Shown one piece after another: positions 1 through 64,000 of a DNA stretch of 64,000 bases (position 1 is its first letter; each line of letters starts with the position of its first letter). The translations under genes were made by a program, and so were the position numbers. This stretch comes from Spirochaetia bacterium. Its GTDB lineage: Bacteria > Spirochaetota > Spirochaetia > SZUA-6 > Bin103. The notes under the pieces were generated by a model. The model searched no databases and was not told the DNA's origin. It worked only from the letters and a program-made list of their open reading frames with translations. Location of the stretch: positions 1,152,001 through 1,216,000 of the forward strand of contig CBDBDQ010000005.1 of NCBI GenBank assembly GCA_965203905.1, read 5' to 3'.

Positions 1-368
1 GCGACCAGACCGGCCACCGCGTCAATCTGCTGTTCGACCACGAGACCGACGCGATTGCGGTACGTACCGGCGTGGAAGGCGCCGCCCTCCAGGTGGAACT
101 CAGGCAGCCCGGCCCGCTGTGGATCCGCATCCCGTCGTGGGCCGACCGCGGCCAGATCCAGGTCGCCGGTGGCCGCTTCGCCGGCGACTTCCTGTTCCTG
201 GCGCGGCAGCCGGTCGGCGTTCCGGTGACACTGCGCTACGAGCTTCCGCTCCGCGAGGCGGTGCTGGCCCACCGGACCCGCGACATCCGCGTGCGCCTGC
301 GCGGCGACGCGGTCGTGGCGATGGACAACTTCGGCGCCGACCTGACCTTCTTCGACCCGATCGATTAG
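1..368 (+). CDS. C-terminal part of a protein running in from the window edge; possibly glycoside hydrolase family 127-like C-terminus
   Basis: Open frame from position 3 to TAG at 366-368; VNLLF...LWIRIPSW pattern resembles GH127-like C-terminal domains. Confidence 0.5.
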   Translation, partial: DQTGHRVNLLFDHETDAIAVRTGVEGAALQVELRQPGPLWIRIPSWADRGQIQVAGGRFAGDFLFLARQPVGVPVTLRYELPLREAVLAHRTRDIRVRLRGDAVVAMDNFGADLTFFDPID

Positions 369-405
369 CTGCCGGGCGGCGCGGCGGCATACGCCGGGGA
401 GCGCC

Positions 406-2262
406 TCAGCCGGGGAACACCTCCGCGGGGCGCCCCCGGGTATCGGTCTGAATGCGGAACACGCCGCCGGCATGCGGCTGCGCGGCCAGCGCCGGGCCGC
501 TCTCCTGGTAGCGCGCGGTGGTGATGTAGAGCTGGTCCAGCGCCGGCCCGCCGAACGCGCACGAGGTGGTCAGGTTGGCCGGCACCGGGATGGTCTGGAT
601 CAGGGCTCCGGTGAGCGGATGCCAGCGCGTCACGCGGGCGCCGCCCCAGTGCGCCACCCACAGGGTCCCGTCCAGCGCCACCGCCATGCCGTCGGGAACG
701 CCGCTGTCCTCGGGCAGCGTCACCGCCGGCCGCGGATTGGCGATGTCGCCGCTGGCCGGGTCGTAGTCGAAGGCGGTGACCTGGCGGGTGAGCGAGTCGA
801 TGTAGTACATGGTGCGCCCGTCGGGGCTCCAGTCCATGCCGTTGGTGTTGTCGATGCCGCTCAGGCGCCGGGTTACGGTGAGGTCGGGCTCCAGGCTGTA
901 CAGGTCCCCGCGGGTGGCGGTGGTGCGGTCGATGGCGATCGACCCGAACCAGAAGCGCCCGGCGGGATCCACCTTGCCGTCGTTGAAGTGGGTCTCGGGA
1001 CGGTCCGCCTCGATGTCGGACACGCGCGTCTTGACGCCGCTGATCGGATCGAGGTGATAGATCCCCGAGGCGGTCGCCGCCAGCACGCCGCCCCGCTCCC
1101 GCGGCACCACGCAACCGACGAACTCACCGAGGTCGACGCGGCCGGCCAGGCCGGTGGCGGGCTGGTAGTGGTGGACGCTGCCGGCAAACAGGTCGACCCA
1201 GTAGAGCGTCCCGGTCGCGGCATGCCACACCGGTCCTTCGCCCAGCTCGGCACGGGCATCGAGGACCAGATCCGGCTCCGGCACAACCGGCGGGGTGGCG
1301 GTCCGCCCGTGGCAGCGCCCTTCACCGGCGGTGCGGGCTGGAGCGGCCGGCGCCGTGCGGCCGCCCGCCGGCGTGGCGGTGCCGGCCACCGCTCCGGCGG
1401 CGCCCCGTTCCCGCTCGGCGCGCTCCTCCTGCCGCCAGCGCCGCCACAGCTCCCGCTCCGTGTGCTCGCCACGGTCGCCGCTCGCGCGCCGCGCCAGCAG
1501 CTCACGGTCCGGCTCGAACAGCCGCGCCAGGCGCCGGTCGCCGCGGGCGCGCGCGGCGCGGATCTCGCGCTGCATGCTCTGCATGCCGTAGGCGTCGCGC
1601 TTGGGCAGCCAGCACTTGGTGTAGAAGTAGCTGGCGAAGATGCGCAGGCGGCCGCTGCAGTTGCCCGAGGTGCTGTGCAGCAATGAAGAGTGCACCACCA
1701 CCGTGTCCCCCGCCGCCAGCTCCACCGCCTGCTCGCCGGCCTGGAGCGCTCCGGGGCCGCCTTCGCCGACCAGCCGGCGGCCGCGGTGGGAGCCGGGGAG
1801 CACCAGCAGGTGGCCATACTCGGGACCCTCCTGCAGGTAGGTGAGCACGTTCACCGCGTTGGGCGGCAGGTAGTCGTCGCTCCAGCCGGGCAGGGCCCAC
1901 ATGTCCCGGTGCCAGGCGCGCACCGTGCGCGCCTCGACCTTGCTCACCGGCGGGGTGACCGCGATCTGCAGACTGTCGAAGCCGACGAACGGTCCCATCA
2001 ACTCCTCCAGGAAGTCCAGCATCGCCGGGTCCACCAGGGAGGGGAGGAACAGGTCGGGACGCTCCTGCAGCAGGCCGCGCAACACCGCCCGCGGCTGCCC
2101 TACCCCGGCGCTGCGCTGATCTTCGCCCAGTTCGTGCCGGTAGCGCTCCTCGAACAAGTGGCGCCACGGCTCCACCCAGGCCGCGTTGAAACCGCGGAAG
2201 ATGGTGTATCCGTGCCGCTCGAACTCCGCGACCCGGGCCGCCAGCTCCCCGCTGCCGTTCAT
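406..2262 (-). CDS. Fusion of N-terminal phytanoyl-CoA dioxygenase (PhyH) domain and C-terminal SMP-30/gluconolactonase domain
   Basis: WHRD and LLH (HxD...H) in the N half; LGEGPVW, FNDGKVDPAGRFW, NGMDWSPD and PDGMAV in the C half; Ala/Gly/Pro linker between. Confidence 0.8.
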   Translation of the reverse strand: MNGSGELAARVAEFERHGYTIFRGFNAAWVEPWRHLFEERYRHELGEDQRSAGVGQPRAVLRGLLQERPDLFLPSLVDPAMLDFLEELMGPFVGFDSLQIAVTPPVSKVEARTVRAWHRDMWALPGWSDDYLPPNAVNVLTYLQEGPEYGHLLVLPGSHRGRRLVGEGGPGALQAGEQAVELAAGDTVVVHSSLLHSTSGNCSGRLRIFASYFYTKCWLPKRDAYGMQSMQREIRAARARGDRRLARLFEPDRELLARRASGDRGEHTERELWRRWRQEERAERERGAAGAVAGTATPAGGRTAPAAPARTAGEGRCHGRTATPPVVPEPDLVLDARAELGEGPVWHAATGTLYWVDLFAGSVHHYQPATGLAGRVDLGEFVGCVVPRERGGVLAATASGIYHLDPISGVKTRVSDIEADRPETHFNDGKVDPAGRFWFGSIAIDRTTATRGDLYSLEPDLTVTRRLSGIDNTNGMDWSPDGRTMYYIDSLTRQVTAFDYDPASGDIANPRPAVTLPEDSGVPDGMAVALDGTLWVAHWGGARVTRWHPLTGALIQTIPVPANLTTSCAFGGPALDQLYITTARYQESGPALAAQPHAGGVFRIQTDTRGRPAEVFPG

Positions 2263-3044
2263 GGTGCCGACTCCTCCACGCCGACGGCCTGGATCAGCGC
2301 CGGCAGGATCACGGTCACGTCGCCCTCCAGGCGCAGGTCGGCGAACTGGTCATGGCCGGTGGGCCCGCGATTGATGATGGCGTAGCGGGCGCCGCTGCCG
2401 ACGGCGGCGAGCGGCACGTCGGCTGCGGGCCGCACCTCCAGGGTGGAACCGATCGCCAACGCCAGGTCGGCGCGGCGCGCGGCGCGGAACGCCCGCTGCA
2501 GCTCGGCCTGCGGCATCGGCTGGCCGAACGACACGGTCGCGGTCTTCAGGATCCCGCCGCAGGCCCGGCAGCGGGGGCACTCGCCGGTCGCCTGAAACTC
2601 CTCCAGCGCCGGCTCCGGCGCACTGCGCTGGCCGCACGACAGGCACTCCACGAAGCGGTTGGTGCCGTGTAGCTCGACGATGCGCTCGGGGTCGTGGCCG
2701 GCATCCTGGTGCAGGCCGTCCACGTTCTGGGTCACCAGGGTGTCCAGCTTGCCCAGCCGTTCCAGCGCCACCAGCGCGCGGTGGGCGGCGTTGGGCCGCG
2801 CCTGCGCGAACTCCGCGTGCCCCTCCGCCTTGTATTTCCAGTGCGCCCGGCGGGCCTCTTCCGATGCCAGGAAGTCCTGAAACAACACCGGCCGGCGCCG
2901 CGTCCAGACTCCCCCCGGGCCGCGAAAGTCCGGAATCCCCGAGGCGGTGGAGATGCCCGCCCCGGTGAACGCCAGCACCCGCTCGGCGGCCCGCACCGCC
3001 GCCGCCAGCTCCGCAACCTGCGCTTTCAACCCTGCCTCGACCAC
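2259..3044 (-). CDS. cobB: Sir2-family NAD-dependent protein deacylase
   Basis: FTGAGISTASGIPDFRG, TQNVDGLH, ELHG, two CxxC, GSTLEV, IINRG; GTG start at 3044 is estimated. Confidence 0.9.
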   Translation of the reverse strand: MVEAGLKAQVAELAAAVRAAERVLAFTGAGISTASGIPDFRGPGGVWTRRRPVLFQDFLASEEARRAHWKYKAEGHAEFAQARPNAAHRALVALERLGKLDTLVTQNVDGLHQDAGHDPERIVELHGTNRFVECLSCGQRSAPEPALEEFQATGECPRCRACGGILKTATVSFGQPMPQAELQRAFRAARRADLALAIGSTLEVRPAADVPLAAVGSGARYAIINRGPTGHDQFADLRLEGDVTVILPALIQAVGVEESAP

Positions 3045-3112
3045 AGCATCAGCCCGCGGCAATCTTGACGGGTTCAGGCCCCTCCTGCAAAGTCGCCGGC
3101 GCGGTACACCGA

Positions 3113-3895
3113 ATGGGGCTGCGACGGCACCGGGTGCGGATACGCTTCTACCAGGAGCTGGGCGACTTCCTCGCACCCCACCTGCGCGGCCGCGAGTTCG
3201 AGCTGGCGGTGAACGATGGCACCACCACCAAGGCGCTGGTGGAGCACTGCGGCGTGCCGCACGGCGAAGTCGACCTGCTGCTGGTGGAAGGCGCGTCGGT
3301 GGACTTCGGCCACAAGCTGCGGGACGGACAGCGCGTCAGTGTCTACCCGGTGTTCGAGAGCTTCGACATTTCCGGCCTGACCCGGGTGCGGCCGGCGCCG
3401 CTGCGCGTGGTGCGCTTCCTGGTGGATGCCAACCTCGCCAAGCTGGCCTCGCTGCTGCGCATGTGCGGGCTGGACGCAACCGACGCCGGCATGCTGCCGC
3501 CCGGCGCCGCGGACCGGGAGGACGCCCGCTTGGTGGCGGCGGCGCGCCGCGAGCAGCGCATCATCCTGACCCGAGACCGCCGCCTGCTGGCGCGCAAGGC
3601 GGTGACCCACGGCTGTTTCGTCCGCTCCCAGGATCCGGAGCAGCAACTGCTGTTCGTGCTGCGGCGCTTCCACCTGGCCAGCGCGGTGCGGCCGTTCTCT
3701 CGCTGCATGCGCTGCAACGAACCGCTGCGCCCGGTCGCCAAGGCGGATGTCCTGCACCACCTGCCGCCCATGGTGCGCGTCGAGCAGCAGTCGTTCAGCC
3801 GCTGTCCCCGCTGCCGGCGCCTCTACTGGCCCGGCAGCCACTGGCAACGCATGCGCCGCCGCCTCGACACCCTGCTCGCCACCTCCCGAGGATAG
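3113..3895 (+). CDS. Mut7-C RNase domain protein with N-terminal ubiquitin-like domain
   Basis: RFYQELGDFL...GVPHGEVDLLLV ubiquitin-like part; FLVDANL, ILTRDR, RCMRCN...CPRC..YWPGSHW. Confidence 0.9.
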   Translation: MGLRRHRVRIRFYQELGDFLAPHLRGREFELAVNDGTTTKALVEHCGVPHGEVDLLLVEGASVDFGHKLRDGQRVSVYPVFESFDISGLTRVRPAPLRVVRFLVDANLAKLASLLRMCGLDATDAGMLPPGAADREDARLVAAARREQRIILTRDRRLLARKAVTHGCFVRSQDPEQQLLFVLRRFHLASAVRPFSRCMRCNEPLRPVAKADVLHHLPPMVRVEQQSFSRCPRCRRLYWPGSHWQRMRRRLDTLLATSRG

Positions 3896-4037
3896 ATTCG
3901 GTGGTGCTCCGACAACGAGTCTGTGCTGAGCAACCCACGACCCAGCCGCCACGGATCGGGCCGATCGCTTACTTGATGGATTGCCCTACCCGAGTTAGGT
4001 TGAGGTACGAGAGTCGCGTCGGCGCGTGGGGTAGTGC

Positions 4038-4334
4038 GTGTTGCGCTATGAAGAGAACAGGAAGCACAGTCAGCCGTGGCAGCCGGGACGCCGAGGATCG
4101 CTTTGCCCGAGCAATATCGATCAGGCTACTGCGCAGCAGCTACTTGAGGAGAGCGAACTGGACGGTAACAAACGCTACGCCGTATACGAAGGCAGGGCGT
4201 ACTGCGCACAGCAGCACCTGGACAGATGGCATGGCTATCCAGTCGGCTGGGTTGAAGTTCCCGAACCGCTGCGTCGAAAGTGGGTGAAAGAACGTCGTGT
4301 GCGAAAGAGAGACGTAGGAAGACACTGGGATTGA
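4038..4334 (+). CDS. Small hypothetical protein, possible toxin partner of the downstream ImmA/IrrE peptidase
   Basis: 98-aa ORF in a lower-GC insert; YEENRKH and WHGYPV.W.EVP motifs; 9 bp upstream of the next gene. Confidence 0.7.
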   Translation: MLRYEENRKHSQPWQPGRRGSLCPSNIDQATAQQLLEESELDGNKRYAVYEGRAYCAQQHLDRWHGYPVGWVEVPEPLRRKWVKERRVRKRDVGRHWD

Positions 4335-4343
4335 GTCAATAAC

Positions 4344-5903
4344 GTGGCTGTTCGATGGGAGAGAATTGCCGGCGACACCGGACTGTTTGCCTTCAAGGTG
4401 AGGTTTGTTGATGACCCGGACCACGGACAAGGGATCGATCCCGAGGTCGGAACGTCGTGGGGCAGTTTCCAGATCTGGATCGAAGGTCGGAATCTGTGCG
4501 CTCATCGAGAGGACGGTGGTCAAGTCGATTCGGTTCACTGGTACCTTCTTCCGCTGATCGAGTGGTTTGCCACGAACTGGAATCCGTTGCTTCACGAAGA
4601 ACGTCTTCCAGTTCAGAATGTGTCCAATACCGCCTGGGAGTCGTTACGCTCGACCAGGTTCCCACCACTGGCGATAGAGAACAACGAAGAGAAATCCTCC
4701 GCGTGGGAAGGCGAGTGGCAACGATGGTGGGCTCGACACGCGCTCCGTTCGGCGAGCGAAGGCGGTCTGTTTCCCGACATCGTACTAAGACGTCTCCGAG
4801 ATTCCATCGAGATCTCCTCGGGGCCGGCACCAAGCTCAGGGATGCCACTCCACTTCAGCTTCTTGGAGTCAGTACGGGGAAGCAGCACGCTGGCCCCAAG
4901 GGATGTTGCCGAACCCTTGCACGAAGTGTTGTCGAGCGCCAGCGACTACCTGCTGGCGCAAGCTCCCGAGTCGCCTCGTATTCAGGCCCTTGACAGATCC
5001 CTCCGTGAGTTGTGCTCGATTGATGAGTCGGATCGGCGGATCATGTGGCTTGCCGGCCAGGGCACAGACGAGCAAACCGTTTCAACCGGCTGGCAACGTG
5101 TGAAGAACATCGTAGCGCAACTCGGCGAAGCTTCGCGTGGCATATTGAGTAGTCCAGATTCGTCACCGCTTGTCGTATCCGGCTCGTGTCAGGCGGCGTT
5201 GATGTTCGGCTCCCTGGCTCCTAACGTAGCCGAGCAGGACATACTGCCACTTGCGCGAACGATGGTGGATCTTTCCTCATCGGATGCCGAATCGGCCGCG
5301 CTGGTTGCATTGGGCCGTGCCGAACCGATCTCCGTATTCGATTCCCCTTCGTGGGCACAAGGATATGACTTGGCCGAGTCAGTTCACGAAGAACTCAACT
5401 GGAAGTTCGCACAGGACGCGTCCGTCGACATTGACAGCCTGATCGACTGGTTGGGGGTCCAGGTCGTCGAATTGGAACTGTCTGACAGGGATGTTCGAGG
5501 CGTTGCCATCGCTGGGCCAGACCACTGTCCTGGCATCGCCGTCAACACCCGACACGCTCGAAATGCACATGCATTCGGCCGCCGATTCACCCTGGCCCAT
5601 GAGCTGTGTCATGTGCTGTTCGATCGCCAAGCAGGGCACCGGCTGGCACTAGCGAGCGGCCCTTGGGCACCATGTGGCATCGAAGAGCGCGCGAATGCCT
5701 TTGCCGCGATGCTTCTGATGCCCCTGGAGTTGGTACAGCGCGCCGTATCGCGGCTGACCGATCCGGTGTACGCCAGTGCCGGAGTGCGGGAAGCGGCACA
5801 GGTGCTGCAGGCAGGCGTTCTTGCTGTACTGCATCACCTCAAGAACACGGGGTTTATCACGGACGCCGATCTGGAGCGGATCGAAAGCGAGATGCTCTCC
5901 TAG
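4344..5903 (+). CDS. ImmA/IrrE-family (DUF955/COG2856) zinc metallo-endopeptidase with long uncharacterised N-terminal region
   Basis: RRFTLAHELCH (HExxH) and EERANAFAAMLLMP. Confidence 0.85.
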   Translation: MAVRWERIAGDTGLFAFKVRFVDDPDHGQGIDPEVGTSWGSFQIWIEGRNLCAHREDGGQVDSVHWYLLPLIEWFATNWNPLLHEERLPVQNVSNTAWESLRSTRFPPLAIENNEEKSSAWEGEWQRWWARHALRSASEGGLFPDIVLRRLRDSIEISSGPAPSSGMPLHFSFLESVRGSSTLAPRDVAEPLHEVLSSASDYLLAQAPESPRIQALDRSLRELCSIDESDRRIMWLAGQGTDEQTVSTGWQRVKNIVAQLGEASRGILSSPDSSPLVVSGSCQAALMFGSLAPNVAEQDILPLARTMVDLSSSDAESAALVALGRAEPISVFDSPSWAQGYDLAESVHEELNWKFAQDASVDIDSLIDWLGVQVVELELSDRDVRGVAIAGPDHCPGIAVNTRHARNAHAFGRRFTLAHELCHVLFDRQAGHRLALASGPWAPCGIEERANAFAAMLLMPLELVQRAVSRLTDPVYASAGVREAAQVLQAGVLAVLHHLKNTGFITDADLERIESEMLS

Positions 5904-6241
5904 CGGTCGTCGCCTTCGCCTTGCAGGGTGCCGGCCTCCAGGCGGCGGGCCAGCTTGCTCAGGTTCTCCTCCGCCACCTCCTGCAGCGAGAGGTCGAGAT
6001 CGGTGCAAATCTGGGCCAGGTACCACAGCACGTCGCCGAGCTCGCTCTTGAGGGCGGCGCGGTCCTCCTCGCCGATCACGCCCCCCTTGTCGCGGAAGAT
6101 CTTCTTCACCTTGCCCGCCACCTCACCCGCTTCGTTGGTGAGCCCCAGGGTCGGGTAGAGGATGGCGTGATCCACCACCACCCGGCCCCAGGTGCGGCGG
6201 GACTGGCGCTGATAGAGGGCAAAGGTCGGGGCGCTGGCCAT
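5900..6241 (-). CDS. MazG-like nucleoside triphosphate pyrophosphohydrolase
   Basis: GLTNEAGEVAGKVKK, ELGDVLWY, NLSKL..R..GEGDDR; ATG at 6241 preceded by AGGAGG. Confidence 0.9.
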   Translation of the reverse strand: MASAPTFALYQRQSRRTWGRVVVDHAILYPTLGLTNEAGEVAGKVKKIFRDKGGVIGEEDRAALKSELGDVLWYLAQICTDLDLSLQEVAEENLSKLARRLEAGTLQGEGDDR

Positions 6242-6339
6242 GTTCGGACCTCCTGTTGGCTGCGCGGATCCTACTACGGGTTGGGCCTCTCGGGCGCGCC
6301 GCGCAGTCCTGTACCGGCGAACCTCGTGTAAGTTGGGAG

Positions 6340-6380
6340 TTGACGATTGTCCGACTATTAGGTATACCATTACATGTAAT
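6340..6380 (+). promoter_or_regulatory. Sigma70-like promoter with overlapping palindromic operator
   Basis: TTGACG (6340-6345), 17-nt spacer, TATACC (6363-6368), then perfect 12-bp palindrome ATTACATGTAAT (6369-6380). Confidence 0.6.
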
Positions 6381-6405
6381 CTCATTCCAAGCATGGAGAC
6401 TTACC

Positions 6406-6819
6406 ATGGCGAAGAACCGCAAGAGCGACAAGAACTCCAAGCGACCGCGCGTGATCGCGATCGAGGTCGACAAGGTCAAGGCGGACGACGACTCGGTCAG
6501 CGACGCGATCGGCGAAGTGCTCGGCGCCACCGTCGGGGAATCGCTGCGTACCACCATCGAGTCGGTCCGCAGCAAGCGCGACAACGTGGTGATGATCCGG
6601 GTGAGCCGCGAGAGCCTGGCCAAGCTGGACGAGCTGGTGGACTGCGGCCTGACCAACAGCCGCTCGGAAGCGGCCGCGTTCCTCATCGCCGAGGGAATCA
6701 AGGCGCGCAAGGACCTGTACGAAAAGATCGCCGAGCAGAGCCGGGTGATCCGCGAGGCCAAGGAGCGCCTCAAGGATCTGCTCGACGACGAGGCGGTCCC
6801 GGAGCCGGAAGAGGAGTGA
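6406..6819 (+). CDS. Ribbon-helix-helix (CopG-like) DNA-binding protein with coiled-coil tail
   Basis: VVMIRVSRESLAKLDELVDCGLTNSRSEAAAFLI matches the RHH pattern; GGAG ribosome-binding site before ATG 6406. Confidence 0.7.
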   Translation: MAKNRKSDKNSKRPRVIAIEVDKVKADDDSVSDAIGEVLGATVGESLRTTIESVRSKRDNVVMIRVSRESLAKLDELVDCGLTNSRSEAAAFLIAEGIKARKDLYEKIAEQSRVIREAKERLKDLLDDEAVPEPEEE

Positions 6820-6825
6820 CCGAGC

Positions 6826-8138
6826 CTGACCGGCGACCCGATTGTCGACCCCACCAGGGTCAGACCCCACCGTGCGCCCGGACAGCGCAGGCAGTGGACG
6901 GCACTGCTGCTCGTCGCTGGCCTGGTCGGCGCAGTCGCGGCGGCTGCCTACCTGCTCCTGGTTCCGCGACCGGCCCGCTATGCCCTGCGCTCCTACGACT
7001 CGGCGACGGTGACCCGCGAGCCGCTGATACGGACCACCCAGGCACGCGGCCAGGTGGTGTTTCCCGTGCAGGCGCACCTGACCAGCCCCGAGTCGGGAAC
7101 CGCGGCGCTGCTGCACGTAGCAGAGGGCGACCGGGTAACGGCCGGCCAGGCTCTGGCCGAGGTCGCGGCGCCCGACCTGATCCAGGCGCTCGATGACCTG
7201 CGCGCCGAGCTGGCCGCGGCCGAACGCTCGCTGGGGCAGCAGCGGCTGCAGCGGCGCATCCTGCTGCAGCGCGCCCGGCGCCGCATCTCCGACCTCGATC
7301 GGCGCGCCGGCGAGGCCGCGGCCGACCGCGACCAGGCGCAGTCGCTGGTTGCCCGCGGGCTGGCTCCGCGGCGCGATCTGGTGGCCACACAGCGCCACCT
7401 CGACGGCGTGCTCGCGGAAGGCGAAGAGCTGCGGCTGCAACTCGCCGAGGACCGTGAGCTTGCGGCGGTCGACGATTCCCTGGCCGCGGCGGCGGTCACC
7501 GGCCTGGAGGTGGCGCTACGGCGCCACGAGGAGCGGCTGGCGGCCCTCGCCATCGCCAGCCCGATCGGCGGCGTGGTCCTGGCAGTCGAGCCCGCGCTCG
7601 CCGTCGCGGGGAGCAGGGTTGCCCGCAACCAGCGGCTGTTCACCATCGCCGACCCGGACAGCGCCGTGATCGAACTGCAGGTGGAGGAGCGGCACGCGCC
7701 CGCCCTGCGCGCCGGCCAGCCGGTGGCCCTGACGGTGGGAAGCCGGGCGCTGGCCGGTTCCGTGACCGCCATCGGCAGCATGGCCCGGCAATCGGCCGAC
7801 GGCCTCGGTGCCACGGTGCTGGTACGGGTGCGGCCCGATCCGGAGGCGGGACCGCTGCTGCCCGGGGCCAGCGCCGTCGGGGTGCTGGAGATCGGGGTGA
7901 AGGAGTCGGCGCTGGTGCTGCCGCGCGGCCCCTATCTGACCACCGGCAGCCAGCGCTACCTGTACCGCATCGAGGGGGATCGAGCGGTGCGGGTGGCCGC
8001 CACCTTCGGCCGTACCGAAGGCAATCGGGTGGAAGTGGTGACCGGGGTCGCGGCGGGCGACCGGGTGATCGTCAGCGGCTACCAGAACTTCATCGAGCAC
8101 GAGACCGTCAGCCTGGAGCCGGCAAGGGGAAGCGAATC

Positions 8139-8142
<4 letters not shown>
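6826..8142 (+). CDS. Efflux periplasmic adaptor (membrane fusion protein, MacA-like)
   Basis: N-terminal TM helix encoded in frame upstream of the first GTG (7009); lipoyl-like V.EGD.V..GQ motif, coiled coil and SPIGGVV; CTG start at 6826 is inferred. Confidence 0.8.
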
Positions 8143-8830
<688 letters not shown>

Positions 8831-8834
<4 letters not shown>

Positions 8835-10435
8835 ACCTGCGCCGCGAAGACCTGCTGCTGAGCCTGCGGGCGGTGCTCGGGCGGCCCGCGGAGTCGCTGC
8901 TGCTGGTGCTGGGGATGGCGCTGGCGGTCGGGGCCACCGCCGCGGGGTTGGCGCTGGCCGGCCGCATCGCGGAGCAGTCGCGGGAGCGGCTGGCCGCTCC
9001 GCGCTACCGCGAAATCGTCGTCGCCACACGGCAGCAGGCCGCTGACATGGAGGTCCCGGCGCGGCTGCGGAGCGCCAGCGACGTAGTGCTGACCGTCGCC
9101 GACCTCGAAGCCCGCCAGGTTGCGCCGGCCGTCCGCTACGCCTATCTCGCCAATCCCACGGGCTTCCCGCTGGGCGAGCTGCCGATCCCGGAGCAGGTCG
9201 CGGAGATGGCCTTGACCGACTCCCCAGGCCGCTCCCCAGGTGCGGCAGAGGCGGGGGAGGCCGCGGCGGCGGTGAAGGTGATCGTCATTCCGGCCGGGGG
9301 CCAGGTCGGCACACCCGCCGCACCCGCCGCTGCCGGCGCTGCCGGCGCTGCCGGCGCTCGCGGACCCGCCATCGAGGCGGCCGCGGACGCCGGGCAGACG
9401 CCCGCTTCAGCCGCGGCGCCCGGGGACGGCGATATGCAGCTTCTCGCCGATGGCGAGCGCGAATCCGGTGCCACCACCGGCCCGGCCGCGACACCTGGCG
9501 GCGGGAACGCGCAGCTCCGATTCGAGAAGACCGGCGCCCTCGGGCAGGCCCTGCTGACCACCCCCGAAGGGCCGCGGCCGCAGCGCGAGTTGCTTACCGG
9601 TTTCGAGGTGAGCCCCGAGTTCTTCGCCGCCTGGAACCTCGCACCCGCCGCCGGCAGCCTGTTCACTACCGCCGACATGGCGCGCGGTGCGCCGATCCTG
9701 GTGCTCGGCGCCGAGCTCGGCAGCACGCTGTTCGCCGACGGCAAGGCCCTCGACCGGCAGGTGCTCTCCCTCAACCGGCTTTACACCATCACCGGGATCC
9801 TGGCACCGAGCGGCACCGAGATGGACCGGCACGCTTTCGCCCCGGCCCCCGCGGCGGCGGAGCGCTTCGAGGCGACCGGCATCCGCCTGCCGGCGCACCA
9901 CACCAGCCTGCGCTTCGCCGTCGCCGATCCCACCCGCCTCGGCGAGGCGCGGGCGCAGCTCGCCAGCCACTTCGCGGCCGCCTACGGCGAGGGCGGGGTG
10001 GTGATCGACACGCCGCGTGCGGAGGCGGCTGCCGCTGCCGACCGCGATCGGCGCCTGATCACGGTTACCCTGTTCGTGGAGCTGGCGGCGCTGGCCATCG
10101 CCGCGGTGAACATGACCAATATCTTCTTCAGCCGCGCGCGGCGCCGGCGGCGCGAGGTGGGCATCCTCAAGGCGCTCGGGGGCAGCGTCGGCAAGGTGTT
10201 CGGCGCGTTCTTCGCGGAGGCGCTGGTGGTGGGCGCGGCCGGCGCCGCCATGGGCCTGGGGCTGGCGCTGCTGCTGTCGCGGTTGACGGAGCAGGTGATC
10301 GGCTTCGGCGTGAGCCACGCCGGCCTCACCGTGCTCGGCGTGGCGGCGGCGTGGCTGGTGGTCGCCGCCTGCACGGTGCTGCCCGCTGCCACGGCGGCCC
10401 GGCTGCCGGCGGCCGACGCGATCCGCTACGAGTAG
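8831..10435 (+). CDS. MacB/FtsX-family ABC permease
   Basis: N-terminal TM, large periplasmic domain with low-complexity Ala/Gly insert, RRREVGILKALG, three C-terminal TMs. Confidence 0.85.
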
Positions 10436-10453
10436 CGGCGGACGGGAGGAATC

Positions 10454-11776
10454 ATGCGTACCATCCGCTCGGTGCTCGCCAGCCTGGCCCGCTCACCGGT
10501 CAAGTCGATTGTCACCGTGACCAGCGTAGGACTCGGCATCGGGGTGCTGATCCTGGCGCTGTCGATCAGCAGCACGTTTTCGCGCCTGCTGGCGGAGCAA
10601 CTCGCCGCGGAGGGATTGGTGGTGATGGTGGCCAACGCACGGAGGGCCGCGGACGGCAGCCTGGAGCCGGTGAAGCCGCCGCAGTTCGACGCCGAGGCAA
10701 CCGCCACGTTGCTCGACGGAGTGACCGGCGCCGTCGCGGCAAGCGCGATTGCCTTCGCCCCCTGGACGGAGTTTCGGGTGGATGGAGACGGGTACCAGAT
10801 TCGGACCGTGTACGGTGTCGGCGAGGAGTATCTCCAGGTGATGGGGCTGGAACTGGTAGCCGGCTCCTCCTTCGCCACGGCGGAGGTGGCGGCGGGCGCG
10901 CGCCAGGCGCTGATCAGCGCGAGCCTGGCGGGAATTCTGTTCGGGTCGCCAGTGGCGGCGCTCGGCGGGACGATCGAGGCGCCGGCCAACATCGTCGTCC
11001 AGACGGATGACGAGGCGATGGCCGAGGTCCTGGCCCATCTCGGGCGCCTGTTGTCGCCGGTATTCACCGTGCGCGGCGTGTACGCCGATCCGGGCGAGGT
11101 CGGCCGCCGCGCCTACGGCATCGCGGACATGATCGTCCCGATCGGCGCCATGTTTCCCGGCAAGGAGGTCGCGTTCGTCGACCGTGCCGGGATGTCGCGC
11201 ATCGCGCTGCGCGTGGCCGGCAACCGCTTCGCCACCGTCGAGAGCCAGGTGCGCGCGGCCCTCGCGAAGCAGTACGGGCCTGAGGTGGTGGTGGCGGTAT
11301 GGGAAGGTCCGCCGACCGGGGGCAGCGCCGCCCTGGAGGAGGCGCGCACGACCGTGGCCACCTTCTCGCTGGTGGTGAACCTGCTCGGCTTCGTGCTGCT
11401 GGTCAGCGCCTGCGTCGGCATCCTCGGCATCATGTCGGTGGAGGCCCTCGGCCGCAGCTGCGAGATCGCGGTCGCGCGCGCGGTCGGGGCTTCGAAGGTG
11501 GCCGTTGCGCGCGCATTCTGGGTCCGCTCACTGATCACGGTGAGCGCGTCGGCGCTGGTGGGCTGCGGCCTGAGCCTGCTGCTCGCGGCGCCGCTCACCG
11601 AGCAGATAGTACCCATCTTCCGCGGCCTCACGGCGGCGGACGTCGCCGGCAACGTGATCACGCTCCGCGCCGCGGCACTGGGCGTCGGAGCGGCACTGGT
11701 GATCGGCGGACTGTTCGGCGTGCTGCCCCTGCTCCCGGCGCTGCGCCCCCCTATCGCCGAGGCCCTCGTCGAGTAG
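10454..11776 (+). CDS. MacB/FtsX-family ABC permease
   Basis: Same topology; EIAVARAVGAS motif; C-terminal P.AEAL. Confidence 0.85.
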   Translation: MRTIRSVLASLARSPVKSIVTVTSVGLGIGVLILALSISSTFSRLLAEQLAAEGLVVMVANARRAADGSLEPVKPPQFDAEATATLLDGVTGAVAASAIAFAPWTEFRVDGDGYQIRTVYGVGEEYLQVMGLELVAGSSFATAEVAAGARQALISASLAGILFGSPVAALGGTIEAPANIVVQTDDEAMAEVLAHLGRLLSPVFTVRGVYADPGEVGRRAYGIADMIVPIGAMFPGKEVAFVDRAGMSRIALRVAGNRFATVESQVRAALAKQYGPEVVVAVWEGPPTGGSAALEEARTTVATFSLVVNLLGFVLLVSACVGILGIMSVEALGRSCEIAVARAVGASKVAVARAFWVRSLITVSASALVGCGLSLLLAAPLTEQIVPIFRGLTAADVAGNVITLRAAALGVGAALVIGGLFGVLPLLPALRPPIAEALVE

Positions 11777-11912
11777 CCGACCGCGGCGCACCACCCTCAA
11801 TGGCCCGGACAGGCCCGCGCTCGGTCCCAGGAGAACGCGCCATCACGGAAGTCCTCGCACCTCTGATAGCCCAAGGGGGGTATGGCGGCTGATCCGGTGC
11901 TGCGCCCCAGAC

Positions 11913-12347
11913 TTACGGCCAGGACAGCTCCGAATAGATGGAAAGACGTAGGATGTCGCGCCTTCGGTCGATCATCAGCTGAAATTCGTCAAGGATGTCC
12001 CGCCCAAGAAGTGAAGGAAGCTGGAGGCTAGCATCAGGCTTTTGCTCAGCGACGTTTATTTCGACATTGAACGCCAGCCGTCTGCCCTTGCGGTCCTCGA
12101 AGATGAGCATTGCATCCTCGGGATACACACCAAGAGACCCCCCCACGCCCTCGCAACTGGTGTAGCCCTTGAGGTGCCCGTAATCGATGCCCAGCTTGTT
12201 GGTCGCATCCCATTCGGAAAGCAGGCTTTGGTCAGCTCCTGTATCTACGACGAAGGAGACGTGCGCGTCCTTCTGGAATCGCGGAAATTGGAGACGGACG
12301 ACGACACGAGGTCGGCCTCGCTCTCCGAAGTGCCCCTGAATTACCAC
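11913..12347 (-). CDS. Retropepsin-like (clan AA) aspartic protease
   Basis: FVVDTGAD catalytic motif, GVGG flap, SLLGRDIL. Confidence 0.85.
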   Translation of the reverse strand: MVIQGHFGERGRPRVVVRLQFPRFQKDAHVSFVVDTGADQSLLSEWDATNKLGIDYGHLKGYTSCEGVGGSLGVYPEDAMLIFEDRKGRRLAFNVEINVAEQKPDASLQLPSLLGRDILDEFQLMIDRRRDILRLSIYSELSWP

Positions 12348-12355
12348 GAGAGCGG

Positions 12356-12649
12356 CTACAATATCCAGACGCGTGGCTGCGTATCCATATAGTAAATAAA
12401 GATTTGACTCCTGGATAGCTGGCGCGCCTCGACCGCCTTGTCCAGCTCATCGAGATTTTCGCCGCTCACCACTATCCGACCTTCGGAAGGATGGACCGAC
12501 AACGCGATCCATTGGTCAGGGAACTCATCGAGCAACTCGTCAAAGTTGTCAGCGAACTCCCGGGTGGAGCGCTCCAGCGCGACTCTATCCTCGGTAATCT
12601 GCGGGATATCGAACTCCGGAGGGACAGGTACCATTCTTGCCGCTGCCAT
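12356..12649 (-). CDS. DUF5678-like small protein
   Basis: ELLDEFPDQWIAL...GRIVVSGENLDEL pattern; AAGGAG upstream of ATG 12649. Confidence 0.65.
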   Translation of the reverse strand: MAAARMVPVPPEFDIPQITEDRVALERSTREFADNFDELLDEFPDQWIALSVHPSEGRIVVSGENLDELDKAVEARQLSRSQIFIYYMDTQPRVWIL

Positions 12650-12945
12650 GCCTTGTCTCCTTGCGGGAATGTGTGGGCCGTGCGTCATTGGCCCGCATCC
12701 ACGTCTGCGCTCGAGTGTTGCCGTACGCGGCCCTCGCGCCGCGTAGCGTCAAGGTCGACCGAGGGTGCCTCGCTACCTATTGTACCACCTGTTGCAACTC
12801 CATTCGCTGCGTTGCGCTGCGATCTCCACATCGCACGCCGCCACGACCACACATCAGCGGATGACCCATGACGATTGACACACGCAGCCGCGCGGTCCCT
12901 TCAATACCTGCAATCGCGACCGCCAGGGCGTGAGGCGGATAGGCT

Positions 12946-14490
12946 CTACGTGGCCGAGGATTCCCAGTCGCGGAGGATGGCGTGGGCGGCGTTGTGGCCG
13001 GGGGCGCCGGTGACTTCGCCGCCGGGGTGGGTGCCGGCGCCGCACAGGTAGAGGCCGGCGACGGGGGTGCGGTAGCCGGACAGCAGGCGGTGCGGGCGGT
13101 TGGCCAGCATCTGGGCCGAGGTCATGTCGAGGTGACGGATGTTGCCGTCGGTCAGCGCCACGCGCTGCTCCAGCTCCTGCGGCGTGAACAGCTCCCAGTC
13201 GCGCACCGACTCGCGGAATCCCGGCGCGTACTCGTCGATCACGTCGATGAGCCGCTCGCCGGTCCGCTCGCGCAACTCGTCCCAGGTCCCGTGCCGCGGG
13301 CGCACCGGGGCGTAGAGCACCCACACCGACATAACGTGCTTGCCCTCCGGCACCAGCGACCGGTCGAGCACGGAGGGGATCTGGATGTGCATCACCGGCG
13401 CCGAGGAAGGGCGGCCGGCGCGGGCGTCGTCGCCGCTGCGCAGAAAGTAGTCCACCGAGGGACAGATACGTATCTGGACCAGCAGCTTCTCGTCGTAGCG
13501 GCTGCCGAGGTAGCGGGTGAAGTCCGGCAGCTCATCGAGAGCGGCGTGAAACTTCAGGTAGGAGACCTCGCTCTTGAGCCGGCGCACGCCGGCCACCAGC
13601 TCAGGTGCCAGCTCGGCGCCGTCGATCAGCCCCAGGAAGGTGCGCTTGGGGTCGGCGCCGCTGACCACCGTGTCGCACTCGATCCGTTTCCCGTCCGGCA
13701 GTTCCACGCCCACCGCGCGGCCGGCGCGCAGCAGGATGCGGGTCACCGGCGTGCCGGTGCGGATCTCGGCGCCCGCGGCGCGCGCCGCCCGCGCCATGGC
13801 CCCGGTGATGGCGCCCATGCCGCCGTGCGGGATGCCGAGGTCGGCCGGATCGGTGGACAGGTCGCAGTCGAAGTAGGCCAGCGCCAGGATCGAGCCGGGA
13901 GCGCGCGGATCGCAGGCATCCTGGGCGTCGATGAACCCCGCCCGCACCTCCGGTGATGAAAAATGCTCCTCCACCAGGTCGTGCACGTTGCCGGTCAGCA
14001 TCCGCTCCCACACCGCCTCGTCGGCGCTGCCCCGCACCTGCGCGCTGACCTCGGCCAGGGTGGGAGGATCGGTCAGGAAGTAGCGGTACAGGATGCCCGC
14101 GGCGCGGTCCATGAACGCCCGGTAGCGGCGGTACCCCGCCACGTCACCGGGTGCCAGGCGGGCGATCTCCGCCTCGCTGTCGGCGGCGTGGTGCCAGCGC
14201 AGCAGGTAGTTGCCGTCGGGGAAGGGCTGGAAGCGGTAGGGGTCGACCGGATGGATGGCGAGGCCGTGCTCCCTGAGCTGCAGGTCGTCGATCACCTTGC
14301 GCTGCAGCAGGTGGCAGATGTAGGAGCAGGAGGAAACCCGGAAGCCGGGGAACAGCTCCTCGGTGATGCAGGCCCCGCCGACGAAGTCGCGCCGCTCCAG
14401 CACCAGCACGTCGGCGCCGGCGCGCGCCAGGTAGGTGGCGGCCACCAGCCCGTTGTGGCCGGCGCCGAGGACGATCACCGATCGCGCCAT
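12946..14490 (-). CDS. Phytoene dehydrogenase-like FAD-dependent oxidoreductase (COG1233)
   Basis: GAGHNGLVAA..LA, GGMGAI, YRTPVAGLYLCGAGTHPGG. Confidence 0.9.
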   Translation of the reverse strand: MARSVIVLGAGHNGLVAATYLARAGADVLVLERRDFVGGACITEELFPGFRVSSCSYICHLLQRKVIDDLQLREHGLAIHPVDPYRFQPFPDGNYLLRWHHAADSEAEIARLAPGDVAGYRRYRAFMDRAAGILYRYFLTDPPTLAEVSAQVRGSADEAVWERMLTGNVHDLVEEHFSSPEVRAGFIDAQDACDPRAPGSILALAYFDCDLSTDPADLGIPHGGMGAITGAMARAARAAGAEIRTGTPVTRILLRAGRAVGVELPDGKRIECDTVVSGADPKRTFLGLIDGAELAPELVAGVRRLKSEVSYLKFHAALDELPDFTRYLGSRYDEKLLVQIRICPSVDYFLRSGDDARAGRPSSAPVMHIQIPSVLDRSLVPEGKHVMSVWVLYAPVRPRHGTWDELRERTGERLIDVIDEYAPGFRESVRDWELFTPQELEQRVALTDGNIRHLDMTSAQMLANRPHRLLSGYRTPVAGLYLCGAGTHPGGEVTGAPGHNAAHAILRDWESSAT

Positions 14491-14497
14491 GGCCGGG

Positions 14498-14803
14498 CTA
14501 CTCCTGCAGTCCGGCGCGGATCCGTGCGGCCAGCGCCTCCAGCGCGGCCGGATCCGACGGCTCGCCGGCCTTGATCGTGAGCAGCCCGTCGCCGGCGGCG
14601 CGCGGCTGCAGATGCAGGTGCACGTGCATCAGCTCCTGGCCGGCCGCGGCGCGGTCCGCCAGGTACAGGCTGATGCCGTCCGGGTACAGCGTCCGGTAGA
14701 GGGCGCCGGCCAGCCGCTGCGCGGCCTGCAGCAGCGCCGCCGCGAGTTCCGGCGGCAGCTCGCCGGCCACGATTCGACAAATTAGACAGTCAGTCTGACT
14801 CAT
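14498..14803 (-). pseudogene. HIT-family hydrolase with internal in-frame deletion
   Basis: DCLICRIVAGELP start and HVHLH triad are present, but the usual ~35-40 aa containing AF.DI.P...GH.LV is missing; 101 aa. Confidence 0.65.
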
Positions 14804-14836
14804 CGCCCTGCCGACAATTATATTAGCAGAGCTCCG

Positions 14837-16783
14837 ATGAGCTCCATCTCTCTCTCCGATAAATTTCAGCCCTTCGTCGACACCCGCACCGGGGCCGGCG
14901 TGCTGGCCCGCATCACCCGCATGGCGCTGCGTTTCCGCCTGCGCCTGCTGCTCGGCGTGCTGGCCACGATCGCCGCCGGGTTCGTGCAGCTCCTGCTGCC
15001 GCGCTTCATGGGCCAGGCCGTGGACCGCATCCACGACCTGCTGGTCGTCGCCTCGCAGTGGAACCCGGCGACGCGCCACCAGCTCCTGGCGGCGGCGCTG
15101 GCGCTGCTTGCCGTCAGCGTGTTCCGCGGCGTGTTCATGGCCTTCTACATGTACCAGGGCGAGTCGCTCGGGCAGCACCTGGGCTATTCGTTGCGCCTGG
15201 CCTACTACGAGAAGCTGCAGCGGCTCAGCTTCAGCTACCACGACCGCGTTCACACCGGCGACCTGATGACCCGCGGCATGCTGGACGTGGAAGGGGTGCG
15301 CATGTTCATCACCTACGGGCTGCTGCGCACCTTCTACCTCGCGGTGCTGATCGGCTTCGGCACCTACCAGCTGATGGCCACCGACCCGCTGATGGCGCTG
15401 GTGGCCTTGAGCTTCGTGCCGATCGTGGGCTGGCGCGCCATCGTGTCGCGGCTGCAACTGCGCGAAAGCTGGTACCAACTCCAGCGGCGGATGTCGATTC
15501 TCACCCGGGTGATGGACGAGAACCTGAACGGGATCCGCGTGGTGCGCGCCTTCACCTCGCAGGATCACGAGATGAACAAGTTCGACCGCGCCTCGCGGCG
15601 GGCGCTGGTGCTGGCGCGCAAGCGGATCAGGATCCGGGTGCGGAACACCACCGTGATGACCCTCACCTACTATGCTTCCATGTGCCTGGTGCTGCTGGTG
15701 GGTGGTCTCAAGGTGCTGAACGGGGACGCCACCGTGGGGCGCCTCACCGAGTTCCTCGCTTTCATGACCATCCTGCAGCTGCCGGTGCGCCAGCTCGGCA
15801 TGATGGTCAACGCCTTCGCCCGCGCTTCCTCCTCCGGCCAGCGGCTGTTCGAGGTGCTCGACCAGGAGCCCGACGTGGCGGACAAGCCCGGAGCGGCGCC
15901 GCTGGCCCTGACCCGCGGCGTGCTGCGCTTCGAGGACGTCGCCTTCTCCTACCGCACCGACGACGGCGACAACGTGGCGCTGCAGGGCGTGTCGTTCGCA
16001 GTGGGACCGGGCCAGACCCTCGGCATCGTCGGACCGCCGGGGGCGGGCAAGTCCACCATCGCCCACCTGGTGCCGCGCTTCTACGACGTCACCGGCGGGC
16101 GCATCACCATCGATGGCCAGGATGTCCGCGACATCACCCTGGAATCGCTGCGCAATGCCGTGGGGGTGATCCAGCAGGACAGCTTCGTGTTCACCGCCGC
16201 CCTGGAGAAGAACGTGGCCTACGGCGATCCCTGGGCCGAGCGCGAGCGCATCGCGCACGCCACCGCATCCGCGCAGCTCGACACCTACGTGCGCAGCCTG
16301 CCGCTCGGCTACGACACCCTGGTGGGCGAGCGCGGCGTGTCGCTGTCGGGCGGCCAGCGCCAGCGCCTGTCGATCGCCCGCAGCGTGATGCTGCGGCCGC
16401 CGATCATGATCTTCGACGACTCCACCGCGGCCATCGACGCCGGCACCGAGCAGCGCATTCGCGCCTCGTTGCGCGAGGTGACGCGGCAGTGCGCCACCAT
16501 CATCGTCGCCCACCGGCTCAGCTCGCTGATGCACGCCGACGAGATCCTGTTTCTCGATCACGGCCGCGTGGTTGAGCGCGGCAGCCACGAGGAACTGCTG
16601 GCACAGGGCGGCCGCTACGCGGCGCTCTACGAGCTGCAGGCGCGGCGCCCGTCCGCCGACGCCGACGCCGGTGCGGAACCGGCGGCGACTCCCCTCCCAG
16701 TCGCCTCCGGGCCCGTCGCGGAGGCCGCGGCCGCAGCCGTAGCGCCGGCGGCCAACGGCGCCGCCCCGGGGGCGCACTCATGA
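14837..16783 (+). CDS. ABC exporter fused permease/ATPase, degenerate-site subunit of a heterodimer
   Basis: TMD+NBD; GPPGAGKST, LSGGQRQ, Walker B FDDS lacks the catalytic Glu. Confidence 0.92.
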   Translation: MSSISLSDKFQPFVDTRTGAGVLARITRMALRFRLRLLLGVLATIAAGFVQLLLPRFMGQAVDRIHDLLVVASQWNPATRHQLLAAALALLAVSVFRGVFMAFYMYQGESLGQHLGYSLRLAYYEKLQRLSFSYHDRVHTGDLMTRGMLDVEGVRMFITYGLLRTFYLAVLIGFGTYQLMATDPLMALVALSFVPIVGWRAIVSRLQLRESWYQLQRRMSILTRVMDENLNGIRVVRAFTSQDHEMNKFDRASRRALVLARKRIRIRVRNTTVMTLTYYASMCLVLLVGGLKVLNGDATVGRLTEFLAFMTILQLPVRQLGMMVNAFARASSSGQRLFEVLDQEPDVADKPGAAPLALTRGVLRFEDVAFSYRTDDGDNVALQGVSFAVGPGQTLGIVGPPGAGKSTIAHLVPRFYDVTGGRITIDGQDVRDITLESLRNAVGVIQQDSFVFTAALEKNVAYGDPWAERERIAHATASAQLDTYVRSLPLGYDTLVGERGVSLSGGQRQRLSIARSVMLRPPIMIFDDSTAAIDAGTEQRIRASLREVTRQCATIIVAHRLSSLMHADEILFLDHGRVVERGSHEELLAQGGRYAALYELQARRPSADADAGAEPAATPLPVASGPVAEAAAAAVAPAANGAAPGAHS

Positions 16784-18699
16784 GCAGCACCGGCGCCAGC
16801 CCCTCCGAGCAGGTCTACCAGGCGCGGCGCCGGCGCACGGGGGGTGTCCCGCCGCTGGCCGCGGTCGGCTCCCAGGTGAACCGCGAGGAGCAGATGTTCG
16901 GCCAGGCCTTCGACGGCGCCGTGGTACGCCGCTTCCTGGCGTTCGTGCGCCCCTACCGCGCTCCTCTGTGGCTGTCCCTTGCGGCGGTGCTGGTATTCAC
17001 GTTTACCCAGATGGCGATTCCCCTGATCATCCGCGTCGTCATCGACGAGGCACTGCTGGCGGGAGCCGCCTCCACCGCGCAGCGCCTGTTGTTCGGGGCC
17101 TGCGCGGTGTTCGCGGCCCTGATCGCGGTCAACTACGTGGCCAACCTGATCCAGGAGTCGGTGGTGGCACGGGTGGCGGAGGTGGTGCTGTTCGACCTGC
17201 GCCGCGCCATGTACGCGCACCTGCAGCGGGTGGCGCTGGCGTTCATGGACCGCACCGAGGTGGGGCGGCTGATGGCGCGGCTGCAGGGCGACGTCAACGC
17301 CCTGCAGGAGTTCCTCGAATCCACCGTGTTCGCGGTCGGCGACCTGGTGCTGCTGGTCGGCATCATCGTGATCCTGCTGCTGATGAACCTGCCGCTGGGG
17401 TTGATGACCCTGGCGATCGTGCCGGCGCTGCTGATCGTGCGCGCCCTGTGGCTGCCGCACGCGCGACGTGCGTTCCTCGGCGCCCGGCAGACCAGCGCCA
17501 ACGCCAACGGCGCCCTCGCGGAGAGCATCAACGGGGTGCGCCTGATCCAGGAGATGGGCCGCCAGCGGGTCAACTTCGACCTCTACGAGGAAAAGGTGTT
17601 CGACACCATGCGCACCCAGATCCGGGCCTCGCGCTACTCGATGATCATGCTGCCCACGGTCGACACCCTGTCGGGCCTGGCGATCGGCCTGGTCGTGGTG
17701 GTGGGCGGCGCGCTGACTCTGGGCGGCAGCATCGAGCTGGGGGTGATGATCGCCTTCTTCTTCTACGTGCAGCGCTTCTTCGCGCCGATCCGCTCGGTCA
17801 CCATGCAGTACAGCATCATGCAGCGCGCCATGGCCTCCGGCCAGCGCATCTTCGAGGTGCTGGACGTGCCGGTGCAGATCGAGGATCGACCCGGGGCGCG
17901 CGATCCCGGGGACATCGACGGCTCGGTGGAGTTCCGCAACGTCACCTTCGGCTATGTCGAGGGGCAACCGATCCTGCACGACATCTCGTTCCGGGTGGAG
18001 CCGGGCGAGACCGTGGCCCTGGTCGGGCCGACCGGCTCGGGCAAGACCAGCCTCACCGCCCTGGCGCACCGCTTCTACGACGTGTGGCAGGGCCAGATCC
18101 TGGTGGGCGGCCACGACGTGCGCGACGTCACCCAGGCCTCCCTGGGGCGCCACATCGGCATGGTGCTGCAGGAGCCGTTCCTGTTCACCGGCACCATCAC
18201 CGAGAACATCCGCTACGCCGCCAGGGACGCCACCCAGGAGGATGTCGAGCGCGCCGCCATCGCGGTGGGAGCGCACGAGTTCATCACCCGCCTGCCGCAG
18301 GGCTACAACACCCTGCTGGAGCAGCGCGGCAGCAACCTGTCCCTGGGGCAGCGGCAGCTCATCAGCTTCGCCCGCGCCATCGTCGCCGATACCCGCATCC
18401 TGGTGCTCGACGAGGCCACCGCCAATATCGACAGCTACACCGAGATGCAGATCCAGCGCGCTCTGCGCGGGCTGCTGCACCAGCGCACCGGCCTGGTGAT
18501 CGCCCACCGCCTCGCCACCATCCGCAACGCGGACCGGATCATCGTGCTGCAGGAGGGCCGCATCACCGAGCAGGGCACCCACGACGAGTTGCTGGCGCTG
18601 GACGGGCTCTACGCCGGCCTGTACGGCATGCACTACGCGTCGTTCGACGACCTCCCCGACGAGATGGTCACCACCGCCGCCGCCAAGACCGCGACCTGA
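16780..18699 (+). CDS. ABC exporter fused permease/ATPase, partner subunit
   Basis: GPTGSGKTS, non-canonical signature LSLGQRQ, LDEAT; 4-nt overlap with the upstream gene. Confidence 0.92.
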   Translation: MSSTGASPSEQVYQARRRRTGGVPPLAAVGSQVNREEQMFGQAFDGAVVRRFLAFVRPYRAPLWLSLAAVLVFTFTQMAIPLIIRVVIDEALLAGAASTAQRLLFGACAVFAALIAVNYVANLIQESVVARVAEVVLFDLRRAMYAHLQRVALAFMDRTEVGRLMARLQGDVNALQEFLESTVFAVGDLVLLVGIIVILLLMNLPLGLMTLAIVPALLIVRALWLPHARRAFLGARQTSANANGALAESINGVRLIQEMGRQRVNFDLYEEKVFDTMRTQIRASRYSMIMLPTVDTLSGLAIGLVVVVGGALTLGGSIELGVMIAFFFYVQRFFAPIRSVTMQYSIMQRAMASGQRIFEVLDVPVQIEDRPGARDPGDIDGSVEFRNVTFGYVEGQPILHDISFRVEPGETVALVGPTGSGKTSLTALAHRFYDVWQGQILVGGHDVRDVTQASLGRHIGMVLQEPFLFTGTITENIRYAARDATQEDVERAAIAVGAHEFITRLPQGYNTLLEQRGSNLSLGQRQLISFARAIVADTRILVLDEATANIDSYTEMQIQRALRGLLHQRTGLVIAHRLATIRNADRIIVLQEGRITEQGTHDELLALDGLYAGLYGMHYASFDDLPDEMVTTAAAKTAT

Positions 18700-18957
18700 G
18701 CGCCCGCCGCGCGTGCGGGGGCGGCTCCTCAGTGCCGCGGCTGCTCGTGGACGCATCCCGGCGCCCGTGCTGCACCGTTCGCTGACACACCGCGGCCCGC
18801 GCTCGAAGGCGCTCCCCGCGTCGACTCGGGCGCGCCGCAGCAGGCGGTGTCCCGGCCAGCGGCGAACCGGCCTGGTCGAAGTCACGACGTGGGCACGACA
18901 CAGCCGCGAGGACGCCACCGGTACTCCCGTGCCTTCAGCTTCGCGCTGCCGGCCGTC

Positions 18958-20364
18958 TCAGGTGTCCTGCAGCAGTCTTTCCAGCGCCGCAGAACGGCGC
19001 ACCGGATAGGGCGCGGTGCAGCGCAGCGCGCGCACCGGCGGCGGCAGGCTGGCGAGGCTGCCGGCGGCCCGCTCGCGGATCACCGCCAGCGGCTCCCGCG
19101 GCGCCACCCGCGCTCCGTCCCGCAGCCGCGCGGCCAACAGCGGCGTGCGCCGTTCACGCGGCGCGCTCGGTGCGCCGGCCGCGGGCCGCTCGCCCGCACT
19201 CCCGCCTGCGACCGCCGCTGCTTCGGCTTCCTGCTCCAGGCACAGCAGATCGGCGGTGGCGGTGGCGCCCACGCCCACGTAGCAGCGTAGCACCTGCTTG
19301 ATGCCGGGCAGGGTTGCCTTGCCGGGCTCCTCCGAGCGCTTGACCGCGGGCTGCCAGTCGCCGCCGCGGCGCACCGCCACCAGCTTGTAGACCCCGCCCA
19401 GGGCCGGGTCGCCGTGGGCGGTGACCAGGCGCGTGCCGACGCCCCAGGCGTCGATGGGAGCGCCCTCCCGGTGCAGCTCCTCGATGCGCGCCTCGTCCAG
19501 GTCGCTGGACACCACGATACGGGCGGCCTGCAGGCCCGCCGCGTCCAGCCGTTCCCGCACCGCGCGGCTGAGGCGTCCCAGGTCGCCGCTGTCCAGCCGC
19601 ACGCCGAAGCCGCTGCCGCCGCGCGCCTGCAGGTCGCGCAGCACCGGAATCGCGTGCGGAATCCCGCTGTCCAGGGTGTCGTAGGTATCCACCAGCAGGA
19701 TCGCCCGCTCCGGGTAGAGCTGGGCGAAGCGGGCGAAGGCCGCCTGCTCGTCGCCGAAGGCCTGGACCCAGGAGTGGGCCATGGTGCCGCTCACCGGGAT
19801 CCCGTAGCGCTCCCCGGCGGCGACGTTGGAGGTGCCGTCCACGCCGCCGACGTAGGCGGCACGGGCCGCCGACATGGCCCCGTCCAGCCCCTGCGCGCGG
19901 CGCAGCCCGAACTCGTACACGCGCCCGCCGGCCGCCGACTGCACCACCCGCGCCGCCTTGGTGGCGATCAGGGTCTGGAAGTTGACCACGTTGAGCAGCA
20001 GGCTCTCCAGGAGCTGCGCCTCGGTGAGGCGCGCGGTCACCCGCAGCAGCGGCTCGCCGGGGAACATGGCGGTCCCCTCCGGCGGCGCGTGCAGGGCGCC
20101 CCGAAACCGCCATTCCTCCAGGAAGCGGAGGAACTCCGGCCGAAACGGACCCAGCCGCTTCAGGTACTCCAGCTCGGGGGAGTGGAAGCGCAGCGCCGCG
20201 GCCGCGTCGACCACGTCTTCCAGGCCCGCGGCCAGCGCGTAGCCGCCGCCGAACGGCGGGCGCCGGAAGAACAGCTCGAAGGCGACCTCGGGATCGTGGC
20301 GCTGCAGGAAGTAGCCCTGCACCATGGTGAGCTGGTACAGGTCGGTGGCGAGGGCGGAGACCAC
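18958..20364 (-). CDS. pncB: Nicotinate phosphoribosyltransferase
   Basis: ALATDLYQLTM, EFGLRRAQG, GTMAHS, LLVDTYD, VRLDSGD, GVGT, GVYKL. Confidence 0.95.
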   Translation of the reverse strand: MVSALATDLYQLTMVQGYFLQRHDPEVAFELFFRRPPFGGGYALAAGLEDVVDAAAALRFHSPELEYLKRLGPFRPEFLRFLEEWRFRGALHAPPEGTAMFPGEPLLRVTARLTEAQLLESLLLNVVNFQTLIATKAARVVQSAAGGRVYEFGLRRAQGLDGAMSAARAAYVGGVDGTSNVAAGERYGIPVSGTMAHSWVQAFGDEQAAFARFAQLYPERAILLVDTYDTLDSGIPHAIPVLRDLQARGGSGFGVRLDSGDLGRLSRAVRERLDAAGLQAARIVVSSDLDEARIEELHREGAPIDAWGVGTRLVTAHGDPALGGVYKLVAVRRGGDWQPAVKRSEEPGKATLPGIKQVLRCYVGVGATATADLLCLEQEAEAAAVAGGSAGERPAAGAPSAPRERRTPLLAARLRDGARVAPREPLAVIRERAAGSLASLPPPVRALRCTAPYPVRRSAALERLLQDT

Positions 20365-20378
20365 GCCGGATGGTTCGG

Positions 20379-20978
20379 TCAGGAGATCCGTACGCCGGCC
20401 GCGCGCATCTCCGCCACGGCGCGCTGCACGTTGCCGGGCGGCAGATCCACCCCGCGGCAGGCACCGGTGAGCACTTCGGCGGCGAATCCCAGCCGCGCCG
20501 CGTCGAGGGCGGAGTAGCACACGCAGTAGTCGGTGGCCAGGCCGCACAGCGCCACCTGGCGCACCCCAAGCGCTTCGAGGTAGCCGGCCAGCCCGGTGGC
20601 GGTGCGGCGGTCGTTCTCGAAGAACGCCGAGTAGGAATCCAGCACCGCGCGCACCCCCTTGCGCAGGATCAGGTTGACGCGGCCGGTGTCCAGGCCGGGA
20701 TGCAGCGCCGCCCCGGGGCTGCCCTGCACGCAGTGGTCGGGCCACAGCGTCTGCTCGATGCCGTCGATGCGGACGCTGTCGTAAAGCGCGGCGCCGGGGT
20801 GCTGGGAGGCGAACGAGCAGTGGTCCGCCGGGTGCCAGTCCTGGGTCGCCACCACCAGGTCGTACTCGGGCATCAGCCGGTTGGCCGCCTCCACCACCGC
20901 GTCGCCCTCGGTCACCGCCAGCGCGCCGCCGGGGCAGAAGTCGTTCTGCACGTCGATGACCAGGAGTGCGCTACTCAT
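20379..20978 (-). CDS. pncA: Nicotinamidase/pyrazinamidase
   Basis: VIDVQNDF.PGG.L, QDWHP.DH.SF, WPDHC, YSAF, GLATDYCV. Confidence 0.95.
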   Translation of the reverse strand: MSSALLVIDVQNDFCPGGALAVTEGDAVVEAANRLMPEYDLVVATQDWHPADHCSFASQHPGAALYDSVRIDGIEQTLWPDHCVQGSPGAALHPGLDTGRVNLILRKGVRAVLDSYSAFFENDRRTATGLAGYLEALGVRQVALCGLATDYCVCYSALDAARLGFAAEVLTGACRGVDLPPGNVQRAVAEMRAAGVRIS

Positions 20979-21252
20979 CGCGCTAAGCTACACCCGCCCC
21001 GCGCCAGAGCGCAAACCGGCCATAAAAGCCCGCAACGGACTCCGGGGCTACGGGACGAACGGGACGACTGCTTGACCGCGGCCGAGGAATCATTGTCATT
21101 CATGCCGTCGAAATAATCCCCGTACGATCCTGACGTCGGGTACCACAGAGGAACCATCACGATCCGAGGACGACGGCGCGGACGGGGTCGGCACGCCAAT
21201 CGCGCCATGCTCGACTTTGACAGGTTTGCGAAGAACTGTAAGAACGTATCTC

Positions 21253-21474
21253 ATGGCGACCAGCAGAACTACGTACAAGTACCACTTCAAGTTGGGCAAC
21301 AAGATCGTCCACACTGGAATCACCAAGGACCTTGATCGCCGTGAGGCGGAGCATCGGCGCAAGGAGGGCTGGGAAACGGGGCACATCACGCAGGTCGGAG
21401 TTCGTACCACGTCGGAAGCAGCGAAGCAGTGGGAAGACGAACAGCGCAATCGAGGCAAGCCAACCGGTCCGTAG
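21253..21474 (+). CDS. Small GIY-YIG-like protein
   Basis: YKY...HTGIT.DL.RRE.EH...WE pattern in 73 aa; TTGACA at 21217-21222 upstream. Confidence 0.6.
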   Translation: MATSRTTYKYHFKLGNKIVHTGITKDLDRREAEHRRKEGWETGHITQVGVRTTSEAAKQWEDEQRNRGKPTGP

Positions 21475-21490
21475 AAACCGCCATCGGAAC

Positions 21491-22501
21491 TCAACTGTCG
21501 GCGGCGCCCGAGGAGGGGGACGCGTAGCGGAGGGCACAGGCCACGCCGATCGCCGCCAGCGCCGCGCCCGCCAGCGCCGCCAGCAACACGCCCGCGAACT
21601 CGCCGGCGGGCACCTGTCCCAGCTCTGCTGGCGGCACCTTGGGCACCGCGTGGAGGGGCAGGGAGCCGGCGTCGGTGCCCGGTGGCAGCGCCAGGAACGG
21701 CCACAGGCGGCGCAGCGAGCCCAGCATCAGGCCGCTGAGCGCCGCCAGGGTCACCCCGCGGGCGCGGCGCAGCAGCCAGGTGATCAGCTTGCTGACGGTG
21801 CCCAGACCGAGCAGCACGCCGGCCTGGAACACCAGCAGCGGCAGGAGCTGTGGCGCGCCGCGCGTCAGGTCGCGGATCACGTCGATCAGGTAGGGGTAGG
21901 GGCCAAGCACCAGCAGCACGAAGGCGCCGCTGACCCCGGGCAGCACCATCACCGCGGCCCCGATCGCGCCGCTGAGGCCCAGGAACCAGAGCGCCGGTTC
22001 GGCGGCGGCGCGCACCGGCAACCCCAGCAGCAGGACCGCGCCGGCGGCGGCCAGCAGCAGCGCCGCCACCTGCGGAAGACGCCAGCGGCCCACCGCGCGC
22101 AGCGGCAGCACCACCGCCACCGGCACCACGCCGCAGAAGAAGGCCAGCGCCAACCCCGGCGCCGCGTCCAGCAGCGCCCCAACCGGGTGGCTGAACAGCA
22201 GCGGCGCACCCACCATCCCGGCCCCCAGCACCAGCGCGAAGCGCCACGGCACGCCACGCCAGGCGGCGGCCACCCGCGCCCACCGGCCGCCACCACCGGC
22301 GCCGGCCGGCAGCAGCAGCGCCCACACCACCTCCACCAGTGCCGCGAGCGCCGCCACCAGCCGCTCGTAGATGCCCAGGATCAGGGCCAGGGTGCCGGCG
22401 CTGACCCCCGGCACCAGCTCGACGACGCCCATGCCCATGCCGCGCAGCAGGGTAAGCAGGTCGCTGCGCCACTCGGAACCGGCGCCGGCAGATCGTTTCA
22501 C
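21491..22501 (-). CDS. DUF368-family membrane protein (putative undecaprenyl-phosphate translocase family)
   Basis: Twin motifs VPGVSAGTLALILGIY and LPGVSGAFVLLVLG.Y; GLMLGSL..LWP. Confidence 0.88.
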   Translation of the reverse strand: MKRSAGAGSEWRSDLLTLLRGMGMGVVELVPGVSAGTLALILGIYERLVAALAALVEVVWALLLPAGAGGGGRWARVAAAWRGVPWRFALVLGAGMVGAPLLFSHPVGALLDAAPGLALAFFCGVVPVAVVLPLRAVGRWRLPQVAALLLAAAGAVLLLGLPVRAAAEPALWFLGLSGAIGAAVMVLPGVSGAFVLLVLGPYPYLIDVIRDLTRGAPQLLPLLVFQAGVLLGLGTVSKLITWLLRRARGVTLAALSGLMLGSLRRLWPFLALPPGTDAGSLPLHAVPKVPPAELGQVPAGEFAGVLLAALAGAALAAIGVACALRYASPSSGAADS

Positions 22502-22599
22502 GACGCCCAGTGTGCCCGATCCCGGCCATCGCTGCAGGGCGCGAACCTGCGCGAACCGGCAGCAGTCGGAGTCGGCTCCACGAATCTACCGTTGCTGCG

Positions 22600-22978
22600 A
22601 CGCCTGGGTGGACGGCGGCGTGGCGGGGATGAAGGCGGCGGCCGGGAGCTGCTGGCCGCGCTGCCGGCGGAGTCGTGGCAGCCGCGCGCGGCGTTGATCG
22701 GGCACGCCCACATCGACGTGGTGTGGCTGTGGCCGGAGACGGCCACGCGGCACAAGAACGTACACTCCTTCGCCACCCAGCTCCGGCTGCTGGATGCCTA
22801 CCCCGAGATGGTGTTCGCGCACAGCACGCCGGCGGTGTACCGCGCGGTGCAGGAGGATGCGCCCGCGCTCGTCCCGCAGATCAAGCGCCACCTGGCGGCG
22901 GGGCGCTGGGAGCTGATGGGCGGCTTCGAGGTGGAGCCGGACGCGCCCGCGGAGTTGCTCGGGGTACCGGCGCCATGA
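22600..22978 (+). pseudogene. Fragment of a GH38 alpha-mannosidase
   Basis: GHAHIDVVWLWP and GRWELMGGFEVEPD followed by a stop; only ~110 aa of a normally much larger enzyme; left boundary approximate. Confidence 0.75.
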
Positions 22979-22996
22979 TCGCGGCGCGGATTTCAG

Positions 22997-24130
22997 TTAT
23001 GTGGTACGCCGGTCCAGCTCGCCCTCGCGCAGCCCGGCGGCGAAGGGTTCCGGCCTGGTGTACGGGGTAGTCATCGCCAGCGGTGCGTCGCTGGCCGCCG
23101 AGCGCACCACGCCCTCCATGATCTCCAGCACGTGGTTGGCGCGCTCGCCCGAGGCGCGGTGCGGCCGGCCCGCCAGCAGCGCGGCCGCCATCTCCGCCAC
23201 CCCCAGGCCGCGCCAGGAGCCCGCGGCGTAGGGGCGCTCGGTCACCATGGCGTGCCAGTCGCCGCCCTCCGGTCCCTGCCGGTACAGGTCGAACTCCGCC
23301 TCGTAGTGGTTCCAGTGCGGCAGCCGCAGGGTGCCCTCGGTCCCGTACACCTCCATCACCGGCAGCTTCGAGGCCCAGATCTCCCAACTGATCATCAGGT
23401 TGGCCATGGCGCCCGCCGCGAACTCCAGGGCGCACACCAGGTGGGTTGGGGTCTGCACCTCGATCCTCTCGCCGTAGCGCGGCTCGGTGAGCACCGTGCG
23501 GTCGGGGATGCCGATCTGGGCCCGCGCCGACACCGTCTTGACCGGCCCGAACAGCGCCAGCAGCGCGGTGATGATGTACACGCCCTGGTCGAGCATCGGT
23601 CCCGCCCCCTTCTCGTAGAAGAAGTGCGGGTTGGCGTGGTAGGCGTCGGGACCGTGCCCGGCCACCGTGCCGAAGGCGGCCACCAGCCTGCCGATGGCGC
23701 CCTCGTCGACCAGTTGCCGGCAGTGCTGATGCCCGCCCGCGAGAAAGGTGTCGGGGGCGCAGCCGACGCGCAGCCCCTTCTCACCGGCCCGGCGCAGCAC
23801 CGCCTGCGCCTCCGGCAGGGTGATGCCGAGCGGCTTTTCGGAGTAGACGTGCTTGCCGCGGTCCAGCGCCGCCAGGTTGAGCTCGGCGTGGGTCGCCGGG
23901 ATCGTCAGGTTGAGCACTAGGTCGGTGTCGTCGCCGCGCACCAGCTCGTCCACGCTGCAGGCGCGGCCGAAGCCGTACTCCGAGGCCACCCGCCGCGCCC
24001 GCTCCGGCAGCAGGTCGGCGCACGCCGCGAACGCCACGTGGTCGAACCGCTGCAGCGTCTCCAGGTAGGAGTCGCACACCATCCCGCAGCCGATCACCCC
24101 CAGGCGAACCTTGTCCCCGTTTGCGTTCAT
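22997..24130 (-). CDS. Gfo/Idh/MocA-family oxidoreductase
   Basis: GVIGCG, HVYSEKP, GCAPDTFL, GPMLDQGVY. Confidence 0.92.
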   Translation of the reverse strand: MNANGDKVRLGVIGCGMVCDSYLETLQRFDHVAFAACADLLPERARRVASEYGFGRACSVDELVRGDDTDLVLNLTIPATHAELNLAALDRGKHVYSEKPLGITLPEAQAVLRRAGEKGLRVGCAPDTFLAGGHQHCRQLVDEGAIGRLVAAFGTVAGHGPDAYHANPHFFYEKGAGPMLDQGVYIITALLALFGPVKTVSARAQIGIPDRTVLTEPRYGERIEVQTPTHLVCALEFAAGAMANLMISWEIWASKLPVMEVYGTEGTLRLPHWNHYEAEFDLYRQGPEGGDWHAMVTERPYAAGSWRGLGVAEMAAALLAGRPHRASGERANHVLEIMEGVVRSAASDAPLAMTTPYTRPEPFAAGLREGELDRRTT

Positions 24131-24168
24131 CGCGCCGGAATGTAGCCCCGCACGCAGCCGCCCGCAAG
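24126..24168. repeat. 43-bp direct repeat copy A (promoter -10 plus start codon of the oxidoreductase)
   Basis: TTCATCGCGCCGGAATGTAGCCCCGCACGCAGCCGCCCGCAAG; 38/43 identical to 26055-26097 by manual alignment. Confidence 0.75.
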
Positions 24169-24259
24169 GGCCGACCGGCGCTGAGCGCCTCGCCGCAGGC
24201 CCACGAGTGGCAACTCCGGCGCCGGAGCGCGCATCCCACGTGCCGCGCGCCGCCCGCGC

Positions 24260-26059
24260 CTACGCGGATCCGGTCTCTCCCGTGCCAGCACCGACGAACA
24301 ACTCGGCGAGCAGGTCCAGCTTCTCGGAGACCTCGTCGGGAATGCGGTCCAATGGAAGGAACTCGACGAGCCGGTACAGCTCGCCCTTGCGCAGCAGCAT
24401 GGCGTGCCCCAGCCGCCCCGCGAGGCGGCGAAAGAACTCCTCGGCAAACGCACTGAGCTTGAGGCGTTCGGTGCGGGCCTCCCACAACAGCCGGCCGGTG
24501 GCTTCGTCGGCACCCTTCCAAACCGCGAAGTCCTGGTCCCGGCCACCAAATACATGTTCCCGGATCGCAGCGTCCAGGGCCTCGTCTATGTCGCTTTCGA
24601 ACCCGCCGAACAACGGCGTGTCGTGGTAGTGGTTCTTGGCGAAGGCACTCAGGGTGCCGGGCGTAACGACATAGTTTTCACACTCGTACCGTTGCCAGTA
24701 ACAGATCCGGAGCCCACCCTCGTCAGAGTCCTGTCGCCCGCGGCCGTCGTTGTCGAGAATGGCCAGCCCTTTCAGTTCGGGCACCATCCCGCGCAGCGCG
24801 TGGAAGTGTTGCTGCGGGGTCACCCCGAATCCTCCTTCCACGCGCGCCAGCTCCGAGTCCACGCTGGTGTCCGGATAGTTGTCCGCGACGTAGAACGTAT
24901 TGATGCGCTCATCCCAGCTCGTGGCCGCGGAGTGCCCGATCCGGTTCGCCAGCGCTCTAAGAATCTCCACATCGGTACCACCCTCGACATAGAGCACGTA
25001 ACCACGTTGGCGAGCGCGGACATAGTGTTCCGCACCGTAATGCCGCAGCGAATTCTTGATCGCAGTCTTCGCCGCTACGTCGTCGGCTTGACCGGCCAGT
25101 AACAGGGTGAGGTTGTGGTCCCGCGCTTCGTCCAGGATTACTTCCGAGTGGGTAACGAGAATGACCTGGGACTCATTCTGGGCGGCGAGCTCGCGCAACA
25201 GTACGTAGACCTGCTTCTGGCGCAGAATTTCCAGGTGCGCGTCCGGTTCGTCGATCAGGATTACGCTGCGGCGATGCGAGTAGAGATAGGCGAACAGGAG
25301 CAGCATCTGTTGCAGTCCGCGGCCCGCCACCGCGATGTCGAGCGGCTCTCGGACCGGGTCCTGCCGGTAGAACAGGTCGATACTCCCCCTGGCGGTCTCT
25401 TCCGGGACGCTGAACCGGACGTTGAAGAGGCGCTCCATCCATCCGACGATTCGCCCCCAGTCCTCCTGACTCCCCTGATACACCAGCAGGCACAGGTTGC
25501 GCAGCACCTGCGCCGTCTGGCCCTGCCCCAGCAACACGTCGATCCGGCCGCGCTGCAGGACCGGCTCCTCGGTCTCCAGTCCCGACATCGGGTAGAGCAA
25601 CTCGACGTTGAGCGCGGCGGCGGTGGCGATGAGTTCCGGCCGTTCCAGGGTCGTTGCGTCGGGACTGCAGTACACGAGGTCCTCTCCCTGGTTGCGAAAC
25701 CTCATGGTCACCGGCTCGACCTTGTTGTCGTGCAGTACGCCGAGCGTAATGCGCAGAGGAATGTCCGTATTGCCCGTGCGCACCGCCGCGTTGTGCCAGA
25801 AGTAGCGCGTACGCTGCACCGGCACCGCAACGATGTTGAGGCGGTTGAGCGAGGTCGACGTCCGGTTTTTGGGCGGCGCCTTGCCCTTGCTCGCGTGCCA
25901 CGCGCGGACCGCCTGCGACCACAGCGCAATCGCCTGAATGGCCGTGGTCTTGCCGCAGTTGTTGGGTCCGATCAGCACCGCCGGGTGATCCAACTCGATG
26001 CGCTGTCGTTCGCCGAACCGTTTGAAGTTCCGGATCTCCAGGTAGTGGAGGAGCTTCAT
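24260..26059 (-). CDS. OLD-like ABC-ATPase fused to a TOPRIM nuclease domain
   Basis: IRNFKRF, GPNNCGKTT, IDEPDAHL, VTHS, YVEGGTD, ILDND, RYECENY. Confidence 0.85.
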   Translation of the reverse strand: MKLLHYLEIRNFKRFGERQRIELDHPAVLIGPNNCGKTTAIQAIALWSQAVRAWHASKGKAPPKNRTSTSLNRLNIVAVPVQRTRYFWHNAAVRTGNTDIPLRITLGVLHDNKVEPVTMRFRNQGEDLVYCSPDATTLERPELIATAAALNVELLYPMSGLETEEPVLQRGRIDVLLGQGQTAQVLRNLCLLVYQGSQEDWGRIVGWMERLFNVRFSVPEETARGSIDLFYRQDPVREPLDIAVAGRGLQQMLLLFAYLYSHRRSVILIDEPDAHLEILRQKQVYVLLRELAAQNESQVILVTHSEVILDEARDHNLTLLLAGQADDVAAKTAIKNSLRHYGAEHYVRARQRGYVLYVEGGTDVEILRALANRIGHSAATSWDERINTFYVADNYPDTSVDSELARVEGGFGVTPQQHFHALRGMVPELKGLAILDNDGRGRQDSDEGGLRICYWQRYECENYVVTPGTLSAFAKNHYHDTPLFGGFESDIDEALDAAIREHVFGGRDQDFAVWKGADEATGRLLWEARTERLKLSAFAEEFFRRLAGRLGHAMLLRKGELYRLVEFLPLDRIPDEVSEKLDLLAELFVGAGTGETGSA

Positions 26060-26097
26060 CGCGCCGGAACGTGGCGCCCCACGCCGCCGCCCGCAAG
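26055..26097. repeat. 43-bp direct repeat copy B (covers the ATPase start codon)
   Basis: TTCATCGCGCCGGAACGTGGCGCCCCACGCCGCCGCCCGCAAG. Confidence 0.75.
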
Positions 26098-26159
26098 AGC
26101 CCGGCGCACCGAGCACCGGGCCGCGGACCGCCGAGGTCGCGTCATCATCGGCCTATCTG

Positions 26160-26244
26160 CCGGTGTACGCCCGATACCCGCGGCGCCGCCGGTGACGACC
26201 GCAACGTTCCCCGCCAGCAGGCGGCGGTCAGCGGAGGCTGGCAC
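26160..26244 (-). pseudogene. N-terminal remnant of a short-chain dehydrogenase (SDR)
   Basis: LAGNVAVVTGGAAGIGR (TGxxxGIG motif), after which similarity ends. Confidence 0.65.
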
Positions 26245-27085
26245 CGGGGGCCGGGCCCCAGGCCGGCGGCTCGGCGGCGCCGGCGTAGACCGGGATCAGC
26301 GGGCGGGTGATCGACCGGGTCTGCGTTACCCAGTCGGACCATTCGGGAGTGTCGGTGATGTGGCGTGCGACCAGTGCCTGGACCTCCGCCGGCAGGTCGT
26401 CGTAGGCGGGCCAGTACCAGATGGTAAGCACGGTGCGCCAGCGCTCGCTGCGGTTGCCGTGCGCCGCGTGCAGGAGGCGGGCGTCGCCGATCACCACGTC
26501 GCCCGCGCGCACCGGTACGTCGATCTCGCCCTCGGCGTGCCGAAACGCGGGATGGTCCAGCGCCACGTTGCGTATCACGTCGTTGTGCCGGGTAGCGCGC
26601 GGGTCTTGATCGTGCAGGGGGTGGCGTTTGCGGTGGGAGCCGGGAATCAGCCGCAGGCAGCCGTTGTCGCGGCTGGTGTCGACCAGGTAGTACATCAGGA
26701 AGAACTGCTGCGGCTGATCGGTGTAGCTGATGGGATGGTCCCACAACACGCCGTCCTGATGCCAGTGCAGCGGCGGGCTGTGCGGCGGCTTGCTGATCAC
26801 GAAGCCGCTCCACACCCGGGGCCGGTCGAAGCCCAGTTCCGAGAACGCCGCCAGCGCGGCCGGATGCACCAGCAACTCGGTGAATGCCGGATGCGGATGC
26901 GTCCAGTAGGGGATGATGCTGCCCCGCGCCCGGTTCTCGGCGAAGTGGGCGGGATCCACCTGGGCGAGGGTCCATTCGCTCATGGCGTTGAGCCGTGCCA
27001 CCGTCTCGGGATCCAGCACCTGCTCGAACACGCAGAACCCGTCCCGGATCAACTGCTCGCGCTTGGCGGTAGCGGTAATCGGCAT
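26228..27085 (-). CDS. Phytanoyl-CoA dioxygenase family (Fe/2-oxoglutarate) protein
   Basis: WHQD, NGCLRLIPGSH, RLLHAAHGN.S..WR. Confidence 0.9.
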   Translation of the reverse strand: MPITATAKREQLIRDGFCVFEQVLDPETVARLNAMSEWTLAQVDPAHFAENRARGSIIPYWTHPHPAFTELLVHPAALAAFSELGFDRPRVWSGFVISKPPHSPPLHWHQDGVLWDHPISYTDQPQQFFLMYYLVDTSRDNGCLRLIPGSHRKRHPLHDQDPRATRHNDVIRNVALDHPAFRHAEGEIDVPVRAGDVVIGDARLLHAAHGNRSERWRTVLTIWYWPAYDDLPAEVQALVARHITDTPEWSDWVTQTRSITRPLIPVYAGAAEPPAWGPAPGASLR

Positions 27086-27226
27086 GACGGATTTCGACCC
27101 TACGGGCGACCTCAGGAGCTGTCAACCTTGCAGGACCAGGCTGCGGCAGACTGCGGTGCGCGGCCTCGCGCCGCCGCGCCAAATCGAGAGTGTCCGGCCG
27201 CACCCCGACATGGGATAATCGGCCTC

Positions 27227-28021
27227 ATGGCAGCCGAGATTCCGGATCGCCTGGTGGTGTTCACCTTCGACGACGGCAAGCGTTCCAACGGCGAGTTCGT
27301 GGCGCCGCTGCTGGAGCGTTACGGCTTCGGGGGGACCTTCTACATCACCGAGGGACTGGGATTCGAGGACAAGGACTACTACCTCACCTGGGAGGAGGTG
27401 CGCGAGCTGCACGACCGTGGCTTCGAGGTCGGCAACCACACCCGCAGCCATCGCGACGTCAGCACGCTCGCACCCGATCAACTGGCCGCGGACGTGGAGC
27501 ACATCGACCGCCGCTGCGCGGAGTTCGGCATCGCCCGGCCGCAGACCTTCTGCTATCCCGGCTACCACACCGACGCCCGGGCGGTTGCGGTGCTGGCCGA
27601 GCGCGGCTTCGCCTGGGCGCGCTGCGGCTGCGAGCCCACGCCGCCCGACGGCTACCACACCGGCGGCTGCGGGCCGACCTACGACCCGCGCCTCGACCAC
27701 CCGCTGCTGGTGCCCACCACCGCCAGCTTCGGCCCCGCGGTGGACCTGGGCGCCCTGACCTGGGCCGCGCAGCAGGCGCGCGACGGCTGCGCCGCGGTGA
27801 TCACCTTTCACGGCGTGCCCGACCCGCGCCATCCGTGGGTATCCATCGAGCCGCAGACGTTTCGCGACTACCTGAGCTGGCTGGCCGATGGCGGCTACAC
27901 GGTGATCGCGTTGCGCGACCTGTCCCGCTACGTCAGCGTCGCCGAGCCGCCGGCCGACCCCTACGCGGCGCAGCGCCGGCGCCAGGGCACCAGCTACGGT
28001 CCGCGCGCCAGCGCCGGCTGA
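27227..28021 (+). CDS. Polysaccharide deacetylase family protein
   Basis: FTFDDG, EVGNHT.SH, FCYPG, ITFHG. Confidence 0.88.
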   Translation: MAAEIPDRLVVFTFDDGKRSNGEFVAPLLERYGFGGTFYITEGLGFEDKDYYLTWEEVRELHDRGFEVGNHTRSHRDVSTLAPDQLAADVEHIDRRCAEFGIARPQTFCYPGYHTDARAVAVLAERGFAWARCGCEPTPPDGYHTGGCGPTYDPRLDHPLLVPTTASFGPAVDLGALTWAAQQARDGCAAVITFHGVPDPRHPWVSIEPQTFRDYLSWLADGGYTVIALRDLSRYVSVAEPPADPYAAQRRRQGTSYGPRASAG

Positions 28022-28303
28022 AGACCTAACCACGGCGAGACCACCAGACCAACGCTGCGGTCCACCGCTCCCAGCACGGATACTGGAGAAAAAAATGCTG
28101 ATTGTGGGCGTTTGGGGGTTGACACGGTTCCTGGCGGCCGATTGCGGCACCTCCCCGATCCTGCCGATTCCGCGCTCGTTTCCGCCTTCAGCGCGCGCTC
28201 ACGGGCGGCGCGCCGCGTTGGGGGCCCCGAACGTCCAAATCGGGCGAACGGGCCGTCCAGGGCCCAGCACGGGGGCGCCGAAAACCGGGTGTACGATGGT
28301 GTC

Positions 28304-29929
28304 ATGGTACCAGAGACCAGCACCCGGTCCGGGCCGTCGACGCCGGTAGCACCGCCCGAACGGACGACCACCGGGCAACCCACGCCAGCGGTGACCACCG
28401 CGTTGATGGCACCCGGCGCGAGCGATACCACGACGCCGCCACAATCCTTCGAGGCGGCCGACCTGGACCGGCTCGGGAACCGCATCGCCGAGCTGTCGGC
28501 CCGCATCCAGGCCGCCACCTACGAGCTGCTGTGTTACTTGCGCGAGTTCGACCGCCACCACGGCTGGGAGGGCTTCCGTTCCTGCGCCCACTGGCTCAAC
28601 TGGCGCATCGGCCTCGACCTCGGCGCCGCCCGCGAGAAGCTGCGCGTCGCTGCCGCGCTGGCCGATCTCAACCATCTTTCCGCGGCCATGGCCTGCGGCC
28701 GCCTTTCCTACTCCATGGTACGCGCCCTGACTCGAGTGGCCACCCCCGACAACGAGGCGCGGCTGATCGCGGTGGCCTGCTGTGCCACGGGCGCGCAGGT
28801 GGAGCGGCTGGTGCGGGCGTGGCGGCAGGCGGACAACGAGGCGCAGCCGGACGCCGAGCAGTTGCGCCTGGCGCGGCGCACGCTGAGCACGCGGGTGGAC
28901 GAGGATGGCATGGTGGTGCTGCGGGCGCGGCTGACGCCGGAGGTGGGCGCGGTGGTGCTGCGCGCCCTGGAGGCGGCGCTGGAGCAGGTGCCGGCAGCAG
29001 CGGAGGATGCCGCAGACGGAGACCAGCCGAGCATCGCGCAGCGGCGCGCGGACGCACTGGGGCTGGTGGCCGAGAGCGCGCTGGCCGGCGGGCTCGATCC
29101 GGGCAGCCCGGGCGACCGCTTCCAGGTGACCGTGCACGTGGAGGCGGAGACCCTTTGCTCCCGCGAGGCGGCTGGCGCCGTGGCGGACACTTCCGCGGAA
29201 ACGCGCACAACCGCCCCGCCAGCGGACGCGGCTGCGGACCAGGCGCCCGTCGAGTCCGCGGGCGGTCCCCACCTGGTCGCAGACCCACGCTGCGGCGCTC
29301 CCGCGCCCGCGCCCGACGCCGGGCAGGCGGTCATTGAACAAGCGGGCGGCATCCACGTCGGCAAGGAGGCTGCGCGCCGCATCGCCTGCGATGCCGGGCA
29401 CGTGGTGCTGCGCCACACCCCGGACGGCGGTGTGCTCGACGTCGGCCGCCGCACGCGCACGGTCCCCACCGCGCTGCGTCGTGCCCTCGAGGGCCGCGAT
29501 CACAACCAGTGCCAGTTTCCCGGCTGCAGCTCGCGCCGCTGCGACGCCCATCACGTCGTCCATTGGGCGGACGGCGGGAAGACCCAGCTCTCCAATCTGG
29601 TCAGTTGCTGCCGATTCCACCACCGCCTGGTGCACGAGGCGGGGTTTCAGGTGGTGGCGGACGGCGCTGGGGGGTTCCAGTTCCTGCGCCCCGATGGCAC
29701 TCCGCTGCCAGCGGTGGCGCCGGCGCCGCGCTGGCAGGGTGCCGGGGAACCGCTGGCGCCGACCGTGGCGCGGCTGGCGATGGCCGGAATCAGCATCGGT
29801 CCGCATACCGCTACCCCGGAGTGGTATGGCGAATCGCTGAACGTGGTGGGGGCGCTGGACGCGCTGTGGGAGCCGCAGGTTCGGGAACCTCCGGCTGCCG
29901 CGGCGCGCGGCGACCGCGGCGACGCTTGA
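28304..29929 (+). CDS. DUF222 domain protein with C-terminal HNH endonuclease
   Basis: SCAHWL.W..G, QRRADAL, RRIACDA, RD..CQFPGC...CDAHHVVHW.DGG.T.L.NL...C..HH..VH. Confidence 0.88.
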   Translation: MVPETSTRSGPSTPVAPPERTTTGQPTPAVTTALMAPGASDTTTPPQSFEAADLDRLGNRIAELSARIQAATYELLCYLREFDRHHGWEGFRSCAHWLNWRIGLDLGAAREKLRVAAALADLNHLSAAMACGRLSYSMVRALTRVATPDNEARLIAVACCATGAQVERLVRAWRQADNEAQPDAEQLRLARRTLSTRVDEDGMVVLRARLTPEVGAVVLRALEAALEQVPAAAEDAADGDQPSIAQRRADALGLVAESALAGGLDPGSPGDRFQVTVHVEAETLCSREAAGAVADTSAETRTTAPPADAAADQAPVESAGGPHLVADPRCGAPAPAPDAGQAVIEQAGGIHVGKEAARRIACDAGHVVLRHTPDGGVLDVGRRTRTVPTALRRALEGRDHNQCQFPGCSSRRCDAHHVVHWADGGKTQLSNLVSCCRFHHRLVHEAGFQVVADGAGGFQFLRPDGTPLPAVAPAPRWQGAGEPLAPTVARLAMAGISIGPHTATPEWYGESLNVVGALDALWEPQVREPPAAAARGDRGDA

Positions 29930-30054
29930 CACGTGCCCGTTCAAGGGTCCTTGTCGGCGAAGATGGCGCGGTAGCTGGCCGGGTCATGGCCGGGGGTTGG
30001 CCGGGGTTGCGGGGTATGGCGCGACGCGTCCGCCATCGGTATACTGCCCTCGTT

Positions 30055-30918
30055 ATGAGTGCGCGCTACGAGAGCCCGCTGACCGTAAGCGAGGCCACCG
30101 ATCTGCTCGGCCAGAATCCCGGCGCCCGGGTACTGGCGGGAGGCACCGATCTCATGGTCGCCATGCGCCTGTCCCGCACCATCCCCGAGCTGATCGTAGA
30201 CATCAAGAATATCGCCCAGACCCGGGAGATCTCCCTCTCCGACGACGGGCTGGTGCTGGGCGCCGCGGTGCCCTGCGTCGACCTGACCGACCACCCCACG
30301 TTGCGGAAGAGCTATCCCGGCCTGGTGGAGTCGGCAGAGCTGATCGGCTCCTCCCAGATCCAGAGCCGGGCCAGTCTCGGCGGCAACCTGTGCCATGCCT
30401 CGCCGGCGGCGGACACCGTGCCGGCCCTGGTGGCGCTGAGCGCGGTGTGCCGGATCGCGGGTCCGGGCGGCGAACGCCGGGTGGCGGTGGAGGACTTCTG
30501 CACCGGTCCCGGCGTCAACGTGCTGGGCGACGGGGAGTTCCTGGTGGCGTTCGAGATCCCGGCTCCGGGAGCCGCCTCCGCCGATGCCTACCTGCGCTTC
30601 ATCCCGCGCAATGAGATGGATATCGCGGTGGTCGGATCGGGGGTCAGCGTGACCCTGAACGGCTCCGGCACCTGCAGCGCCGCGCGCGTGGCGCTGGGGG
30701 CGGTGGCACCCACGGTGATCCTGGTACCGGAGGCGGCGGACGCACTCATCGGAACGGCCCTCGAGGACGCCGACCTGGAGCGTGCGGCCGCGGCGGCGTC
30801 GGCGGCGTCACGGCCGATCACCGACCGCCGCGGAACCGCGGAGTTCCGGCGCCACGTCGCCGGAGTGCTCACCAAGCGCGCCGCCGCCGCGGCACGCAAC
30901 CGGGCCCGCGCGCGCTGA
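30055..30918 (+). CDS. Xanthine/CO dehydrogenase family FAD-binding medium subunit
   Basis: LAGGTDL, QIQSRASLGGNLC.ASPAAD, DIAVV, PITDRRGT..FR. Confidence 0.9.
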   Translation: MSARYESPLTVSEATDLLGQNPGARVLAGGTDLMVAMRLSRTIPELIVDIKNIAQTREISLSDDGLVLGAAVPCVDLTDHPTLRKSYPGLVESAELIGSSQIQSRASLGGNLCHASPAADTVPALVALSAVCRIAGPGGERRVAVEDFCTGPGVNVLGDGEFLVAFEIPAPGAASADAYLRFIPRNEMDIAVVGSGVSVTLNGSGTCSAARVALGAVAPTVILVPEAADALIGTALEDADLERAAAAASAASRPITDRRGTAEFRRHVAGVLTKRAAAAARNRARAR

Positions 30919-30946
30919 CCGGGCCAACAAAGAGAGGCAAACGACT

Positions 30947-31426
30947 ATGCTACAGACTCACGTACAAACCACCATCAACGGCGAGCCCACCGAATTCCTG
31001 TGCGAGGCGCACCTGAGCCTGCTCGACGTGCTGCGCGACAAGGTCGGTCTCACCGGCACCAAGGAAGGCTGCGCCACCGGCGATTGCGGGGCGTGCACCG
31101 TGGTGATGGACGGCAACATCGTGTGCTCCTGCCTGGTGTTCGCGGTGGAGACAGCCGGGCACGAGATCGAGACGATTGAAGGAGTGGCCAAGGATCAGCA
31201 GCTCCACCCGGTGCAGCAGCAACTGCTGGAGCACGCCGGCCTGCAATGCGGCATCTGCACCCCCGGAGTGGTGGTGGCGGCCAAGGCACTGCTGGAACGC
31301 AATCCCGATCCCACCGAGAAGGAGATCCGCTACTGGCTGTCCGGCAACCTGTGCCGCTGCACCGGCTACGACAAGATCGTGCGCGCGGTGCAGGACGCGG
31401 CGTCGGTGCTGCAGGCCCAGGGCTGA
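30947..31426 (+). CDS. Xanthine/CO dehydrogenase family 2Fe-2S small subunit
   Basis: GTKEGCATGDCGACTV, QCGICTPG, GNLCRCTGY. Confidence 0.95.
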   Translation: MLQTHVQTTINGEPTEFLCEAHLSLLDVLRDKVGLTGTKEGCATGDCGACTVVMDGNIVCSCLVFAVETAGHEIETIEGVAKDQQLHPVQQQLLEHAGLQCGICTPGVVVAAKALLERNPDPTEKEIRYWLSGNLCRCTGYDKIVRAVQDAASVLQAQG

Positions 31427-31448
31427 CCGGGCCCGACAGCGCGAGCCG

Positions 31449-31706
31449 ATGGCCCAGGTGGAGATTCCGACGCGGTTGCTGCCGCGCACCGGCGGTACCA
31501 GCCGCCTGGAAGTGGAGGGGCGCAACGTGCGCCAGGTGCTGCGCGCCCTCGACGAGAAGTTCCCCGGGCTGGTCGACGAGTTGAAGGCCACCACCGCGAT
31601 CGCCATCGACGGCGAGATCATCGGCCAGCGCCTGGAGGACGCGGTGCTGGAGCGGGTGCAGCCTGACAGCGAGGTGTACTTCATCCCCGCCGTAGCCGGC
31701 GGCTGA
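31449..31706 (+). CDS. MoaD/ThiS-family sulfur carrier protein
   Basis: 85 aa with beta-grasp pattern ending IPAVAGG. Confidence 0.85.
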   Translation: MAQVEIPTRLLPRTGGTSRLEVEGRNVRQVLRALDEKFPGLVDELKATTAIAIDGEIIGQRLEDAVLERVQPDSEVYFIPAVAGG

Positions 31707-31800
31707 ACCCGCCCGCACAGGATCGCACCCGGCTCCGCGCGGGTACGGCGCCCACGGTCGCCGCAGCCCCCGATCATACGGCACCATCGAGAGCTGCAAG

Positions 31801-33069
31801 ATGGACGAACTGCACAGCATCATCGAGCGTGTCGCCGCCAGCCCACCGGGGCAGGCGTGCGCGCTGGCGACCCTGGTGCACGTCGACGGCTCCAGCTACC
31901 GCGGGGTCGGGGCGCGGGCGCTGGCCCTGCCCGACGGCGACACCATCGGCCTGATCAGCGGCGGCTGCCTGGAGGGCGACCTGCTGGAACGTGCCGGCGA
32001 GGTGCTGGCCGACGGCCGCGCGCGCACGGTGCGCTACGACTCCACCGCCCCCGAGGACGCACTGCTGGGTCTGGGCCTGGGCTGCAACGGGGTGGTCGAC
32101 GTGCTGCTGGAGCGGGTGCAGGCCACCGACGCTGCGCCCGCCGGCCGCTACCTGCCGCTGCTGGAGCAGGCCCGCTGCGCCGGCCGGCGCAGCGCCCTGG
32201 CGACCGTCTACCGCTCCCCCGAAGCGGGCGAGGTCGGCGCCCGCCTGGCGCTGGTCGAGGAACCGCCGGCGGCGGGTGCTCCGGCGGGTGCTCCGGCGAC
32301 GGACGTCCCGGCCGCGGACGCCCCACCGCCACCGCCGCGCCTGCACGACTTCGGCCACCTGCGCAGCGCGTTGCGCGAGGCACTGAGCCGCGACCTGTCC
32401 GCGCTGCTGAGTGGCGGCCGCTCGCACTCGGCCACGTACCGGGTGGAGGGCGAACCCGTGCAGGTGCTGTTGGAGCTGGTGGAGCCGCCGCTGGCCCTGA
32501 CGGTGTGCGGCGCCGGTCCCGACGCGGAGCCGCTGGTGACCCTGGCCGCCAACCTGGGCTGGGCGCCGGTGGTGTTCGACCACCGCGCCGCGTTCGCCAG
32601 ACCGGAGCGGTTTCCCGGCGCCGCCCGCGTGGCCACCGGCGCGCGCGAGGAGTTCGCCGCCGCGGTGCCGCCGCGCGCCGGCGAGGTCGCGGTGCTGGTG
32701 ACCCACAGCTACCCCACCGACCTGACCTACCTGGAGCAGCTCGCCCCGCGCGACCTGCGCTACATCGGCGTCCTGGGGCCGCGCCGCCGGCTGGAGCGGT
32801 TGCTGGAGGAGCTCGGCCAACGCGCGCCGGCGGCGGGCGCCCTGTACGGCCCGGCCGGCCTGGACATCGGCGCCGATACGCCGGCCGAGATCGCGCTCTC
32901 CATCGTGGCCGAGATCCGGGCGGTGCTGGCCGGCCGCGGCGGCGCCCCGCTGCGCGAGCGCCCGGAACCGATTCACAGCGCCACCGGCGGCGCTGACGTA
33001 GGCGGGAGCGGGACGCGGGTCTCGGCCGGCCCGAGTGGGGCACCCGGCAGCTGCAGCGCCGGTTCCTGA
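31801..33069 (+). CDS. XdhC/CoxI-family molybdenum cofactor insertion chaperone
   Basis: GSSYR, ISGGCLE, GLGCNG, YIGVLG, P.GLDIGA.TPAEIALSI. Confidence 0.92.
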   Translation: MDELHSIIERVAASPPGQACALATLVHVDGSSYRGVGARALALPDGDTIGLISGGCLEGDLLERAGEVLADGRARTVRYDSTAPEDALLGLGLGCNGVVDVLLERVQATDAAPAGRYLPLLEQARCAGRRSALATVYRSPEAGEVGARLALVEEPPAAGAPAGAPATDVPAADAPPPPPRLHDFGHLRSALREALSRDLSALLSGGRSHSATYRVEGEPVQVLLELVEPPLALTVCGAGPDAEPLVTLAANLGWAPVVFDHRAAFARPERFPGAARVATGAREEFAAAVPPRAGEVAVLVTHSYPTDLTYLEQLAPRDLRYIGVLGPRRRLERLLEELGQRAPAAGALYGPAGLDIGADTPAEIALSIVAEIRAVLAGRGGAPLRERPEPIHSATGGADVGGSGTRVSAGPSGAPGSCSAGS

Positions 33070-33076
33070 GCGGGAC

Positions 33077-33694
33077 GTGGCAGGTGGCGCCGGCAGCGAG
33101 CGCGTGGCGGGGGTGATCCTGGCCGCCGGCGCCTCCCAGCGGCTGGGCCGGCCCAAGCAGTTGCTGCGCTACCGCAACGAGACCCTGATCCACCGCACCG
33201 CACGCCTGGCGCGCGCCGCTGGCCTGACACCGCTGCACGTGGTGGTGGGCTACCGCGGCCGCGAGGTGGCCGCCGGCCTCGGCGACCTCGGCCCAGCCGT
33301 GGCGCTGGTGAGCAATCCGGACTGGAGCGCCGGCATGGGCGGCTCGCTGGCGCGCGGGATCGCCAGCCTGCCGGACGCCGCCGGCGCCGCGCTGGTGCTG
33401 GTGACCGATCAGCCGCACCTCTCCGGAGCGGTGCTCGAGGCGATCCTGGAGCGCTACCGGAGCGACGCGGCGCCGCTGGTCGCCTGCCGCTACGGCAGCG
33501 GCGCCCTCGGCGTCCCGGCGCTGTTCGCGCGCCGCTTCTTTCCGGAGCTGGCCGCACTGGCCGGCGACCGCGGCGCCCGCGCCCTGTTTACGCGCCACGC
33601 CGCCGCTCTGACCACGGTCAGCTTCCCGGCCGGCGATGCCGACATCGACACCCCGGCCGACGCCGAGACCCTCGCCGCCGAGGGATCAAAATAA
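33077..33694 (+). CDS. mocA: Molybdenum cofactor cytidylyltransferase-like NTP transferase
   Basis: ILAAGASQRLGRPKQLL, GMGGSL, DQP, GD.GAR, DIDTP.D; follows XdhC. Confidence 0.8.
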   Translation: MAGGAGSERVAGVILAAGASQRLGRPKQLLRYRNETLIHRTARLARAAGLTPLHVVVGYRGREVAAGLGDLGPAVALVSNPDWSAGMGGSLARGIASLPDAAGAALVLVTDQPHLSGAVLEAILERYRSDAAPLVACRYGSGALGVPALFARRFFPELAALAGDRGARALFTRHAAALTTVSFPAGDADIDTPADAETLAAEGSK

Positions 33695-33708
33695 GCGCCC
33701 CCTGCCTG

Positions 33709-33738
33709 TTGCCGGACGTGCGCGCGGAAGGATACACT
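33709..33738 (+). promoter_or_regulatory. Sigma70-like promoter for the structured RNA / DUF3800 unit
   Basis: TTGCCG (33709-33714), 18-nt spacer, TACACT (33733-33738). Confidence 0.5.
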
Positions 33739-33744
33739 TGCTGT

Positions 33745-33815
33745 AACGCGCCTAGGTTGAGCCGCCATGCGTCTCACGCGGGACCTTCCGGTCCCGCCCT
33801 AAGGCGCTATTTTTT
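33745..33815 (+). ncRNA. Candidate structured RNA (three-way junction plus U-tract) upstream of the DUF3800 gene
   Basis: P1 33748-33756/33798-33807, P2 33758-33765/33769-33776, P3 33778-33785/33790-33797, then TATTTTTT. Confidence 0.6.
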
Positions 33816-33817
33816 CC

Positions 33818-34696
33818 ATGAGAATCTGCTACTTGGACGAGTCCGGGACGCCAGCACTGTCGGGGCAGACTAACCACTTTGTGTTCTTGGGTCTTTCCAT
33901 ACTAGATAGTTCTTGGAAGAACAGAGACGCTGAAATCACGGGGATCAAGCGTAGGTATCAACTTGAGGGGAGTGAGATCCATACCGCATGGCTCGCAAGA
34001 CGTTACCAAGAGCAAGAGGTTATACCAGCATTCCAAGACCTGACATACTACGAACGCCGTACTGCCGTGCAAACGGAACGGAACACGCGCTTGGCCCGTC
34101 GGACGGCGATCCGTGGCCGGAATCAGGTCTCCACGCTCCGCAAGAACTTCGCGAAGACGGATGCCTACATTCACCTAACGCACACGGAACGACACTCATT
34201 GCTGTCCGAGTTAGCTGATGCGGTGAACGGGTGGAACGACTGCTTCCTGTTTGTGGAAGCGACCGACAAGACGGCGTTCGCCCGAGTCCCGCCAAGGTCG
34301 CCACCCTTCGAGGAAGGATTCACACAGGTCGTTAGCCGATTTCACAGATGCCTAGAAGCGGAGCAGCAGACCGGTTTGCTGGTTCAGGACAACAACCCGA
34401 CCGTCTCGCGGCGCCTCACGGATCTGATGCGACGCTTTCACGAAGAGGGCACGCGGTGGACGTCGCTACCGAGAATTGTCGAAACCCCACTCTTCGTTGA
34501 CAGTCAACTCACGAGTTTGGTTCAGATGTCGGACCTTTGCGCGTACGCTACCCGCAGGTACCTCGAAAACAGCGAGAGGACGTTGTTCGACAAGATTTCA
34601 TCGCGCTTTTACAGGGTAGGCGACCGCATGGTTGGAGCCAGACACTACGTCGGACCCTCGCGACGGTGTAGCTGCGAATTCTGCCGGCAGCACTAG
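33818..34696 (+). CDS. DUF3800 domain protein
   Basis: N-terminal YLDESG, EIH, C-terminal FVDS...LVQMSDLCAY; lower GC than flanks. Confidence 0.85.
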   Translation: MRICYLDESGTPALSGQTNHFVFLGLSILDSSWKNRDAEITGIKRRYQLEGSEIHTAWLARRYQEQEVIPAFQDLTYYERRTAVQTERNTRLARRTAIRGRNQVSTLRKNFAKTDAYIHLTHTERHSLLSELADAVNGWNDCFLFVEATDKTAFARVPPRSPPFEEGFTQVVSRFHRCLEAEQQTGLLVQDNNPTVSRRLTDLMRRFHEEGTRWTSLPRIVETPLFVDSQLTSLVQMSDLCAYATRRYLENSERTLFDKISSRFYRVGDRMVGARHYVGPSRRCSCEFCRQH

Positions 34697-34764
34697 CTGA
34701 CCACTGCTTCCGTCAGCATTGCGGAAAGGTTCGGCCATGGCAACGTGATAAGAGCCTGTCTGAG

Positions 34765-34820
34765 AGGATTGCGTCGGTCGGCCCCTCGACGGCAGCGGCA
34801 ATCCGTAGCGGCTCAGACAT
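34765..34820 (-). pseudogene. N-terminal remnant of a TOPRIM-like (DUF4276-type) partner of the upstream ATPase
   Basis: MSEPLRIAAAVEGPTD overlaps the ATPase stop; the frame ends after about 35 codons. Confidence 0.55.
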
Positions 34821-35975
34821 CCGGGACGCCGCCGAGATGGCCCATCACCCAGAGGCGTGACAACGTCCAGCCCTGCTTCGCCTTCTTGAGCAGATCATCG
34901 TCGACCGTTACCCGGCGAACCGAAGTGCGGCCGGAACTGGTCCGCGACACCGTAAACAACCGCACGCGGTCATCCTGCAGAGGCAGTCCATCCAGCACGA
35001 GCGGATTGTGAGTGGTAAGAAGTATCTGACGCGGCTCGCTGGCGTCCAGATACCATACGCACAGATGCTCGATGAGTGATCGGCGTTATCCACGGCGCAC
35101 AGCGACGGACTCTCTTCGTGGCCGGAAACGACAGCAAGAAACAGAGCGTACAAGGCTCCTTCAGAAGCGTCATATCCAGACAAGAGACTGCGGTCCTTGC
35201 GCATGAACCGATCGCGGAACCGAATCACGGTATCGGTAGATGCTGCTGCCGGCGAGAGTGGGAGCCGGCCTGCTGAGCCCGCACCGAAAGAAGCCGCCCA
35301 ATCGACCAGACCAAGTACATCGCGACAAACCCGTTGGCTGTGTTCATCCTGGCGCCGTTGTTTGAGCAGCTCCAGGATCGCTCGCGGAAGATCCCCTCCA
35401 GACAGTCCCAACGGTTGTCTCGGTTGGGTCTCTGGCGCGACTCCTCGCAAGACCGGAGTGGTCGGGAAAAAAATGACGTAGCCGTGCAACAACTTCAGCA
35501 GATCAAGTGCGTCTCCATGGGTGACATCGACTGCCCTCAATGCGGCCATTCCCCGGTCCGGATTGCCCTTCTTCTTCGTTGCGGGAGAACGTCCAACCAA
35601 GGGACCGTCGGGGCCTTCCCAATACTCTGTCTTGAATCTCCAGGCGGGCGCCGGATCCTTGAGCGGATTGTGCAACGAGACCTCATACTTCGCTTGCGCA
35701 GCGTATGCGCCAAAAGAGATATGAGACGGAATCTTCTCACCGCGTGTTGCTGGAAACGCCGACTTGTACAATCGTGGAACACCCGGACGTACGCCACGCG
35801 CCAAGAGACTCTGATCGTCGACCTTGCCGTCCGCCGCCGCCGAGAGCACCCCCATGGCTTCCAGCAAGTTGCTCTTTCCGCTGCCATTGGCGCCGATGAA
35901 GACATTGACCATTCCAAGCTCAACGGTCACGTCCTCCAGCGACTTGAATGTTCTGACAGACAGGCTCTCGAGCAT
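34813..35975 (-). pseudogene. AAA/ABC-type ATPase (AAA_15/AAA_21-like), frameshifted near 35076
   Basis: FKSL, GANGSGKSN, SEGAL, VDNADH, then frame switch; LTTHNP and the C-terminus continue in another frame to the stop at 34813. Confidence 0.8.
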
Positions 35976-36201
35976 ACGGATGATCCAGAAAAAACCGGGC
36001 ACCCACCGAAGTCGTGGAGGTGTTCGGGCTGTCCGGCCACAGTATACCACGCGCCCGCACCTTCCGGTTGCGGAGACCAGCCTGAGGGGGTTTGGCCTGG
36101 ACCTCGGTCGACCTATAGCTGCGGCGGCGAGTTTGCTGAGCGTGGCGATGTTCCTTGGATTGGGGCTGGTCAGCTTCGGTCTGATGCTGTACCAGTGAGC
36201 C

Positions 36202-36363
36202 ATGCACGAGGTTTTGAACCACCCCGTAGTATTCGTGGTGGCGCTACTGTGCGCCGCCATAGCACTGACGATCCCATGGAAGCGATGGAAACGGGAGATC
36301 GATGAACGCCGCAAGAACCGGTTACGGGGGCATTCTTTGGCAGCGTCGCGCAAGCCCATGTAG
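36202..36363 (+). CDS. Possible 53-aa single-pass membrane protein
   Basis: MHEVLNHPVVFVVALLCAAIALTIPWKRWKRE...: hydrophobic stretch followed by a basic tail. Confidence 0.3.
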   Translation: MHEVLNHPVVFVVALLCAAIALTIPWKRWKREIDERRKNRLRGHSLAASRKPM

Positions 36364-36383
36364 CGCAACCGGCGCCGTGCGCG

Positions 36384-37358
36384 TCAACCGCCGTCGTCTT
36401 CGAACTGGGCCAGACGGCGCTCCAGTTCCGCGATGCGCTCCTCGGCGGCGGCGCGCTCGGCCCGTTGCCGCTCGTGGGCCGCGTCCTGTTCGGCCAGCGC
36501 GGCGTCCTTCTCGGCCAGCGCCGCGTCCTTCTCGGCCAACGCGGCGTCCTTCTCGGCGAGCGCCGCGTCCTGTTCGGCCCGCTCTCGCGCCAGCGCCGCG
36601 TTCTCGCGCTTCATCCGCCCCCACGTCTCGGTGACCTCGTCCTCCAGCGCCATCGAGTCCGCCACCTCCACGCTCGCCACCGCTCCCTCCAGCCGCCGCA
36701 GCACCGGCCGGTAGCGATCCGGTATCTCCCGCTCGTCCACCTCCAGCACGTGCCGGTCGCCCGGCACCCGCAGCTCCTGGTCGAACACGCTCAGCAGCCG
36801 CTCCAGGTCCGACCTCCGCCGCGACGCCAGCAGCGGCACCTGCACCACCCAGCAGTCGTGGCTCAGCGCTTCCACGAACTCCTCCCGCTCGCTCAGCCGT
36901 TCCCCGCTCACCCCGTCCACGTACTCCCGCGCCACCCGCAGCACCGTCGCCGCCGTGCGCGGCAGGCATTCGCCCAGGATGTAGATCGCACGCAACGGCC
37001 GATGCCGCCGCCGCCCGTCCGCCCCCGGGTCGTAGTTGTCGCGGTCCGCGTAGTGGCGGCCCAGGTACTCCCGGAACCGCATCACCTCGTCGGTGAAGCG
37101 CGCCTTCTGTACTTCCACCAGCACCCGCAGCCGCTCGCCGGCGACCGTGCGCACCGTCGCCGCGAAGTCCACCCGCCGCACCGTCAGCAGCTCCCCCGAC
37201 GGACCCGGCGACGGCGCGCGCATCGAGCGCTCCTGTGGCAGCGCCTGCAGGCTCTCCACCTCCTCGTCCAGCACCGCCCCGACCAGCAGACGGGCGGCTG
37301 CCTGATCGTCCATCAGGTACTTGAAGGCAGCGTCGTACATCGGGTTGGCGATGCGCAT
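36384..37358 (-). CDS. Rpn/PD-(D/E)XK nuclease-like protein with C-terminal heptad repeats
   Basis: IANPMYDAAFKYLM, RVDFAA, LVEVQKA, RFREYLG. Confidence 0.8.
   Translation of the reverse strand: MRIANPMYDAAFKYLMDDQAAARLLVGAVLDEEVESLQALPQERSMRAPSPGPSGELLTVRRVDFAATVRTVAGERLRVLVEVQKARFTDEVMRFREYLGRHYADRDNYDPGADGRRRHRPLRAIYILGECLPRTAATVLRVAREYVDGVSGERLSEREEFVEALSHDCWVVQVPLLASRRRSDLERLLSVFDQELRVPGDRHVLEVDEREIPDRYRPVLRRLEGAVASVEVADSMALEDEVTETWGRMKRENAALARERAEQDAALAEKDAALAEKDAALAEKDAALAEQDAAHERQRAERAAAEERIAELERRLAQFEDDGG
36481..36579. repeat. 21-bp tandem repeat (~4.7 copies) encoding AALAE(K/Q)D
   Basis: Units such as GCGTCCTTCTCGGCCAGCGCC at 36481, 36502, 36523, 36544 and 36565. Confidence 0.9.
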
Positions 37359-37430
37359 CGCTCCCAAATTAGCTCGCAGGCCGGAAGCCGGCAACAGACG
37401 ATGAGGGGATCAGAGGGGATCGGGCTCTCA

Positions 37431-38354
37431 TCAGGAGGCTGCGCCGGCGAGCTTGCGGAACAGGTCGCGGAAGATCGGGTCGCGGTGGACGAAGCTGGCA
37501 CAGCGGATCAGGTGGCGGCGCCGGTCGACGCTCCAGGTGCACTGGTCGGTCAGCAGCGGACTCGGCACCAGCTCGCTCGGCACCCAGCTCGGGTCGAGCA
37601 GCCAGGCGATGGTGGCCACGTCCCACAGCACCCGCGACCAGCCGAAGTGGTCGCCGCGCATCTCCTTGTAGCGGGTTGCCAGGAAAGCGCCGAGCTCGCC
37701 GTGCGGGGCGACGTGGCGCTCGATCTCGGGGACGCTGGTGAGCAGGTGGCTGGTCACGCCCATGCAGGGGACCAGCACCAGCGGCACGCCGCAGTCGAGC
37801 ACGGTGCGGGAGGCGGCGAGGTCCTGGCGCAGGTTGAACTCCCGCGTATCAGGCCAGTGCAGGGCGTGGCCGCCCAGCCACACCACCACGATCTTCTCGA
37901 CCAGCGCCGGCTCCAGCAGCAGCGCCGCGGCGACGTTGGTGATCGCCCCGATCGCCACCACGTAGAGCGGGTCGCCCTCGGGCGCGGCGCGGCCGCGCCC
38001 GATCAGGTCACGCACCGCGGCCGACCCGCTCGGCTCGCCCTCGGGGCCCAGGTATTCGGTGGCACCGCGGAAGGCGAAGCCGTCCGGCGAACGGCCGAGG
38101 CGCTCCAGCAGGCGCAGGATCTCCCGGTAGCTCAGCTCCATGCCGTGCCGCGGCCCGTCGCAGCGCTCGTTGTAGAACGGGGCGGCGTAGATCGCCTCCA
38201 CCGCGAGCCGCTCCGGGGAGAGCAGGGCGTGCACCACGGCGAACTGGTCGTCGGTCTCGTTGTAGGTGTCGGTGTCGAGCACCACCCGCACCCGGCCGGT
38301 GGGCGGGCGCAGCCGCTGCAGCCGGGTCGCCTCGGCAATCTTCGGGAACGTCAT
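37431..38354 (-). CDS. Nucleoside hydrolase (IUNH family)
   Basis: LDTDTYNETDD, IGAITNVA, EFNL.QD, LWDV. Confidence 0.9.
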   Translation of the reverse strand: MTFPKIAEATRLQRLRPPTGRVRVVLDTDTYNETDDQFAVVHALLSPERLAVEAIYAAPFYNERCDGPRHGMELSYREILRLLERLGRSPDGFAFRGATEYLGPEGEPSGSAAVRDLIGRGRAAPEGDPLYVVAIGAITNVAAALLLEPALVEKIVVVWLGGHALHWPDTREFNLRQDLAASRTVLDCGVPLVLVPCMGVTSHLLTSVPEIERHVAPHGELGAFLATRYKEMRGDHFGWSRVLWDVATIAWLLDPSWVPSELVPSPLLTDQCTWSVDRRRHLIRCASFVHRDPIFRDLFRKLAGAAS

Positions 38355-38397
38355 GGCAACTCCCTCAGCCCTCGTCCAGCCCTCGTCCGGCGGCGGT

Positions 38398-38949
38398 TCA
38401 CCACAGGCCGACCTCCGTGCCGGCGCGCCCCAGCTCCTTCCGGTACTCCTCGACAATGCTCTTCAGCGGGTCGGCGGCGCCGAGATGTGCCTTGAGGTCG
38501 CTGCGGAGGAACCCGAACGGTTTGTTCAGGAACGCTTCCTTGTCTTCGCTCGCCGCGTAGTCGGCGTAGCTCTCCACGATCCTGAGGGCCCGGTACAGCA
38601 GGCCGGTGACGCGTCGGCGCTCGCGCTGATGCCGGGTGAGGTAATAGAGGATGTCGGCCCGATCCACCGCCAGCAGGTTGCGCTCCGCCTCCGCCTCGTC
38701 GGTGTAGAAACCGGTGATGAGACCGTGCCACAGCGTCACGTAGATCTTCTGATCGAACTTCCGGCACGGCTTGCAATAGAGTTCCTCGGTCAGCACGCCG
38801 GTGGTGATCCCTGCGGCGGAGACCACGTCGCCCACGCGGTAGGTATCCAGGGTCGAGTCGAGGCTCTTGGTCTGCGTGGATGGTACCGGTTGACCGCACT
38901 GCACGCAGTCGATCGGCTCGGGAAAGACCAGGGTGTCGAACATGCCCAT
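38398..38949 (-). CDS. Hypothetical protein with zinc-ribbon motifs
   Basis: MGMFDT start, CVQC and CKPC, QTK.L...L..Y.VGD. Confidence 0.75.
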   Translation of the reverse strand: MGMFDTLVFPEPIDCVQCGQPVPSTQTKSLDSTLDTYRVGDVVSAAGITTGVLTEELYCKPCRKFDQKIYVTLWHGLITGFYTDEAEAERNLLAVDRADILYYLTRHQRERRRVTGLLYRALRIVESYADYAASEDKEAFLNKPFGFLRSDLKAHLGAADPLKSIVEEYRKELGRAGTEVGLW

Positions 38950-39214
38950 CCCGCCATCTTGCCGCGCCGTGCCTCACCCTGGCAACAGGCTCCGAGCGGC
39001 GGCAAGCGGCGGCGGAGCGAACTTCGGCGCCGAAGTATAGTGACGCATAATGCAAGTACGAGATTGCGGTTGTTGCGTTGCGCGCCCTGAGCCGAGGCGA
39101 GTTGCACGATAGTTGGCACGGAGTGTGTGCGGTGGTCGTTCCGTTCCGAGCGCGTCCCTGGTGCGGAACGCGGGAATGGCGGAACGAGAGCGAGTAGGCA
39201 GGCGACGGTGCCGG

Positions 39215-40150
39215 TCAGGCCGGCAGGTGCCAGCCGTTGGGGCCGCGGACGGCGAGGCCGCGCTGTTCGAGAGTTTGGAGGGCGAGACCGAGACGGGCGT
39301 TGTTGACGCGCAGGCGTTGCCGCAGGGCGGTCCTGGAGAGCGGCTGGCCGGCGCTGCGGAGAGCGGCGCGCACCGCCTCGGCGAGTGGGGGCGGCGGGGC
39401 GGCAGCACTGTCGACGAGCAGCGAGAGGGGCTGGTCGGCGCCGCCGGAGAGGCGCAGCAGGAGCGGGTCGGGAGCGGGAGCGGAGCGATGCTCGACGGTG
39501 AGTTGGAGACGGTCGTCGGCACGCCGCACCAGGTAGCAGGCAGAGTCGGTCCAGGCATGCAGATCGGAGGAGCCGCGCAGGGACTGGCCGAGATTGCGGC
39601 GCGAGCGCTTGGCCAAGTGGTGGACGAGAACCACAGCGAGTTGATAGCGGCGGTTGATGGCGCGCAGAAAGCCGAGCAGGGAAGAGATGTCTGAAGCGCT
39701 GTTCTCGTCGAGACAATGAAGTCGGACCAGGGGATCCAACAGCAGTAGTGCCGGGCGGATCCGTTGCACGGTCTGGTCGAGAGCGAGTTGGTCGCGCTCG
39801 GTATCGAGGCGCAAGCGGTCAGCAGTGACGGCGTGCAGATCGAGGCGAGCCAGATCCAGGCCGCGGTGGCGGCACAGGTGGGCGACACGGTCGCGGACGC
39901 GGGGCAGAGCATCCTCGGCGAGGTAGACCAGAGCGGGTCCGGTGGCCTCGACCGGGAAGCGCCCGAGGGCCGGGGTGCCGGACGCGACCGAGACCGCGAG
40001 GTCAAGGCCGAGCCAGGATTTCCCAACTTTGGGGCTGCCGCCGATCACGCCGACAGCCGCGGTCGTCCAGAGGTCGCGCACCAGCCACTGGGGAGCGTCG
40101 GGCTGGGGATCGATGGCATGCACCGGGACGGTGGGCAGCGGTTTGGTCAT
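39215..40150 (-). CDS. AAA_25 / RSF1010 RepA-like (RecA-fold) helicase-like ATPase with C-terminal HTH
   Basis: WLVRDL, GGSPKVGKS, YLAED, LLLDPL, DEN, LVHH..K, RGSS. Confidence 0.85.
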   Translation of the reverse strand: MTKPLPTVPVHAIDPQPDAPQWLVRDLWTTAAVGVIGGSPKVGKSWLGLDLAVSVASGTPALGRFPVEATGPALVYLAEDALPRVRDRVAHLCRHRGLDLARLDLHAVTADRLRLDTERDQLALDQTVQRIRPALLLLDPLVRLHCLDENSASDISSLLGFLRAINRRYQLAVVLVHHLAKRSRRNLGQSLRGSSDLHAWTDSACYLVRRADDRLQLTVEHRSAPAPDPLLLRLSGGADQPLSLLVDSAAAPPPPLAEAVRAALRSAGQPLSRTALRQRLRVNNARLGLALQTLEQRGLAVRGPNGWHLPA

Positions 40151-40950
40151 GGCCACAGGTACTTGCGAGCGGCGATCACGTCACCGGCACTGACGGTGGT
40201 GGCGGGGGTCTTGGCGGCGTGGTGCAGCGCCGCCAGAGCCAAGCGGTCGATGGCGCGCAGGTTGCCGCGGCTCATCTCGAAGATGGTTTCCTGAGCGTCG
40301 TCGTCGAAGGGATTGGTGCGAGCGCCGGCGAGGGTGCAGCGATGTTCGAGGTAGGCGCGGGTCTCATCGCGGGACAGCAGGCGCAGTTCGGCGTAATGCG
40401 CCAGGCGCTGCGCGATGGCGGCTTGTTCGGGGCGTCGCAGGAGCAGTCTCAGGTGTGGCTGGCCGGCGAGCACGAGGGACACGACGAGGCGCGAATCCAT
40501 GGAGAAGCTGGTCAGGAGGCGCAGCATGGCCAACGCTTCGGGGCGCAGGTCATGGGCCTCGTCAAGCAGGATGACCGGGCGCATGCCGTCGCTGGCGGTG
40601 TGTTCGAAAGCGTCCTGCAGCTTGCGCACCAGAGCGGGATAGATGCCGGTGGGAGAGAGGCCGCAGGCGACCGCGATTTCCTTGCACAGGTCACGCTTGG
40701 AGAGGCCGGTGACCTTGACGTAATGGACCTGGAAGCGCACCTCCGGCAGAGCGGCGACGAGCATGCGCAAGGCGACGGTCTTGCCGGTGCCGGCGGGAGC
40801 GATGAGGGCGGCGCTCATGCGCTCCTGCACCGCCGCGGTGAGTGCGGCGGCGACCTGGGCCTGAGGTTCGAGCGGAAAGCACTCGCGCACGGTCAACTCG
40901 CGGGTAAAGGGGGTCTTGCGAAAGCCCAGTGGGCTGAGGTCGTGGCTCAT
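40147..40950 (-). CDS. ExeA-family AAA+ ATPase (transposition helper type)
   Basis: LGF..TPF, APAGTGKT, LLDEAH, LVLAGQP, SRGNLRAI. Confidence 0.88.
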   Translation of the reverse strand: MSHDLSPLGFRKTPFTRELTVRECFPLEPQAQVAAALTAAVQERMSAALIAPAGTGKTVALRMLVAALPEVRFQVHYVKVTGLSKRDLCKEIAVACGLSPTGIYPALVRKLQDAFEHTASDGMRPVILLDEAHDLRPEALAMLRLLTSFSMDSRLVVSLVLAGQPHLRLLLRRPEQAAIAQRLAHYAELRLLSRDETRAYLEHRCTLAGARTNPFDDDAQETIFEMSRGNLRAIDRLALAALHHAAKTPATTVSAGDVIAARKYLWP

Positions 40951-42341
40951 GGCTGCTGCTCCTGGTCCTGTTGGTTGTCGTGCGGGTCGCGGTAGCCGCC
41001 GTCGGGGTCGACCAGCGGGCGGGTGTCGTTGGCGTAGGCGATGCCGGCCGCAGTGGCGGGGAGTTCCGCGCCGTCCTCGTCGGCGCTCGGTTGCGGCGCG
41101 CTGCCGGAGCCGCGCGGTGAGGTCGCGTTGGCGTGAGGATCCAGTTCGGCCAGCTCGATCATGCGCCCCTGATGCTGAACCCACAGCCGCCCGTCGAGTA
41201 CGTGGCGCGCCACCTCGACCCAACAGCGGGCGCTGCGGCGCGGCGCTTCCCACAACCGACCGTCGGCCTTGATGACGTGATCGTTGGAGACCTTGTGCAT
41301 GGCGCGCACCACGAAGCGGCGATACAGATCGGCTTCGTCGCTGGGAAAGCGCAACTCCCGTCCCTGCTCCCAGCGCTGGCGCGGGGTGTCCTTGCCGAGC
41401 GTCTCGTGCGGGGTGTCGTTGTAGCGGTTCAGAAAGTGGCGCAGGCGCAGCGTGAGTGCCTCGCAAGCGGGGTCCACGTCGGCGGCACCGTCGAAGGAAC
41501 GCAGCACCTGATCGTAAGCGGTGCGATGGAAGCGCTCGATGGCGCCGTGGCCCTCGGGATACCTGGTGGTGCCGTGAATCAGCAAGGTGCCCAGGCCGCC
41601 CTGGACCACGGCCAGGGTGTCCTTGGAGATGAAGCCCGGGCCTTTGTCCAGGTAGTACAGATCCGCAGTGCCATGGTGCATGACCACCTCGTAGAGGCCG
41701 CGCAGGAACAGCTCGCTGGACTCCGCGGTGCCCACCAGCACCTCCAGGCCGTAGCGGGTGGCATCGTCGAGGAAGAACAGCGCCACCCGCCGCCGCCGCG
41801 CCGCGCCGGCGCGGAAGTGCTTGCCGTCGGCAAGCACGCACTGCATGCGCTCGGCATAGCGCCAGCGCCGCGTGTCCGCTTCGTGTTTGTGCGGTCGCCG
41901 GCGCGTCGGCAGGCCCATCCGCCGACAGGCGCGCCACACGGTAGTGCGGTCGATCCTGGCGTCGACCGGGATGATGCCGCGCTCGCGCGCTCGGCGCACC
42001 AGTTCCGGTGTCGAGGCGCGCGCATCACGTTGCTTCTCGGTACGCAGAAAGGTGACCAGTTGCGGACTCAGTGCCAGTGAGGTGGTGGTCAGGGTGCGCT
42101 GCTGCGGCTCCAGCGCGGTGAGCTTGTCGCTCGCCCAGGCTGCGCGCCAGCGTTGCAGGGTACGCACGCTGATCCGCACCGGGCGACCGTCCAGGTCGAC
42201 ACGCGGTGCGCGGGCAACCTTGCGTACCGCGGCGCCCGCAGGACACCCGCGCAATACCAGGGCCTCCACCTCGGCGACCACCGAGTAGCGCAGCAACGCG
42301 GTGGCCGAGACCGCTAACGGGGGACGTGTTGGATCGTTCAT
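40947..42341 (-). CDS. DDE-type integrase/transposase (Mu-like)
   Basis: HTH ISVRTLQRW, ADGKH, FLDDATRY, YLDKG, GHGAIERF, YN..PH. Confidence 0.88.
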   Translation of the reverse strand: MNDPTRPPLAVSATALLRYSVVAEVEALVLRGCPAGAAVRKVARAPRVDLDGRPVRISVRTLQRWRAAWASDKLTALEPQQRTLTTTSLALSPQLVTFLRTEKQRDARASTPELVRRARERGIIPVDARIDRTTVWRACRRMGLPTRRRPHKHEADTRRWRYAERMQCVLADGKHFRAGAARRRRVALFFLDDATRYGLEVLVGTAESSELFLRGLYEVVMHHGTADLYYLDKGPGFISKDTLAVVQGGLGTLLIHGTTRYPEGHGAIERFHRTAYDQVLRSFDGAADVDPACEALTLRLRHFLNRYNDTPHETLGKDTPRQRWEQGRELRFPSDEADLYRRFVVRAMHKVSNDHVIKADGRLWEAPRRSARCWVEVARHVLDGRLWVQHQGRMIELAELDPHANATSPRGSGSAPQPSADEDGAELPATAAGIAYANDTRPLVDPDGGYRDPHDNQQDQEQQP

Positions 42342-42370
42342 GCGCCTACCGTAGCGCCGTACGGGAGGAT

Positions 42371-43195
42371 TCAAATAAGCGCTTTCGTGGCCGGCGGTGC
42401 CCGTCCCCGAGGATGAGCGACAACCCCCTGTTCCCGCGCCTCGGAACGGTCAATCGCGGCCACTATCCAGCTCTTGCCGGTCTGCTCCCAACGCGCCACC
42501 AGCCGCGGACGCGGTGGCCCCCACAGGTCGCTGACCGCACCAGCCGCAGCCATGCGGTCACCCAGCGTCGCGCTGACCGCCAGCGCCAGCAGCACCGCCA
42601 TGATCGCTGCGCCGCGGCGCTGCCAACTGCGCCCCCAGCGCTGCGCCTCCGCGAGCACGGTCATGGTCGCCACTCCCAGCCGCGTCGCGATCTGCTCTCG
42701 CTGCCGCTGGTCCAACTCCGGGCTGACCCCGGTCAACCGACCGGCCAGCTCCAGGCGCCGTCCCTGGATACGCCGGCAGGGCGTACTCAACGCTTGCCAC
42801 CAATGCTGCTCAGCTGGCCACAGCTTCCCCTGCTTCGCATCCTGCGCGGCCCCGAACAGCGTCACCTGCCACTGCGGTCGTTTGCCGGTTGCGTCCAACA
42901 GCACGTCTCCGCCTGCGCTGTAGGGCACCACCGCCACGCGTCCGTAGGGGTAGTGTCCGGGCGGATACAGGGTGTAGCGCCGGCCCCCATGCACCCCGCA
43001 CCCCACCACCGCTAGCGGATAGCGGGGCCCGGTCTTGCGCTCGCGGTAATGATCGACGAAGATGGCACACGTCTGCTCCCCCGTGGCGTAGACACACCGC
43101 GACGGCAGCACGGCGCGCAAGGTTCCGTCCTGATCCGCCTGGTAGTTCGTCGTCGCGAACGGGAGCGCGTGTGCCTCGGTTGCACCCTCGGACAC
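42371..43195 (-). CDS. Hypothetical transposon-associated protein with Cys/His-rich N-terminus
   Basis: 274-aa ORF co-oriented and immediately upstream of the transposase; C...C..H.R.RKTGP...C..H...TLYPPGH.PYGR. Confidence 0.65.
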   Translation of the reverse strand: MSEGATEAHALPFATTNYQADQDGTLRAVLPSRCVYATGEQTCAIFVDHYRERKTGPRYPLAVVGCGVHGGRRYTLYPPGHYPYGRVAVVPYSAGGDVLLDATGKRPQWQVTLFGAAQDAKQGKLWPAEQHWWQALSTPCRRIQGRRLELAGRLTGVSPELDQRQREQIATRLGVATMTVLAEAQRWGRSWQRRGAAIMAVLLALAVSATLGDRMAAAGAVSDLWGPPRPRLVARWEQTGKSWIVAAIDRSEAREQGVVAHPRGRAPPATKALI

Positions 43196-43544
43196 TCGCT
43201 GCCTCTCGTGCCTCGGCGGGCGGTTGTCTTCCGCTCGCCGAGGCCGCCTAAAAGTGAAGCCCGCAGCATTTACCTGCTGCGGGCTTCACACTTTACGCCC
43301 CTGTCGCTCCTCCGCCTACGTCATCGTCACTGCAACCGGTACGCCCTCACCCCGCCCTTGGGCGCGCAACGCAATAGCGGTGTTGCGACCCGGAGAGTTC
43401 ATTCGACGAATCAGGAGTGATGCAACCCACAGGCATTCGCGGAGGCTCTCGCAGCCGTTGCCGACGCTCCGGCGGAGGTTGCGGACCTGATGAACGGCCG
43501 ATGGCGCCTTGCGCAGCGCGGCGCGCGAGACGCACTATAGGGGC

Positions 43545-45491
<1,947 letters not shown>

Positions 45492-45516
45492 CCTGGCAAC
45501 AGGCCACCCGCTGGAA

Positions 45517-45843
45517 CTAGGAGCCCAACTCGGTCAAGGCTTCTCGCACGAATCCGTCGGGCAGACTCGTCGCGGTGGAGTATCGGGCACGGCGCTGAAC
45601 GCCGTTGGCATTTACCAGGCACAATGCACCGCCTCGAGAATCACACAGGAGAATGACTGAGCCGCGCTCATTGGGCAGATCCAGGGCGATTTCACCATCC
45701 GCGGTCGGATAGACCTCGAAGCGCTGCGGAACGATCGCGTACATCTGAGTCAACAGACGTCTTGCACTCTGAATCGCGTCGTCGGTTGGCCTTGGGAATC
45801 CCTCCTCCGCAGCGTCCGTGACCGCCTCATCCAGATCGCTCAA
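45517..45843 (-). CDS. Hypothetical protein (108 aa)
   Basis: TTG start overlaps the amidohydrolase stop (TTGA); globular-looking sequence with VYPT.DGEI; lower GC. Confidence 0.55.
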   Translation of the reverse strand: MSDLDEAVTDAAEEGFPRPTDDAIQSARRLLTQMYAIVPQRFEVYPTADGEIALDLPNERGSVILLCDSRGGALCLVNANGVQRRARYSTATSLPDGFVREALTELGS

Positions 45844-46697
45844 TGTGGCGTGAGGCCGGGCGACCAGCGGTAGATCTTCGCGAGCGCACCGCCCATGAGT
45901 TCCGACCGCTCCGAATCGGAGAGCCGGTCGGTGACCCGGAACGCCTCGACGCCCTGCTCGTAGGTCAGCAGGTTCACCGCCCGGGTCCAGTCGGTGCCCC
46001 ACATGCAGCGAGCGAAGCCGAACGCGTCGAATATCCTGCCCAGCGGCTCCCAGATGTCCGGATAGGGGAATGGCCGATGGGACAAGGTGCAGGCTCCGGA
46101 GATCTTGATCGCCACGTGGTCGAGCTCCGCGAGCGAGAGCACGTTGTCCAGGTCGGCAAACGGGTCCGGTGGCGCGGGCGGTTCGAAGGGTTGCGCCAGG
46201 CCCACGTGGTCGACCACCAACCGGGTGTCGGGGTTGCGGCGGGCCAGCTCGCGGAACAGGGGCAGTTGGCCCGAGCACATGACATTCACGGGAACCCCGG
46301 CCCGGCCGCCGGCGGCGAGTATGCGATTGATCCCGGGGTGATCCGCCTGGTACGACCCGTAGGTGAGCATGATTCGGGCACCGACCACGCCCGGCGTAGC
46401 GGTCCACTGCGCCATCTCTTCGGCAATCGTCTCCGACTGCGGATCGAAGGGCCTGATCAGGCCGAAGCGGTGCGGGTGCCTGCGGTGGACTTCGATGGCG
46501 TAGCTGGCATCGTAGCGGTACATGGAATAGGGCGAGACCAGCAGCGCCCCGTCGACCCCGACCGCGTCCATCGCCGCCACCATGTCGTCGCCGGTCACTT
46601 CGGCGGGACCCGCGAGCGTCCCGTGCCAGGGACGCTCCGGACGGTCACGTTCGTAGGCATGTACCTGCGAGTCTATGGTGGGTATGCGAGTCGCCAT
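45840..46697 (-). CDS. Amidohydrolase family protein (Amidohydro_2)
   Basis: IDSQVH, VDHVG, KISG, MWGTDW. Confidence 0.9.
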   Translation of the reverse strand: MATRIPTIDSQVHAYERDRPERPWHGTLAGPAEVTGDDMVAAMDAVGVDGALLVSPYSMYRYDASYAIEVHRRHPHRFGLIRPFDPQSETIAEEMAQWTATPGVVGARIMLTYGSYQADHPGINRILAAGGRAGVPVNVMCSGQLPLFRELARRNPDTRLVVDHVGLAQPFEPPAPPDPFADLDNVLSLAELDHVAIKISGACTLSHRPFPYPDIWEPLGRIFDAFGFARCMWGTDWTRAVNLLTYEQGVEAFRVTDRLSDSERSELMGGALAKIYRWSPGLTPH

Positions 46698-46815
46698 CGT
46701 CGTACTCCTCCGTCAGTGCACTTCGTGGTGTCGCCACGTAATCGCGAATACGCGGCGCCACGCGGGAATCATGTCGTCAATTCGCGAGCGAAACTGCGTC
46801 GTTTCTGGACGTGAA

Positions 46816-46857
46816 TTCGTGAGTTCGTCAACCGTACAGGCAACACGAACTCACGAA
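46816..46857. promoter_or_regulatory. Perfect 13-bp inverted repeat in a divergent intergenic region
   Basis: TTCGTGAGTTCGT-N16-ACGAACTCACGAA. Confidence 0.6.
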
Positions 46858-47023
46858 AAGCTCGCACGGTTCACGTATTCTTCGCTTGACCGGCCACCAA
46901 GCATGGTAACCTGATATGGCCCTTGGCAAGAGGGCGCCCTTTCTTTGGCCGTCGGGGTTCCCTATTCCCCCGGCGGCCTTTTCCTTCGCGCGCACGACGT
47001 TGTCACATCCTGGGGTGGACTAC

Positions 47024-48292
47024 ATGAGTCGGTCGGGCTGGCTGGTCAGCGCTCCCTACGATCTGTCATTCATCATTGGCTCCGCCGTGGTGCTCTTTGT
47101 CCCCCACGCCGTCCACCTGCTGTGGCCGAGCAACATCGTGGTCGACCTGGTGATCGCCGCGGCAATCGGCGGCCCGCACCTGTTCGCCACCTACACGCTC
47201 ACCTTCATGGAGCCCAACTTCCGGCGCCGCTACCCGCGCTACACCGCGGGCGCGCTGGCGCTGCCGCTGCTGGTGCTGGCCACCGCCATCGTGAACCTCG
47301 ACCTGCTGGTGACCGCGTTCTTCTTCCTGGCCGCCCTGCACGTGATCCACCAGGCCGGCTACGTTGCCGACAGCTACCGCGCCCGGCGCCCGGAGCCGGC
47401 CGCCGTCCAGGGCTGCTCGCGCCTCATAGACTACGGCCTGCTGCTGAGCAGCCTGTTCGTGCTGGCCACCTTCAAGTTCACCGGCGCGCCGCTGCGCATC
47501 TTCGGCACGGAGCTGAGCGAGCACCAGTTCGCCACCGGCGGCCGCCGCCTGCTGTTCCCCGCCTTCCTGCAGGCCGAAGTGCTGGCCTGGGCGCTGATGG
47601 CGGCGTTCCTGCTGTGCGCTGCCGCGTTCGCGGTCAAGTCGCTGCACGAGGCGGCGCGGGGGCGTCTCAACCTGCCCAAGACGCTGCACATGGTGCTGGC
47701 CGCCGGCCTGTTCTTCGTGACCCCGGCGCTGCAGAACCTGGACGTGGCGTTCCAGGGCCTCAACACCTGGCACTCGGTCCAGTACCTGGCGGTGGTGATC
47801 TTCCTCAACCGCCGTCGCCAGGCACAGGGCCTGATCGGCTCGCCCGTGGTGGCGCGATTCGCTACCCGTGGCCCAGGACTGTACGCCGTGGGGCTGGCCC
47901 TCACCGCCGCCTGCGGGCTGGTCTACCTGGCGCTGCGCGGGATCGTGCTACTGCTCGACGTCTGGCCCGACGACGCGCTGCAGCAGCACTACTTCGCCTT
48001 CTACGTCTCGGTGCTGTCGGCGCTGCTGATCCACTACTACTTCGACCACTTCCTGTTCCTGCGCATCGACGGGGTGATCACGCCGCGTGAGCAGCGCACG
48101 GCACACGCCGCGCAGGCACGCGGGCCGGGCCGGCCGGCCCACGCACCGCGCCGCTCACGGAGGCAGATTTCGACGGGGGCCCATGGGTCATCGCTCCGTT
48201 CTGACGAGTTCACCGGCCGGCTCCAGCATAGCGTCCAGATCAGTCACTCGGGAGGCGGTTTCGGGGCTCGCCAGAGCCGTTATCAAGCCTGA
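47024..48292 (+). CDS. Polytopic membrane protein with conserved-looking His motifs
   Basis: About 9-10 hydrophobic segments; PHLFATY, HVIHQ, WHSVQY, HYYFDH. Confidence 0.8.
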   Translation: MSRSGWLVSAPYDLSFIIGSAVVLFVPHAVHLLWPSNIVVDLVIAAAIGGPHLFATYTLTFMEPNFRRRYPRYTAGALALPLLVLATAIVNLDLLVTAFFFLAALHVIHQAGYVADSYRARRPEPAAVQGCSRLIDYGLLLSSLFVLATFKFTGAPLRIFGTELSEHQFATGGRRLLFPAFLQAEVLAWALMAAFLLCAAAFAVKSLHEAARGRLNLPKTLHMVLAAGLFFVTPALQNLDVAFQGLNTWHSVQYLAVVIFLNRRRQAQGLIGSPVVARFATRGPGLYAVGLALTAACGLVYLALRGIVLLLDVWPDDALQQHYFAFYVSVLSALLIHYYFDHFLFLRIDGVITPREQRTAHAAQARGPGRPAHAPRRSRRQISTGAHGSSLRSDEFTGRLQHSVQISHSGGGFGARQSRYQA

Positions 48293-49057
48293 GGGCCGCT
48301 CCCCGCCGGAGCCCAGGCGGCGTACGTCTATGAACGTGTAATCGAATCTGTTCCAGCCCTTGGTAAACGAGCGCGGCGTCCAGGCGGGGAGGCCGTTGTA
48401 GAGCAGTATCGGCATGATGAACGGGGGGTCTTCCTCAACGCTTCGACCGTTGCGCAGGCTTTCGGAAAGCATGGATGCGTAACGGCGAAGTCGTTGCGCT
48501 ACTCTCGGGTACGGGTACGCCATCACTTCGATCATAAGCACCGGCGTCCCCCAGCGGTGCCGCCGACCCGGCAGATAGTCCACGCTCCACGGCGAATCGC
48601 AGCGTATCTCCCGGAGATCCCCTTCCCAACCGACGCAATTGCCCGGCAGCTTCCGCAACGTCCCGACGTCGAGATTGTCCGCGATCTCCGCCGGCAGGAA
48701 TCGCAGCAGTGCCCGAATCGTCTCCTTGCGAATGAATGCGTAGCTGACCGCCGCCTGCGGATGCGGCCACTCGTCGGCGTCCTCGGGCTCGATACCAATC
48801 GAGTCGGCGGCACGGCAGTCGCCACAGATCCCCTGCCGCAAGTCAGCGCCGCGCTCCCAGCAGTAGTAACAGATCCCCAGACGCTGCCCCACTCCCGCGA
48901 GCGCTTCGCCGGGATTGCCGTCGTGGTATCGGGACAGCGCCAGGGCGGCCTGAACGAAGCTGAGCGTTCGTTCCTCGCCGACGTGCTTGAAGAACGACTC
49001 CGACTCAAGCCGGATCAGTACTTGGTTCATCAAGTAGCTGTTGAAGTGGTCGGACAT
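48188..49057 (-). CDS. Fusion of a small helical/Zn-ribbon domain and a degenerate Rpn/YhgA-like domain
   Basis: N-terminal 80 aa paralogous to 49098-49352; then LD..TL.KL, R.D..W.V, LMIE, R..RY, P..LYNG..W. Confidence 0.7.
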   Translation of the reverse strand: MSDHFNSYLMNQVLIRLESESFFKHVGEERTLSFVQAALALSRYHDGNPGEALAGVGQRLGICYYCWERGADLRQGICGDCRAADSIGIEPEDADEWPHPQAAVSYAFIRKETIRALLRFLPAEIADNLDVGTLRKLPGNCVGWEGDLREIRCDSPWSVDYLPGRRHRWGTPVLMIEVMAYPYPRVAQRLRRYASMLSESLRNGRSVEEDPPFIMPILLYNGLPAWTPRSFTKGWNRFDYTFIDVRRLGSGGERPSGLITALASPETASRVTDLDAMLEPAGELVRTER

Positions 49058-49097
49058 CACACAGCGTCCTCAGAGAACGCGCTTGCAGCAGGCCACG

Positions 49098-49352
49098 TTA
49101 CCAGTCTCGGCACGAGGAGCATACACCGTGACGGAGCTCGTCGTATTGCTGGAAGCAATGGTAACAGATGCCGAGACGTTCGCCGATGCCATCGAGGACT
49201 TCGCCGGGGTTGCCGTCGTGTTCGAGCGTAAGACGGCGGACATGGGAGAGGAACTCCGCGGTCCTCTCCGGCCCGATGTCGGAGAAGAAGGACTCCCGCT
49301 CAATCATGGTGAGCAGGCTGTTCAGCATGTAGCTGCCGCTGTGATTTGACAT
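49098..49352 (-). CDS. Small hypothetical Zn-ribbon protein
   Basis: HDGNPGE.L.G.G.RLGICYHC......GVCSSCR. Confidence 0.75.
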   Translation of the reverse strand: MSNHSGSYMLNSLLTMIERESFFSDIGPERTAEFLSHVRRLTLEHDGNPGEVLDGIGERLGICYHCFQQYDELRHGVCSSCRDW

Positions 49353-49358
49353 TGCGTC

Positions 49359-49571
49359 TTACCCTGGCGGATAGATGTTGGATTGACGAAACAGTCGATC
49401 CAGCTCCGGCAGCAGCCGCTCGGCCTGCTCGGGTTCCAGCTTCTGCGTTACCAGTTCCTTGACTTGCTCGGAGAGCAACCACATCAATTCGCTATCACTG
49501 GATGGGTAGTAATTACCCTTGTCGTCCAGTAGCTCCGGCGGGACTTTCTTCAGATAACTTTCTGGGGCCAT
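49359..49571 (-). CDS. Small acidic hypothetical protein
   Basis: 70-aa ORF with GGAGGAA ribosome-binding site; 6 bp from the next gene. Confidence 0.65.
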   Translation of the reverse strand: MAPESYLKKVPPELLDDKGNYYPSSDSELMWLLSEQVKELVTQKLEPEQAERLLPELDRLFRQSNIYPPG

Positions 49572-49728
49572 TTGGATGTTCCTCCCTCCCGGGGCGGGTA
49601 CCGGCGCCCGCTGTGCACGGCCAACTGTGGTTTCTCGTGGTACCTTCGGTACCGCACTGACTGATCATACTCGAAAACATGCTCAGCGTCGGGTTGGTGC
49701 ATCAGGTGCGGCAGGATGGGATGAGCCC

Positions 49729-50297
49729 GTGGGCCGACGCAGACTGCCGATCGGCATACAGACCTTCCGCAAGCTGCGGGAGCAGAACTGCTACTACGTC
49801 GACAAGACGCCCTACGTCCAGCGCCTGCTCGACGAGGGCACCCACTACTTCCTCTCGCGGCCACGGCGGTTCGGCAAGGGCCTGTTCCTGGACACGCTGA
49901 AGGAACTGTTTACCGGCAGCGAGGAACTGTTCGCGGGGCTGTACATCCACGACCGGCACGACTGGTCGCAACGCCACCCGGTGGTGCGGCTGAGCTTCGG
50001 CAGCGCCAACTTCAAGGACCCGGAGCGCCTGGAGGAAGACGTTTCGCTGCAACTGGAGTACCTGGAGGAAGAAGCTGGTATTCCGCCGCGCGAGGTGAAC
50101 TCCGCCTTGCGTTTCCGCCGTCTGCTGCAGGCGCTGCACCGCAACTCCGGGCGCCGCCGGGCTCGGCGCTGGCGCAGTTGCGGGAGCGCGACTACGCGGC
50201 CAGGTACCGGGCCGGCGGCGAGCCGATCCACCTGATCGGCGTGGAGTTCAGCCGCGAGACCCGCAACGTCACGGCGTTCGAGGTAGCCGAGGGCTGA
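49729..50297 (+). pseudogene. AAA-ATPase-like / PD-(D/E)XK_9 family gene with large internal deletion
   Basis: LPIGIQTF, YYVDKT and SRPRRFGK joined out of frame (~50155) to the family C-terminus ALAQLRE..YA..Y...IHLIGVEFS...RN. Confidence 0.85.
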
Positions 50298-50605
50298 CCG
50301 CCGCAGGGACTGATCCGCTCGCCCCTGGTGGCGCGCATCGCCACCCGCGGCCCAGGCCGGTACGCCCATGGGCCTGGGGCCGGCCACGCGGTATAGTGCT
50401 GCTGCTCGACGCATGGCCCGGCGACGCGCTCCAGGTGCCGGTGCTCCGGCACCGGACCGGCTGCCCGTCTGTCGCCCGGGCCGCGCCCGTCGACCCGCCG
50501 CCGGCGCCGGCTCGGCGTTGAGCACGCCCACGGCGGCGCTGCGCCCGGTCTCGCCGGTGGCGTCCCGAGAGGCCGTGGGACGGATCGTCGCGTCCTACGA
50601 GCGGT

Positions 50606-51745
50606 CTATCGACCGGCCGCCTCCAGGCGTGCCAACTCGTCGTCGATCAGCTCCGCCAGGTGCTCGAACGGTACCGCCCCCGACAGAAAGCGCCCGTTGA
50701 CGAACAGCGCCGGTGTGCCGGAGACGCCGAGAGCCTCCCCGGCCCGATAGTCCTCGCGCACCGCTCCCGCGTGGCGGCCCTCGTCCAGACAGCGGTCGAA
50801 CTCCGCGCCGTCCAGGCCCAGACGGCGCGCCTTCTCCTTGAGATCCGCCACCTCCAACGCCTGCTGCTCCGCGAACATGAGGTCGTGCAGCTCCCAGAAC
50901 TTGCCCTGCTCCGCGGCGCACAGCGATGCCTCGGCAGCCTTCTGGGCGCGCGGGTGGATGGAGTACAGAGGGAAGTGGCGGTACACCAGCCGCAGCTTGC
51001 CCGCGTACTCCTTCTTGGCGCGCTCCAGGGTCGGCAGGAAGCGGGCGCAGAACGGGCACTCGAAGTCCGAGAATTCGACGATGGTCACGGCGGCGTCGGG
51101 CGGTCCGGTGGCGGGGAACCCGTCCACGGCCACCTCGAAGCGGAGCGGAGCGAGCCGATATTCGACCGCGAACCGCTGCTCCAGCGCCGTGAAGAACTCG
51201 CTGCGCGCGCGTTGCTGCGCCTGGCGTTCCAGGTACGCACGGATCTGACCGCTGGTCTGCTCCAGCGAGCCGCGAATGCGCGCCTTGTTGCGTTCGTAGA
51301 AGGTGTTGACGTCCTGCTCCCCGACCGGCTGCGCCGCCTCGTCGACGCGGGCCAGCAGCGCGGGCGCGGTGGTTGCGGTGCGCTCCGCTTCCCGCTCCAG
51401 CAGCCGTTGCCAGACCAGTTCGCGCAACGCCCCGTCGAGCGCTTCATGACGGCTGCGCGTGGCCTCGACCTGGCAGCGCAGCAGCGCGCTCTCGCTCTCC
51501 TCCAGGGCGAGCGCCGCCGCCACCAGGAGCTCGTTGTGCGACACCGACTCGTCGCCGATCACGGCCACCACGTCGTCGTTCCCCCACAGCAGGGGAGCGG
51601 CTGCCAGCAGCACAAGGAGGAGTGCCCAGCGCCGCGGCAACTTGCGGAAGCGAGCGCCGAGGGGCCGGCGTTCGCAGCCGCCGCTCGACGCACCAGGTGC
51701 ATGGAGCGGCGCCGGGGACTGAAAGACGGTATCCTGATGGCACAT
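50606..51745 (-). CDS. DsbA-family thioredoxin domain protein with N-terminal SurA-like helical region
   Basis: Signal peptide; EFSDFECPFC, RHFPL, GTPALFVNG; start uncertain. Confidence 0.88.
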   Translation of the reverse strand: MCHQDTVFQSPAPLHAPGASSGGCERRPLGARFRKLPRRWALLLVLLAAAPLLWGNDDVVAVIGDESVSHNELLVAAALALEESESALLRCQVEATRSRHEALDGALRELVWQRLLEREAERTATTAPALLARVDEAAQPVGEQDVNTFYERNKARIRGSLEQTSGQIRAYLERQAQQRARSEFFTALEQRFAVEYRLAPLRFEVAVDGFPATGPPDAAVTIVEFSDFECPFCARFLPTLERAKKEYAGKLRLVYRHFPLYSIHPRAQKAAEASLCAAEQGKFWELHDLMFAEQQALEVADLKEKARRLGLDGAEFDRCLDEGRHAGAVREDYRAGEALGVSGTPALFVNGRFLSGAVPFEHLAELIDDELARLEAAGR

Positions 51746-51949
51746 TGCGCCGGAACGTACTAGTTGCGCAGGCAGCGGGCAACCGCGCGGCACCTTCGCA
51801 CCTTGTGCAAATCACGCACCGGGATCATCCCGCCGTCCGGCATCTCGGGTCAGACAACGGGCGCCACCACGCCTCGGGAGCAGGGTCGGTCTCCGCAGCG
51901 GCCCGCGTGGAATCCGTCCGCTGCGTCCGCCACGGGACCGCCGCTGCGC

Positions 51950-53334
51950 TCACGTCACCGAGTCTCGCGGTACGGAGCGCTGCCGGCGATCGTGCCGATA
52001 ACGGTGGTGAGCCGCGCACCGAAGTCTCAAATTACCCGGCTCCGCTCCGCCGCCCACCGCGACCGGAACCACGTGGTCGAGCTCCAGGAAGAACCGTGAA
52101 CCACAGCGCCGGCCGGTATACCGGTCGACGAAGGTGCAACAGCCCTGATCGCGTCGCCAAACCTCTCGTTTCACCGCAACCGGAATCGATCTGCCGGACG
52201 CGACACGGGAATTCGCCGGCGTAATCGGCTCCTCCGATCCCGCGCCGCCGGCGCCGCGATCCGGAATCGATCTGCCGGTTGCGACGCGCCGCTTCGGCGC
52301 CGAAGTGAGCTCTGTCGCCTCCGCGCCGCCGGCACTCCTGCCATGATCTGCAGGCGGCGCCACCCGCTTCGGCGCCGAAGTGCTGCCGGTCGTCTGCTTC
52401 GTGGACTGCTTCGTTGCGGAACGGGTCGTCGGGGGCGGCGCGGACTTCCCGGATTGACACGGGTTCTGCGCCGCGGCGGCATCGCGATCCGCCGTCTCCG
52501 GCACCGGTGTCCGCGAGGAACGCTCGTCGCTCGCAGGATCGGGCTTGTTCCGCTTCGGCGCGGCGGCCGGCTCGGATCGTAGCGCTCCACCCCCTCGCGC
52601 ACCAACCGCCCCACGAATTGTCCGACCGTCAGGTGCGGATCCACGTGCGACAGCAACTCCCGCAACTGCTGCAGTCCCTGCTGACACTCGGCGTCGATCA
52701 CCGCCTTCAGCTCCCAGCGCCCGTCCCCCAGCGCCCGCAGCCGCTCGGCGGGCGCCGCCGACTCGGGATCCACCTCCGCCAGCATCTGCTGCACCTGGCG
52801 CGTGCTCTTGCCCATCGCTCGTTCCACCAGCCGCTGCCGGGCGCCAGCATCCAGCACCGGTACCGGCGCCGGCGCATCCGCCGCCTTGCCCGGGACCGCC
52901 ACGGGAGCCGAGCCGGCGCGCCGCGCGCCATTGGTTCCGGAGCCCGCCGATCCGGCGGCGGCCGGCCCGGCTCCGCTCCGGTCCCAGCGCTCGAAGGAGT
53001 TCTGCAACAGGGCCGCGTTGCTCAGGTTCAGCGAGCCGTCCTGCAGCCACGCGCGCACCCCGCGGGTCTCGCGGCACAAACGCATGGCCTTTATACGGCG
53101 CCACGCGGATGCCTCGGTATAGTGCAACTCGCGCACGGTGTAGTCGAACAGGCTGGAGTAGCCGAGGCGCAGATACAGGCGCCGCGCCTCGATCTCTCGC
53201 AGGTGGTCGAGGACGCTGAGCTGCAGCGCCTGCTCGTGGCGGGCGAGCATCCTGGTCCGCTCCAGCAGCACCTGATCGGGGAGCAGCGCGACGGTGGAGA
53301 TGAGCTCCTCGGAGGCTGCGTTGGTCACGTTCAT
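51950..53334 (-). pseudogene. HNH endonuclease with DUF222-like N-terminus, frameshifted near 52560
   Basis: GYSSLFDY..ELHY in the 53334 frame; RSIP..VKREVWRRD..CC...ELDHV.P...GG....NLRL.C..HH in another frame. Confidence 0.8.
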
Positions 53335-53694
53335 CGTGGCGTAAATATACTACTGGATTGAAAATGACATGAATTGACAGGTCTCCGACGGGCGTCGGAG
53401 ATGCTTCAGGACGGGTGCCAGCGGGGCGCTATCGAGCCGGTCGGCACCAAGTGTTCTTTGGAGACTCGGAAGCGCCGCAACGGCCCGTACGCGGCCGTCA
53501 TGAGCCCTTCAGAATGCGTCAAGTGTTTTCTGCAGCTTTTCCGCGGTTTTTTTCCGGATCGTCGGCCGGCGGCATCGGTGGCGTCATGATATCTGCTGCA
53601 CCGCCGCCGATAAGCCGGCCGACATCGTGTCGCGTATGCCGCGTGGACCCCGCCGCCGTCCGGCAGAGGCGGCGGGGTCGGATCGTTGTCTGCG

Positions 53695-54762
53695 CTAGTT
53701 TACCGCTGGAGGTACCGGCGCGGGGGCGAGCGTAACGGACCGCTCCCCGCACGCGCCGTAACTGACCGTGATGGTGTTGCCGGCGCTGCTCACCTGGAAG
53801 CTGCCGCCGGTGAAGACGGTCGGGCAGTTGACCGCGTCGTAGTTGAGTCCCGCGGATTTTACCTCGAGGTCGATCTCCGCGGCCTCAACGGCCTGTACCG
53901 CCTGCTCGCACGCATCGCGCATGCTTGCGTCCACCTGCGTGCAGTCTCTGGGCTGCACCGAGAGGTCGAACATCCCGTCGACGGTCATGCTGCCGGCCGC
54001 GAACGAACCGGTGAGCGCGGCGTCATACTGGTGTGCAAGACCGGTCCGGCTGTACAGGATTCCGAGCGCGGCAGATCCGTCGAAATCTATCGCGTACGCG
54101 CCAGGGCCAGATGCGTCCGCATCCAGCAACGCCTCTACGCCCACCGATAACAGAGGAACTCCATCGACGAGTATGGCGTATTCGAGTTCCTCGACGTCGG
54201 CCCTGACGCCGCTTGCCCGATTCATGTCGTCGTCGTCCATGAGCTTTAGACGGGCCGTTCCGGCGACCGAGAGCGGAAGCAAGGAAGGGCTCTCCGGGGG
54301 ACTCTCGGGGATGATGTCGCAGGCGTAGGTGCGCGTTTCGTCGACTGGATAGTTGTCGCCGTCGCTGTCAGTTGCATCTGGCCCCATCGAGGCCATCTGA
54401 CAGAGATCAAGATCAATCACCTCAGCTTCGGCTTCAGCTCCCGCGGGGAGGTCTCCCGGCACCAGTACCAGTACTGCCTTAGGATCGACGAGGCTTTCGG
54501 GATCGAGGAGCGCGCCGATCATCTTACCCAGCGACGCTTCAACTGTGTCCGCCGGAAAGGTGTCTTCCGGCTCGGGGGGCTCGGGGGGCTCCGGCGGTTC
54601 CGGGGGCTCTGTCGGTTCGGTTGGCTTGGTGGGCTCGGGCTTGCTGGTCATTTGCGGACAAGCCATGAGCCCGAGACACAGGAAGGCCACGGCGAGGACC
54701 TGCCACGCGCGCAGCCGGCGCGGGTGGTGGTGAAAAGCGAGAGAGGAAAACTGAGCCTTCAT
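53695..54762 (-). CDS. Putative lipoprotein with Pro/Glu-rich tether
   Basis: LGLMAC lipobox, (P/T)EP repeats, acidic beta-rich body with paired Cys; GGAGG ribosome-binding site. Confidence 0.75.
   Translation of the reverse strand: MKAQFSSLAFHHHPRRLRAWQVLAVAFLCLGLMACPQMTSKPEPTKPTEPTEPPEPPEPPEPPEPEDTFPADTVEASLGKMIGALLDPESLVDPKAVLVLVPGDLPAGAEAEAEVIDLDLCQMASMGPDATDSDGDNYPVDETRTYACDIIPESPPESPSLLPLSVAGTARLKLMDDDDMNRASGVRADVEELEYAILVDGVPLLSVGVEALLDADASGPGAYAIDFDGSAALGILYSRTGLAHQYDAALTGSFAAGSMTVDGMFDLSVQPRDCTQVDASMRDACEQAVQAVEAAEIDLEVKSAGLNYDAVNCPTVFTGGSFQVSSAGNTITVSYGACGERSVTLAPAPVPPAVN
54569..54639. repeat. Degenerate 9-bp tandem repeats encoding PEP/TEP
   Basis: GGCTCGGGG-type units. Confidence 0.7.
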
Positions 54763-54943
54763 CGAAGACCTCCATTCTTGTTCGGCGTCGCGACGCCGTC
54801 ACCGATATGGTACCGGCCGCGGTGTGCCGGGGGCCAAGGCGGTCGGCGCCTGATGCCTGCCACTCCGCGAATCTGTCTCGCGGCGGCTGCGGGCCGCGCC
54901 GATATATATCTAGAATATCGGAAAATCGAGGAACATACGCACT

Positions 54944-57757
54944 GTGTCATATCAAATACTTCCACACGCTGTCCTGCGGTTCGTTCTCCTGCGGACCCTG
55001 CCAGGTGCCTTTGCGATTGCCCTGGCGCTGTCCGGCTGCGAGGGACCCAGCGCGGCCGAGGAACCGGACCCTGACACCGCGCCCGAGTTCAGGGGCAGCG
55101 TAGACTCGCCAACCTTCAAGGAGCTGGCTCCCATCGAGCCGCTCACGCTCCCGCGCGCCGGCGGCGGCAATGGCAGCCTGCGCTATTCCCTGGGGCCGGA
55201 GATTCCACCTGGATTGCGCTTCGACCGAGGCAGCCGCAAGCTCACGGGCACCCCGCAACTGACCGGCGACGGCCCCGTAACCTACCGCATGACCTACCGG
55301 GTCGAAGACGCGGACGACAACGACTCCTCGCGAGACGCCGACACGTTGCGGTTTTCGATCACGATTCTGCCGCTGACGGTGCTGGAAACGGTTGCGTCTT
55401 CGATTGCCGCGGAAGCCGAGGGCCGGCTCGAGTTCGAGTCGCTGCCTCTGCCAAGCGGCGGCCCCGTCATCACGCTGTCGGGAAGCTCGACCATCGTGGC
55501 CGGCGGCGCGTTCTTCGTGCAGGTCACTCCCGAGCCCGGCGCCACGGTCGACACCCTTCTCGCCTCGGTCGAGCGGGAGTCTGCCGGCTACTACGAGATT
55601 GACGTGCGCGGCGCCGCTCCGCCCTATCTGCTGGTCGGACAGGTGCCGTACGATCTCGACCCGACCCGCTCGATGGTCGGCATGTGCGTCACGGCGGTGC
55701 ATGCGACCGACCGGGTGGGAACCACCGAGTGTCTCGACATGGCCGTCGGCAACGTCGTCACCAGCGACGTGCAGATCATCCTGTCGTGGGATGCCGACAG
55801 TGCCGTCGATCTCCTGGTGCTGGACCCGGAGGGGGATGCCATGGACCGGAGCGCGCCGGGGAGCCTCGGTCCCGACTCCAACCCCTCCTGCGATGCCCTC
55901 GACCGCGTCCGCAACGAACACGTCGCGTGGTCCGCGGGCAGCGAGCCGCCGGGCGTCTATGCCGTGCGCGTACGTCTCCAGGACAGGTGTGACACGTTCG
56001 AAACCAACTTCGTGGTCACGGTAAAGCACGGCCAGGACACGAGCACCTTCTCCGGCAAGCTCAAGCGTCCCGGCGAGGAGGTGGCGGTCGCCTCCTTCCG
56101 GGAGCCGGGCCCCACGCCGCCGGCGGTGATCCGGGATGGGATCACCGAAACGTACGGTGGCAGCGGCAACGAGGTGTTCTCCCTCAATCCCGCGGGGGAG
56201 ATCCTCGACGAGACCCCCTTCACGCTGCAGCTCGGCAACGCCGCGGCAGATGTGTATCTGATCGCCACCAACACCGGCCACCACCCGATGCAGCCTCAGG
56301 TCGTGCGCCTCGACCGGACGGCGAGCGCCGCGGCCGGGCAGCCGGTCGGCGCCGCCGGGCGCCGGGCGCAGCGCAGCTCCGCCGGAATCTCCTCGGCCGC
56401 GGGACGCCCGTGGGTCACGGAGTTCAACAACGAGTCACCGCTGCCGCCCCGCGCATGCCGGGCCAATCAGCAGACCCCGCAGCCGGTCACGGAGAACATC
56501 ACAAGCGTGTCGTTTCTGGATGCGGACCCGGGACAGCCCATCGCGGCTACCGCGCGCAAGGTGGTCGTGGACGGCACCACCACGCTGGTGGTGTGGGTAG
56601 CCGACGAGGACTGGGAGACCTGCACCGATTGCGTCAGGGCGGAGATGGTCGACGCGCTCGCCAACAGCTTCCTGCAGCCGGACGAACCCAACGACATCTT
56701 CCAACTGGTCACGGCCATCTTCGGCATGCCATGGGGTACGCATGACCGCCAGTGCCTGATTCCCGCCGCGGCCGCCGATGAGCTCCACATCCTGCTGTAC
56801 GACATCGACGACGACGGGCTGCCGGCGGCAGGCCAAACCCGGGATCGCGGCTTCTTCTGGTCCAAGGACAACTACCGGAGAGACTCGTCAGGTGCCGTTA
56901 CCGCTACCTCGAACGAGCGCCTGATGTTCTATCTCGATGCACCGCTCCTGGCGCAGTCCGACGGTCCGACCTGGGAGATCACCGACCCCGGCCCGAGACA
57001 GGCCCTCGCGACACTGATCCACGAACTGCAGCACATGATTCATTTCTACCAGAAGAGGGTCAGGCATGGCGTCGCCAGCGAGACCTGGCTCAACGAGATG
57101 GCCTCGGAAGTAGGCGAGGACCTGATGGCCGAGAAGCTGGCGATCGCCGGAGTTGACGGGCCGCGCGCGGTGGCGCATGACCGGGCGACGGACGGGAGTC
57201 AGGAGAACACCGGCGGCCGGCTGCCGTTGTACAACCTGTACAACGACATTCGCGTCACCACCTGGGATGGAACCGCGCGCAACTCCGCCATCAACTACGC
57301 GCTGGGCGCGTACCTGGCGCGCAGCTACGGCGGCGCCGCGCTGTTCAGCGACATGGTGCAGAGCAGGTGGTCGGGCGTCGCGGCAGTCGAATCGGCCCTG
57401 GGAGCGGCCCACTCGGTTTCGTTCGGGGAGGTGCTGGTGGACTGGGCGGTGGCCAACCTGCTGTCCGACAGTCTCCAGGCGCCTCATCCCTACACCTACA
57501 ACTCCGGGGGCTGGAGCACCTCGCGGGCCGGAGGCGTGACGTTCCGGCTCGGCTCGATCAATCTCTACCACTACCGCTACGAGTCGGAGTCCTTCTCCCT
57601 GGAGGGACCGTTCCTGTACTCCCTCGAGGGGTTCAACGAGCGCACCCAGCCGCCGCACTCCAACATGTATGCGACGCTGGGCCGCAATTCCGGGACCGTG
57701 CGCCTGCGCGTCAGCACGGTGAGCGGCAACCGCATTACGGTAGTGGTCAAGGAGTGA
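54944..57757 (+). CDS. Multidomain lipoprotein: Ig-like domain, YfaP-like domain, peptidase M30-like zinc metalloprotease
   Basis: LALSGC lipobox; PPGLRFD...LTGTP; LSWD...DL.V.DP.G; TLIHELQHMI and WLNEM.S; start uncertain. Confidence 0.8.
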   Translation: MSYQILPHAVLRFVLLRTLPGAFAIALALSGCEGPSAAEEPDPDTAPEFRGSVDSPTFKELAPIEPLTLPRAGGGNGSLRYSLGPEIPPGLRFDRGSRKLTGTPQLTGDGPVTYRMTYRVEDADDNDSSRDADTLRFSITILPLTVLETVASSIAAEAEGRLEFESLPLPSGGPVITLSGSSTIVAGGAFFVQVTPEPGATVDTLLASVERESAGYYEIDVRGAAPPYLLVGQVPYDLDPTRSMVGMCVTAVHATDRVGTTECLDMAVGNVVTSDVQIILSWDADSAVDLLVLDPEGDAMDRSAPGSLGPDSNPSCDALDRVRNEHVAWSAGSEPPGVYAVRVRLQDRCDTFETNFVVTVKHGQDTSTFSGKLKRPGEEVAVASFREPGPTPPAVIRDGITETYGGSGNEVFSLNPAGEILDETPFTLQLGNAAADVYLIATNTGHHPMQPQVVRLDRTASAAAGQPVGAAGRRAQRSSAGISSAAGRPWVTEFNNESPLPPRACRANQQTPQPVTENITSVSFLDADPGQPIAATARKVVVDGTTTLVVWVADEDWETCTDCVRAEMVDALANSFLQPDEPNDIFQLVTAIFGMPWGTHDRQCLIPAAAADELHILLYDIDDDGLPAAGQTRDRGFFWSKDNYRRDSSGAVTATSNERLMFYLDAPLLAQSDGPTWEITDPGPRQALATLIHELQHMIHFYQKRVRHGVASETWLNEMASEVGEDLMAEKLAIAGVDGPRAVAHDRATDGSQENTGGRLPLYNLYNDIRVTTWDGTARNSAINYALGAYLARSYGGAALFSDMVQSRWSGVAAVESALGAAHSVSFGEVLVDWAVANLLSDSLQAPHPYTYNSGGWSTSRAGGVTFRLGSINLYHYRYESESFSLEGPFLYSLEGFNERTQPPHSNMYATLGRNSGTVRLRVSTVSGNRITVVVKE

Positions 57758-57789
57758 CCGGGCGCTGAACGAAGTTCAGGAGGTATCCG

Positions 57790-58554
57790 ATGCGAATTCG
57801 CGCCCTGTGCGGTGCCGTAAGCGGGCTTCTGCTCTCGCTTACCCCGGTCTTCGGCGACAACCACACTGCAGCTTCCGGCTTCTACTTCGGACTGGGCGCC
57901 GCGATGAATTTCGCCGATGAGACGACGGAGAATTCCTCCGTGAGGATTGCAGACGATCTCGGCGCGGCCGGATTGCGATTCTACGACTCCTCCTGGGTGT
58001 TCGAGCCCGGTTACACGTTCAGCGGAGCAGCCGGTTACGCGTTTGGGAACATTCGCGTCGAAGGGGAGTTTTCCTACACCACGAGCAGTATCGGGCACTG
58101 GTCCTGGGTGCTGCGCGACGCCAATGGCAACGTCATCAACCGCACCTTCATCGAGCGGCGGCTGGATTCGTTCGGCATGATGGCCAACGCCTGGTTCGAC
58201 ATCGATGGCGGCATGCCGGTAACGCCCTACCTCGGCGGTGGGTTGGGCGCGGTATACCTGGCGGCGGTGGAGAACGAGTGGGGCGAGTCGGCCGGCACCG
58301 TGGACCTCGGCGACTATGACTTCCTGGAGGCCGCCGGTGTCGGCATCGGCTTCCACGTCGGCGCGGGATTCGGCATCGATCTGCTCGACTCGCTGCAACT
58401 CCGGCTCGGCTATCGGGCGACCGCCGTCATGGCGGCGCAACTGGCGGAAGAGCGCGACACCGGCACCGGGACCGACACCTACCCGAGGACCCACCATGTC
58501 CCAACCCTGCTGGATCAGCGTATCGAACTGCGCCTGAGTTACCAGTCTTACTAG
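57790..58554 (+). CDS. Outer-membrane beta-barrel protein (OmpA-like/opacity type)
   Basis: Signal peptide, GFYFG, AAGY.FG.IRVEGE, MANAWFD, TPYLGGGLG; AGGAGG ribosome-binding site. Confidence 0.85.
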   Translation: MRIRALCGAVSGLLLSLTPVFGDNHTAASGFYFGLGAAMNFADETTENSSVRIADDLGAAGLRFYDSSWVFEPGYTFSGAAGYAFGNIRVEGEFSYTTSSIGHWSWVLRDANGNVINRTFIERRLDSFGMMANAWFDIDGGMPVTPYLGGGLGAVYLAAVENEWGESAGTVDLGDYDFLEAAGVGIGFHVGAGFGIDLLDSLQLRLGYRATAVMAAQLAEERDTGTGTDTYPRTHHVPTLLDQRIELRLSYQSY

Positions 58555-58739
58555 CCGCGGTGGTCACGCGCAGGGAGGCAGGAGCCGCCGAACCACGCCG
58601 GGGGTGCCGGCGGGCGACAACGCCACGGTGCGGCTCTCCACCTCACGTCGGCCGGGTTGCGGTCTGATTGGTGCGGCCGAAGCTACGCGGCCGAAAGCCC
58701 TCCCGGTTGGTGATGCTGGCGCTGCTGCCGGTCGCTCTG

Positions 58740-58909
58740 ATGACAATGGCGAACACCTGGGTTTGCTCTTTGAATGACGTCAACACCATCACCACAAGCG
58801 GGAGGGCGAAGAAGCCGGCAGTCGCAAACACTAGCACATAGAGGACGACCTTTCCCGATGAGTTGAAGACCGCCGTTCGTACAGCAGTCGCCGTGCGTAC
58901 ACTAGTCAT
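58740..58909 (-). pseudogene. N-terminal fragment of a carbohydrate ABC permease (MalG-like)
   Basis: FFALPLVVMVLTSFK....VF, after which similarity ends. Confidence 0.7.
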
Positions 58910-59039
58910 AGTGCACCCACCCCTTAGCCATCCGAAAGTTAGCTAGAGTGAGCACGAGCACAATCACCAGCAGCACCCAAGAAAGCGCCGAGGCGTAGCC
59001 CATACGAAACGTGCTGAAGGCGTTCTGGAAGATATAGAC
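58902..59039 (-). pseudogene. C-terminal fragment of a carbohydrate ABC permease (MalF-like)
   Basis: Manual translation VYIFQNAFSTFRMGYASALSWVLLVIVLVLTLANFRMAKGWVHYD*. Confidence 0.75.
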
Positions 59040-59104
59040 GGCGCCGGCTTGCCTGCGATGCAACCGCCCACTATGCTGACCCCCCCCCGTGAGGAGGTGG
59101 CGCG

Positions 59105-59282
59105 ATGAGCAGCTCGACAGCCGCCCCGGTTGCGGTCGAGTACCCCGACTCGGACGGCAAGCCCTTGGCGGAGAGCGACTTTCAGTTCGGCTACCTGGCC
59201 TATGCGCGGGAACGGTTGCGCGGAAGCGCGGGTTGCAGAGCTGGAGGCCAAGCTGCGCGACCGCGGTTCCGCTGAACCGTAA
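59105..59282 (+). pseudogene. Uma2-family endonuclease remnant (N- and C-termini joined)
   Basis: GAGGAGG ribosome-binding site; VEYPDSDGKPLAESDFQ joined out of frame to AEARVAELEAKLR. Confidence 0.75.
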
Positions 59283-59287
59283 CCCGC

Positions 59288-60241
59288 GTGGACGTCGCCA
59301 ACCCCATCTACGACGTGGTGTTCAAGTACCTGATGCAGAACGACCGCGTCGCGCGCCTGCTGATCGGCAGGATCACCGGACTGGCGGTGCAGTCGCTCAC
59401 CGTCAGCCCGCAGGAGACCGCCGTGCGCCGCACCCGCGACGCCCCCGCGCATGACCTGCCGCTGACCCTGCTGCGCATGGACTTCGCGGCCCGCGTGCGC
59501 ACCGCCGACGGCAGTGAGCGGCAGGTGCTGATCGAGATTCAAAAGGCCAACGCGCCCACCGTGATCGAGCGCTTCCGGCGCTACCTGGGCCAGCAGATCG
59601 GCAGCGGCGACAACATCCTCACCCATCCGTCGGGGCGCACCGAGGCGGTGCCGATCGTGACCATCTACTTCCTGGGCTACGCGCTGGATGAGCTGTCGGA
59701 CGAGGCGGTGATCGATGTCTGTCCGCGGGTGACCGAGCGGCGCACGGGGCGGGAGCTGGAGGCGAGCCATCCGCTGGTGGAGGGGATCCATCACCGCAGC
59801 CACATCATCCAGATTCCGCGGCTGGCGAGCCGGCGGCGGGACGAACTGGAGCGGCTGCTGGCGATCTTCGATCAGGGACTGGTGAAGGGCAACGGACGGG
59901 GTGACGCGCACGTGCTGACGATCGAAGAAGGGGAGTATCCGGAGGAGTGCGCCTTCGTGCTGCGGCAGTTGCGGGAGGCGATGGCGGAAGAAGACGTGCG
60001 GCGCACCATGGAGGGGGAGGACCTGCTGCTGCGCGACTCGATGCTGTTGGCGCGGCAGGTGGAGCATCACGAGCGGCGTGCGGAGCAGGAGCGGCAGCGG
60101 GCGCAGCGAGCGGAGCGGGCGCGGCGCGTGTTGCTGGCGCAGGCGATCCGCCGACTGCATGACCTGGGGCAGGATGTCGAAGCGATCGCCGCGGCGCTGG
60201 CAGTGGATGCGGACGAGGTGCGGCGCGTGCTGGCCGGGTGA
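59288..60241 (+). CDS. Rpn/PD-(D/E)XK nuclease-like protein, paralog of 36384-37358
   Basis: VANPIYDVVFKYLM, RMDFAA, LIEIQKA, RFRRYLG; C-terminal HTH-like tail. Confidence 0.8.
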   Translation: MDVANPIYDVVFKYLMQNDRVARLLIGRITGLAVQSLTVSPQETAVRRTRDAPAHDLPLTLLRMDFAARVRTADGSERQVLIEIQKANAPTVIERFRRYLGQQIGSGDNILTHPSGRTEAVPIVTIYFLGYALDELSDEAVIDVCPRVTERRTGRELEASHPLVEGIHHRSHIIQIPRLASRRRDELERLLAIFDQGLVKGNGRGDAHVLTIEEGEYPEECAFVLRQLREAMAEEDVRRTMEGEDLLLRDSMLLARQVEHHERRAEQERQRAQRAERARRVLLAQAIRRLHDLGQDVEAIAAALAVDADEVRRVLAG

Positions 60242-60340
60242 CGGCCCTGCAGGCGAGACGTGCGTGCGGCCGACCGCGCACCTGAACTCGGCGAGTCGTT
60301 CCAGCCGCACGAACGCCGTAGCGTTACCAAGACCCGTCAA

Positions 60341-61036
60341 TCACAGCTTGTCCCGTCCCTTGTCTGAGGGGGCCGGGGCCATCAGCTCCGCGACCAGCTT
60401 CTCGAATGCTCTCTCATATTCCCCGACCGCGATGGCGCCGGCTTCCAGTTTCGCGTTCAGTTCCGGTATGCGTAATTCCGCCGCCCGTTGATATAGGAAG
60501 CGGGGAAGGATCTGCCGTTCGCCGCCGAAGCACTTCGATGTGACGACATAAAGGTGACTCAACAGGGTCTCCAGGACCTCCGGGAACGTCCCGTGTCGGT
60601 CGCAGCCGTGGGCGAGGAACTTCACGTCAGGATGCCTCCATGCTTTCAAGTCGTTGATGTGGAACACGGCGTTCCGCACCCTGGTCAATCCCGACAGGAA
60701 TCTGCACCGATCCTCCAGCCCATCGAGAAACGCTTCAAGGCCGGCGTCCTCCAGGTCGGGTCTGACCATCTTCAGCTTCTGGTAGTTGTCCAGACACTGG
60801 GACAGCAGCGCGGCAATGAAGCAGGTCACGGCGCGAGCGTGGGTGGCCAACTGGGCTTCCCCTGGTGGCACGTTGAGCAGCCCGATATCGTACTGTTCGA
60901 GGTTTGGGTCCTTGGGGAGCGACCGACGTACGAAGGACATGATCATGGCCAGGTTGGTCCTCATGGTCTGGAAGATCGCCACAGCCTGAAGCGCCGACTC
61001 GATGTCGGACAAGTCGAGTTCACTGTGTTCATGCAT
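60341..61036 (-). CDS. Hypothetical all-helical protein with HEPN-like RNAVFH motif
   Basis: RxxxxH at 60659-60676; 8-nt overlap with the upstream gene. Confidence 0.7.
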   Translation of the reverse strand: MHEHSELDLSDIESALQAVAIFQTMRTNLAMIMSFVRRSLPKDPNLEQYDIGLLNVPPGEAQLATHARAVTCFIAALLSQCLDNYQKLKMVRPDLEDAGLEAFLDGLEDRCRFLSGLTRVRNAVFHINDLKAWRHPDVKFLAHGCDRHGTFPEVLETLLSHLYVVTSKCFGGERQILPRFLYQRAAELRIPELNAKLEAGAIAVGEYERAFEKLVAELMAPAPSDKGRDKL

Positions 61037-61625
61037 GGTCAGATCCCGACAGCGATGACGCCAACCGGCTCAACCAGGCTTCGTAGGCGACCGCGCCCTC
61101 AAGCAGCGAAGACACGATGCTGTCCTGCTCCCGGAATGCCTCCACGAAGGCCGTTTGGTCGACCATCGTGTCGTGCCGCTCATGGAGCAGCGAGTATCTG
61201 GCGGCCTTGAGACGCTGGAGCAAGTCAGGGCGTTCATTGCACCAGATGTCGAACTCGTCATCCTGAAACATTGGTCGGTCGCGAGCCAGTTTCCGGTATC
61301 TGGCGACCATCGCATCAAGCAGACAGAGTGCTATCTGCAGCGGCCCAAAATGGTACTTCATGGTCTCTTGCGGGGCATCGAGATACAGCATCGTGCGGAT
61401 ACCACCGATCTCCTTCGCGGTTTCCATCTGCAGGTCGCGGAAGGCCTCATCGCCAGTTGGCATCTCCGAGTGACCAAGACGGTGGAGAGTGCGGTGGAGT
61501 TGCTCATCACGGTCCGCAACGAGCGCCAGAGCGGACCTGAGGAAGTGCGAGTGCTGGCACAACGCGCCGAAGATATCTTTGTCGCGCTTCTTCATTCGGG
61601 GTCGCGGTTTCTCGCTGCCTGGCAT
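61029..61625 (-). CDS. Hypothetical all-helical protein with HEPN-like RYSLLH motif, distant paralog of the downstream gene
   Basis: RxxxxH at 61182-61199; shared Y.KL...RP...D segment; start could be 61595, 61625 or 61715. Confidence 0.65.
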   Translation of the reverse strand: MPGSEKPRPRMKKRDKDIFGALCQHSHFLRSALALVADRDEQLHRTLHRLGHSEMPTGDEAFRDLQMETAKEIGGIRTMLYLDAPQETMKYHFGPLQIALCLLDAMVARYRKLARDRPMFQDDEFDIWCNERPDLLQRLKAARYSLLHERHDTMVDQTAFVEAFREQDSIVSSLLEGAVAYEAWLSRLASSLSGSDHA

Positions 61626-61749
61626 CGGCTCCGTCGTCGCGCCGTACCGCGTCTGCGAACCTGCGAACCTGGTACAAGCGCTGCGGGTTTCCGGCGTCGT
61701 GGCTGCAATGTACACCGAAAAGGCGCTTGTATTCTCGTCGTAAGCATGG

Positions 61750-61868
61750 TGGCGAGCCGGACGAGGCGCTCAACCAGCCGCACGACAAGTACTTCCACCG
61801 CGTGTTCTCTAACGAGCGCGCCGCCGCCAGCCTGATGCGCACCTGCGTGCCGCAGCCACTCGCCGCGA
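61750..61868 (+). pseudogene. N-terminal fragment of an Rpn/YhgA-family protein
   Basis: NQPHDKYFHRVFSNERAAASLMR..VP..LA. Confidence 0.65.
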
Positions 61869-61924
61869 ATGCACCCCTCGATGATGGCGCGCGGCGGGTA
61901 GGGCGGCAGGCGGCTCCTGGCCGG

Positions 61925-62920
61925 CTACCGGCGGTGCAGACGCTTCCGGAAGTCGGCCTCGCTGACGCAGGCGGTGGCGGCCGCGACGATGGCGTGGCGG
62001 GGCAGTTCGGCGAAGCCGGACACGCCGGGGAATCCGGGCGAGAGCACGATGCCGCGCGCCGCCAACAGCGCTCGTGCAAACTCGATGCGTTCTTCCGCGC
62101 GGCCTTCCGCGCGGCTGCGGCGGCGCTGCGCGCCCAGCAGGGGGTCGTCGTCCGGGCCGGTGCCCTCCCGCTCCCCGAGCGCCGCTCCCACCCGCTCCAG
62201 TACCACGCTGGTCGGCACCGAAAGCGTGTCCTCGTTCAGCGCCACGTGGATCTCCGCCGCCGTCCAGCCAGGAAACGCCCGGCTCTCCGCCACCTGCCGA
62301 TACGCCCCATCCTCCAGCAGGTGGATGGTCAGTCCCGAGCGCCGGCTGCGCGGCCGGCTCGGCGCACCCACATCGGGCACCTCGATCCACACTTCCGGAA
62401 ACCCCCACGCCTCGTACTGCGGCAGCTTGCGCCGGCGCGCGTCGGTGCTGTGGTCCACTTCCAGCACCACCTCCGGGAAGTCGTGCTCGCCGACCGTCAG
62501 CACCGGGCGCGGCAACCGGGCGCGCGCCGGGTGCAGGTACACCAGCTCGTCCGCCTGCATGATGAGCCGCGCCTTGCCGTGCGCGTCGCGCTCGGTCAGG
62601 TCGGTGCTGCCGAGGCACTTCACCGGCGCGCCGCGCACCTGGGAAATGAGCTTGGCCGACTCCGTCAAGAGGCGCGTGGGGCCTTCGTGATAGGAGCTCA
62701 CCGGATCGCAGATCCAGGCGGTCTCGGAGACGGTGTCCCAGTACTCCAGCCGGATCTCGCAGTCGTCCAGTTCCTCGCGCGGCAGGCGCACCGGCTTGCA
62801 GCCGGGGAAGTCCGCCGCCGTGGGCGGCTGGAAGCCGGGCGCCGGGTCCGCGGGCTGAGCCGTTCCCGGCGCCGGGGCCGGCGCCTCGACCTGCGGACCG
62901 AGCGGGCGTACCGAAGCCAT
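61925..62920 (-). CDS. Uma2-family (PD-(D/E)XK) endonuclease
   Basis: RLEYWD, YHE, MQADE, PEVVLEVD, K...YE.WGFPEVW, SRAFPG. Confidence 0.85.
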   Translation of the reverse strand: MASVRPLGPQVEAPAPAPGTAQPADPAPGFQPPTAADFPGCKPVRLPREELDDCEIRLEYWDTVSETAWICDPVSSYHEGPTRLLTESAKLISQVRGAPVKCLGSTDLTERDAHGKARLIMQADELVYLHPARARLPRPVLTVGEHDFPEVVLEVDHSTDARRRKLPQYEAWGFPEVWIEVPDVGAPSRPRSRRSGLTIHLLEDGAYRQVAESRAFPGWTAAEIHVALNEDTLSVPTSVVLERVGAALGEREGTGPDDDPLLGAQRRRSRAEGRAEERIEFARALLAARGIVLSPGFPGVSGFAELPRHAIVAAATACVSEADFRKRLHRR

Positions 62921-63489
62921 GCCGGCACGGTACGGCATTCCCCCGGCCCGATGCAACCGCGCGCTCCGGACGGACGCGCCCTGACCGCAGCCCTTTCGGT
63001 CGTGCCGGCCACCACGATTGTCTCGGTAGTGTCGGTACCGTGCACTACCACACAGAAAGAATGCACCCGCTCGGATACCCTCGGATACCCGGGCCGGCGC
63101 CGCCGGGCAGATGCCTGAAGATGTGAAGATGTTGCGAGCCATACCCTCTTCAACGGGCCCCGGTTCGCCGCGCTTTCGGCGCTCGGGCTCCACCGCTACC
63201 TGGCCTCCCCGCGGTGCGAACCCGGAATGGGTGTGGGTTATACAACCTGGAACTGCTCGTAGTATCGGCGCCGTCCATACGCCGTCTTCAAGGGCGTGCG
63301 CCAGCGGCGAACGTCCGCGGCCTGCCTCACGCCTGACCCCGCTCAGGTGGGCACTTGCCTCTAGACCGAACGAGACGATACCGGGCCGAACATCCAATTG
63401 GCAAAGGGGCTCTCCACCGCCGTCGTTATCAGCCGAACGACCAACGCGCCGCCACCTGGCTTCCATAGCGGAACCGACTCGAGAGCTTC

Positions 63490-63597
63490 TCAGCGTTTCT
63501 TGTCTTTGCGGTCGCGGGCCACGATATAGACCACCCATCCGCACGCCGCTGCGAAACACAAAGCGAATACCACGATGATTACAATACTCGACCCCAT
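63490..63597 (-). CDS. Possible 35-aa single-pass membrane peptide
   Basis: Manual translation MGSSIVIIVVFALCFAAACGWVVYIVARDRKDKKR. Confidence 0.35.
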   Translation of the reverse strand: MGSSIVIIVVFALCFAAACGWVVYIVARDRKDKKR

Positions 63598-64000
63598 CGC
63601 AGCAGCACTCACTACCCGCTCATGTCAGCAGTATGGCCGTCAGCAGCCAACAGAGCACCGGCAGTGAAATGCTGTCATCGGTTGCCGACCATGCCCCTTG
63701 ATCGTTGCCCGGCCACGGAGACTCAGGCAAACCGGTGTCGGCGTATACATCGGCCCATATCTCGACCGAGCGTGACGCCGTAACTGCCCGCCGGCACCCT
63801 ATCACCATTGGAATCGCAGTACGGCAACCGCTGCCACCCTGCCCCATGCAGTAGAGCGATTCATTTGATTAATTGGGCGCCACCCTAACAGTACCGGGAA
63901 CGACCAGTCAAACCGCGTGACCACAGTGTGTCGGAACCGTGACTTCCGCCCCTTCAGCGGCCCTCAGACGCATCGCAGGGCCAATAACGCCCCGCGGCCT

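Follow-up and report, generated by a model that had tools for sequence, protein, structure and literature searches.

The element and its borders

The window, a stretch of 64,000 nucleotides from a Spirochaetia bacterium (contig CBDBDQ010000005.1), contains one whole DDE transposon of 4,306 bp, which occupies positions 39071-43376 on the minus strand and represents an unnamed family. The element comprises (i) a first gene for a Cys/His protein, (ii) a DDE transposase gene, (iii) a gene for an AAA_22-type AAA+ ATPase, and (iv) a gene for a RepA-like AAA_25 ATPase, all enclosed by terminal inverted repeats and flanked by a 5-bp target-site duplication (Table 1). Its ends, 39071 and 43376, are fixed by the alignment of four genomic copies and are also set by a matching empty site with a single GCGGT in a same-genus genome (L051). 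Contigs in public data from two studies (runs X1 and X8) part from the window sequence at 39071 and at 43376/43377.

Table 1. Coordinates of the genes and sequence features of the element within the window
Feature	Position	Strand	Remarks
Target-site duplication GCGGT, 5 bp, right-end side	39066..39070	.	Single copy in empty site L051 (same-genus genome)
Right-end terminal inverted repeat, gene orientation ...GGGCGCGCAACGCAACA-3'	39071..39087	-	Kept in 15/15 aligned family members
Right-end subterminal GTTGCA site	39100..39107	-	Conserved block 'cTGCAACC' in right-end alignment
Palindrome of GTTCC/GGAAC repeats	39137..39186	.	Between AAA_25 stop and right end
AAA_25 RepA-like RecA-fold ATPase, 313 aa from GTG (40156)	39215..40156	-	Pfam AAA_25 7.7e-34
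AAA_22 (MuB/TniB/TnsC/ExeA-type) AAA+ ATPase, 267 aa	40147..40950	-	Pfam AAA_22 1.3e-21
DDE transposase, 475 aa from TTG	40947..42374	-	phrog_310 transposase 2e-24
First gene, 274-aa Cys/His protein	42371..43195	-	Motif C34, C43, H49, C66, H69
Hairpin, 15-bp stem, then TTTT in gene orientation	43254..43289	-	Inside left end
Left-end subterminal GGTTGCAG-type site	43330..43339	-	Conserved block, columns 41-48 of left-end alignment
Left-end terminal inverted repeat, gene orientation 5'-TATTGCGTTGCGCGCCC	43360..43376	-	Copy alignment; X1 and X8 contigs diverge at 43376/43377
Target-site duplication GCGGT, 5 bp, left-end side	43377..43381	.	Same pentamer as 39066..39070

The original prediction had described a mobile element of four genes inside a 15-bp inverted repeat: a Cys/His-rich protein, a transposase paired with an AAA+ ATPase, and a RepA/AAA_25 helicase-like protein, the last three genes being coupled by ATGA overlaps. 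All of these features are present in the sequence, and they lie far beyond chance because ends, gene order and 5-bp duplication recur in dozens of loci. The proposed borders, 39041 and 43413, are corrected to those given above, as 39041-39070 and 43377-43413 are host flank outside the transposon. The additional GCAAC motifs of that prediction divide in the same way: the subterminal ones belong to the element and are conserved across the family, and those in the flanks are host sequence, since the empty site contains them too.

Terminal sequences and the left-end hairpin

The exact 15-bp inverted repeat (39073-39087 and 43360-43374) lies within 17-bp terminal inverted repeats, of which base 2 of the left end is variable across the family (A, G or C). 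Further inside, the right-end 'cTGCAACC' block has its counterpart in a GGTTGCAG block of the left end, and the right-end subterminal GTTGCA is a probable second transposase site. The hairpin inside the left end folds with -23.3 kcal/mol (z -7.6), a value that none of 200 shuffles reaches, and is kept in 9 of 16 aligned left ends, with a compensatory change in one relative (L028). It is probably a terminator against read-through from outside; a simple terminator scan leaves it out, its four T falling short of the T-run rule. A promoter scan of the element returned no promoter-like site.

Transposase and AAA_22 ATPase

The transposase probably starts from the ATG at 42341, with the TTG at 42374 as an alternative; the gap between the first gene and this ATG is 29 nt, with no overlap. 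Read directly in the sequence, ATGA overlaps join the transposase to the AAA_22 gene and the AAA_22 to the AAA_25 gene. The proposed DDE triad (D183, D243, E280) is invariant in 16/16 aligned transposases, and the C-terminal tail is conserved. In Pfam, the protein matches rve_3 alone, weakly, and Mu-transpos_C is not detected, while its relatives carry HTH_28, HTH_32 and rve_3. The genome does have Mu-transpos_C elsewhere, in another element. The nearest NCBIfam model is IS481 (6.4e-27; 94.8 bits, below the cut-off of 224), followed by ISNCY and then IS3. Matches to TnsB are weak (PDB E 0.085; PADLOC V-K type 3.9e-4).

The AAA_22 protein matches phrog_296, ‘DNA transposition protein’, at 1e-31, where PHROGs, here as in Table 1, is a database without curated cut-offs, and TIGR03015 at 5.6e-31, which is below that model's cut-off. 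Its likeness to TnsC is weak (PADLOC TnsC_V-K 1.1e-4; PDB 0.48-0.8), and PDB profile searches with this protein and with the transposase gave nothing significant. IstB_IS21 is absent from the eight Pfam families that it matches at E<=0.01. Pfam and NCBIfam scans of the four ORFs found no resolvase and no TnsA-like nuclease. TnsB, TnsC and Mu-type models are matched weakly by the two proteins, and it is the DDE pattern, the PHROG matches and the 5-bp duplication that point to Mu-like chemistry.

RepA-like ATPase, palindrome and primase relatives

The AAA_25 protein, 311 aa long if read from an alternative ATG at 40150, scores 117.5 bits in Pfam against a cut-off of 27. Among solved structures it has one significant relative, the RSF1010 RepA helicase 1g8y, found at 1.2e-6 with the single sequence and at 5.6e-11 with the family profile. 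The Walker A residues K46/S47, the Walker B residue D141, and E151, H179/H180 and R194 are invariant in 13/13 members. A C-terminal tail of ~80 aa bears a weak likeness to a winged helix (GntR 0.011, MarR 0.021, both below cut-off). PADLOC defence-system models match neither this protein nor the first.

The arms of the palindrome resemble the terminal repeat, with GTTCC replacing GTTGC. Its CGTTCC..CAC and CTCGGAACGGAAC are invariant in 15/15 aligned right ends; there is no covariation because the bases do not vary, and such invariance would fit a double-stranded protein site. The DNA fold is -16.7 kcal/mol (z -2.6). Among helicase-bearing elements, both halves are present in 35/43 and at least one half in 42/43, and neither half occurs in L117, the sole primase-only element and the one helicase-less element on which the absence side of this co-occurrence rests. 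The palindrome is a probable helicase loading site.

In L117 the ends and the first three genes are unchanged, and a primase stands in for the helicase (Zn_ribbon_DnaG 1.8e-10, Toprim 7.7e-9). Helicase and primase occur together in a sister lineage (L034, L175 and L176), and the same 3' part is found in L172. At E<=0.001, this primase family numbers 802 members, most of them from contigs no longer than about 6 kb. One homologue is recorded in a cultured strain under the source name Desulfosarcina ovata subsp. sediminis.

The first protein

The first-gene family counts 840 cluster representatives at E<=0.001, and C43, C66 and H69 are invariant in 76/76 members. An AlphaFold model built on the 76-sequence alignment is confident (pLDDT 87.4, pTM 0.83) and consists of an N-terminal beta domain and a helical domain; with a shallower alignment of 26 sequences, the model was poor (pLDDT 52.8). 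Despite this confidence, the model has no match in the Foldseek PDB and BFVD searches, the fold comparison that had been suggested for this protein, and none in a wide VIA-align search, where the best Z of 4.4 concerns the helical part only. Pfam shows no consistent match across the 76 members. A complex prediction of the first protein with the AAA_22 protein (score 0.06, mark 0.32) is uninformative either way.

The suggestion that the first protein is a TniQ-like target selector is not supported: TniQ (PF06527) is found in 0/76 family members at E<=1 and is absent from all four ORFs, and the 13 insertions compared point to no single insertion site.

Gene order and spread of the family

The operon order is fixed as Zn-motif protein, DDE transposase, AAA_22 ATPase and RepA-type AAA_25 ATPase. 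All four genes appear in this order, across many phyla, in 46 of the 54 loci long enough to judge; those reaching at least 4 kb number 22 in genomes, of which 17 have all four, and 32 in metagenomes, of which 29 do. The helicase-like gene is thus conserved with the transposase, on which the original prediction depended, and is a conserved core gene of the element. Two of the eight exceptions were examined by ORF content; one contains an inserted IS, and the other has a DnaG-type primase replacing the helicase. Identities to the window copy are 52-78% for AAA_25, 55-77% for AAA_22, 43-71% for the transposase and 29-78% for the first protein, so that conservation is highest in the AAA_25 and AAA_22 proteins. 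Viral contigs yield distant relatives only, as does a plasmid collection of 72,556 records, where the best transposase match is 26% identical.

Copies, movement and insertion sites

The genome holds four copies with identities of 100 (the window copy), 95, 95 and 88%. Between copies B and C, which have different flanks, there is a single base difference in 4,321, an indication that the element moved recently, and the window copy is probably active. A further candidate, the AAA_22 gene C5 at ~5.30 Mb, was rejected because it belongs to a different, Mu-like element.

Wherever a copy is well defined, it is a simple insertion that has a duplication of its own. A comparison of 13 insertions shows a perfect 5-bp duplication in six and a match at 4/5 positions in three more, and no common target motif, attachment site or target preference is seen among the 13 sites. 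In three of this genome's four copies, the duplication is ACCG plus one base. Two of the four copies are co-directional with replication and two head-on, as judged from cumulative GC skew (origin near 1.5 Mb, terminus near 5.8 Mb), which at n=4 is uninformative. Contigs from RNA libraries, 90-95% alike, span the AAA_25, AAA_22 and transposase genes, with DNA carry-over being possible. No right-to-left circle joint or replication intermediate was found in the assembled contigs of four runs, a material from which rare forms drop out.

Proposed role of the fourth gene

With confidence slightly above even, the fourth gene is read as a replication module for copy-and-paste transposition. The transposase would bind the GTTGC repeats at both ends and join the 3' ends to the target with a 5-bp stagger, as in Mu, Tn7 and Tn5053. 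The AAA_22 protein, like MuB, TnsC or TniB, would hold target DNA and activate the transposase, probably through the latter's conserved C-terminal tail. The first protein may be a Zn-dependent DNA-binding or assembly factor needed in cis.

The element encodes neither a TnsA-type second nuclease nor a resolvase, and still simple insertions accumulate; it would therefore have to be copied. For replicative transposition, Mu depends on the PriA-DnaB primosome of its host, which acts at the strand-transfer fork; RSF1010, replicating through RepA and RepB', requires neither DnaB nor DnaG of its host. The RepA-like protein would be a hexameric helicase able to initiate copying with no need of the host primosome. 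It would work either on the forked product of strand transfer or during copy-out, and its winged-helix tail would probably serve to load it at the GTTCC/GGAAC palindrome next to the right end. In sister lineages, a DnaG-type primase would be added or substituted for the same copying purpose. As the element has its own helicase, and a primase in sister lineages, it probably brings its own copying machinery. Intramolecular Shapiro-type replication would not give simple insertions, so these would arise either from cointegrates resolved by the host or by a copy-out/paste-in route.

The original prediction had left the second ATPase a choice between replicative transposition and target choice. Support for the former comes from relatives in which a DnaG-type primase accompanies or replaces the helicase; the latter is less likely.

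A bolder form of the replication reading is tentative at best. The family would own a complete replication-start module, made up of an origin-like palindrome, a self-loading RepA-type helicase and sometimes a DnaG-type primase, and would replicate without recourse to the host primosome, whether in place or as a free circle. Such an element would be a prokaryotic ‘self-priming’ cut-and-join transposon that bridges transposons and small plasmids, and its module would help explain the spread over many phyla.

It is unlikely that the element, once excised or copied out, lives transiently as a self-replicating circle in the manner of a small IncQ-type plasmid until the DDE transposase re-inserts it. 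In this scheme, the palindrome would be the origin, the AAA_25 protein would be initiator and helicase in one, and some lineages would contribute a primase as well. Helicase plus primase are in kind the RepA/RepB' pair of RSF1010, the two end-like arms of the palindrome stand head to head in what may be a double-hexamer loading layout, and occurrence in many phyla fits independence from host replication factors. However, the contigs of the four runs contain no circle joint (rare forms drop out of assembled contigs), relatives are essentially absent from the 72,556 plasmid records and from viral contigs, there is no separate initiator gene, and most elements lack the primase.

The AAA_25 protein is also improbable as a TnsE- or TniQ-like target selector or regulator that marks targets or controls immunity and signals to AAA_22. 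In that role it would not unwind DNA for replication, and its targets would be forks, single-stranded gaps or a bound sequence. RecA-fold ATPases bind single-stranded DNA, the tail looks, weakly, like a DNA-binding winged helix, and three of the four genomic copies share the ACCG duplication; but the 13 insertion sites have no motif in common, the four copies show no strand bias, and the binding-site-like palindrome lies inside the element rather than in targets. A DnaG-type primase that replaces or supplements AAA_25 is hard to explain on these terms. Tn7-type systems use extra proteins for target choice (PMC10293859, PMC8649781).

That AAA_25 is passenger cargo, for instance against phages or competing elements, with no part in transposition, is very improbable: cargo in Tn7-like elements is very varied, according to a passage in one survey (PMC8649781), and AAA_25 genes are found in many settings on plasmids and phages, but here the gene is fixed in position and orientation, translationally coupled, among the best conserved of the element and present in 46/54 loci. 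It has no PADLOC match, and the 4.3 kb leave no room for other cargo.

Significance

If the fourth gene does serve replication, a family with its own replicative-type helicase, and sometimes a primase, could make copying element-encoded and host-independent. Transposons of the Mu, Tn7 and Tn5053 kind are thought to depend on the host for replication or repair of the strand-transfer product, a view that such a widespread family would alter. The family would open a direct test of how replication starts at a transposition fork and might serve as a small ‘copy-and-paste’ insertion system for a broad range of hosts. With the first gene comes a large protein family (840 clusters) whose predicted fold is confident and unmatched, and the primase homologue in the cultured Desulfosarcina ovata subsp. 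sediminis strain may make experiments possible.

Comparison with known systems

The element class is widespread, and a published description of it could not be found. A full-text literature search returned none, and the passages concerned of the two Tn7 surveys (PMC8649781, PMC10293859) describe no such element.

A close organization is that of Tn5053/Tn402 (tniA-tniB-tniQ-tniR), including the TnsA-less V-K CRISPR-associated clade. Shared traits are (i) a DDE transposase with a translationally linked AAA_22-type ATPase and a further small protein, (ii) a 5-bp target duplication, (iii) terminal and subterminal repeats, and (iv) the lack of TnsA; the matches to V-K TnsB and TnsC are weak. Unlike Tn5053/Tn402, the element has no TniQ, no resolvase TniR or res site, practically no plasmid relatives and no preferred site seen, and it has a Zn-motif protein as its first gene and a RepA-type helicase as a fixed fourth. 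Tn7 likewise makes a 5-bp target duplication, but the element is without the TnsA endonuclease and without a dedicated attachment site or a selector of the TnsD/TniQ or TnsE kind: TniQ is absent, and its insertion sites differ.

Mu-like phages provide the best profile matches of both the transposase and the AAA_22 protein (phrog_310 and phrog_296) and the same 5-bp duplication, and the first catalytic Asp stands in a D-G-x-x-F context, presumably as in MuA. In contrast to Mu, the element has four genes in 4.3 kb with no phage genes between its ends, and its helicase is element-encoded, instead of host PriA/DnaB being recruited.

IS481 is the nearest model of the transposase, and the HTH_28/HTH_32 plus rve_3 layout of its relatives is that of IS481 and IS3. 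The score stays well below the IS481 cut-off, however, and IS481 has one gene in about 1 kb. In IS21 (IstA/IstB), a DDE enzyme is paired with a coupled AAA+ helper, but the AAA_22 helper is not IstB_IS21 by Pfam. Helicase, primase and Zn protein have no counterpart in IS481, IS3 or IS21, which have one or two genes rather than four. Elements of the IS3 type move by copy-out/paste-in, where a helicase would have a role.

RSF1010 differs from the element in its RepC-type initiator and iterons, which the element lacks, and in the setting of the genes, which here lie inside a DDE transposon. The AAA_25 protein has the extra C-terminal tail of ~80 aa, and the primase of the relatives is of the DnaG type (CHC2 finger plus Toprim), whereas the RepB' primase of RSF1010 has another fold. 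The two systems are nevertheless alike in that the AAA_25 protein, a predicted hexameric helicase, is homologous to RepA (1g8y), and that related elements add a primase to it.

Borders, copies, and mobility

The element is mobile and recently active, makes 5-bp duplications, and has neither a second nuclease nor a resolvase. It is present in four copies (100, 95, 95, and 88% identical) in a genome of 8.0 Mb and five contigs, and all four genes align as uninterrupted proteins in each copy. Aligning the ends of these copies sets the borders at 39071 and 43376. The original prediction was right that an inverted repeat encloses the genes, but its extent of 39041 to 43413 gives way to the narrower borders on the evidence of the copies, an empty site, and independent contigs. 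The terminal inverted repeats are 17 bp long with a mismatch at position 2, and the direct repeat of target DNA is 5 bp, GCGGT for the window copy. A same-genus genome has the uninterrupted site, in which both window flanks are joined with a single GCGGT, and contigs from public sequencing runs of two studies part from the window at precisely 39071 and 43376/7. Because copies B and C (4,321 bp each) differ by one base yet have different flanks, movement of the element is very recent.

For 13 insertions whose two ends both lie on long sequence, the flanking pentamers match exactly in six, at 4 of 5 positions in three, and at 3 of 5 in one; in the remaining three the repeat is absent. In two of those three, the right-flank pentamer does recur on the left, 3-4 nt further from the element. 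At loci L010 and L018, the pentamer matching the right-flank duplication sits 4 nt and 3 nt, respectively, outside the left terminal repeat, and these left ends look as though they had brought along a few foreign bases. Left ends have A, G, or C as their second base, and the right end always finishes in CA-3′; the two ends may be processed asymmetrically.

By eye, the window element seems to have inserted in a remnant PIN-type toxin gene, at its 3′ end, with the start of a ribbon-helix-helix (RHH)-like gene coming next (38990-39070 and 43377-43500), and the intact arrangement is present at the same-genus empty site L051 (G008:C88). Another RHH-like ORF has copy B at its start, and copy C occupies the loop of a GC-rich palindrome. 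A PIN domain is present in two homologues of the first protein, which may reflect gene calls that span such junctions. Copy D (G000:C5:7723712-7729707; L004/L005), 88% identical to the window copy, bears a 1.68-kb insertion at the hairpin, ~94 bp in from the left end, with a 465-aa ORF that, by its motif, resembles an IS110-type transposase. Six public runs labeled as sponge or coral metagenomes (X8, X9, X11, X12, X14, and X15) contain 0.63-0.70 of the sampled words of the stretch, and X8 contigs include the whole element, 95-99% alike, with a different flank.

Surrounding DNA

Just beyond the right end, and not part of the element, lies a 183-aa ORF with two CxxC pairs that has no family match in Pfam, NCBIfam, or PHROGs and is absent from the matching region of the same-genus genome G010. 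Further out, G+C content is 0.58-0.64 versus ~0.70 over a segment whose long ORF has an AAA-ATPase-like motif; this segment is possibly a further acquired island. Elsewhere in the genome, G000:C5:5294000-5308000 (L055) holds a different Mu-like element, with a 549-aa transposase (HTH_32, rve, and Mu-transpos_C) and a 415-aa AAA_22 ATPase whose genes are adjoined by a Y2_Tnp (IS91-type) gene.

Genes and encoded proteins

Features of the element and adjacent DNA in window coordinates
Feature	Position	Strand	Family match
Element (left end at 43376, right end at 39071)	39071-43376	minus	
First gene, 274-aa protein	42371-43195	minus	no Pfam match
DDE transposase	40947-42374 (likely ATG at 42341)	minus	weak Pfam rve_3 (0.0032)
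AAA_22 ATPase	40147-40950	minus	Pfam AAA_22 (1.3e-21)
AAA_25 ATPase	39215-40156	minus	Pfam AAA_25 (7.7e-34)
Left-end hairpin	43254-43289		
Palindrome	39137-39186		
183-aa ORF	38398-38949		none
Low-G+C segment	33500-36000		

The last three genes are joined by ATGA overlaps, as predicted, and 29 nt separate the end of the first gene from the transposase ATG. The closest NCBIfam model to the transposase is IS481 (6.4e-27, 94.8 bits versus a cut-off of 224), and that to the AAA_22 protein is ExeA-like, below its cut-off. In PHROGs, both proteins match phage transposition proteins (2e-24 and 1e-31, respectively), and the PADLOC V-K TnsB and TnsC models give weak matches (3.9e-4 and 1.1e-4). Across 16 transposase sequences, D183, D243, and E280 are invariant with DDE-like spacing, and a C-terminal tail motif is conserved; comparison of the transposase with solved structures gave no significant sequence match.

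The AAA_25 protein matches primase/helicase families in PHROGs, and its Walker A, Walker B, and further motifs show no variation among 13 sequences. The only solved protein matched by the family profile is the RSF1010 RepA helicase (5.6e-11). Its last ~80 residues show weak winged-helix matches below cut-off.

In the first protein, C43, C66, and H69 are invariant in all 76 family members, with C34 and H49 conserved in a closer set; these conserved residues point to a zinc site. An AlphaFold model from the 76-sequence alignment (pLDDT 87.4, pTM 0.83) returned nothing convincing in Foldseek on the PDB, in an all-against-representatives fold search, or in BFVD. The proposal that the first gene may be a TniQ analogue is not supported, as none of the 76 members matches TniQ and they share no consistent Pfam family.

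Family distribution and gene order

The first protein has at least 223 relatives in one database and 840 cluster representatives at E ≤ 0.001 in a profile search; for the transposase, the number of relatives exceeds 1,500. Source annotations, where given, read "transposase" or "hypothetical." First-gene loci occur in metagenomes and in genomes titled Spirochaetia, Gemmatimonadales, Chloroflexota, Nitrospiraceae, Dehalococcoidia, Ignavibacteriales, Myxococcales, and others. Relatives of the element are nearly absent from 72,556 plasmids and from viral contigs.

Counting only loci that reach at least 4 kb past the start of the first gene, the four genes stand in the same order at 17 of 22 genome loci and 29 of 32 metagenome loci, so that the helicase-like gene goes with the transposase, as the original prediction required. 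Of the eight exceptions, seven are without part or all of the downstream genes as judged from protein coverage. Three of these seven were inspected closely: the metagenome locus L092, where a DDE_Tnp_1 (IS4/IS5-type) transposase gene is inserted in the AAA_22 gene (L092:2628-4394); L026, an internal-deletion derivative; and L117, taken up below with the fourth position.

L026 is one of several short, non-autonomous derivatives with both ends and the first gene only (L026:114-1686, L096:158-1740, and L110:1264-2486). L026 and L096 share 98% identity but have different flanks, and thus this derivative has moved in its own right. L110 arose independently and keeps the palindrome as well. Because such derivatives have twice retained the first gene, there are hints that this gene, or DNA inside it, is required in cis.

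Cis-acting sites

Conservation at the DNA level across the family comprises the terminal repeat with ~60 bp at the left end and ~110 bp at the right end. The interval from the helicase gene to the right end contains a palindrome of GTTCC/GGAAC repeats. Each of its arms is similar to the terminal repeat but has GTTCC where that repeat has GTTGC. Among 43 helicase-bearing elements with a recognizable right end, at least one half is found in 42 and both halves, by a strict pattern, in 35; the primase-only element L117 has neither. As single-stranded DNA the palindrome folds only moderately (z −2.6). The 15 aligned right ends all have the same palindrome sequence, which leaves no covariation, and we therefore take the palindrome to be a putative double-stranded protein site.

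Of 16 left ends aligned, 9 retain the left-end hairpin, a 15-bp stem followed by TTTT (z −7.6), and one shows a compensatory change. The hairpin probably blocks transcription from outside.

The fourth position and a proposed mechanism

A RepA-type ATPase, a primase, or both are always carried by the element. L117 is a 4,214-bp element with the ends, the left-end hairpin, and the first three genes of the window element; its fourth gene, with a CHC2 zinc finger (1.8e-10) and a Toprim domain (7.7e-9), is by its domains a DnaG-type primase replacing the helicase. L034, L175, and L176 have all four genes plus a primase homologue that is 48% identical to the L117 primase, and the 3′ part of L172 is as in these three. 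The primase family numbers 802 members at E ≤ 0.001, mostly on contigs of at most ~6 kb. One element-type homologue (P0495), 63% identical to that of L034, is listed by its source under the genome of cultured Desulfosarcina ovata subsp. sediminis.

The slot after the AAA_22 gene is thus filled by a predicted helicase, primase, or both. No other finding argues as strongly for a role of the module in DNA replication and against one in target choice, and with moderate confidence we read it as a replication module. Strand transfer would be Mu/TnsB-like with assistance from the AAA_22 protein, the element's own helicase would start copying after loading at the palindrome, and the Zn protein would act in cis. 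All good copies are simple insertions, each with its own duplication, and therefore imply either copy-out/paste-in or replicative transposition with host resolution.

That the element is a transient self-replicating circle seems unlikely. The original prediction gave the second ATPase a part in replicative transposition or target choice; the L117- and L034-type primase variants favor the replicative half, and an AAA_25 protein acting as target selector or regulator is improbable, since a slot that holds a helicase, a primase, or both speaks for replication. It is very hard to credit that the AAA_25 gene is mere cargo.

Comparison with known systems

Full-text literature searches and passages from the Tn7 surveys PMC8649781 and PMC10293859 yielded no transposon described as carrying a RepA-type helicase or a primase, with ISfinder and TnCentral outside the comparison; provisionally, the element family is undescribed. 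With respect to IS481, the transposase falls under the family cut-off. Although the element does not share the features that define Tn5053/Tn402 and the Tn7 relatives (TniQ, resolvase, TnsA, and attachment site), its enzyme pair and 5-bp duplication resemble those of Tn5053/Tn402 and TnsA-less Tn7 relatives.
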